Of a stretch of 18,617 nt of DNA, positions 1 to 18,617 are shown piece by piece (the first letter of the stretch is position 1; every line of letters starts with the position of its first letter). The position numbers were made by a program, and so were the translations under genes. The notes beneath the pieces were generated by a model. That model searched no databases. It was not told the DNA's origin and worked only from the letters and a program-made list of their open reading frames with translations. The DNA is from Candidatus Nanohaloarchaea archaeon (lineage in GTDB: Archaea; Nanohalarchaeota; Nanosalinia; Nanosalinales; Nanosalinaceae). The stretch lies in contig JBDGRK010000026.1 in the NCBI GenBank assembly GCA_042218075.1, positions 1-18,617 of the forward strand. Reading direction: 5' to 3'.

Positions 1-383
1 CACTTGGATATGTTGAGGATAACAGGGATGACAGCTCGGTTGTATACGAGAACGGCATAGGAGTGATCGATGGAGGAAGCAGTATCGGCGACGATTTCAT
101 AGGCACTGTAACAACGATAAGCATGAGCAACGGTTTCTTTTCAGATGTTCCGGCGATACTTGGAGTAGCTGAATCCGATAAAGACAAGATCAAGGCATCT
201 TGCCGGGCGACGAAGGAGGCGGTGGAGAACGGCCTGAATCTTGGAGAGGTAATGGAGCAAGTCTGTGAAGAGGTGGAGGGAGAGGGCGGAGGACACAGTG
301 TGGCAGCGGGCGCCAAGTTCCCGAGAGACAGGAAGGAAGAGTTCATTGAGAAAGTGAGCAACCAGATAAAGGCTCAGGCATAG
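1..383 (+). CDS. DHH-family phosphoesterase (RecJ/GAN/Cdc45-like), C-terminal DHHA1 domain; 5'-truncated by window edge
   Basis: Frame is open from position 3 (LGYVEDNRDD...). DHHA1 motifs IKASCR and EGGGHSVAAGA. Lies upstream of rps3ae, as in the conserved archaeal rps15-recJ-like-(pcc1)-rps3ae string. Confidence 0.88.
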   Translation, partial: LGYVEDNRDDSSVVYENGIGVIDGGSSIGDDFIGTVTTISMSNGFFSDVPAILGVAESDKDKIKASCRATKEAVENGLNLGEVMEQVCEEVEGEGGGHSVAAGAKFPRDRKEEFIEKVSNQIKAQA

Positions 384-1117
384 ATATAGTGGAAAGATCG
401 GACTACTTCATCCCTCATCTGATCCTGGTCAAGTTCCGGAAGTTCCTTGAGTTTGATATCAAGCCTCTCCAGAATATCTTTTACGAGTAGATAGGAAAGA
501 TTGTATCCTTCCGCATCCTCGCAATTATTGCCTCCTCTCTGGAACAGGCTCTCAGGACCGGGAACTCTTTCCTCGTCAAACTTCGCTCTCACAGCTTCAG
601 AATCTATTTCAGGCGGATTGTCCGACCTGTAGTGCGGTTCCCAGTCTATTCCAAGCTTTCCAGTGACCTTCTCCGCAGTATTCATGGCATGTCCCTCGAA
701 TACCATCTGGAACCAGTTCTTCTTCCAGTCAAACTCTCTATCCTCTATGCTTCTGTAGAAATCCAGGTGAGCCATTTCATGGGCGATCATGTTGACAAGG
801 CACTCTCTCCAGTTTTCTCTACCTCTAACGGCTCTAAGCATTACAACGTCTATGCCTGGTCCTGTCCATCCAGCGAATGAGTGACCGTGAACGTACTGGT
901 TTACTGTCGCTCCTTCCTGTATCTCTGTTTCATCGGTTGAAGCGAAGTATAGAGTGAAATCTGCGGATATTCCGGTCAAATCTTCAATTTTTCCTACTAT
1001 TTCAGGTATCAGCTCGCCAAAAAACTCTTGCTGCTCCTCATTCGGCTCCCGGGCGTATTTTACGAAGTTTTCCCAGTAATCGGAGTGCTTTTCTCCATCG
1101 AAGAATTCAAGCTTCAT
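374..1117 (-). CDS. Putative Zn-dependent protease (DUF2268-like zincin)
   Basis: HExxH motif (IAHEMAH), downstream third-ligand Glu (VFEGHA) and a late GYNLSYLLV helix; 247 aa. Confidence 0.72.
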   Translation of the reverse strand: MKLEFFDGEKHSDYWENFVKYAREPNEEQQEFFGELIPEIVGKIEDLTGISADFTLYFASTDETEIQEGATVNQYVHGHSFAGWTGPGIDVVMLRAVRGRENWRECLVNMIAHEMAHLDFYRSIEDREFDWKKNWFQMVFEGHAMNTAEKVTGKLGIDWEPHYRSDNPPEIDSEAVRAKFDEERVPGPESLFQRGGNNCEDAEGYNLSYLLVKDILERLDIKLKELPELDQDQMRDEVVRSFHYIYA

Positions 1118-1140
1118 GCCAACCGATCCGGCGGAAACTG

Positions 1141-1148
1141 TTTATAAA
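1141..1148. promoter_or_regulatory. Palindromic TATA box between divergent genes
   Basis: TTTATAAA is 24 nt from the minus-strand ATG at 1117 and 23 nt from the plus-strand ATG at 1171, which fits leaderless transcripts in both directions. Confidence 0.6.
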
Positions 1149-1170
1149 GTTTTGAGCCTCTTTTCCGGGT

Positions 1171-1725
1171 ATGGCCAAGGCTGTGATCCAGAAAAACTGG
1201 TACGAGATCCAGATTCCCGACGTCTTCGACGAGGACTCTGTTTCAGAGACCCCCGCAGAGAAGGATTCGCAGGTCGTCGGCAGGACTGTCAGCGAGAACC
1301 TGACCGAATTAATGGATGGCTCGGAGAAGTATTATGTTGACGTGGAGCTGAAGGTTACAGATGTAGAGGGAAACAAGGCCTTCTCGGAGATCAACGGTAT
1401 GGAGTGTTCCTCCGAGTACGTTTCAAGGATGATCAGGAAGAGAAGCAACAGGCTTGATCTGGTTGAGGACTTCGAAACCGCGGACGGGAGAAAAGTTAGA
1501 ATAAAGATCGTGGGAGCAACCGTCAAGAAGACATCGACCCAGACACTCAAGGCTGTGAGAAACCGGATTACAGAGATAATTGATGAGAGAACTTCCGAGA
1601 ACGATTACAACCAGCTGATGGAGCAGATTTTTATGGACGAACTACAGCAGGAGCTGAGGGATGAGGTAAACGATATCTATCCTTTCAGGGAACTGGAAGT
1701 AAGGAAGACTGAGCTTCTGGAATGA
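1171..1725 (+). CDS. rps3ae: 30S ribosomal protein S3Ae (eS1)
   Basis: KNWYEIQIPDVF, VVGRTV, EYVSRMIRKRSNRLD, TADG and IYPFRELEVRKTE match eS1 motifs. Confidence 0.95.
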   Translation: MAKAVIQKNWYEIQIPDVFDEDSVSETPAEKDSQVVGRTVSENLTELMDGSEKYYVDVELKVTDVEGNKAFSEINGMECSSEYVSRMIRKRSNRLDLVEDFETADGRKVRIKIVGATVKKTSTQTLKAVRNRITEIIDERTSENDYNQLMEQIFMDELQQELRDEVNDIYPFRELEVRKTELLE

Positions 1726-1755
1726 TTTTAAAATACGCCGCCTCCAAACTTTGAT

Positions 1756-1920
1756 ATGGAACAGAAAGAGGCAATCAAGAATGGATTGTTGAGTTCGGCT
1801 ATCGCGCTGATTTTTACTTACCTCGTCAGCATGGTTGTACCCAACCCGGAACTTACCTGGGCAATGATCGCAGTCGGGTTCGCATCGTTCTTCTCCGGGT
1901 TTTTCTCCAGCTACTACTAG
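1756..1920 (+). CDS. Small two-TM membrane protein, 54 aa (below ORF-track cutoff)
   Basis: MEQKEAIKNGLLSSAIALIFTYLVSMVVPNPELTWAMIAVGFASFFSGFFSSYY*. TATA-like TTTTAAAATA at 1726-1735. Fills the gap and its stop overlaps the DoxX stop. Confidence 0.75.
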   Translation: MEQKEAIKNGLLSSAIALIFTYLVSMVVPNPELTWAMIAVGFASFFSGFFSSYY

Positions 1921-2315
1921 AGAAGGGCGTCAACCGCGTACTTGCCCGCGCCATTAAGGTAGTACATGAAGCAGGCTCCCAGCAGCAGCAAGTCTACCTC
2001 GTAACCACCTTCGAAGCCCTTGTCCATCTTTACTATCGCAATATAAGTCACGAAGACCATGAAGGCTGTCAGGAATAACGCCGCAAGCTGTGTGTACAGA
2101 CCTATAGCCAGCATCGTTCCCAGTACAATCTCGATCGCAAGAGCCAGATACACTAGAAATACTGAATCAGGTAGACCCACGCTCTTGAAGAATTCCCTGG
2201 TGGATTCCGGGTCCTCCAGCTTCGGAACTGCGTGTTTTACGAAGACAGAACCTAGAATAATTCTGAACGTTGCAAGCCCGAGAGCCGCGTACTGTGTGGT
2301 GAGTTCCAGAACCAT
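1917..2315 (-). CDS. DoxX family membrane protein
   Basis: FRIILGSVFVKHAVPKL, EIVLGTMLAIGLYT, GYEVDLLL and GAGKYAVD. SD-like AGGTGG just upstream. Confidence 0.92.
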   Translation of the reverse strand: MVLELTTQYAALGLATFRIILGSVFVKHAVPKLEDPESTREFFKSVGLPDSVFLVYLALAIEIVLGTMLAIGLYTQLAALFLTAFMVFVTYIAIVKMDKGFEGGYEVDLLLLGACFMYYLNGAGKYAVDALL

Positions 2316-2366
2316 GATACCACCTTAAAATAAATTTGGAGACACCGGTTTATAATACCTACTAGA

Positions 2367-2602
2367 GCCGGGGTAGCCAAGTGGCCAAAGCTCGATGAGC
2401 TTTGGGGCGCAGCGTTCGGAAGAACCGCTGCTCAAACAACTTTCGCTCGAAAGTTGTGGGTCACAGAAAACCGCATGGTTTTCGAGTGGTCAAAGGCGAC
2501 GGACTCAAGATACTTCCCGCTTCGTCGAAACGAAGCTGGTAGTTTTTACATTTTGATATCCGTTCCCGCAGGGGTTCCGGAGTTCAAATCTCCGCCCCGG
2601 CA
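2367..2602 (+). tRNA. tRNA-Leu(CAA) with a 105-nt D-loop insertion (~2390-2494) and a 48-nt anticodon-loop intron (~2510-2557)
   Basis: Removing both insertions gives GCCGGGG TA GCC AAGTGGCCAAA GGC G ACGGA CTCAAGA TCCGT TCCCGCAGGGGTTC CGGAG TTCAAAT CTCCG CCCCGGC A: perfect acceptor, anticodon and T stems, long variable arm, A73. Exact junctions are ambiguous because of short junction repeats. Confidence 0.88.
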
Positions 2603-2685
2603 TTCAGGAGATTTGATTACAGAAAATCTCCGATTTTCGAATTCTAGTCCTTTCCCCGGCAAGTATTCAATACAGTAGGTTTGAA

Positions 2686-3303
2686 TCAGGGAGGCATCCA
2701 GTGATAGTCGTAAACTTTAGGTTGAAGATAGTTGCCTTTCTCAAATCCCACAGCGGAAGAATCTAGATCAGAAGGGTTCAGATCATACGCTGCCAATTCG
2801 TTTTTGACTTGAGTAAGTGCCAACCTTGATGTTAAGAAGGAACCCGGACTCCAGTCGCTCTTAAGAACTCCATCCTCCAGATAATGCCTGTACGCCTGCT
2901 TGGCAGCGACCTCTTCCTGAACCAGAAACCTTCCGCCTTTACCCAGAGATATCACTTCCGCAAGTATATCTTCCCGGTAACCCTCTTGAGAGCGAAAATG
3001 TTGCCAGGTCTGGGCTTCGCTCCTGTTGAATTCCCTTTTTTCAAGACCTCTGGGAAACTTTACAACGGCTTGCCTACCTAGAACCTCTTCGTCAATATCG
3101 AAAGCAATTCTCCGGCTTCCTTTTCCCCGGTATTCCAAGGGGAAATCATCGGACAGAGATTCAGCCGATCTTAATACATTAAATGTGGTATCTTCCTCTT
3201 CCAGAGTCGTATCCAGCATCCTCTGGAATCTATGGTTGGCCTCTTCGAGCATCGATTCCGCGTCTGAAACGTCTGAATCTTGGTTTGATAAAGCTGCAGA
3301 CAT
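2686..3303 (-). CDS. Hypothetical protein with protein-kinase-like fold motifs
   Basis: In order: Gly loop RGKGSRRIAF, AVVKF, helix-C NRSE, hinge FLVQE, catalytic-loop-like DLDSSAVG, and KVYDY. Confidence 0.6.
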   Translation of the reverse strand: MSAALSNQDSDVSDAESMLEEANHRFQRMLDTTLEEEDTTFNVLRSAESLSDDFPLEYRGKGSRRIAFDIDEEVLGRQAVVKFPRGLEKREFNRSEAQTWQHFRSQEGYREDILAEVISLGKGGRFLVQEEVAAKQAYRHYLEDGVLKSDWSPGSFLTSRLALTQVKNELAAYDLNPSDLDSSAVGFEKGNYLQPKVYDYHWMPP

Positions 3304-3353
3304 CTATACCAGAGAAAGTTATGCTGAATCTATAAATAAAGTAGAACCAGGAG

Positions 3354-3701
3354 CTACTGCCCGAGATCGCTTAACTCTTCCTGTAAATTCTCTAGCTCGG
3401 AGTGGAGCTCATTCACAGAATCATCAAGTTCGTTTCTCTGCGGTTCCTCTCTCTCGTAGGATACCTGCTGCATATCCTCTACTTCCGGCATCTCGACCTC
3501 TACATCCTCCAGCTTTTCGTTAAGCCTGTCAATATTCTCGTAGACGGTCTCGATCGATTTCTCCTTTACATCCCTGACCTGTTCGAGAACTTCCGACGCC
3601 TCTCTAATATTCTCAATAATCTGCCTGATGGCTTCAAGGTCCTCTAACAGAATCCTGTAGCCGTCCACCCTGACGTAGAGTTGGTCTTCTTCCGATGGCA
3701 T
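3354..3701 (-). CDS. Acidic coiled-coil hypothetical protein
   Basis: LYVRVDGY followed by heptad-rich helices; host-like composition; TTTTTAATA about 30 nt upstream. Resembles from memory a small DPANN-type conserved protein (unverified). Confidence 0.8.
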   Translation of the reverse strand: MPSEEDQLYVRVDGYRILLEDLEAIRQIIENIREASEVLEQVRDVKEKSIETVYENIDRLNEKLEDVEVEMPEVEDMQQVSYEREEPQRNELDDSVNELHSELENLQEELSDLGQ

Positions 3702-3759
3702 CTTCCTGATTTTAAATTGATCAGAGCCCCTATTAAAAATACTTTCTCGAGGAAAAGAG

Positions 3760-3819
3760 TCAGAGGTGTTCAGTTGTCATCACCGCGGTTTCCCGCTCAG
3801 ACTTTACTTTCCTCATCAT
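3760..3819 (-). ncRNA. Box C/D guide sRNA
   Basis: Minus strand: C box ATGATGA, 12-nt guide GGAAAGTAAAGT, D' CTGA, hairpin GCGG-GAAA-CCGC, C' GTGATGA, 13-nt guide CAACTGAACACCT, D box CTGA. All four boxes match consensus with canonical spacing; intergenic. Confidence 0.88.
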
Positions 3820-3830
3820 TCAAGCAGATT

Positions 3831-4349
3831 CTAGACCTCTCCCTCGTGGTATCTCCCGGAATATCTTTCCGTCTCCTCTATCCTGTGGAAAACAAGCTGG
3901 TTGATCCTCGCATTCTGTTTTATCTCCACTCCTTCAGGATTCTCAACTACCAGCATGAAGCTGCCTGTCCCGGTGTATCCCGAGTCCCATACCGCGTTTT
4001 CGACGGAGCAACCCATCCTCAAGAGCGATGAACGCGGAAACGCGAAGGCAACGAGATCTTCGGGAATGTCTACCTTCTCGTTCATAACCACCTTGTAGGC
4101 TCCCTGTTCCAGCTTCCACCAGCCATATTCATCGCTCTCACTCTTCTTTACTGGCTCTATCGGCTCTGAATCCGGTATCTCCCTCTCGGAGTTAGAAAAG
4201 TCGAGCTTTCCACTACCCATGTACTCGTGTATCTCTCCAGCGGTAAGGTCGAATCCCTGGGGAGTCAGCTGCGTCTCCAGGTGCGGGTAGTTCTGTATTA
4301 AACCGTTTTCCTCTATCTCTTTCCTGAGTTCTTCCTTATTAAGAACCAT
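3831..4349 (-). CDS. dUTPase / dCTP deaminase family protein (archaeal dUTPase type)
   Basis: QLTPQGFDLT, FPRSSLLRMG, VWDSGYTG, ARINQLVF and YSGRY. Confidence 0.9.
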   Translation of the reverse strand: MVLNKEELRKEIEENGLIQNYPHLETQLTPQGFDLTAGEIHEYMGSGKLDFSNSEREIPDSEPIEPVKKSESDEYGWWKLEQGAYKVVMNEKVDIPEDLVAFAFPRSSLLRMGCSVENAVWDSGYTGTGSFMLVVENPEGVEIKQNARINQLVFHRIEETERYSGRYHEGEV

Positions 4350-4430
4350 AAATCAAAATTCAAAGCATAAAACTAAAAGTTTCACACTTCGGCAGAAATC
4401 CTTAATAAGAAATAGAAACAGAGTTAACAC

Positions 4431-6542
4431 ATGAAGTTCAAACTTCTGCTTCTTGGAACCGCACTTTTAATGACCGCAAGCGTGGGAACCGCACAGTCAG
4501 CTGAAAACACGAACCTGGACACTGTTTTAGTTACCTCCACAGCAAACTACCCTGATACCTTCCTGGCAAACCCGGTATCGGAAAAGCTTGGAGCGCCTAC
4601 AATACTGACCGAGAAGAATTCTCTGCCTAGCGAAGCATCCGAAACCCTTTCAGAACTTGACGTGGAGGAAGCTGTAATAATTGGAGGGCCCAGCGTTGTG
4701 AGCGAGTCAGTGGAGCAGGATATAGATTCAGAGGTAAACACCACTACCAGGCTATGGGGAACAACGCAGGTAGGAACCTCTTCAGAGGTTTCAGGATACT
4801 TCTGGACCGGGAGCAAGGAAGCAACTTTAGTCCAGTATCCGCTTGAATCCATGGATTCCTACAGGGCGCTGGCACGGGCTTCTCACGAATCTGATGAGAA
4901 TCCACTGATTATTTCCAAACCGGGAACCCTTTCAGCTACTGCACTGACGGAAATCGAAAGACTTGGCGCGACCGAAGTAGAGGTATACTCCACGAACTCA
5001 GTAAATGTGACACAGGACCTGAAAGAGATCGGTGTGAAGGAAGTAAATATTGAATCTCTTGATTCCCTGGCGGAAGAAGATCAAAATAATACAAAGGTTT
5101 TCGTGGCGGCACCGGAGTTCAGGCAGGCTTTATCGGCTGCGGCCTCAAGAGGCAGCACTTTTATAGTACAGAGAGAAGATGAAGTGTCAGAGGCAGTCAC
5201 CGCGGCCCGGCAGAGCGAGAATGACAAACTATATGTTACAGGTCAGGCTGATCTGGCCGCCCGGATAGCTGAGAGTCTGAGACAGGAGACTGATAAGCAA
5301 GCTGTGCTGATACCTGGAGAACCTTCAAAGGTATCCGCCAACTTGACGGGGCGAGAGGCCGAAGAATGGTCCAGGGAACAGGATCAAGAGCTTTCAGAGT
5401 GGAGGCAGAACGCAAAAACATCACCCGGACTGAAGAAGGCCGCAAATAAATCTATAGAGAGAGCGAAAAGTTCTGTAGATCAAAACAGCTCGGAAAACGC
5501 CAGGGAACTGCTTCAGGACGCGAGAGATGCTTACAGGGATGGCGACTACTTCGAGGCCAGGAAGCTTGCGACGAGGGCACACTCCACCGCAAGGTCTGAA
5601 GAGTTCAGGTCGATGTCACGAAAAGAAATACGGGAAAAAGTGGAGCAAGACAGGGAAGACTTCAGGCAAGCCTCCGATGAGCTATCGAAACTCGGCCAGG
5701 AACAGGCCGAAGAACTCAGGAACGCTGAATCAATGGAGGAGAGGCTGGAGATCATAAGGGAGTACAGGCAGCAGAGGAGAGAGGTTTTAAAAGAGCTGAA
5801 ACAGAAGGCTAGAGAGAACGGAAGGGACGTAGAGAAGAGACAGAGATCCGGGGGAGAAAGATTCAGGCAGGAATCGGGCGATTCAGAAGATGTAGGCAGT
5901 TCGGAGCTTTCGCTTGAAGTCGAAGGAAACGAAGTGAAAGCAAAAGCTGAGTACACCGCCTTCACAGCCGGATACACGTATGAGACGAGCTTTGATGGGA
6001 ACGGATCGCCGGTCGAATTTGATCTCCGCCTGAACTCTCCGGAAGGACGTGCAGCACAGGTAGTCAGCGATTACAGGCTTGAGAGAAGGGAAAGGCTTGG
6101 TAATGGAAGCTACAACGTAAGCGCGAGATTTGTTCTTGATGGAGAGGAGCTTGAATCTATTCAGAAGCAGGTGAAGGTTCCATCGCAGCAGGAGTTCGAG
6201 AGTGAATCGGAAGCCGCCGAGGAATCCTCCAGTGGAGAAGACAATGTTGTCAGGTACACTGATTCAGGGTTCATGCCACGACAGATCACTATTGAGCAGG
6301 GAGAGACTGTGAAATGGATAGATGAAAGTTCAAGATCGATGTGGGTTGGTTCAGATATGCATCCGACTCACAGAAAGTACGATGGTACATCACTGAGAGA
6401 GCACTGCGAAGGCGGCGAGAGCGATACCTTCGATCAATGCTCGGTAGGAGACGAATACGAGTTCGAGTTTGAGAAGACAGGAGAGTTCGGTTACCACAAC
6501 CACAGGTTCGATTCTCACTCTGGAACCGTGATAGTGGAGTAA
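4431..6542 (+). CDS. Secreted/surface multidomain protein: signal peptide, cell-wall-binding-2-like repeats, charged helical stalk, beta-rich domain, C-terminal cupredoxin-like domain
   Basis: Signal peptide MKFKLLLLGTALL...TAQS. CWB2-like NYPD...APTILT...LP...IIGGPSVVS...RLWG. E/R/K/Q-rich middle. C-terminal GFMPRQITIEQGETVKW...FEFEKTGEFGYHNH...GTVIVE. Confidence 0.82.
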   Translation: MKFKLLLLGTALLMTASVGTAQSAENTNLDTVLVTSTANYPDTFLANPVSEKLGAPTILTEKNSLPSEASETLSELDVEEAVIIGGPSVVSESVEQDIDSEVNTTTRLWGTTQVGTSSEVSGYFWTGSKEATLVQYPLESMDSYRALARASHESDENPLIISKPGTLSATALTEIERLGATEVEVYSTNSVNVTQDLKEIGVKEVNIESLDSLAEEDQNNTKVFVAAPEFRQALSAAASRGSTFIVQREDEVSEAVTAARQSENDKLYVTGQADLAARIAESLRQETDKQAVLIPGEPSKVSANLTGREAEEWSREQDQELSEWRQNAKTSPGLKKAANKSIERAKSSVDQNSSENARELLQDARDAYRDGDYFEARKLATRAHSTARSEEFRSMSRKEIREKVEQDREDFRQASDELSKLGQEQAEELRNAESMEERLEIIREYRQQRREVLKELKQKARENGRDVEKRQRSGGERFRQESGDSEDVGSSELSLEVEGNEVKAKAEYTAFTAGYTYETSFDGNGSPVEFDLRLNSPEGRAAQVVSDYRLERRERLGNGSYNVSARFVLDGEELESIQKQVKVPSQQEFESESEAAEESSSGEDNVVRYTDSGFMPRQITIEQGETVKWIDESSRSMWVGSDMHPTHRKYDGTSLREHCEGGESDTFDQCSVGDEYEFEFEKTGEFGYHNHRFDSHSGTVIVE

Positions 6543-6598
6543 AGAATTCCTGGAAGTAATTAAAAGATTTCCAGCCTAGTCTTATGCTGTTGGTTGAT

Positions 6599-7909
6599 AT
6601 GCTGGAAAGAGTTTATACACATGACATCACCCCGGACCAAGAAGGAGAAAAAGTCGCTGTGGCAGGATGGGCGCACGAGATCAGGGATCTTGGGGGTATA
6701 AGCTTCATAGTTTTGAGGGATAGAGAGGGAAGCGTACAGGTTGTTTTCAAGCAAGATGAGGATGAAGAGCTGTTCGATGAGGCGCAGGAAGTCGGCAAGG
6801 AAGACGTAATACAGGTGAAGGGAGAGGTCAAGAAGAACGACCAGGCGCCGGGAGACCGTGAAATTGTTCCAGAGGAAATGCAGATCATCGGAGAAGCAGA
6901 GTCACCGCTTCCTATGGATGTCTCGGAGAAGATTAACTCCGATCTTTCCACGAGACTCGACAACCGCTTCATGGACCTTAGACAGCCGGAGGTTCATTCA
7001 ATATTCTCGCTTAAGTCGCACATAATAGAGGCGATGGAGGAATGGTTCGAGAAGAACGACTACATCAACATCCAGACACCGACAATCGCGAAGATGGGAG
7101 CCGAGGGAGGAGCGGAGCTTTTCCCTATAATCTACTACGATGACGAGGCTTTCCTCTCCCAGTCACCGCAGCTCTACAAGCAGATGCTGATGGCGGCGGG
7201 ATTCGACAAGGTATACGAGATAGGGAAGGCTTTCAGGGCGGAAGAGTTCGCCACCTCTCGACACGTCTCTGAAATATCAATGTTCGACGTGGAAATCGCA
7301 TTTATAGAAGACCAGCACGACGTGATGGATGTGCTGGAGGAATCGCTGAGGCACACTGTCAAAGAAGTCAGGGGGAGAGCGGCCGACGACCTCGACATAC
7401 TTGACATAGAGCTTGAAGTCCCGGAGGAAGACTTCCCGAGGATAAAGTTCGAGGAGGCCAAGAGAATCCTGAAGGAAGAGTTCGACCATGTCCCTGAAGA
7501 TGAAAATGATCTGGATACCGAGGGAGAGAAGCTTCTGGGCGAATACTTTGAGGAGAAAGGACATCCAGCGTTCTTCGTGATCGGTTATCCGCAGGAGAAG
7601 TTCTACTACGGCGAGGCGAGGGAAAAAGACGATTACCAGTCAAGGAGGTTCGACATGATCTACAGGGGTCTGGAGCTTGCATCAGGAGGACAGAGAGAGC
7701 ACGATATCGATCGGCTGATGGACGGCATCGAGGAAGAGGGAATAGATCCGGAAGACCTTTCATTTTATATCGAGTCCTTCAAGTTTGGGATGCCTCCTCA
7801 CGGGGGATACGGACTCGGAATCGACCGCCTGGTGAAGCAGATAGCCGACCTTGACAACATCCAGGAGGCGATCCTGTTCCCGAGGACACCCGACAGGCTG
7901 ATGCCATAG
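6599..7909 (+). CDS. aspS: Aspartate--tRNA(Asp/Asn) ligase, archaeal non-discriminating type (alternative start 6584)
   Basis: GWAHEIRDLGG, RLDNRFMDLR, FLSQSPQLYKQ, FRAE, ELASGGQR, GMPPHGGYGLGIDRL and LFPRTPDRL. His in GWAHE and Pro in QAPG are the non-discriminating signature residues. Confidence 0.96.
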   Translation: MLERVYTHDITPDQEGEKVAVAGWAHEIRDLGGISFIVLRDREGSVQVVFKQDEDEELFDEAQEVGKEDVIQVKGEVKKNDQAPGDREIVPEEMQIIGEAESPLPMDVSEKINSDLSTRLDNRFMDLRQPEVHSIFSLKSHIIEAMEEWFEKNDYINIQTPTIAKMGAEGGAELFPIIYYDDEAFLSQSPQLYKQMLMAAGFDKVYEIGKAFRAEEFATSRHVSEISMFDVEIAFIEDQHDVMDVLEESLRHTVKEVRGRAADDLDILDIELEVPEEDFPRIKFEEAKRILKEEFDHVPEDENDLDTEGEKLLGEYFEEKGHPAFFVIGYPQEKFYYGEAREKDDYQSRRFDMIYRGLELASGGQREHDIDRLMDGIEEEGIDPEDLSFYIESFKFGMPPHGGYGLGIDRLVKQIADLDNIQEAILFPRTPDRLMP

Positions 7910-7937
7910 GCTTCTTCACTATTATTCTTTAATTTAC

Positions 7938-8053
7938 TGTAATACAAATTAACCCTATATGCCAATTTTTTAACCATAAATGCCAATTTTTTCCCTAAAT
8001 TGTAGTACAATTATTTGATATAATAGATTAAATCTGTTTTATGTATTACAATT
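7938..8053. repeat. AT-rich intergenic region with a 21-bp tandem repeat and three TGTA-N-TACA palindromes
   Basis: aaccctatatgccaatttttt (7951-7971) and aaccataaatgccaatttttt (7972-7992) are 19/21 identical. TGTAATACA at 7938, TGTAGTACA at 8001, TGTATTACA at 8042. Confidence 0.8.
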
Positions 8054-8097
8054 CTCCATCCAAGTCTTTTTATTGAGGCCTGAGGAAGGTTTTTACA

Positions 8098-11000
8098 ATG
8101 CCAGAGGCTGTCCAGCAGGAAAAAGAGAGGGAAGAGCAGGAACTCGACACCAAGATCAACAAGGTCACCTGCAAGGGTTTCAAGTCTTTCCAGCAGAATA
8201 CCGCGATACCGCTGTTCGAGGGATTGACAGCTATTGTCGGAGAAAACGGTAACGGAAAGTGCGTTACCGGAGATACAGAGGTGCTGACCTCTGATGGAGA
8301 ATACAGACCGATAAGAGAAATCGTAGAGGATTCAATAGAGAGCGATCAGGTAGAGGAGATTGATGATGGGTATCTATCCTATTCTACAGACGTGAAAGTA
8401 GAGAGCCTGAATCCGAGAACTCTGAAATCAGAGGAGAGGGAAGTACTCGCATGTGCCAAGAGGGAGGCTCCAGAAGAATTAAGAGAGATTAAGACGCATT
8501 CAGGCCGAAAGATAAAGGCTACAGACGATCACCCGCTGTTCAAGCTTGTTGATGGCGAAGTAGTTGCAGTTGATTCTTCGGAAGTGGAAGAAGGTGAAAG
8601 AATAGCTGTTCCGAGAAAGCTGAAGGCGGAAAATGGAGGAGAAAAAATATTCACTGAACTCCTGGACATGATTGAGGAAGAAGAAACTCTCTATGTGCCC
8701 TATAGGGAACAGTTCGAGAATCTGATTTACGGTATGAAAGAGGAGAAGGGTGCGACTTGGAAAGAACTTGCCAGTGAAGTAGGTGTCAGTTACAATACTC
8801 TCAGATGTATAAGGGATGAGCAGTCGTGCAGGTTCTCGAGCATTGTCAAGATTCTACGGCATTCGGGAATGAGCGATGAAGAAGTAGCTCAGCAGCTGAA
8901 AACCGTAACATCGAAGACCAGGAGCGAGGAAACCAGGATACCCTGGAAGAATACCCCAGAATTCTCAAGAATGCTGGGTTACCTGCTGGCAGAGGGAAGG
9001 GTAGCTGAGGATTCAGAGCAATTATGGTTTACAAACGGCAACGAGAAAGTTATTCAAGATTATATATCCCTGGTTGATTCCGAATTAGGCGTAGAAGCTG
9101 AAAGAAAGGAATACAATGCAAACTGCTGGGATGTGATTGTTTTCAGAAAGGCCGCAAAGAAGATAATGGAGAAATTTGGACTTAGCGAGGGATCTGGAGC
9201 TAAAGAGATAGCTGAATTTTACAAGAAAAAATCGGGCCAGAAAGAAATAGAGGCTCTACTGGAGGGAATCTTCTCGGGAGATGGAGATGTTTCACACTGT
9301 GCAGCTACTGTAACGACGAAAAGCAGGAAGCTGGCGGAAGATCTCCAGGGTTTGATGCTGAGGATAGGAGTAAACTCCAGGATCAAAGAGAGAGTAAAGA
9401 CAGCCACAAATACAGGAACATCAGGCACATACTATGATCTGAGGGTTTCAGGAAAGGAAGCAGAGAAACTGGCAAACAAATTGAATATACCCATCGAGAG
9501 AAAGCAGAAGGATCTCGAGCAACTCTCCCAGAGAAAGAATAATACCAATATCGACTTGATAGAGGCAAATGGACTGGTCAAGAAAACAGTTGATGATAGC
9601 AATATCAGCCCATATTCCAGATCGCTTAAAGAAGAAGTTCCAAAACTTTCTGCTTACTACAGTGAGAATTCTCTGACAACGAGAGAAGGGCTGAGAGAAG
9701 TTGCAGAGCTATTCTCGGAAGAGGAAACCGAAGAGATAGAACAGATTAGAAAACTCGCAAACTCTGACATCTACTGGGATGAGATAGAAAGTGTAGAAAA
9801 GATAGAAGCTCAAGATGATTGGGTATACGACCTGAATATTGGCGTAGGACACAACTTTGTCGCGAACAATATATTCGTCCACAACAGCAACCTCCTGGAC
9901 GCCATTAGCTTTGTCTTCGGGCGGAGATCAAGCAGTTTGAGAGCCGAGAAGCTCACTCAGCTGATCTTCAACGGTGCAGAGGATCGCAAGGAAGCGGATC
10001 ACGCCAAGGTTGACGTATATCTCGACAACTCTTCAGGGATATTCGACGAGTTCCTGGAAGAGGAAGAAGAGGCAGAAGAAGTGGTTGTATCCAGAAAAGT
10101 AACGAGAGCAGGCAGCTCAATCTACAAGTTCCAGGGCTCGAACTGCAAGAAGGGAAAAATAGATGATATTGCGGAGAAAGCCAACATAGACCCTGATGGA
10201 TTCCACTTCGTGAGGCAGGGAAAGGTGACAGAGATAGTCGAGCAGAGCAACGTCGAGAGGAGAAAGGTAATTGATGAACTTTCAGGAGTCGCGAAGTTCG
10301 ACTCGGAGAAGGAAGAGGCGGAAGAAGAACTTGAGGAGGTCGAGGAAAAGCTCCAGGAGCAGCAGATAAAGCTGAACCAGAAGAAGAGCCACCTTGAAAA
10401 GCTGAAGGAGGAGAAGGAGCTCGCTTTGAAGTACCGGGAGCTGGAGGAGAGGAAAGAGAAGCTGGAGGCCTCCCGGCTCGAGGTTCGGAAGAGAGCGCTC
10501 TCCAACCAGCTCGCCAACATAAATACTGATACAGCGGAGAAGGAGGACAGGATCGAAGAGCTGGAGGAGGAGCTGGAAGAACTCGACGAGGAGATTGAGA
10601 AGAAGCAGGACAGGATTGAGGAGATTGAGGACAAGATGGGTGGAGACTCAGATATTCAGCATCTGGAGACCCGTATAGAGAAGAAGAAGGGGAAGATCGA
10701 GAACAAGCGGGAGAGGATTGAAGAGCTGGAGGAGACGATTGAAGACCTTGAGAAGATGCAGTCGAGGAACAAGACTGGCTCTAAGGCAGTCGACTCCGTT
10801 ATCTCGCTTGGGAAGGATGGCGTACACGGGGCGTTCCAGGACCTGATCTCGGCGGATGAGAGATACGGCGTGGCGATCGAGACAGCGGCTGGAGGCCACA
10901 TGAACGATGTCGTGGTTGAGGATAAGGACGTGGCGATGGAGTGCATAAATTATCTTAAGAGAGAGGGTATCGGAAGAGCGAGGATGCTCCCGCTGGACAA

Positions 11001-12258
11001 GATCAAGGATCGCTCCAAGTCTGCGAAGTCGCAGATGGCGAAGAAAAAGAAGGGAGTAATAGATTACGCGACGGAGCTGGTGAACTACGATGAGCGCTAC
11101 GAGAAAGCTGTAAATCACGTGTTCTCCGACACGCTGATCGCTGAGGACCTGGACTCCGTAAAGAATATCGACGGTGTCCGGGTCGTGACTCTTGATGGTG
11201 ATGTGATGTCGAGAGGAGGATCGATGACCGGAGGAAAGAAGAAGACCAGGAAGAAAAAGAGCAAGAAGTTATCGCAGAACCTGGATCCCGAGAAGAAAAG
11301 AGAGGAGAAAAAGGAGATCGAGGAGGAGATCGAAGACCTCCAAAAGGATATAGCCGAGCTCAAGGAGATGAAGCAGAGGAAAGAGGATGAAGAGGAGAGC
11401 GACGACGAGCTCAGAGAGGAGAAGCAGGAACTGAGAGACCAGCTGAAAGAGATGAGGGAGGAAAGGCAGGAGAAATATTCTGAGAAGCAGAGGCTGGAGA
11501 CAAAGGTCGAGGACTCGGGCTCAAAGAAGGCAAATCTCAAGGCAGAACTTGAAAACGTGAAGGATGATCTCGAGGACTATGATATCGACGAGGATGAGAT
11601 GACGGGACTGGATTCTTCTCCCGAGGACCTGAAGAAAAAGAAGAAGAAAGTGCTGAGGAAGCAGAACTCGATGGGACCGGTCAACATGAGAGCTATAGAA
11701 GAGTACAAGCAGAAGAAGGAAGAGTTCGACGAGTTCAAGCAGAAAGTCTCGGAGGTAAGGCAGGAGAAGCTGGAGATAGAGGACATGATAGAAGAGATCG
11801 ACAGGAAGAAGAGAGAGTGTTTCATGGAGACCCTGGAGCAGATACAGGAGAGCTTCGGAAAGATTTTCGAGCAGCTCTTCGGCGGTGGAAACGCTGAACT
11901 GGTGCTTGAGGAAGACGATATTGAGAAAGGTCTGAAGATCAGGGCCGAACCTCCCGGAAAGGAACCGCACATTATCCAGGCGCTCTCAGGAGGAGAGAAA
12001 ACCCTTACAGCGATCGCATTCGTGTTCGCGATCCTGGAGTACGAGAAGTCGCCTTTCTACATAATGGATGAGATTGATGCGGCGCTGGACAAGAAGAACT
12101 CGAAGAAGCTTTCCGAGTTACTCAAGAATTACGCCAGCGACAACCAGTTCATAGTTATCTCCCACAACGAGATCACCGTGAGACACGCAGAGAGAGCCTA
12201 CGGTGTCTCAATGACGGACGGAGTATCCAAGATGAGAAGCATCGAGCTGGAAGTCTGA
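8098..12258 (+). CDS. smc: Chromosome segregation protein SMC, intein-containing precursor (mature 844 aa)
   Basis: GFKSF, split Walker A GENGNGK/SN, Q-loop FVRQG, hinge GVHG...GIGRARMLPL...VTLDGD...GSMTGG, MGPVN, signature LSGGEK, Walker B YIMDEIDAALD, QFIVISH. Confidence 0.97.
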   Translation: MPEAVQQEKEREEQELDTKINKVTCKGFKSFQQNTAIPLFEGLTAIVGENGNGKCVTGDTEVLTSDGEYRPIREIVEDSIESDQVEEIDDGYLSYSTDVKVESLNPRTLKSEEREVLACAKREAPEELREIKTHSGRKIKATDDHPLFKLVDGEVVAVDSSEVEEGERIAVPRKLKAENGGEKIFTELLDMIEEEETLYVPYREQFENLIYGMKEEKGATWKELASEVGVSYNTLRCIRDEQSCRFSSIVKILRHSGMSDEEVAQQLKTVTSKTRSEETRIPWKNTPEFSRMLGYLLAEGRVAEDSEQLWFTNGNEKVIQDYISLVDSELGVEAERKEYNANCWDVIVFRKAAKKIMEKFGLSEGSGAKEIAEFYKKKSGQKEIEALLEGIFSGDGDVSHCAATVTTKSRKLAEDLQGLMLRIGVNSRIKERVKTATNTGTSGTYYDLRVSGKEAEKLANKLNIPIERKQKDLEQLSQRKNNTNIDLIEANGLVKKTVDDSNISPYSRSLKEEVPKLSAYYSENSLTTREGLREVAELFSEEETEEIEQIRKLANSDIYWDEIESVEKIEAQDDWVYDLNIGVGHNFVANNIFVHNSNLLDAISFVFGRRSSSLRAEKLTQLIFNGAEDRKEADHAKVDVYLDNSSGIFDEFLEEEEEAEEVVVSRKVTRAGSSIYKFQGSNCKKGKIDDIAEKANIDPDGFHFVRQGKVTEIVEQSNVERRKVIDELSGVAKFDSEKEEAEEELEEVEEKLQEQQIKLNQKKSHLEKLKEEKELALKYRELEERKEKLEASRLEVRKRALSNQLANINTDTAEKEDRIEELEEELEELDEEIEKKQDRIEEIEDKMGGDSDIQHLETRIEKKKGKIENKRERIEELEETIEDLEKMQSRNKTGSKAVDSVISLGKDGVHGAFQDLISADERYGVAIETAAGGHMNDVVVEDKDVAMECINYLKREGIGRARMLPLDKIKDRSKSAKSQMAKKKKGVIDYATELVNYDERYEKAVNHVFSDTLIAEDLDSVKNIDGVRVVTLDGDVMSRGGSMTGGKKKTRKKKSKKLSQNLDPEKKREEKKEIEEEIEDLQKDIAELKEMKQRKEDEEESDDELREEKQELRDQLKEMREERQEKYSEKQRLETKVEDSGSKKANLKAELENVKDDLEDYDIDEDEMTGLDSSPEDLKKKKKKVLRKQNSMGPVNMRAIEEYKQKKEEFDEFKQKVSEVRQEKLEIEDMIEEIDRKKRECFMETLEQIQESFGKIFEQLFGGGNAELVLEEDDIEKGLKIRAEPPGKEPHIIQALSGGEKTLTAIAFVFAILEYEKSPFYIMDEIDAALDKKNSKKLSELLKNYASDNQFIVISHNEITVRHAERAYGVSMTDGVSKMRSIELEV
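8260..9885 (+). mobile_element. Intein (542 aa) with LAGLIDADG homing endonuclease and an HTH insertion
   Basis: Starts CVTGD. Block B ATDDHP. LAGLIDADG motifs MLGYLLAEG (8971) and LLEGIFSGDG (9256). HTH TWKELASEVGVSYNTL (8755). Ends VYDL...HNFVANNIFVHN followed by Ser+1. Removal restores GNGKSN. Confidence 0.96.
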
Positions 12259-12303
12259 TAATTCAGGCAAGAATTTAAAGCTGAGCGACTATCAACAATT
12301 GAT

Positions 12304-12490
12304 ATGCCTGCCAGTATTGATTATACCGAGAGTGAAGATCACGTGGAGATGTCGAAGGAGGAGTTTGAAAGGGTCAGAGCGACTATAGAAACTCTGGAAG
12401 ATCAGGAGGTTCTGGATCAGTTGAAGAAAAAGTCAGGAAGACAAGGAGAAAGGAAGAGTTAAGCCATGGAGCGAAGTTAGTCTAAATTAA
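12304..12490 (+). pseudogene. Frameshifted orphan antitoxin-like gene (Phd/YefM- or RelB-type C-terminal pattern)
   Basis: As written it is a 52-aa ORF (12304-12462). Deleting one A from the A5 run (12427-12431) gives ...EEFERVRATIETLEDQEVLDQLKKSQEDKEKGRVKPWSEVSLN*, a typical antitoxin tail. TTTAAA about 26 nt upstream. Confidence 0.62.
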
Positions 12491-12582
12491 AGTTTTTCTA
12501 AAGAATTTCTTTCAACCACCATAGTAGTTAAAAACCGGGAGAAGGAAATTTTCAGTGGGCAGAGGGGAATTGATGATGGAAA

Positions 12583-13296
12583 ATGCAAGATTACGAGATA
12601 TCTGAACTCGCGGAGCAGCCGTGGAAAGAGACTCTTGACGTTCTGACCGCGGACATGGATCCCCGGAGTATTGATATTGCTGTTCTCGCGGATCGCTACA
12701 GAAATTATATAGAAGAGCTGGAGAGCTTTAATCTCGAGGTTCCTGCCAGAGCGGTAAGGCTTCTTTCAGCACTCCTGAAGTTCAAGACCCTGGCGATAGC
12801 GGGTGAAGAAGTCAGGGAAGAAGAGGAGCAGGAGAATCCGATGGACTTCGAGGAGGAAGAGCTGGTTGAGGAGGAAGAACTGCCGGAGCTTGAGACTGGT
12901 CCGGAGCTGGAGATGCCGGTCAAGCCTAAGCCGAAAAGACGTATGAGCCTTGACGAGCTGAAAGACGCGCTAGGAGACGCTATGGAGGTCAAGGAGAGGA
13001 GGGAGGAGCGGCAGGAGATGAGGCAGGAAATAGACGATCACCTGGAAGTGGATGAAAAGTCGCTTAACGAGAAGATAAATTCGCTTTTTTCCAGACTGAC
13101 TAATCTTGTGGGAAGCAGCTCGGATAAAGTTGAATTCGACCAGCTAGTCGAGAACCAGGAGAGCGAAGAGCGGATCGAAAAATTCCTTCACGTCCTGCAC
13201 CTGGAGACCGACCAGAAAGTGGAGTGCATCCAGGACGAGTGGCTTGGAGATCTCGAAGTCAGGCCCACAGAGGAACATGAAAAGGTCGCGAATTAG
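12583..13296 (+). CDS. scpA: Segregation and condensation protein A (kleisin)
   Basis: MDPRSIDIAVLADRY, LLSALLKFKT, RRMSLDELKDAL and C-terminal winged helix FLHVLHL...VECIQDEWLGDL. Located downstream of smc. Confidence 0.92.
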   Translation: MQDYEISELAEQPWKETLDVLTADMDPRSIDIAVLADRYRNYIEELESFNLEVPARAVRLLSALLKFKTLAIAGEEVREEEEQENPMDFEEEELVEEEELPELETGPELEMPVKPKPKRRMSLDELKDALGDAMEVKERREERQEMRQEIDDHLEVDEKSLNEKINSLFSRLTNLVGSSSDKVEFDQLVENQESEERIEKFLHVLHLETDQKVECIQDEWLGDLEVRPTEEHEKVAN

Positions 13297-13337
13297 AGAG
13301 TTAACCCTTTTTCAACTATAGTCTCCAAGACACCTGC

Positions 13338-13871
13338 ATGGACGAGAAAAAGTCAAGGCTGGAGGCAGCTCTATACCTGGCGGAGGAAGCGGTGGATAAA
13401 GAGGAGATCGCCGATATTCTGGATCTGGGATCTATGGGTTACGTCGATATGCTAATAGAGGAGTTCGAGGAACACCTGGAGGAGGAACACCGGGGACTGG
13501 AGCTTGTGGAGACACCTGAGGGATACGAGCTGAAGGTGAAGAAAGACCACCTTGAACATGTTTCCCAACTGGCACCCCACCAGGATCTCAATAAAGGACA
13601 GTTGAGAACATTAAGCCTGGTCGTCTACAACTCCCCCGTGGAACAGGCGGACATAGTAGAGGTGAGAGGAAACAGGGCTTACCAGCACATCAAGGAGCTT
13701 GTGAACCGCGGATTCGTGTCGAAGGAGAAGGACGGCAGGACCGCGATCTTAGATGTTACAGATCACTTCCTGGATTATTTCGATATTGAGTCGGTGGATG
13801 AGTTCAAGAGGCAGTTCGAGAACGAGCAAAAAGGTAGGGAGGGGGAGCAGGAAGGTATCGAGACATTTTAA
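13338..13871 (+). CDS. scpB: Segregation and condensation protein B (kite)
   Basis: LEAALY, GLELVETPEGYEL, LRTLSLVVYNSPVEQADIVEVRG, HIKELVNRGFV and VTDHFLDYF. Confidence 0.94.
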   Translation: MDEKKSRLEAALYLAEEAVDKEEIADILDLGSMGYVDMLIEEFEEHLEEEHRGLELVETPEGYELKVKKDHLEHVSQLAPHQDLNKGQLRTLSLVVYNSPVEQADIVEVRGNRAYQHIKELVNRGFVSKEKDGRTAILDVTDHFLDYFDIESVDEFKRQFENEQKGREGEQEGIETF

Positions 13872-13874
13872 CCT

Positions 13875-14234
13875 TCAGAAATCAGCGATCTCCGCCTGTC
13901 CTTCATCGCTCTCTTCTCTTTTACCTAATCTCTCGTATACCGGTTCTAGGGCTCTCCATACATTCCTTAATAAGAAGTCCGAATCATCCGGTACATCGAC
14001 TTCCGCATTATTTTCAACATATTCAACCAGTTCTCTATAGCTATCTCCCTCTTCAAGATTTCTTGCTTCATCCTTTTGCAATCCGAACTTTACCTCTTCC
14101 AATCTTTTTCTAGCCTTGTTCAAGTCGCTCTCCTCTTCAAGATTTCTTGTATCAGTTTCTACTAGGCTATTCACGTAATCAATCACTACTTCACAATATT
14201 TCTCAGGTAGAACAAATTCTGAACCTTGACCCAT
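13875..14234 (-). CDS. Hypothetical protein, 119 aa (probable true start 14234)
   Basis: Acidic composition begins at MGQGSEF. The longer ORF-track version runs antisense into rqcH. Contains an internal 18-nt direct repeat. Confidence 0.65.
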   Translation of the reverse strand: MGQGSEFVLPEKYCEVVIDYVNSLVETDTRNLEEESDLNKARKRLEEVKFGLQKDEARNLEEGDSYRELVEYVENNAEVDVPDDSDFLLRNVWRALEPVYERLGKREESDEGQAEIADF

Positions 14235-14294
14235 AATTGGCAGATATTTGTAAAATTTTATAGGTATTTGTAGCTGAGGTTCGAAGATCAGTTC

Positions 14295-16199
14295 ATGGAG
14301 ATAACCAGTCTCGACCTCTCGATCCTGATGGAAGAGTTTGAGGAGCTTGAGGAAGGTCACGTGCAGAAGGTCTACCAGAGGGATGATGAGCTGACTGTAG
14401 AGGTTTACGTTGGAGGAGAGGGCAAAAAAAGGCTGCTTATCGGGACCAGCTATGCCTGCCTCACGAAGTACAAGAGAGACAACCCGACCAGGCCTCCGGG
14501 CTTCTGCATGGAGCTGAGGAAGCACCTGGGTAAGATTGACTCCGTGGAGCAGAGAGGATTCGACCGCATCCTCGAGCTGAAGAGCGGAGACGTTAAGCTT
14601 GTCTGCGAGATATTCGGCAAGGGCAACTTTATTCTCGTGAAAGATGGAAAGATTATCGGTGCGTTAAGGCAGGAGGAGTGGGCTGATAGAGATATACTGG
14701 TTGGAGAAGATTACGAGTACCCGGAACCCGCTCCCGATCCCAGAGAAATGGAGGAGTACATCCAAAACCTGGAAGAAGGAGAAGTGGTGAGAAGGATCGC
14801 CTCGGATCTCAGTCTTGGTGGTACCTACGCAGAGGAGATCTGCTCCAGAGCAGGAATTGAGAAGCAGAAAGAGGTCGGAGAGCTTTCAGAAAGCGATAGA
14901 GAGGAGCTCAACTTGGAGATACAGAATATAATCGAGGGGGAGAGGGAAGCGGTGCTCTACTATGATGAGGACGGCTTCCCGGACAGAGCCTCTCCTTTCA
15001 AACTTGAGACCTACTCGGGCCAGAATAGCGAAAGTTTCGAATCTTTCTCGGAGGCGCTGGACGAGTACTACTACACAAGGGAACAAAAAGAAGAGGAGAG
15101 GAAGAAGCTGGAAGCATACAGGGAGAAGAAGGAAGGTCTTGAGGCGCAGAAACAACAGCAGGAGAGGAAGATTAAAGGACTCAGGAAGTCAGCGGAGCAG
15201 AAGAGAAGTGACGCGGAGGCTATATATGAGAACTACCAGCTGCTGGATGAGGTGAAGTCAAAGGTTGAAGAGGCGATCAAGGAGCTAGGATGGGACGAGA
15301 CACGTGAAAAGCTTGAAGAAGCGGAAAATGAGCTTTCGGAGAGAGTGAACTCGATAAACGAGCAGGATGATTTCATTTCCGTTGATGTTGGGGATCGCAA
15401 CCTGAAGATCTATCTTTTCCAGGACCTAGAGGCCACAGCATCCGAATTCTACGACAAGGCGAAGGAGTCCGAGGCCAAAATTGATAGTGCAGAACAGGCG
15501 CTTGAGGAGACGGAGAAGCAGCTTGAGGAACTTGGCGAACAAGATGTAGAGGTCGAGGAAGTTATGGATGACAAGTCTAAGAAGAGGGAGAAGAAATGGT
15601 TCGAGAAGTACAGATGGTTTTTCTCCTCGGAAGGGTTTCTCGTGATCGCGGGCAGAGACGTCCAGACCAACGAAATGCTGGTGAAAAAGCACATGGAGAA
15701 GAATGATATCTATCTCCACGCTGACTTTGACGGCGCTCCCTCTGTCGTTGTCAAGGAAGGTCAGGACGCGGGAGAGGAAACTCTTAGAGAAGCTGCGAAA
15801 GCTGCTGTCACGTTTTCAAAGACATGGAAGGCTGGCATAGGTGCGGACGATGTCTACTGCGTGGATCCTGACCAGGTGACGATGGACCCGGAGTCGGGAG
15901 AGTACAGGGAGAAAGGTTCGTTCATCATAAGAGGTGATCGGGAATACATGAGAAATGTATCGGTTGGGGCAGCGATAGGACCATACGAGATAGAGGACGG
16001 AGTATACGTGCCGATGTGTTGTCCTCTGGACGCGATCGAGGGCAACTGCCCGGAAATGATAGAGCTTGAACCCGGCAACACCAAGAAGTCGGAGATAGCG
16101 AAGAAGATACGCTCAAGGTTTAAAGATTCGGGATACGACCTTGATCTAGACTACATCATAAGAGCGATGCCTCCAGGAGAATCCGAAATCAGGGAATAA
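14295..16199 (+). CDS. rqcH: Ribosome quality-control protein Rqc2/RqcH (NFACT family)
   Basis: ITSLDL, FCMELRKHL, QRGFDRIL, EIFGKGNFIL, LGGTYAEE, WFEKYRWFFSSEGFLVIAGRD, LHADFDGAP, GSFIIRG and terminal PPG. Confidence 0.95.
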   Translation: MEITSLDLSILMEEFEELEEGHVQKVYQRDDELTVEVYVGGEGKKRLLIGTSYACLTKYKRDNPTRPPGFCMELRKHLGKIDSVEQRGFDRILELKSGDVKLVCEIFGKGNFILVKDGKIIGALRQEEWADRDILVGEDYEYPEPAPDPREMEEYIQNLEEGEVVRRIASDLSLGGTYAEEICSRAGIEKQKEVGELSESDREELNLEIQNIIEGEREAVLYYDEDGFPDRASPFKLETYSGQNSESFESFSEALDEYYYTREQKEEERKKLEAYREKKEGLEAQKQQQERKIKGLRKSAEQKRSDAEAIYENYQLLDEVKSKVEEAIKELGWDETREKLEEAENELSERVNSINEQDDFISVDVGDRNLKIYLFQDLEATASEFYDKAKESEAKIDSAEQALEETEKQLEELGEQDVEVEEVMDDKSKKREKKWFEKYRWFFSSEGFLVIAGRDVQTNEMLVKKHMEKNDIYLHADFDGAPSVVVKEGQDAGEETLREAAKAAVTFSKTWKAGIGADDVYCVDPDQVTMDPESGEYREKGSFIIRGDREYMRNVSVGAAIGPYEIEDGVYVPMCCPLDAIEGNCPEMIELEPGNTKKSEIAKKIRSRFKDSGYDLDLDYIIRAMPPGESEIRE

Positions 16200-16223
16200 A
16201 GTCAGTTATTTTCATAAAGCTGA

Positions 16224-17142
16224 ATTAGAGAAAGTTATACTGGTGTTAAATTTATTGTAAAAAATAAGCGAACGTGGGCTCTTTTTATTGTTAGTCTGGG
16301 AGTTTTCTGACCGCTGTCAAACCTACTTCCTGTTTTCCAGCAGGATGGCAGCCTCCTAAGTCTAACACTTACCGTGACTAGCATATTATTTGGGCTTCTA
16401 TCAGGCTTCTTCATCTCGGAACTCTGGAAAAAATACAGCACAATAAGAAAACTCAACTCAAAATTCGTCTCAAATCTTGGCACTATAATTTCAAACTTTG
16501 AAAGATTGTCCGGAAACGAAGAGCTGAAGGAAGAATTTAAGCAGGAAGTATACAATTACCTGATCGTTTACACACTTTTACCATGGAACCGAATGGATAT
16601 AGGAGACAAGTACTTTGATAGAATAACATCAAAAATAGATGATGTTAAAGTAGAAGAAGACCAAGACATGCCGGTTTACAAAATTCTACTATCCAGTTCG
16701 AGCAACACATCAACGATCAGAAAAGAACTTTCAATAGTTGGGAAGGAAAGATTATTTTTTCCTTGAATGGATGGTATTGATATCACTTTCATGCATAATA
16801 ATTGTTACAGCAATGTTCTTGAGAGATGGAAGCCTCTTCTTCAACTTTATATCAACCGTTCTAGCATCAGTTGTTATCCTGACACTTGCAATACTTGATG
16901 ATCTAAATAATTTGAGATGGAACGCTAGAGAAGTATCTTTTTCGCCGATACAGCCTATATATGAATTAATTGATCGAAAAGAATTTTACGAAAAAAGGTA
17001 CGTTGAGGCTGGAATGGCTGTACCTAATTCTGACGATTACCTGACTGAGGAAGACCTTGAAGGCGAACAAAGGGAAATATATGAGAAGTTCAGGGATGAA
17101 GGATGGCTTGCCTCTTCTTCCCTGCTGGGATATGAAGTTTGA
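16224..17142 (+). pseudogene. Disrupted multi-pass membrane protein (DUF4239/bestrophin-like); 5' end uncertain
   Basis: In-frame TGA at 16308-16310 interrupts a hydrophobic helix (WALFIVSLGVF*PLSNLLP). One extra T in the T6 run (16755-16760) splits ...GKERLFF from LEWMVLISLS.... Lower GC than its neighbours. Family call from topology and ILFGLLSGFFISELW / ILDDLNN motifs. Confidence 0.65.
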
Positions 17143-17176
17143 AAATAATGTTCACCAGAATCTTCTATATCAGTTA

Positions 17177-17252
17177 GGCGGGGTAGTGTAGCGGACTATC
17201 ATCGTACCCCGGGGCGGTACGGACCCGAGTTCAAATCTCGGCCCTGCCACCA
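17177..17252 (+). tRNA. tRNA-Pro(GGG), CCA encoded
   Basis: GGCGGGG/CCCTGCC acceptor, GTACC-CCGGGGC-GGTAC anticodon arm, CCGAG-TTCAAAT-CTCGG T arm, terminal ACCA. Confidence 0.9.
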
Positions 17253-17319
17253 TCTTACTTTCTTAAATAAACGAAAGATTGAAATAATACAGAAGTAATA
17301 AAATGTATACAGTGGTTGA

Positions 17320-17823
17320 ATGGTCAGTGCTGTGTTTGATTCGACATCATTAATACTGACAGCAAAAATAGAACTACTGGCTCTACTGTCCAGGGAGATG
17401 AATATTATGATAACACCTACAGTTAAAGAAGAATCTACTGTAATGGACAGCCCTGACGCCAAGATGATCGATCAACAGATCCAGAAGGAAAGAATAAACA
17501 TAGCAGAGCCCGGAGATGGAGATATCAAAAACCTGGTAGAAAATTATAAACTTGACAGTGGCGAGGCATCATCTATAGCACTCTACCGCAGGAAAAAAGC
17601 AGAACTGCTCGCAACCGACGATGGAAAGGCCATAGAAGCATGCAGGATAATGGAAATAAGTTACACCACAAGCCTAAAACTTCTGCAGAGAGCAGAGGAA
17701 AAAAGTGTAATTAATGAAGAACAGGCGATAGCAAAACTTGAAGAACTAGATGACTATGGATGGTACAAAACCAGACACATAGAAAAAACACGGGAGAAAA
17801 TAGAGAGGGAAAAGAATGAATGA
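17320..17823 (+). CDS. PIN-domain protein (DUF3368-like, putative VapC-type toxin)
   Basis: VFDSTSLI, TVKEE, LDSGEASSIAL and LLATDDGKA form the acidic PIN quartet. Confidence 0.87.
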   Translation: MVSAVFDSTSLILTAKIELLALLSREMNIMITPTVKEESTVMDSPDAKMIDQQIQKERINIAEPGDGDIKNLVENYKLDSGEASSIALYRRKKAELLATDDGKAIEACRIMEISYTTSLKLLQRAEEKSVINEEQAIAKLEELDDYGWYKTRHIEKTREKIEREKNE

Positions 17824-18112
17824 GGTCGTGAGCTTCAGGCTTTCTGAAGAAGAGAAAGAGGTAATAGACAGTATAGCAGATGAAGAAGGTAGAGACAAAT
17901 CCGATGTTGCGAGAGAGCTGATAAAATACGGTGAGACCTACAGGTCGATAAGAAAGTACAGGAAGGGAGAAATTTCAGTAGGACAGATGGCTTCAGAGCT
18001 CGACATAAAGCTCCAGGAAGCTATGGACCTGCTCGCCGATCTGGGAGTCAATGCCGATATAAGCCTGGACGATCAGCTACAGGCCGAGCAAAACCTGAAA
18101 GAAAACTGGTGA
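17816..18112 (+). CDS. RHH + UPF0175-like putative antitoxin
   Basis: RHH pattern VVSFRLSEE...DKSDVARELI, then YRKGEISVGQMASELDI...LLADLGV. Overlaps the PIN gene by 8 nt. Confidence 0.85.
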   Translation: MNEVVSFRLSEEEKEVIDSIADEEGRDKSDVARELIKYGETYRSIRKYRKGEISVGQMASELDIKLQEAMDLLADLGVNADISLDDQLQAEQNLKENW

Positions 18113-18136
18113 ACGCCGGATCAGAGAGATAGATGA

Positions 18137-18490
18137 ACGAATCAAAAGACCGATAGTGTTGGAGAAGAAAGAGCAGCTCACGGCCGAGTAAAGAGTATAG
18201 AAAGAGACCGAGCAATCAAGTTCCTCGACGGCCTCGCCCGGCAAATAGCAGAGTCAGATATAGAAGATGATTATGAAACCGGCAACACTACATTTGAAGA
18301 GTTCACCGACAGTGACGGCCCTAATCTCACTCCTCATGTTCTCAGACACTCATTCCTCCAGCATGTAGACCAAGCAGAAGGATTTGAAGCCGCATTCAAA
18401 CTCGGCAGACACGAAGAAATCGAAACCACCAAACTTTACCTCAGAAGCAAACAACGCGAAAGAGGACAACTTTATAAGAAAATATTTTGA
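18137..18490 (+). pseudogene. Tyrosine recombinase/integrase C-terminal remnant (not in ORF track)
   Basis: Start-less open frame after a TGA at 18134, encoding LTPHVLRHSF (His at 18335), LGRHEEIETTKLY (Tyr at 18437) and a stop at 18490. N-terminal domain and first catalytic Arg are not recognisable. Confidence 0.85.
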
Positions 18491-18495
18491 CTTAT

Positions 18496-18617
18496 CTATT
18501 CGTCATAGACAAAATCCATGATTGAATCGTCCTGTAAAATCTTCTTGTAGAAGAATTCTCCCACTTCTGTTACCTCTGTTCCTTTACCTGGTGCGGATTC
18601 AATCCAGCCCAGTTCCT
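18496..18617 (-). CDS. 3' end of a probable winged-helix protein (truncated by window edge)
   Basis: ELGWIESAPGKGTEVTEVGEFFYKKILQDDSIMDFVYDE*; resembles a wHTH wing. Confidence 0.55.
   Translation of the reverse strand, partial: ELGWIESAPGKGTEVTEVGEFFYKKILQDDSIMDFVYDE

Follow-up and report, generated by a model that had tools for sequence, protein, structure and literature searches.

A predicted two-intron tRNA-Leu(CAA) gene of a nanohaloarchaeon with a 105-nt D-loop intron bounded by a relaxed splicing motif

The window analysed here, an 18,617-base stretch of DNA from a nanohaloarchaeal genome, carries at positions 2367-2602 what is very probably a functional tRNA-Leu(CAA) gene, the only one detectable in the assembly. 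Judging from the sequence, two introns would be removed from its transcript by the splicing endonuclease EndA, one located in the D-loop, by way of a motif of the HBh' type, and one located in the anticodon loop, and the exons would then be joined by RtcB (Table 1). The gene adds to the two-intron tRNA genes that are already known in other archaea.

Table 1. Features of the tRNA-Leu(CAA) gene and of its 3' trailer (positions in the window; cut positions are predicted)
Feature	Positions	Strand	Description
tRNA-Leu(CAA) gene	2367-2602	+	Three exons and two predicted introns; discriminator A at 2602; CCA not encoded
Exon 1	2367-2388	+	Acceptor 5' strand, D-stem 5' strand, D-loop to about nucleotide 21; from spliced alignment and splice register
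Exon 2	2494-2509	+	End of D-loop, D-stem 3' strand, anticodon stem 5' strand; anticodon CAA at 2506-2508
Exon 3	2558-2602	+	Anticodon stem 3' strand, long variable arm, T-arm (loop 2583-2589), acceptor 3' strand, A73
D-loop intron	2389-2493	+	105 nt, HBh' type, at about position 21/22 (numbering +/-1)
Anticodon-loop intron	2510-2557	+	48 nt; equivalent register 2511-2558; relaxed motif
Helix H, 5' strand	2383-2386	+	GGCC, exon; pairs with 2488-2491; 5' bulge 2387-2389, predicted cut after 2388
Helix H, 3' strand	2488-2491	+	GGUC, intron; 3' splice-site loop 2492-2494, predicted cut after 2493
Inner helix h', 5' strand	2390-2395	+	GCUCGA; pairs with 2482-2487 (UCGAGU); pairing string :|||||
Local hairpin	2385-2405	+	CCAAAGCUC-GAU-GAGCUUUGG; competes with the splicing fold; conserved in the homologous G014 intron
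Hairpin module	2466-2483	+	GAAAACC-GCAU-GGUUUUC; ends 10 nt before the predicted 3' cut and is followed by CGAG; conserved
3' trailer	2603-2661	+	Inverted T-loop/T-stem copy, second hairpin module, repeat of the tRNA end

The raw sequence of the gene is not called by ARAGORN, and Rfam at its gathering threshold returns 0 matches across the whole window, a blank that is little informative since the intronless tRNA-Pro(GGG), which ARAGORN calls, is also unmatched by Rfam. In-silico excision of the 105-nt block leads ARAGORN to call a tRNA-Leu(caa) of 83 nt with a 48-nt intron in the anticodon loop, and excision of both blocks leads it to call an 83-nt tRNA-Leu(caa) devoid of intron. A reading of the letters alone (hereafter, the sequence-only reading) had proposed both interruptions and had expected standard scans to miss the gene; the calls agree with it on both counts. 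The sequence spliced in silico displays the features of a class II tRNA-Leu (7-bp acceptor stem, long variable arm, T-loop TTCRAAT, anticodon CAA and A73). Its exons align to Leu genes in 20 relatives and match intronless Leu genes of relatives, the sole difference from the Leu(TAA) of one relative being anticodon base 34.

The D-loop intron was also retrieved blindly. Every candidate combining a 4-bp helix, 3-nt bulges and a 4-bp inner helix in the vicinity of T-arm motifs was spliced in silico and submitted to ARAGORN (218 regions, 9,932 candidates), and this motif-driven scan independently returned 2389-2493 as an intron. It likewise returned D-arm introns in the Gln(TTG) and Val(TAC) genes of the same genome. 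The scan is strict and misses the D-loop introns of Ser genes, whose 5' site, as judged by eye, lies in a 4x2 or 3x1 internal loop; D-arm introns were recognized by eye in Ser(TGA), Ser(GGA) and a second Gln-like gene. An intron is present in 28 of the 37 ARAGORN tRNA calls of this genome, some of these calls being wrong.

The D-loop intron is bounded by a near-direct repeat that is present as first described, AGTGGCCAAAG at 2380-2390 and AGTGGTCAAAG at 2485-2495, with 10 identical nucleotides out of 11. As its exact blocks are only 5 nt long, it is not listed when a 6-nt repeat seed is used; a pattern search confirms it, AGTGGYCAAAG having 2 matches in the window, both at these sites, against 0.01 expected, and 2 matches being reached in 0 of 200 shuffles. 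The near-repeat flanking the insertion and the source of the sequence, a metagenome-type assembly in 40 contigs, could raise the suspicion of an assembly error at a short repeat, but this is exceedingly improbable. Contigs covering the locus were found from 3 runs belonging to 2 studies: a 1,284-nt contig of one run covers 2100-2584 with 0 differences, a contig from the run of the second study bridges the 5' junction (2206-2444, 1 difference) and a further contig spans 2374-2513 with 0 differences. Furthermore, other genomes carry homologous introns at the same site. Joints such as 2509>2558 seen in DNA contigs were rejected as evidence of splicing, as they stem from other organisms of the samples, in which the gene has no intron or is interrupted differently.

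In the bulge-helix-bulge (BHB) geometry, the splice sites are located in 3-nt bulges, each cleaved behind its second nucleotide. Six equivalent splice registers exist for the D-loop intron, and exactly one of them combines a helix H paired at 4/4 positions, a 3-nt splice-site segment AA^A at either site and an inner helix h' of 6 bp. Only 22 of 20,000 shuffled introns pass the same motif test, and the same cut register yields intact anticodon stems for the canonical introns of this genome. At the 5' site, nucleotides 2387-2389 form a genuine 3-nt bulge that separates H from h'. Because the outer helix is absent, the 3' site (2492-2494) is part of an internal loop beside the D-stem and faces four unpaired D-loop nucleotides. 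The pairing string of this outer helix is ':xxxx', with at most one G-U pair, where the strict hBHBh' definition demands at least 2 bp in both flanking helices; its absence places the D-loop intron in the already named relaxed HBh' type rather than among strict BHB motifs. The intron is as long, structured and non-canonical in position as the sequence-only reading had it.

All the pairings listed in that reading (TGGCCA/TGGTCA, CTCGA/TCGAG and TCAAGAT/ATTTTGA) are possible. However, the idea that the motif departs from the BHB by a 6-bp central helix is not supported, as one register gives the standard 4-bp helix and the same geometry is found in all ten D-loop introns of Leu genes compared below; the 6-bp reading amounts to this 4-bp core plus two A-U pairs. 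Recognition through TGGCCA/TGGTCA would require either that the spacing of the endonuclease be altered or that the two cuts be made independently, and is very unlikely. Both extra A-U pairs can form in this sequence, a constrained fold extends H to 5 bp, and the available text of PMC4090602 indicates that relaxed enzymes can cut single bulge-helix units independently. Against this, no equivalent of the pair A2387-U2487 can form in the homologous G014 intron, where A is opposite C, nor in the introns of G001/G004, G023, G017 and G008, and the 4-bp register is the only one common to the ten introns.

The minimum-free-energy fold of the precursor does not contain the splicing motif: the 5' splice site is taken up in a local hairpin of 9 bp (2385-2405), and imposing H and h', the only helices constrained, costs 5.6 kcal/mol (-102.2 versus -107.8). 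Two other natures of the intron were considered and rejected. A tRNA intron can encode a C/D box sRNA, as does that of the Haloferax tRNA-Trp, with a C box RUGAUGA, a D box CUGA and a terminal stem, but only a partial C-like box CGAUGAG (2393-2399) and no CUGA are found here, and Rfam gives no snoRNA match with E-values up to 10; this box reads CGGUGAG in the G014 C7 homologue and is kept as CGAUGAG in the C36 copy. Concerning group I or group II self-splicing introns, 105 nt is far too short, and no Rfam match was obtained in 2300-2700 with E-values up to 10, except for a weak look-alike of the T-arm.

Ten D-loop introns of Leu genes were compared, namely that of the present genome (G000), those of the Leu(CAA) genes of G001, G002, G003, G004, G017, G019 and G023 and those of the Leu(TAA) genes of G008 and G014. 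Each of them has exactly one register with H paired at 4/4 positions, 3-nt bulges and 3 to 6 leading pairs in the inner helix, and the insertion site is identical in eight. The motif covaries: H differs between introns yet pairs in all ten (GGCC/GGUC, GGUC/GAUC, GGCC/GGUU, GGCC/GGCC or UCAA/UUGA), and h' also varies yet pairs across related introns (GCUCGA, CUCCU, CUCCA, CUCUG and others). The locus is syntenic with the Leu(CAA) loci of six relatives. As regards the comparison with relatives proposed in the sequence-only reading, the Leu(CAA) genes of all four same-genus genomes carry a D-loop intron with a valid motif. The intron content of the syntenic Leu(CAA) locus varies even within the genus (105+48, 93, 69, 78 and 40+60 nt).

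An insertion-inactivated pseudogene, with UUG codons read by tRNA-Leu(UAA), appears highly improbable. An intronless Leu(TAA) gene does exist at C10:92813-92897, the 5' splice site is concealed in the minimum-free-energy fold, and a search of RNA runs for positions 1500-4500 returned none that contains the sequence. However, when the exons are compared with intronless orthologues no damaging change is seen, the intact splicing motif is, as the shuffled introns indicate, unlikely by chance, a D-loop intron with a valid motif has been kept in all four same-genus genomes, and D-arm introns occur in five or more further tRNAs of the genome. Moreover, the check for another tRNA-Leu(CAA), proposed with the original observation, found none in the assembly, in which only three Leu-like genes (CAA, TAA and GAG) are detectable; as this assembly is 92% complete, the part that is missing could contain another Leu(CAA) gene or an EndA beta subunit.

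The anticodon-loop intron was scored in its two registers. In the 37/38 register, H is |xx| and the outer helix is ||||| (anticodon stem intact), whereas in the 38/39 register H is |||| (UCAA/UUGA) and the outer helix is broken; the inner helix is poor in both. Neither of the two registers thus offers a 4-bp helix in register with the anticodon stem together with two 3-nt bulges, which agrees with the earlier view that this intron lacks a strict BHB. Since the 4-bp UCAA/UUGA helix is one nucleotide off the register of the anticodon stem, this intron is relaxed too. Among the 28 introns called by ARAGORN in this genome, the pairing strings of H, h and h' vary widely and many have no paired inner helix. 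Of the relaxed or stepwise splicing suggested earlier, the relaxation lies in the lack of an outer helix in the D-loop intron and in the 1-nt offset of the anticodon-loop intron, and a stepwise process would not be needed.

The genome encodes one alpha-type EndA of 203 aa with N- and C-terminal domains (C10:58238-58846; PF01974, 94.6 bits; PF02778, 65.6 bits; TIGR00324, 106 bits), which is the single hit of PF01974, of PF02778 and of an HMM built for the lineage. Searches of the assembly for a beta subunit or a paralogue were negative, the beta-subunit model hitting only the same ORF with 17.6 bits for a cut-off of 101. In the order, 23 of 25 genomes, single-contig ones included, have one EndA copy and the other two have two. 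The enzyme carries between its catalytic Tyr and His an insert of 7-9 residues, GVNPYKDGPKED. Of the 14 relatives that were translated, 13 have kept this insert and the remaining one was mis-translated. This insert is absent from the enzymes of M. jannaschii and M. kandleri, being gapped against 1a79 and 5x89, and is shared with those of N. equitans and ARMAN-2, being aligned in 3iey and 4fz2. Because it is common to both of these organisms, the insert probably corresponds to the 'L3' loop of PMC5829648 and would act as a specificity loop, within an enzyme that is predicted to be a homotetramer (alpha4). Rather than a heterotetramer of crenarchaeal type, the enzyme is a single alpha-type EndA with a loop insert of DPANN type. 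According to the available parts of Kaneta et al. 2018 (PMC5829648), DPANN lineages have loop-bearing alpha4 EndAs along with many disrupted tRNA genes; alpha4 enzymes are classically held to require the strict motif (PMC4090602, PMC5829648, as far as their available text goes). No assay of a nanohaloarchaeal EndA was found in the literature searched. An RtcB gene is present at C26:11292-12581 (535.6 bits).

Taken together, these elements allow the following splicing route to be proposed. A pre-tRNA of about 236 nt, including both introns, would be transcribed from 2367-2602. In the D-loop intron, the exon GGCC (2383-2386) and the intron GGUC (2488-2491) would form the canonical 4-bp helix; the 5' splice site would then lie in the AA^A bulge (cut after 2388), closed by the 6-bp inner helix formed by both intron ends, and the 3' splice site, likewise AA^A but with its cut behind 2493, in the internal loop beside the D-stem. 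In the other intron, a 4-bp helix would join the anticodon loop UCAA to the UUGA of the intron 3' end. The single loop-bearing alpha-type EndA would cut all four sites, after which RtcB would ligate the exons.

The introns located outside position 37/38 that were reported in 2007-2009 are mostly a few tens of nucleotides long, compared with 105 nt here. In the available text of the corresponding papers (PMC4090602, PMC4033280), they are spliced by proteins, as is proposed here, share their gene with a canonical intron and also have a 4-bp helix and only one flanking helix, with the splice sites in 3-nt bulges, as the 5' site is here; the present lineage differs in being DPANN Nanohaloarchaeota and in having a single alpha-type enzyme, whereas theirs is an (alpha-beta)2 enzyme with a crenarchaeal loop. 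The D-arm HBh' intron of the Methanopyrus kandleri pre-tRNA-Glu(UUC), whose maturation is supported by RNA-seq, belongs to the same motif class and lies in the same arm (Kaneta et al. 2018, PMC5829648, available parts). The M. kandleri EndA is (alpha-beta)2 without specificity loop and cuts this intron poorly in vitro, as stated in the same parts, whereas the enzyme described here is single-subunit and has the insert. Loop-bearing EndAs of other DPANN archaea, i.e. the epsilon2 enzyme of ARMAN-2, the (alpha-beta)2 enzyme of N. equitans and 'L3-harbouring alpha4' enzymes, have in common with the present genome the EndA insert and many interrupted tRNA genes, to the extent covered by the available portions of PMC5829648 and PMC3239211.

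Intervening sequences in the D-arm of Asgard tRNA genes are missed by tRNAscan-SE, so that they too were overlooked by standard annotation; many are at motif-compatible boundaries and their mode of gain is left open in the accessible part of that report (bioRxiv 10.64898/2026.10.13.758758). They differ by their median length of 22-23 nt and their superphylum, and the accessible part of the report mentions no shared hairpin module. The nanohaloarchaeal genome papers, in their available text, give only counts of intron-bearing tRNAs, e.g. 15/39 and 4/38 (PMC10266531). Since genes such as the present one are invisible to ARAGORN and Rfam, the codon-reading capacity of reduced nanohaloarchaeal genomes would be under-called. 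For enzymology, the D-loop intron offers a defined natural HBh' substrate of 105 nt, with a competing hairpin, from a lineage equipped with one loop-bearing alpha-type enzyme as its only endonuclease. It would thereby be a direct test of the claim, made in the available text of PMC5829648, that loop inserts rather than subunit architecture set the breadth of substrates.

Downstream of the gene, positions 2607-2616 of the trailer are an inverted copy of the T-loop/T-stem, complementary to 2584-2593. They are followed by a second hairpin module (2622-2638), which repeats AAATCTCCG of 2586-2594, and by a second CCCCGGCA (2654-2661), identical to the last 8 nt of the tRNA. Throughout the order, the GAAAAYC-loop-GRUUUUC hairpin is encountered again in the introns and trailers of tRNA genes, where duplicated tRNA sequence often adjoins it.

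The origin of the 105-nt block is a separate question from its splicing. It might have begun as a short mobile or copy-prone element bearing this hairpin, inserted with a target duplication of about 11 nt and tolerated because the duplicated palindromic GGCC and the element ends happen to supply the splicing motif; such an origin is possible though rather doubtful, and would be compatible with a functional spliced gene. The flanks repeat 10/11 nt, beyond what the motif demands, but much of this repeat is forced: only about 4 of its positions are free, since the palindromic exon tetramer must pair with its near-copy and the bulges are rich in A. In its core, the intron shares about 90% identity with a 51-nt D-loop intron located in the Leu(TAA) gene, i.e. 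a different isoacceptor, of another genus (G014). In G001, a related piece of 53 nt adjoins a different intron of 40 nt, and an exact repeat of 15 nt straddles the exon-intron junction; as noted above, intron lengths at the syntenic locus differ within the genus. The hairpin module occurs at 28 loci of this genome, 9 of them within 120 nt of called tRNAs and others away from these and at contig ends, and has 99 matches in 28 of the 41 genomes of the order versus 1 for a control with the reversed pattern. A downstream copy of 14-25 nt of their own 3' end is found for 6 of 37 tRNAs, compared with 1 of 37 in the upstream control, and the module lies between tRNA and copy in the three cases checked (Ala-CGC, Trp-CCA and Ser-CGA). 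On the other hand, no transposase, integrase or terminal-inverted-repeat system was found linked to the element, and no clean pair of filled and empty sites was found among near-identical strains. The trailer duplications are devoid of splicing motif, and their architecture has been retained from one genus to another, as compatible with function as with mobility: when empty sites were sought in relatives for the Ala and Trp trailer elements, the same architecture was encountered in other genera instead. The downstream copies were also considered as T-loop introns and rejected, as in no register is a paired H accompanied by a flanking helix, and all that is obtained is trivial palindromes or helices made entirely of G-U pairs.

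Large-scale transposition of tRNA introns in Thermoproteales was reportedly described by Fujishima et al. in 2010. For Caldiarchaeum, a mobile-element model of tRNA gene disruption was put forward (Sugahara et al. 2012, PMC3293823, available text). Within what the text available on these cases covers, they resemble the present one by related introns in different tRNA genes and by tRNA fragments duplicated beside inserted DNA. Here, by contrast, the shared unit is a hairpin of about 17-21 nt with short flanks, the repeats are of 8-25 nt and no recombinase-bearing element was seen.

A broader and quite tentative reading, which we consider unlikely, would make the D-loop intron one copy of a lineage-wide family of insertions ending with GAAAAYC-loop-GRUUUUC-CGA and entering tRNA genes with target duplications of 8-25 nt. 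If so, the targets would be the D-loop, the T-loop or the 3' end, and an inverted copy of part of the target would often be carried. A palindromic target such as GGCC would then automatically create a bulge-helix-bulge and turn the insertion into a spliceable intron, whereas insertion at the 3' end would leave an intact tRNA followed by a second copy of its own 3' end. Such a family would constitute a concrete, testable route by which intron DNA enters archaeal tRNA genes. Whatever their origin, the changes of intron content within one genus at a single syntenic locus are of evolutionary interest, and the hairpin-plus-repeat pattern gives a handle on how introns enter tRNA genes. The end of the module lies 9-10 nt upstream of the predicted 3' cut in four of the five hairpin-bearing introns measured, and in this position the hairpin may, by stacking, lengthen the inner helix for the single-subunit endonuclease.

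The tRNA-Leu(CAA) gene, as read in the stretch 2200–2800, has a complete class II body in three pieces, separated by a 105-nt insert in the D-loop and a 48-nt insert in the anticodon loop. Deleting the 105-nt block in silico leads ARAGORN to call an 83-nt tRNA-Leu(caa) with a 48-nt anticodon-loop intron, and deleting both blocks leads it to call an intronless 83-nt tRNA-Leu(caa), which bears out the split gene proposed in the sequence-only reading. That reading also expected standard scans to miss the gene, as they do: the sole default ARAGORN call in the whole window is a tRNA-Pro(GGG), allowing introns of up to 300 nt yields no call at the Leu locus, and Rfam gives no match to this locus at gathering threshold and, at E ≤10, nothing beyond a weak look-alike over its T-arm and acceptor. 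The Rfam blank carries little weight, since the intronless tRNA-Pro is likewise unreported by the same run. The near-direct repeat AGTGGYCAAAG, described as bounding the D-loop insert, has two matches only, at exactly the positions reported (0.01 expected). An assembly artefact is ruled out by independent contigs from the three public DNA runs (two studies) that contain the region: a 1,284-nt contig of one run spans 2100–2584 and a 140-nt contig of a third spans 2374–2513, both with 0 differences, while a contig from the other study's run spans 2206–2444 and bridges the 5' junction. The runs listed as containing the region include no RNA run. In run X3, a contig (depth 7.5) has this intron with substitutions at 2404, 2413, 2427 and 2445, so a sister strain with a diverged intron copy co-occurs.

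The archaeal splicing motif has a 4-bp central helix and 3-nt bulges cut after their second nucleotide, a geometry that agrees with the intact anticodon stems obtained for the canonical introns of this genome. All splice registers giving an identical product were scored with it, the 4 nt before the 5' bulge being compared with the 4 nt before the 3' bulge. One of the six equivalent registers of the D-loop intron stands out, with its central and inner helices fully paired and its outer helix absent (see the table). When introns are shuffled in place, 22 of 20,000 pass a slightly looser motif test. A blind motif scan that uses no tRNA knowledge (218 T-arm-containing regions, 9,932 motif candidates, each spliced and then run through ARAGORN) also recovers 2389–2493 as an intron. 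The best register and the blind scan thus place the intron after about nucleotide 21 of the D-loop and give its bulge-helix-bulge the relaxed HBh' form (central helix H and inner helix h', without the outer helix h), which has already been named (PMC4090602). Judged by its pairing, the motif is a relaxed HBh' and not a new 6-bp geometry: the 6-bp central helix initially proposed extends the 4-bp helix by two A-U pairs, which can form here by chance, and one of these, A2387-U2487, has a counterpart in none of the other D-loop introns.

These other introns come from loci fetched from relatives, in which a spliced aligner identifies Leu(CAA) genes of 20 further genomes in the family. A D-loop intron is present in seven: in every genome of the same genus (four; 93, 69, 78 and 40 nt) and in three from other genera (38, 40 and 34 nt). 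Eight are intronless, three have an anticodon-loop intron alone and two have T-arm introns. D-loop introns also occur in two of the 16 Leu(TAA) genes examined (79 and 51 nt). Each of the ten D-loop introns, including the one studied here, has exactly one register with a full 4-bp helix and 3-nt bulges, followed by an inner helix with 3–6 leading pairs, and their site is common to eight, two same-genus introns lying 2 nt downstream. Pairing is kept across variants of the central helix (GGCC/GGUC, GGUC/GAUC, GGCC/GGUU, GGCC/GGCC and UCAA/UUGA) and of the inner helix (GCUCGA, CUCCU, CUCCA, CUCUG and others). The locus is orthologous, as the upstream neighbour gene adjoins Leu(CAA) in six relatives.

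Folded without constraints (-107.8 kcal/mol, z = -6.8), the sequence forms a local 9-bp hairpin, CCAAAGCUC-GAU-GAGCUUUGG, in which the 5' splice site is hidden; with the central and inner helices imposed, the energy is -102.2 kcal/mol, less favourable by 5.6 kcal/mol. As G014, a relative from another genus, keeps this hairpin in its homologous intron, the competition with the splicing fold may be real and perhaps regulatory; alternatively, tRNA tertiary folding or a protein could simply resolve it. For the 48-nt intron, the 37/38 register leaves the anticodon stem intact with two of four central pairs, the 38/39 register pairs UCAA/UUGA fully and breaks the outer helix, and the inner helix is poor in both. 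Neither yields a full motif, so the earlier remark that this intron lacks a strict BHB stands. Relaxed motifs are common among the 28 introns called by ARAGORN in the genome, many combining a paired stem and central helix with a poor inner helix.

The window is contig C19 of a 1.10-Mb assembly (40 contigs, 46.9% G+C, 92% completeness, 1.2% contamination). An intron-tolerant ARAGORN run on it yields 37 tRNA calls; 28 include an intron, in many cases of 46–226 nt. Several calls are wrong because of additional introns. For published nanohaloarchaeal genomes, the available text gives intron counts alone, e.g. 15 of 39 and 4 of 38 tRNA genes (PMC10266531). By eye, 'Arg(tcg)' is a Ser(GGA) with a D-loop intron, 'Ser(gga)' is a Val(GAC), the genes called 'Cys(aca)' and 'Ile(tat)' encode Gln tRNAs and have D-loop introns, and two calls seem spurious; about ten expected isoacceptors are absent from the list. 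Two sequences of contig C3 have tRNA-like T-arms (GGGGTTCAAA ... AATCCCGG) whose T-loop is interrupted by inserts ending in a GAAAAYC-loop-GRUUUUC hairpin, and are probably tRNA genes with T-loop introns uncalled by ARAGORN.

The gene is unlikely to be a pseudogene. Short-word BLAST of the assembly (92% complete) with the spliced query finds three Leu-like genes only, those for Leu(CAA), Leu(TAA) and Leu(GAG), and no second Leu(CAA). The exons are undamaged, and D-arm introns also interrupt Gln(TTG) (52 nt) and Val(TAC) (42 nt) according to the blind scan, and Ser(TGA), Ser(GGA) and a second Gln-like gene by eye. The sole difference between the exons and the Leu(TAA) of one relative is anticodon base 34. 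The T-arm is of the type usual in relatives' Leu(TAA) genes, whereas Leu(CAA) at the syntenic same-genus loci has a different one (compared: L003 from G005, and L041–L044 from the same-genus genomes G001–G004). Together, this base and the T-arm mismatch suggest gene conversion between Leu genes or an anticodon switch.

The genome encodes an RtcB ligase (535.6 bits) and one splicing endonuclease, EndA (ORF of at most 203 aa, both Pfam domains, 106 bits against the TIGR00324 endA model). No second EndA copy is found by a beta-subunit model, tblastn or a lineage-specific HMM over all six-frame ORFs; 23 of 25 genomes of the order have one gene and the other two have two near-identical matches. The enzyme is most simply predicted to be a homotetramer. 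Its closest named relatives (59–68% identity) belong to Candidatus Nanosalina, Nanohalobium and other Nanohaloarchaeota, and more distant ones (51–59%) include Aenigmatarchaeota and unclassified archaeal MAGs. In alignments to solved structures, the stretch between the catalytic Tyr and His holds an insert, GVNPYKDGPKED, which is shared with the N. equitans alpha subunit and the ARMAN-2 enzyme and corresponds to a gap in the M. jannaschii alpha4 and M. kandleri enzymes. Thirteen of 14 translated relatives keep this insert, in which GPK is invariant, the 14th sequence being mistranslated. In DPANN EndAs, alpha4-type included, Kaneta et al. 2018 report a 'Nanoarchaea/ARMAN-2-specific' L3 loop, which they tie to many disrupted tRNA genes (PMC5829648); the insert is taken to be this loop. 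Published work already includes loop-bearing DPANN endonucleases, D-arm introns, and non-canonical and multiple introns of the HBh' type. The open-access papers searched describe neither D-loop introns in Nanohaloarchaeota nor their motif or the hairpin module there. The gene therefore adds to a known kind of interrupted tRNA gene.

Coordinates of the features (window positions, or contig:positions in the source assembly unless stated)
Feature	Location	Detail
tRNA-Leu(CAA)	2367-2602	introns 2389-2493, 2510-2557
Central helix	2383-2386 / 2488-2491	GGCC / GGUC, 4/4 paired
Bulges	2387-2389 + 2492-2494	AA^A + AA^A, the second an internal loop
Inner helix	2390-2395 / 2482-2487	GCUCGA / UCGAGU, 6/6 paired, one G-U
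Near-direct repeat	2380-2390, 2485-2495
Competing hairpin	2385-2405
Upstream neighbour gene	1917-2315 (-)
tRNA-Pro(GGG)	17177-17252	intronless
Leu(TAA); Leu(GAG)	C10:92814; C10:102606
EndA	C10:58238-58846
Mislabelled or doubtful ARAGORN calls	C10:87784-88010, C10:90055-90196, C10:90247-90371, C15:38625-38791, C10:54592-54740, C12:19028-19125
T-loop-interrupted tRNA-like sequences	C3:2520-2600, C3:3690-3775
Hairpin module, examples	2466-2483, 2622-2638; C10:87934-87950, C10:102673-102689, C23:7107-7123, C37:2315-2331
Hairpin module at contig ends	C21:2-44, C33:12-54
tRNA with composite intron	L041 (G001:C28), minus strand	508-683 of reversed locus
Duplicated 3' ends	C15:64905-65299(-)	Ala(CGC)
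	C23:110010-110328(-)	Trp(CCA)
	C20:12630-12950	Ser(TGA)
	C10:87784-88300	Ser(GGA)
	C40:45790-46024(-)	Ala(GGC)
	C6:19546-19830	Ser(CGA)
Post-Ala segments	C15:64799-64926(-), C40:45791-45917(-)

In its core, the 105-nt intron matches the 51-nt D-loop intron of the G014 Leu(TAA) at about 90% identity, and its extra 54 nt are two added hairpins; the 3' end that the two have in common is the GAAAAYC-loop-GRUUUUC hairpin followed by CGA. The 93-nt intron of G001 is composite, with a 53-nt piece related to the window intron and then the 40-nt intron type of G004, and a 15-nt exact repeat (AGTGGTCAAACTCCT) occurs twice, spanning the exon-intron junction. The hairpin module (GAAAAYC-N3-5-GRTTTTC, mostly then CGA) occurs in relaxed form at 28 loci of the source genome, nine of them no more than 120 nt from a called tRNA gene and a further two in the C3 tRNA-like sequences; six strict (CGA) copies lie in or beside called tRNA genes, in sense orientation. 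Across the order, a stricter pattern matches 99 times, in 28 of 41 genomes (reversed-pattern control: 1). The module ends 9–10 nt before the 3' cut in four of the five hairpin-bearing introns measured, and its stem is conserved in sequence, not covarying.

Six of the 37 tRNAs have an exact 14–25-nt second copy of their own 3' end 50–104 nt downstream (upstream control: 1/37), the copies starting 76–78 nt apart in four. The module lies between the copies in all three cases checked (Ala-CGC, Trp-CCA and Ser-CGA), the Ala(CGC) and Trp(CCA) spacers also hold an inverted T-loop copy, Ser(GGA) has a third, degenerate copy, and the Leu(CAA) trailer (2603–2661) shows a weaker version of this layout. 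As splicing substrates the trailer duplications were rejected, no bulge-helix-bulge register fitting them, and their layout is conserved in other genera; for these two reasons, an origin of the D-loop intron by insertion with target duplication is regarded as rather unlikely. The module and duplications are a side story, possibly new. The roughly 128 nt that follow the second Ala(CGC) copy share 96% identity with the sequence downstream of Ala(GGC) and 76–82% with loci in two other genera. This segment has no Rfam match; given its two stable hairpins and its UGAUGA and CUGA boxes, it could encode a small RNA of C/D-box-like type that is transcribed together with tRNA-Ala.

Follow-up and report, generated by a model that had tools for sequence, protein, structure and literature searches.

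The window, meaning the whole stretch of DNA that was analysed, spans 18,617 nucleotides of contig JBDGRK010000026.1 from the draft genome of a Candidatus Nanohaloarchaea archaeon (GCA_042218075.1) and carries three consecutive forward-strand genes, smc, scpA, and scpB. This chromosomal operon very probably encodes a complete, short-armed prokaryotic condensin, whose functional steps are presumed. The arms were placed using a monomer AlphaFold model of P0007, an intein-less orthologue that is 80% identical to the window Smc; confidence in this model is moderate (mean pLDDT 71.6, pTM 0.36). The features, all on the + strand, are as follows.

8098-12258, + strand: open reading frame of the Smc precursor, 1386 aa with intein (stop codon at 12256-12258)
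8098-8259, + strand: N-extein, 54 aa, with the first head strand and Walker A as far as its lysine (AAA_23 over residues 22-54)
8260-9885, + strand: intein of 542 aa with a LAGLIDADG homing-endonuclease domain (Pfam; precursor residues 55-596)
9886-10248, + strand: remainder of the N-terminal ATPase head half, including the Q-loop
10249-10761, + strand: N strand of the arm, with 12-, 113-, and 36-residue predicted helices and a break at 10630-10653 (model of P0007 mapped onto the window)
10762-11286, + strand: hinge dimerisation domain and linkers (Pfam SMC_hinge core at 10816-11157)
11287-11880, + strand: C strand of the arm, beginning with predicted helices of 33 and 57 residues separated by a break at 11386-11403 (model of P0007)
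11575-11619, 11620-11670, and 11671-11691, + strand: predicted loop, helix, and GPVN loop of the C-strand joint (model of P0007)
11692-11880, + strand: predicted neck helix, 63 residues (model of P0007)
11881-12255, + strand: C-terminal ATPase head half with signature motif, Walker B, D-loop, and H-loop
12583-13296, + strand: scpA, kleisin subunit, 237 aa (PF02616, E 7e-9)
13338-13871, + strand: scpB, kite subunit, 177 aa (PF04079, E 1e-38)

Rfam gives no match in the window, and Pfam returns nothing credible for a 52-aa open reading frame and three others within it.

Smc would be translated as a 1386-aa precursor whose Walker A loop is split by a homing intein. The intein lies between the Walker A lysine and the next serine, an insertion site that is identical in all 14 intein-bearing Smc rows. 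It starts with cysteine, ends in His-Asn, and is followed by serine as the +1 nucleophile; it matches the Pfam families PF14890 (Intein_splicing, 85.6 bits) and PF14528 (LAGLIDADG_3, 74.9 bits). Because the insertion falls within the Walker A loop, the ATPase could presumably form only after protein splicing. Joining the exteins (54 + 790 residues) yields a predicted spliced Smc of 844 aa, in which the Walker A, Q-loop, signature, Walker B/D-loop, and H-loop strings are all found, Walker A being whole only without the intein. Pfam SMC_N scores 116.7 bits on the open reading frame (cut-off 40), and SMC_hinge (PF06470) scores 102.5 bits mid-chain (cut-off 22.5; residues 907-1020). Reading of the frame, motifs, and Pfam domains thereby reproduces the first-pass annotation on this point, which had described a 1386-aa precursor and an 844-aa spliced protein with all head motifs and a full hinge. 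In a search of sequencing-run contigs for an intein-less allele, no contig skips the intein. Run X3 shows two joints (10577 to 10658 and 10925 to 11026), which were rejected as such an allele and read as sequence from related organisms, being single low-depth contigs with sides of less than 36 letters and 90% likeness. Among RNA sequencing runs, none was found to contain this stretch.

The unusual feature of the protein is its arm. At the anchors used in the first pass (nt 10282, 10819, and 11671), the reported lengths of about 179 aa for the N arm and about 145 aa from the hinge end to MGPVN are recovered. The second count is right in itself but should not be read as a C-arm length, as GPVN marks the arm joint rather than the head, and the C strand therefore runs on through a further helix of 63 residues. 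Anchor profiles give 177 (N) and 146 (C) residues in the window against approximately 361 and 312 in canonical relatives, or a mean of 161.5 aa against about 336. The shortfall of 184 (N) and 166 (C) residues is uneven between the strands, and its mean of 175 corresponds to 1.9 periods of 91 aa, in agreement with the earlier estimate that 170-180 aa, close to two periods, had been lost from each strand.

Since alignment of coiled coils is unreliable, the missing parts were localised by comparing two models, that of P0007 and that of a canonical relative modelled likewise as a control for arm lengths. The mini model has helices of 12 + 113 + 36 residues in the N strand and 33 + 57 + 17 + 63 in the C strand, whereas the control has 12 + 209 + 34 + 88 (+ 11) and 113 + 153 + 18 + 63. 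Helical residues per strand amount to approximately 161 (N) and 170 (C) in the mini AlphaFold model, compared with 343-354 and 347 (around 345) in the control. The neck (63 residues) and the joint helix (17-18) are equal in both. The segment from joint to break is predicted to be 96 residues shorter than in the control on each strand, and that from break to hinge 80-99 residues shorter. When 14 mini and 14 canonical rows are aligned with E-INS-i, the blocks found only in the canonical proteins lie at distances from the joint that roughly mirror each other. The models suggest that a break near the hinge is retained along with the neck and the joint, and that each straight segment of the arm is shorter by about one superhelical period on both strands; on this basis the register would be kept. 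Unequal deletions that break the register had been considered in the first pass; the shortening in the models is matched on the two strands, albeit with anchor values of 184 and 166. The antiparallel arm, with some 160-170 helical residues per strand, is predicted to be about 24-25 nm long, as opposed to about 50 nm in canonical Smc.

The short form is confirmed as a conserved trait of the whole phylum and of some relatives, not a defect of a single genome. The phylum set contains 70 genomes, the same 70 being covered by the class-, phylum-, and order-level searches, and a hinge match occurs in 60 of them (61 rows). Among these 61 rows, frames of 833-899 aa account for 45, frames of 935-968 aa for two, and frames of 1391-1393 aa, the intein-containing size, for three; 11 rows are shorter than 800 aa, and canonical frames of 1100-1250 aa are absent from all 61. 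Eight single-contig genomes of the phylum have frames of 848-935 aa. The form is carried by cultivated nanohaloarchaea, an 848-aa protein being named for Candidatus Nanohalobium constans, and the short length recurs in hundreds of metagenomic homologues. The N segment measures 177-181 aa in 112 of 116 measured nanohaloarchaeal homologues and the C segment 144-152 aa in 114 of 116; with the same architecture in all these measured homologues, chance is not at issue. Arm lengths shift by only a few residues across sequences that are around 50% identical, and identity to distant phylum families is 0.46 and 0.45 in the arms and 0.49 in the hinge. This constancy of length, together with hinge-like conservation of the arms, indicates that the current arm length is under selection, and the sequence data in this respect support the earlier description of a functional-looking natural mini-Smc rather than decay. 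Misassembly and full-length relatives, both raised as concerns in the first pass, find no support either, given the lack of canonical-length frames in the phylum and the contigs of an independent study, which tile positions 8099-13999 with 0 differences and span both intein junctions and both arms. A pseudogene in decay, or an artefact of assembly in which the coiled-coil repeats have collapsed, is hardly credible: the repetitive composition of coiled-coil DNA might in principle allow such a collapse in a 40-contig draft like this one, but the frame is open over 1386 codons with every catalytic motif intact, and the same length appears in the independent contigs, the single-contig genomes, and the metagenomic homologues.

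As to the identity of the protein, the best matches among solved structures are Pyrococcus and bacterial Smc (E 5e-89), and the hinge matches the hinge structures 4rsj, 3nwc, and 1gxl. It resembles the Smc of Bacillus subtilis and Pyrococcus in its ABC head motifs, hinge, neck helix, and GPVN joint, and in having scpA and scpB beside smc. It differs in arm helix content (about 161/170 rather than about 345 residues per strand), in length (844 aa rather than about 1150-1200), and in the Walker A intein of its precursor. Arm length was treated as typical of the Smc family, not as a defining criterion, and the locus belongs with Smc-ScpAB, its conserved geometry being unusual without making it a new type of system.

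Short arms are nevertheless usual in Rad50 and other SMC-like proteins, and the orthologue P0007 falls below the cut-off of the archaeal-type equivalog TIGR02169 (688.8 against 729.4 bits), so that a specialised SMC-like ATPase, whether a Rad50/SbcC-like repair protein, an archaea-specific SMC-related protein, or a defence protein, might be proposed in place of the cell's condensin. This is very improbable. P0007 passes the NCBIfam equivalog TIGR02168 (604.5 against 567.35 bits), while Rad50 models reach at most 68 bits on it (cut-offs of at least 700) and the ASRP model NF045487 only 114.9 bits (cut-off 300). Rad50 shares the ABC head and folded-back coiled coil but dimerises through a zinc hook and lacks kleisin and kite partners; in Pfam searches, Smc has no zinc hook match and a true hinge in its place. 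The source genome (1.10 Mb, 92% complete) encodes a separate Rad50 of 754 aa with a zinc hook as its second SMC_N protein, and Smc is its sole hinge-bearing protein, no other having been found there that could serve as condensin. Finally, smc adjoins scpA and scpB, with housekeeping genes around.

Both partner genes lie directly downstream of smc on the same strand with Pfam support, as the first-pass annotation had it. ScpB is the clearer of the two, scoring 132.9 bits on PF04079 (cut-off 27.4) and 123.4 bits on TIGR00281 (cut-off 89.2), with homologues that are 72-89% identical. It is found in 60 of the 70 phylum genomes, and 51 of the 56 genomes with both a hinge match and ScpB have it 2-6.5 kb downstream of the hinge, on the contig and strand that carry smc; G030 is among the 51 only via a fragment at a contig end. 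ScpA scores 36.4 bits on PF02616 (cut-off 24.6), with only residues 129-226 aligned, and falls under the cut-offs of the bacterial NCBIfam equivalogs; its N-terminal region is conserved across 32 homologues, and its middle region is acidic with conserved motifs. Structure prediction for one ScpA with two ScpB gives a score of 0.52, the best of three controls reaching 0.00, with contact agreement between runs of at least 83% and partner pLDDT of at least 56. The mark applied to such predictions is attained by 58 of 80 solved complexes and by 2 of 110 mismatches; with scores of 0.60 or below, the range of the present result, only 7 of the 80 solved complexes attain it, as do both mismatches. As solved ScpA-ScpB complexes exist, passing this mark may reflect likeness only. 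In earlier work on archaeal ScpA and ScpB, three pairs were tested and no binding was seen (Jeon et al. 2020).

Arms of this length have been glimpsed before. Natural Smc arm lengths were reported to form modes at 238, 341, and 515 aa, and 'possibly' at 163 and 423, with a period of 91 aa (Bürmann et al. 2017, PMC5344682). The ratio of the 163-aa mode to the 341-aa mode (163 against 341) closely resembles the values here (161.5 against about 336), albeit with domain boundaries that are not identical, and the class described here is very likely that mode. The main text of that paper names neither the organisms nor the anatomy of the mode, so the class appears there as 'possibly minor' without being characterised. 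The question raised in the first pass, whether a class of about 840 aa had already been described, accordingly has a divided answer: no description was found, but the mode had 'possibly' been reported. Literature searches, with subscription journals and supplements outside their reach, returned no description of a short Smc in Nanohaloarchaeota, Aenigmatarchaeota, or DPANN. The engineered B. subtilis Mini-Smc of the same paper is a close experimental counterpart: its arms are shortened with head and hinge kept, and function follows length steps of about 91 aa. Its functional arms of 253-267 aa are one period below wild type, whereas the natural mini Smc lacks about two, spread over two distinct segments of the arm. 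Functional shortened arms in B. subtilis are reported down to 253-267 aa only, and an arm of about 165 aa is not known to have an experimental precedent. An intermediate, bacterial class is represented by Smc of uncultured Bacilli/Tenericutes (about 965-976 aa; L022-L026 among the matches listed), which is hinge-type, 26-29% identical to the mini form, and colinear with it, but has arms about 70 residues longer per strand.

Outside the phylum, the named relatives with mini Smc are mostly Aenigmatarchaeota, although the names are few and come from cluster look-ups. A general scan of contigs with a head pattern gave, among the matches listed, mostly bacterial and canonical archaeal Smc and no Aenigmatarchaeota locus. 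A representative set of 150 sequences, of which 141 could be measured, was ranked by likeness to the mini query, and its length histogram is therefore not an unbiased census. Five of its rows have mid-length arms (means of 220-259) and are scattered among long forms in the tree. Thirty-four of the 36 mini rows form one clade with support of 97; the other two (P0148 and P0207) are placed outside this main clade in free trees, and a long-branch group of four non-mini rows falls inside it at support of 11-14. Free trees require four (FastTree) or three (IQ-TREE quick) changes of the mini label. An approximately unbiased (AU) test finds all 36 mini rows as one clade compatible with the data (p 0.683), the IQ-TREE and AU runs comprising all 36 mini rows, all five mid rows, and 27 of 106 long rows (nine chosen, 18 random).

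The short arm is very probably an inherited trait of the whole phylum that is common to Aenigmatarchaeota-type relatives, most likely with a single origin that landed on a permitted length. The fuller reading, that the half-length arm arose once by a matched loss of about one period in each of two segments and now marks a clade of Nanohaloarchaeota and Aenigmatarchaeota-type DPANN, is a tentative one, with the odds somewhat short of even.

Why the arm is short is a separate matter. It had been suggested in the first pass that a smaller ring or step suits a very small cell and genome. This idea is weakened by a Woesearchaeota-type phylum with equally small genomes (0.5-2.1 Mb), in which 83 of 97 hinge-bearing genomes keep canonical frames of 1089-1270 aa. 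Instead, the trait could be neutral, a side effect of genome reduction or of a single ancient deletion, with no adaptive meaning for ring or step and kept since the length was workable. The trait tracks phylogeny, being phylum-wide and present in Aenigmatarchaeota-labelled relatives, rather than genome size, and a single origin is compatible with the AU test. Salt offers no explanation, as haloarchaeal records (L034, L040, and L042 among the matches listed) match over 3498-3537 nt, which is canonical length; scpB, for its part, was not found in Halobacteria (Jeon et al. 2020). Against neutrality, arm length is steady at about 50% identity and the arms resemble the hinge in their sequence conservation, which places the present length under selection whatever its origin. 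The neutral account is on the whole doubtful, albeit a serious contender. It concerns why the arm is short and not what the protein is, and it overlaps with the main reading of the locus as a short-armed condensin.

The working of the complex can be pictured by analogy with the Smc-ScpAB of B. subtilis: the hinges would pair two Smc proteins, ScpA would link one head's neck to the other head's cap, and the middle part of ScpA would carry an ScpB dimer. Binding and hydrolysis of ATP would then open and close a smaller arm compartment, capturing and moving DNA; dimerisation, ATP hydrolysis, and DNA entrapment or loop extrusion by the mini Smc are all expected on the same analogy. Under a segment-capture model, both stall tension and step size are expected to scale with how large a loop the complex can accommodate (PMC6649773), and a prediction for short arms, namely a smaller loop per cycle, is therefore testable.

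SMC arms are generally taken to pass on force and to determine how large the DNA-holding compartment is. To our knowledge, the sole rule for their length was derived from a length histogram and from B. subtilis proteins with engineered arms. The nanohaloarchaea amount to a natural experiment with this rule, an entire phylum having arms that are two periods shorter and an intact neck, joint, and hinge, and the mini complex offers a compact target for structural work. Were the single-origin reading to hold, this would be the smallest natural hinge-type Smc-kleisin-kite motor, the SMC cycle would need neither 50-nm arms nor the mid-arm region, and the periodic length rule would have been put to a natural test. 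The placement of Nanohaloarchaeota is disputed, either with DPANN or beside Halobacteria; under the single-origin reading, the shortened arm would be a rare structural change bearing on that dispute, and the common short form may serve as a marker in DPANN phylogeny.

The window spans one entire contig (18.6 kb) from a genome of 1.10 Mb in 40 contigs, with an estimated completeness of 92%. On it, smc, scpA, and scpB lie among housekeeping genes for ribosomal protein S3Ae, dCTP deaminase, a class II aminoacyl-tRNA synthetase, and an NFACT protein. The features of this locus are:

8098-12258, plus strand: smc precursor ORF, 1386 aa, with Pfam SMC_N and SMC_hinge, an intein splicing domain, and two LAGLIDADG stretches
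8260-9885, plus strand: intein, precursor residues 55-596, between the Walker A lysine and the next serine; first residue Cys, last His-Asn
12259-12582: smc-scpA spacer, 324 nt, containing a 52-aa ORF
12583-13296, plus strand: scpA, 237 aa
13338-13871, plus strand: scpB, 177 aa

Removal of the intein leaves exteins of 54 and 790 residues and thus an 844-aa Smc, in which the Q-loop, signature, Walker B, and H-loop motif strings are all found; every coordinate and length in the first-pass annotation was reproduced. P0007, an 80%-identical orthologue that lacks the intein and stands in for the window protein, passes the NCBIfam equivalog TIGR02168 (604.5 against a cut-off of 567.35) and falls below the TIGR02169 cut-off (688.8 versus 729.4), a miss that is expected because half of the arm columns are absent. 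Identity as ASRP or Rad50 was rejected, as P0007 scores far below those models. The window ScpB passes TIGR00281. The window protein is filed as an Smc with a non-canonical arm length.

Arm length was measured in all fetched proteins as the two segments linking four small profiles built from conserved blocks (the N-head end, hinge start, hinge end, and GPVN block). The window Smc has segments of 177 (N) and 146 (C) residues, against approximately 350-365 and 305-317 in canonical relatives—a shortfall of 184 and 166, respectively, or 175 on average (means of 161.5 versus around 336). Among 116 measurable nanohaloarchaeal homologues, with identities down to about 48%, 112 have an N segment of 177-181 residues and 114 a C segment of 144-152. 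Arms are about as conserved as the hinge within the phylum, identity to its distant families being 0.46 and 0.45 for the arms and 0.49 for the hinge. Of the 150 best cluster representatives, which were ranked by likeness to the short query and so are no census, 141 could be measured; their arm means fall at 140-179 (n = 28), 220-259 (n = 5), and 290-349 (n = 108), with nothing between.

In B. subtilis, the wild-type Smc arm is 344 aa and engineered arms of 253-267, 321-344, 330-373, and 407-435 aa are functional, with a period of 91 aa (Bürmann et al. 2017, PMC5344682). The nanohaloarchaeal form fits the possible natural mode at 163 aa in that study and lies some 1.9 periods under the main mode, so that the two-period shortfall first proposed approximately holds. 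The passages of that paper on arm length name no organisms for the 163-aa mode; the length class had already been glimpsed there, and the form is somewhat less new than the first-pass annotation claimed.

Decay or misassembly as the cause of the short Smc is excluded by independent contigs, single-contig genomes, and short frames throughout the phylum. Contigs from an independent study cover 8099-13999 with 0 differences, a stretch that takes in the two arms and the two intein junctions. Among the best 120 homologues of the C-extein, every organism name given is nanohaloarchaeal, and lengths are nearly all 830-876 aa, save for a few fragments and intein-bearing forms; the set includes Candidatus Nanohalobium constans (848 aa) and Nanohalococcus occultus (845 aa), both cultivated. 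A hinge match was found in 60 of the 70 phylum genomes in the collection, all of one class and one order. The 61 resulting frames comprise 45 of 833-899 aa, two of 935-968 aa, three of 1391-1393 aa (consistent in size with an intein), and 11 shorter ones, several at contig ends; none falls in the canonical range. In eight single-contig genomes the frames are 848-935 aa. No second hinge protein was found in the window's own genome (1.10 Mb, 92% complete), where SMC_N is otherwise matched only by Rad50 (754 aa; G000 contig C40, L102 663-2927), which has its zinc hook at residues 367-414. A length closer to 880 aa is usual for archaeal Rad50, and Rad50 models are 872-895 positions long; the arms of this Rad50 may be short as well.

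The AlphaFold model of P0007 (mean pLDDT 71.6), whose elements were transferred to window coordinates, has an N-arm of 12-, 113-, and 36-residue helices with an 8-residue break. Its C-arm has helices of 33 and 57 residues with a 6-residue break, followed by the joint (a loop, a 17-residue helix, and the GPVN loop) and a 63-residue neck helix. The canonical relative P0147 (1178 aa), modelled identically (pLDDT 80.8), has N-arm helices of 12, 209, 34, 88, and 11 residues, C-arm helices of 113, 153, 18, and 63, and a mid-arm break at 376-385 and 791-793, which we infer to be the counterpart of that in P0007. In the models, neck and joint are unchanged; between joint and break each strand is short by 96 residues (209 versus 113; 153 versus 57), and between break and hinge by 80-99, leaving 161 and 170 helical residues per strand against 343-354 and 347. 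With the standard coiled-coil rise per residue, the predicted arm would measure about 24-25 nm, against about 51 nm in the canonical form. In agreement with this anatomy, the Pyrococcus head fragment 5xei (P0007 residues 29-261 and 588-851) and a hinge fragment, 4rsj (residues 300-558), leave only around 30-40 residues per strand uncovered.

ScpB is present in 60 of 70 phylum genomes; in 51 of the 56 that have a hinge match as well, it shares the contig and strand of the hinge and follows 2-6.5 kb downstream. ScpB homologues share 72%-89% identity; those of ScpA are 225-263 aa, with conserved motifs in an acidic middle region. Jeon et al. (2020) report no scpB in 285 Halobacteria and no binding in three archaeal ScpA-ScpB pairs. 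A predicted complex of ScpA with two ScpB weakly supports binding, scoring 0.52 (best of three controls, 0.00); the mark is one that 58 of 80 solved complexes and 2 of 110 mismatches attain. Passes at scores up to 0.60 include only seven of the 80 and both mismatches, and since a similar complex is already solved, the pass may show no more than resemblance. Between runs, 83% or more of the contacts agree, and partner pLDDT is at least 56. The observation is confirmed, and the first reading is correct at its core, that of a natural and functional-looking Smc-ScpAB with arms about two periods below the canonical length; mechanism and function are presumed from homology. Nature here offers a test of the arm-length rule, structural studies gain a compact complex, and the form may serve as a phylogenetic marker.

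The suggestion that short arms suit a very small cell and genome is unsupported. In the phylum containing a MAG titled Candidatus Woesearchaeota archaeon (sampled genomes, 0.5-2.1 Mb), 97 of 101 genomes have a hinge, and 83 of these 97 frames are 1089-1270 aa; eight are 1653-1706 aa, as expected with an intein, and six are 724-887 aa, some near contig ends. A frame of 1129 aa occurs in a Micrarchaeota MAG, and haloarchaeal records among the matches listed give Smc matches of 3498-3537 nt. The short form is predicted by descent, not by a small genome or a salty cytoplasm.

A search of a 50%-identity library returned 26,662 relatives. The nanohaloarchaeal clusters are directly followed by colinear proteins of 799-873 aa (33%-43% identity; five with inteins), named, where a name is given, as Aenigmatarchaeota (three clusters), Naiadarchaeales (one cluster), and one MAG labelled Heimdallarchaeota. 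In trees of head and hinge blocks only, a single clade (support 97) takes in 34 of 36 short-armed rows. Under a site-heterogeneous model the short label needs three changes, of which well-supported branches force only one. An AU test did not reject all 36 rows as one clade (p 0.683; constrained tree better by 9.24 log-likelihood units). Taken together, these results make a single origin compatible with the data, albeit not proven. The Heimdallarchaeota-labelled record belongs to the cluster of P0126, an 842-aa short-armed Smc placed inside the clade holding nanohaloarchaeal rows, and its label may be a binning or naming error. Uncultured Bacilli/Tenericutes among the matches listed (L022-L026) have Smc matches of 2895-2928 nt (approximately 965-976 aa), colinear with the short form at 26%-29% identity; these are an intermediate arm class.

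The intein occupies an identical Walker A site in all 14 Smc rows that bear one, whether their arms are short or canonical (the window plus P0117, P0129, P0130, P0132, P0139, P0140, P0162, P0179, P0239, P0257, P0258, P0270, and P0271). It is sporadic, with intein-sized frames in 3 of 61 hinge rows of the phylum and 8 of 97 in the Woesearchaeota-type phylum, and looks like a mobile allele common to DPANN Smc genes.

Elsewhere in the window, the acidic 52-aa ORF of the smc-scpA spacer (12304-12462) has no credible family match; in most relatives, the hinge-to-scpB distance is around 170-200 nt below that of the window. A 703-aa protein (4431-6542), whose sole family match is a weak N-terminal cell-wall-binding one (CWB2), may be a surface protein of a symbiont. 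A 216-aa minus-strand ORF (13875-14525) without a family match overlaps the start of the plus-strand NFACT gene (14295-16199) by around 230 nt; either the minus-strand ORF as a whole or one of the two start sites is probably spurious. An Rfam scan of the whole window gave zero family matches. G+C dips to 0.38 at 16001-17000, against about 0.48, just upstream of the window's only tRNA:

17177-17252: tRNA-Pro(GGG)

Follow-up and report, generated by a model that had tools for sequence, protein, structure and literature searches.

A complete class 1 intein with a nested LAGLIDADG endonuclease in the Walker A motif of a nanohaloarchaeal SMC

The smc gene of this Candidatus Nanohaloarchaea archaeon carries a 542-codon insert in the middle of its P-loop, which raises the question of what the insert is, how it came to occupy this site and whether it serves the cell or only itself. 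The host gene and its neighbours lie as follows in the window, that is, the whole stretch of 18,617 nucleotides that was analysed:

8098..12258, plus strand: SMC precursor ORF, 1386 aa (Pfam SMC_N, 1.3e-33; SMC_hinge, 2.4e-29)
8098..8259, plus strand: SMC N-extein, aa 1-54 (AAA_23 match at aa 22-54)
9886..12258, plus strand: SMC C-extein, stop codon included; its first residue is the Walker A Ser, the +1 nucleophile (9886..9888)
12583..13296, plus strand: scpA (kleisin), 3' of smc (Pfam SMC_ScpA, 7.4e-09; 36.4 bits, cut-off 24.6)
13338..13871, plus strand: scpB (Pfam SMC_ScpB, 1e-38)

The N-extein ends in the Walker A sequence GENGNGK (8239..8259), and the C-extein holds the hinge (10816..11157), the signature motif and Walker B. 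With SMC_N and SMC_hinge above their cut-offs and scpA and scpB downstream, the host is the SMC of SMC-ScpAB, and the smc-scpA-scpB operon is the locus in which the insert resides. The profile TIGR02169 (SMC_prok_A) scores 655.6 bits on this SMC, below its equivalog cut-off of 729.4; the joined exteins amount to only 844 aa. The interrupted protein provides the sole SMC_hinge match in an assembly that is 92% complete, so the cell would have to splice it.

The translated junctions read ...GENGNGK/CVTGDTEVL...NNIFVHN/SNLLDAISFVFG..., which places the insert exactly at 8260..9885, between the Lys and the Ser of Walker A, as the earlier note had proposed. Pfam searches with the insert alone returned Intein_splicing (5.8e-27) and, in two stretches, LAGLIDADG_3 (6.1e-22). 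Its parts are:

8260..9885, plus strand: complete class 1 intein with a nested LAGLIDADG homing endonuclease, 542 aa (precursor aa 55-596)
8260..8619, plus strand: N-terminal portion of the Hint (splicing) domain, about aa 1-120 (modelled strands at aa 7-118)
8707..8895, plus strand: five-helix HTH-like accessory domain, about aa 150-212, with a putative helix-turn-helix, WKELASEVGVSYNTLRCI, at 8758..8811
8956..9489, plus strand: LAGLIDADG endonuclease domain, about aa 233-410 (Pfam LAGLIDADG_3; matches to I-DmoI and I-Tsp061I)
9496..9759, plus strand: second helical region, about aa 413-500, modelled helices that follow the endonuclease and precede the C-terminal splicing part
9769..9885, plus strand: C-terminal splicing part, aa 504-542 (W506-D507, H531-N532-F533, H541-N542)

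All of the splicing signals that the note had listed were located, namely Cys1 (8260..8262), the block B TxxH (T88-D-D-H91, 8521..8532) and the terminal HN (9880..9885) followed by Ser+1 (9886..9888). Together with the Hint fold and the contiguous intein-free orthologues described below, they make this a class 1 intein. Both LAGLIDADG motifs were likewise found, LGYLLAEGR at 8974..9000 and LLEGIFSGDGDV at 9256..9291, and each ends in a catalytic acid (E245 and D341), as in a monomeric two-motif endonuclease. In an alignment of 33 inteins from the same site in archaeal and bacterial SMC proteins, C1, T88, H91, E245, G246, G340, D341, W506, D507, H531, N532, F533, H541 and N542 are invariant, as are N428, N430, D432, Y466 and G477 of the second helical region. 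This region sits where inteins of the PI-PfuI type have what we take to be their DNA-binding 'stirrup'.

An AlphaFold (AF2) model of the intein (pLDDT 92.6, pTM 0.91) found its best PDB match by Foldseek in PI-TkoII (2cw7; E 4.7e-26, TM 0.70/0.71), with the TliVMA intein (7qss) and PI-PfuI (1dq3) among the further top matches. These three share with the SMC intein a Hint domain, a two-motif LAGLIDADG endonuclease and extra helical DNA-binding modules, but they reside in other host genes and are only 14-20% identical in sequence. The XRE-like HTH claimed for the intein was borne out only in part. Folded alone, aa 134-232 form a five-helix bundle (pLDDT 91.2), and when this module, which follows the N-terminal Hint part and precedes the endonuclease, was searched as an isolated domain, the top Foldseek matches were all free-standing proteins of the XRE type (HipB, C.Esp1396I, SinR, XRE regulators and MBF1; probability 0.96-1.00, rmsd 1.8-3.5 A, TMt 0.55-0.70), with E values of 0.015-0.1, so that even the best exceeds 0.001. 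HTH profiles of Pfam stayed below their cut-offs at intein aa 161-186 (HTH_23, E 0.0025, 18 bits against 24.6; HTH_3, E 0.019, 15.4 bits against 23), and PF01381 is absent from the precomputed Pfam domains of all SMC proteins among the best 120 database matches.

The intein-free alleles that the earlier note had suggested looking for proved abundant. Among 40 related genomes, the exteins directly abut in 31, a single genome (G015) carries the intein and eight gave no call; overall, two of the 41 related genomes have the intein, and so does one stray contig of G007. At the DNA level, the uninterrupted K/S junction (K/SN) could be read in 15 of 19 loci. Contigs from a second, independent study span both junctions of the intein without a single difference, and this, with the abutting exteins of the 31 genomes, argues against chance or an assembly artefact. 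The joint of position 8259 to 9886 that would mark an intein-free allele in the same strain occurs in none of the contigs of four runs, which has no bearing on the absence of such an allele, as contigs drop rare variants. We also considered whether G007 holds both alleles in one population, and rejected this, given that the intein-bearing contig (G007:C33) and the contig with the intein-free gene (G007:C28) agree at only 32 of 45 and 42 of 55 positions of the flanking exteins; it is more likely that the former stems from another organism or was mis-binned.

On the scale of protein clusters, the intein occurs in only eight of the 120 closest host clusters and is missing from the other 112. One cluster at 90% identity unites four intein-bearing and seven intein-free full-length SMC proteins, and both alleles occur in a sister species, where the exteins of the intein-bearing P0123 and the intein-free P0124 are 99.3% identical. 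Three genomes of the same genus (G001, G002 and G004) lack the SMC intein, and the source lineage may have gained its copy rather than its genus mates having lost theirs. As to a possible co-conversion tract, nucleotide identity to four relatives drops to its minimum over the opening 40 codons of the C-extein (0.66-0.68), with a similar dip further on (0.67-0.71). The sporadic distribution and the two alleles in the sister species support mobility of the SMC intein. A variant of about 91% identity from a third study retains it, and 24 of the 31 intein differences listed fall on third codon positions (40 of 123 differences are listed overall), a bias that we count in favour of selection acting on the intein in this lineage.

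How unusual the site is can be judged from the database matches to the intein. Of the best 120, 115 are SMC-type (SMC_N) proteins with an intein directly after G..G.GK that begins with C, and the 113 inteins delimited among them measure 532-565 aa; HN terminates every one of them, and the +1 residue is Ser in 111 and Thr in two. Their hosts are DPANN archaea and Omnitrophota: public proteins with an intein in the SMC P-loop bear the names of Nanohaloarchaea, Woesearchaeota, Nanoarchaeota, Pacearchaeota, Micrarchaeota and Omnitrophota. In the databases, several relatives go by 'LAGLIDADG family homing endonuclease' or, generically, 'AAA family ATPase'. Rad50 came under suspicion as a second host, as the hinge is missing from some hosts of about 950-1030 aa and one has a Rad50 zinc-hook Pfam domain; NCBIfam profiles assigned them to SMC (E 1e-143 to 1e-149, against 1e-19 to 1e-26 for Rad50), and Rad50 was dropped. 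In print, we found the family only in one supplementary table, in which Novikova et al. (PMC4760082) give an Smc P-loop intein of Ca. Nanosalina. By their titles and the opening lines of their abstracts, the publications found on inteins of Nanohaloarchaea, Nanosalina and DPANN do not deal with SMC inteins, and further papers searched by passage make no mention of one. The opinion that SMC is not a common host thus had to be given up in view of the 115 matches and of this published entry, and with it, by the measure that the earlier note had itself set, the novelty of the site.

In a phylogenetic tree, all 38 SMC-site inteins are monophyletic (SH-aLRT 100); the source intein is the first to branch within a six-member subclade of nanohaloarchaeal type whose Walker A reads GENGNGK (SH-aLRT 99). 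Shared insertion between Lys and Ser and monophyly make it a member of the SMC P-loop allele family, which it also resembles in length, domain order and invariant splicing and endonuclease residues. It differs from the family in being only 47-52% identical to its nearest members (P0002-P0007), although the exteins are 73-83% identical to those of P0002-P0006 and 61% to that of P0007. Other nanohaloarchaeal pairs combine 77-86% extein identity with 60-66% intein identity, so that the source intein is more diverged than its exteins predict, which could mean that it was acquired from a donor not yet sampled or that it has evolved faster.

These data are very probably those of a genuine and intact intein of the SMC P-loop allele family, a selfish mobile element that is spliced from SMC and homes. 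By this account, smc would be translated as a 1386-aa precursor, from which the Hint domain (Cys1, T88xxH91, H541-N542 and Ser+1) would excise the 542-aa intein and join Lys54 to Ser597, restoring Walker A in an 844-aa SMC that would act with ScpA and ScpB. Until then, it is fair to suppose that the insert in the P-loop blocks ATP binding. The freed intein would be a monomeric two-motif LAGLIDADG endonuclease, aided by the XRE-like helical domain and the second helical region, that cuts the Walker A coding sequence of intein-free smc, whereupon repair would copy the intein in. Autocatalytic splicing is suggested by the intact residues and by the status of this protein as the only hinge-bearing SMC of the assembly; that the endonuclease cuts intein-free smc and homes is suggested, indirectly, by the sporadic distribution and by the two alleles at 99.3% extein identity.

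Splicing might instead be set by salt, redox state, temperature or DNA, making the intein a co-opted switch of SMC-ScpAB activity. The insertion inside the P-loop very probably leaves the precursor dead as an ATPase, the organism comes from salt-lake samples and the intein is acidic (pI 4.82), all of which such a switch would accommodate. For other inteins of P-loop proteins or recombinases, the idea of conditional splicing is well established (PMC11409957, PMC5790916, PMC6195587, PMC5238726). Against this, nothing in the sequence sets this intein apart from an ordinary homing intein or hints at conditional splicing, most relatives do without it, the near-identical strains of the sister species differ only by its presence, as expected of a dispensable parasite, and the conserved endonuclease active site indicates selection for mobility. 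We know of no sequence signature for conditional (salt-dependent) splicing. On balance, we consider co-option as a switch unlikely, and a little less likely still that splicing is conditional, for example on high intracellular salt or on a partner, in a way that ties active SMC-ScpAB to the state of the cell. Under this less likely reading, the 20 inteins of the genome could, if they shared one cue, act as a joint post-translational brake on the cell cycle. Splicing of the element is presumably constitutive.

The earlier note had also read the intein as recently homed, perhaps from another P-loop ATPase, and a recent ectopic jump into smc from such a gene (MCM, RFC, aEF2, VirB11 or XPD), whether in this genome or in a co-resident one, deserves consideration. 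The source genome has 20 inteins that make up 2.8% of its DNA and for the most part interrupt genes of replication, repair, translation and ATPases; seven of the 20 follow the GK of a Walker A or G1 motif. Moreover, the sister of the SMC-site clade is the clade of MCM-a P-loop inteins (SH-aLRT 93, not starred), to which the MCM-1 intein of the source genome itself belongs. Inteins at site a of MCM/CDC21 (haloarchaeal MCM-a and the mini-inteins PhoCDC21-1 and PabCDC21-1; PDB 6rpq, 6rpp) share the Walker A Lys/Ser site, the Hint part of the SMC intein is 36% identical to those of PhoCDC21-1 and PabCDC21-1 over 121-123 columns, and haloarchaeal MCM-a inteins have HTH_3 domains according to precomputed Pfam. 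Their host, in contrast, is an AAA+ helicase and not the ABC-type head of SMC, and identity over whole inteins is only 24-28% across about 58% of the query. The other inteins of the source genome are at most about 33% identical, none of the 19 falls inside the SMC-site clade, and the closest known intein is only 52% identical. As the SMC-site inteins are monophyletic across DPANN archaea and Omnitrophota, any jump must have been ancient, and ancient at most is the link to MCM P-loop inteins.

Base composition does not rescue a recent arrival. The intein is indeed AT-richer than its surroundings (GC 0.440, compared to 0.506 and 0.510 in the exteins; GC3 0.452, compared to 0.699), and the GC profile steps sharply at both extein-intein junctions. 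Yet GC3 lies below that of the respective exteins in all 19 inteins measured in the source genome; low GC3 is therefore a general property of inteins there and gives no date for that of SMC. A recent jump is very improbable. Most improbable of all is a vertically inherited resident with an inactive endonuclease on its way to a mini-intein or to loss, for which the long branch (0.54) of the intein, the most diverged of its subclade, could speak, but which is at odds with the full length, with the retention of every family-invariant residue including both catalytic acids, with the mostly synonymous-type differences from the 91% variant and, as regards simple vertical inheritance, with the intein-free genomes of the same genus.

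The probably selfish intein of this smc gene opens no new mechanism; with it, a large intein allele family that has hardly been described gains one diverged member. The 1386-aa product should be annotated as an intein-containing SMC, and neither as 'LAGLIDADG family homing endonuclease' nor, generically, as 'AAA family ATPase'. As its presence varies between near-identical strains, the allele family could help to trace gene flow among nanohaloarchaea.

The largest ORF of the window encodes an SMC protein (Pfam SMC_N, 1.3e-33; SMC_hinge, 2.4e-29) whose Walker A motif is split by an insert (...GENGNGK / CVTGDTEVL ... NNIFVHN / SNLLDAISFVFG...), with the position and extent that an earlier note had read from the sequence. 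The gene is preceded by one for an aspartyl/asparaginyl-type class II tRNA synthetase and followed by scpA and scpB:

8098..12258, + strand, smc ORF, 1386 aa
8260..9885, + strand, intein, 542 aa (aa 55-596 of the SMC ORF)
12583..13296, + strand, scpA, downstream of smc
13338..13871, + strand, scpB, downstream of smc

Compared alone with Pfam, the insert matched Intein_splicing (5.8e-27) and, in two stretches, LAGLIDADG_3 (6.1e-22), and all the canonical elements were found, those previously noted (C1, TxxH, terminal HN/S and two LAGLIDADG motifs) among them: Cys1 and block B (T88-D-D-H91) on the N-terminal side, the LAGLIDADG motifs LGYLLAEGR and LLEGIFSGDGDV, and, on the C-terminal side, W506-D507, the terminal H541-N542 and the Walker A serine as Ser+1. 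The predicted spliced SMC has 844 aa. In the 92%-complete assembly the smc product of the window is the only SMC_hinge match; a second SMC_N protein (contig C40) has no hinge match. SMC is short throughout the order (about 835-876 aa vs the 1165 positions of the TIGR02169 model), and the 844-aa window extein scores 655.6 bits against that model, under its equivalog cut-off of 729.4, a length and a score that would imply a much shortened coiled coil in this order.

The earlier note had not counted SMC as a common intein host, a view that the database search does not bear out. When the intein part alone was searched against 5.8 billion proteins, 7999 candidates were scored and 716 matched at E <= 0.001; among the best 120, which we examined, 115 were SMC_N proteins with an intein at the same site, Cys coming immediately after G..G.GK close to the N-terminus, three were haloarchaeal MCMs with the intein after GDPGTGK, and two were multi-intein MCM proteins whose insertion site was not found by pattern. 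The 113 SMC-site inteins that could be delimited by pattern (at P0007 and P0022 the pattern for the C-boundary did not work) measure 532-565 aa, with a median of 542; every one has HN as its last two residues, followed by Ser (111) or Thr (2). The source names include Nanohaloarchaea, Woesearchaeota, Nanoarchaeota, Pacearchaeota, Micrarchaeota and bacterial Omnitrophota. Four hosts of the same intein named Pacearchaeota (P0038, P0046, P0049, P0062) have exteins of about 950-1030 aa without a Pfam hinge; they score as SMC, not Rad50, and may represent SMC variants whose hinge is missing or has diverged. In the literature, a full-text search for 'SMC intein' gave no match, and the only mention of the allele found, in the parts consulted of Novikova et al. 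(PMC4760082), is a supplementary entry of a Smc P-loop intein for Ca. Nanosalina. The window intein is a fairly diverged addition to an intein allele family that is already known and widespread.

The earlier note had also proposed recent homing, possibly from another P-loop ATPase, and had remarked on the AT-richness of the insert. The intein is AT-richer than its exteins (GC3 0.452 vs 0.698, changing abruptly at each junction), and GC3 lies below that of the exteins in all 19 measured inteins of the assembly (0.35-0.57 vs 0.55-0.70; the XPD intein was left out), so that low GC3 is a general intein property here and no clock for the SMC intein. The nearest known inteins (P0002-P0005) are 51-52% identical to it, their C-exteins 74-83%; neither observation bears out recent homing. 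In comparisons between the remaining nanohaloarchaeal alleles, intein identity follows extein identity (P0003/P0004, 85.6% for the extein and 65.8% for the intein; P0002/P0003, 77.3% and 60.6%). The window intein departs from this trend against P0004 (extein 83.5%, intein only 52.1%), which fits either acquisition from a nanohaloarchaeal intein lineage outside the sampling or a higher rate of change, and this gap does not show recency.

For the question of origin, 60 inteins were placed in a tree (IQ-TREE quick search under LG+C20, with SH-aLRT as the only support measure): the window intein, 37 SMC-site inteins chosen from the other 112 that were delimited (P0002-P0013 without P0007, then one in four up to P0118, leaving out P0022), 3 haloarchaeal MCM-a inteins and the 19 other inteins of the assembly. 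The 38 SMC-site inteins fall together in a single clade (SH-aLRT 100), which divides into an Omnitrophota-type group (GPNGCGK), a DPANN group (GPNGSGK, 98) and one of nanohaloarchaeal type with 6 rows (GENGNGK, 99), in which the window intein branches first. The sister of the SMC clade is an MCM-a P-loop clade that includes the assembly's own MCM-1 intein (93, not starred); the other 18 inteins of the assembly are all distant, many of them on long branches that render the deeper tree order unsafe. Because the SMC-site inteins form one clade with these others outside it, a recent jump into smc from another ATPase is not supported by the sequences compared; an ancient link between the SMC and MCM P-loop inteins is possible.

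An AlphaFold2 model of the intein, built from an alignment of 33 SMC-site inteins with homologues supplied as full-length proteins, reached a mean pLDDT of 92.6 and a pTM of 0.91. Its top PDB matches are multi-domain archaeal LAGLIDADG inteins, with PI-TkoII (2cw7) the best (E 4.7e-26, TM 0.70/0.71) and the TliVMA intein and PI-PfuI also among them; for the Hint part, identity with two P-loop mini-inteins, PhoCDC21-1 and PabCDC21-1 (6rpq, 6rpp), is 36% across 121-123 columns. In the model the endonuclease domain is flanked by two helical regions (aa about 134-212 and about 413-500), and the previously suggested XRE-like HTH falls in the first. Folded alone, aa 134-232 gave five helices (pLDDT 91.2), and the top Foldseek matches were all XRE-type (HipB, C.Esp1396I, SinR, XRE regulators, MBF1) at probability 0.96-1.00 and rmsd 1.8-3.5 A, yet with E only 0.015-0.1; the Pfam matches of the region were below cut-off (HTH_23, E 0.0025; HTH_3, E 0.019). 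We take the XRE-like HTH domain as probable, not proven. HTH_3 lies above the Pfam cut-off in four other inteins of the assembly, those of eRF1 (L043), MCM (L038), a VirB11-like ATPase (L033) and TopA (L044, which additionally has an ArsR-type HTH_5); such modules are therefore common accessories in this genome, and they seem recurrent in inteins of this lineage.

The 1.10-Mb assembly holds 20 inteins in 15 genes: SMC, RNR, aEF-2, two VirB11-like ATPases, XPD, SufB, Top6B (two inteins, C13:8456-13333), MCM (three, C2:27081-34046), a P-loop protein on C31, MoxR-type AAA (two, C14:30446-34759), RFC, PolC/DP2 (two, C36:135709-142053), eRF1 and TopA. They total 10,414 aa, or 31,242 nt (2.8% of the assembly), and 7 of the 20 directly follow a Walker A or G1 'GK'. 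With 33 Intein_splicing matches the assembly has the most of the 41 related genomes (next, G039 with 20), 14 of which, including same-genus G003 and G004, have no match at E <= 1e-6. The P-loop intein (GLGK/C...HN/T) of the XPD/Rad3-type helicase gene (L034, C15:67390-70752) carries one in-frame TAA that splits the frame into ORFs of 219 and 869 aa; the gene could be a pseudogene, or the TAA could stem from a sequencing error or be a stop codon that is recoded. The 1022-aa ORF on C31 (L039, 4474-7545) has a 605-aa intein after GTGK, and its 418-aa extein matched no Pfam family at E <= 1e-5.

Intein-free smc alleles, which the earlier note had suggested seeking in metagenomes, were found in relatives: the N- and C-extein pieces adjoin in 31 of 40 genomes of the same order, including same-genus G001, G002 and G004, and one (G015) has an intein at the same site. 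The other eight gave no allele call (contig ends truncate the gene in G003 and G013; the listed rows did not include N-pieces for G025 and G029; matches were weak or absent in G034, G036, G037 and G038). At the DNA level the K/S junction was read at 15 of 19 loci and G015 has the intein; the pattern found nothing at three (G002 and the cut G003 and G013). Eight of the 120 host clusters nearest the C-extein have the intein and 112 lack it. In the 90%-identity cluster of P0006 (19 members, 15 listed), 11 of the listed members are full-length, four with the intein (1389 aa) and seven without (847-852 aa); the four inteins are mutually 99.4-99.8% identical, and P0123, with intein, and P0124, without, have exteins 99.3% identical. 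This cluster is the strongest sign in the sequences of ongoing mobility in the SMC-site family. We also considered G007 as a bin with both alleles in one population, since a 2.1-kb contig (L045, C33:1-2100) carries an SMC N-terminus with a 535-aa intein and a second SMC N-terminus (L046, C28:5400-8300) is intein-free, but the flanking exteins are only about 74% identical (32/45 and 42/55 residues) and the C33 contig was probably assigned to the wrong bin or comes from a second population or organism.

The same lineage occurs elsewhere: in a second study (X2), contigs span the two junctions and show 0 differences, and a third study (X4, from a hypersaline lake) contains, besides further intein pieces, a variant whose identity across the N-junction is about 91%, with 67 of 731 nt differing; X1, which may be the source sample, is not independent. 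Among the 40 of 123 X4 differences listed, 24 of the 31 inside the intein are at third codon positions (counted manually from 8098, where the ORF begins), an excess that points to purifying selection on the intein in this lineage. Across 33 sequences from archaea and bacteria, neither the catalytic acids E245 and D341 nor the splicing residues vary.

Since the host is the only hinge-bearing SMC of the assembly, efficient splicing is presumably required in this cell. The earlier idea that splicing regulates SMC is possible by analogy, because conditional splicing is documented for other inteins (in the parts consulted of PMC11409957, PMC5790916, PMC6195587 and PMC5238726), but nothing in this analysis favours it, and the many intein-free relatives indicate that the element is dispensable. 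The window intein is most likely a selfish homing element: the SMC precursor would be translated with the intein inside, the Hint domain would excise it and restore GENGNGK-S, and the freed LAGLIDADG enzyme would cut intein-free smc alleles encountered via DNA exchange.
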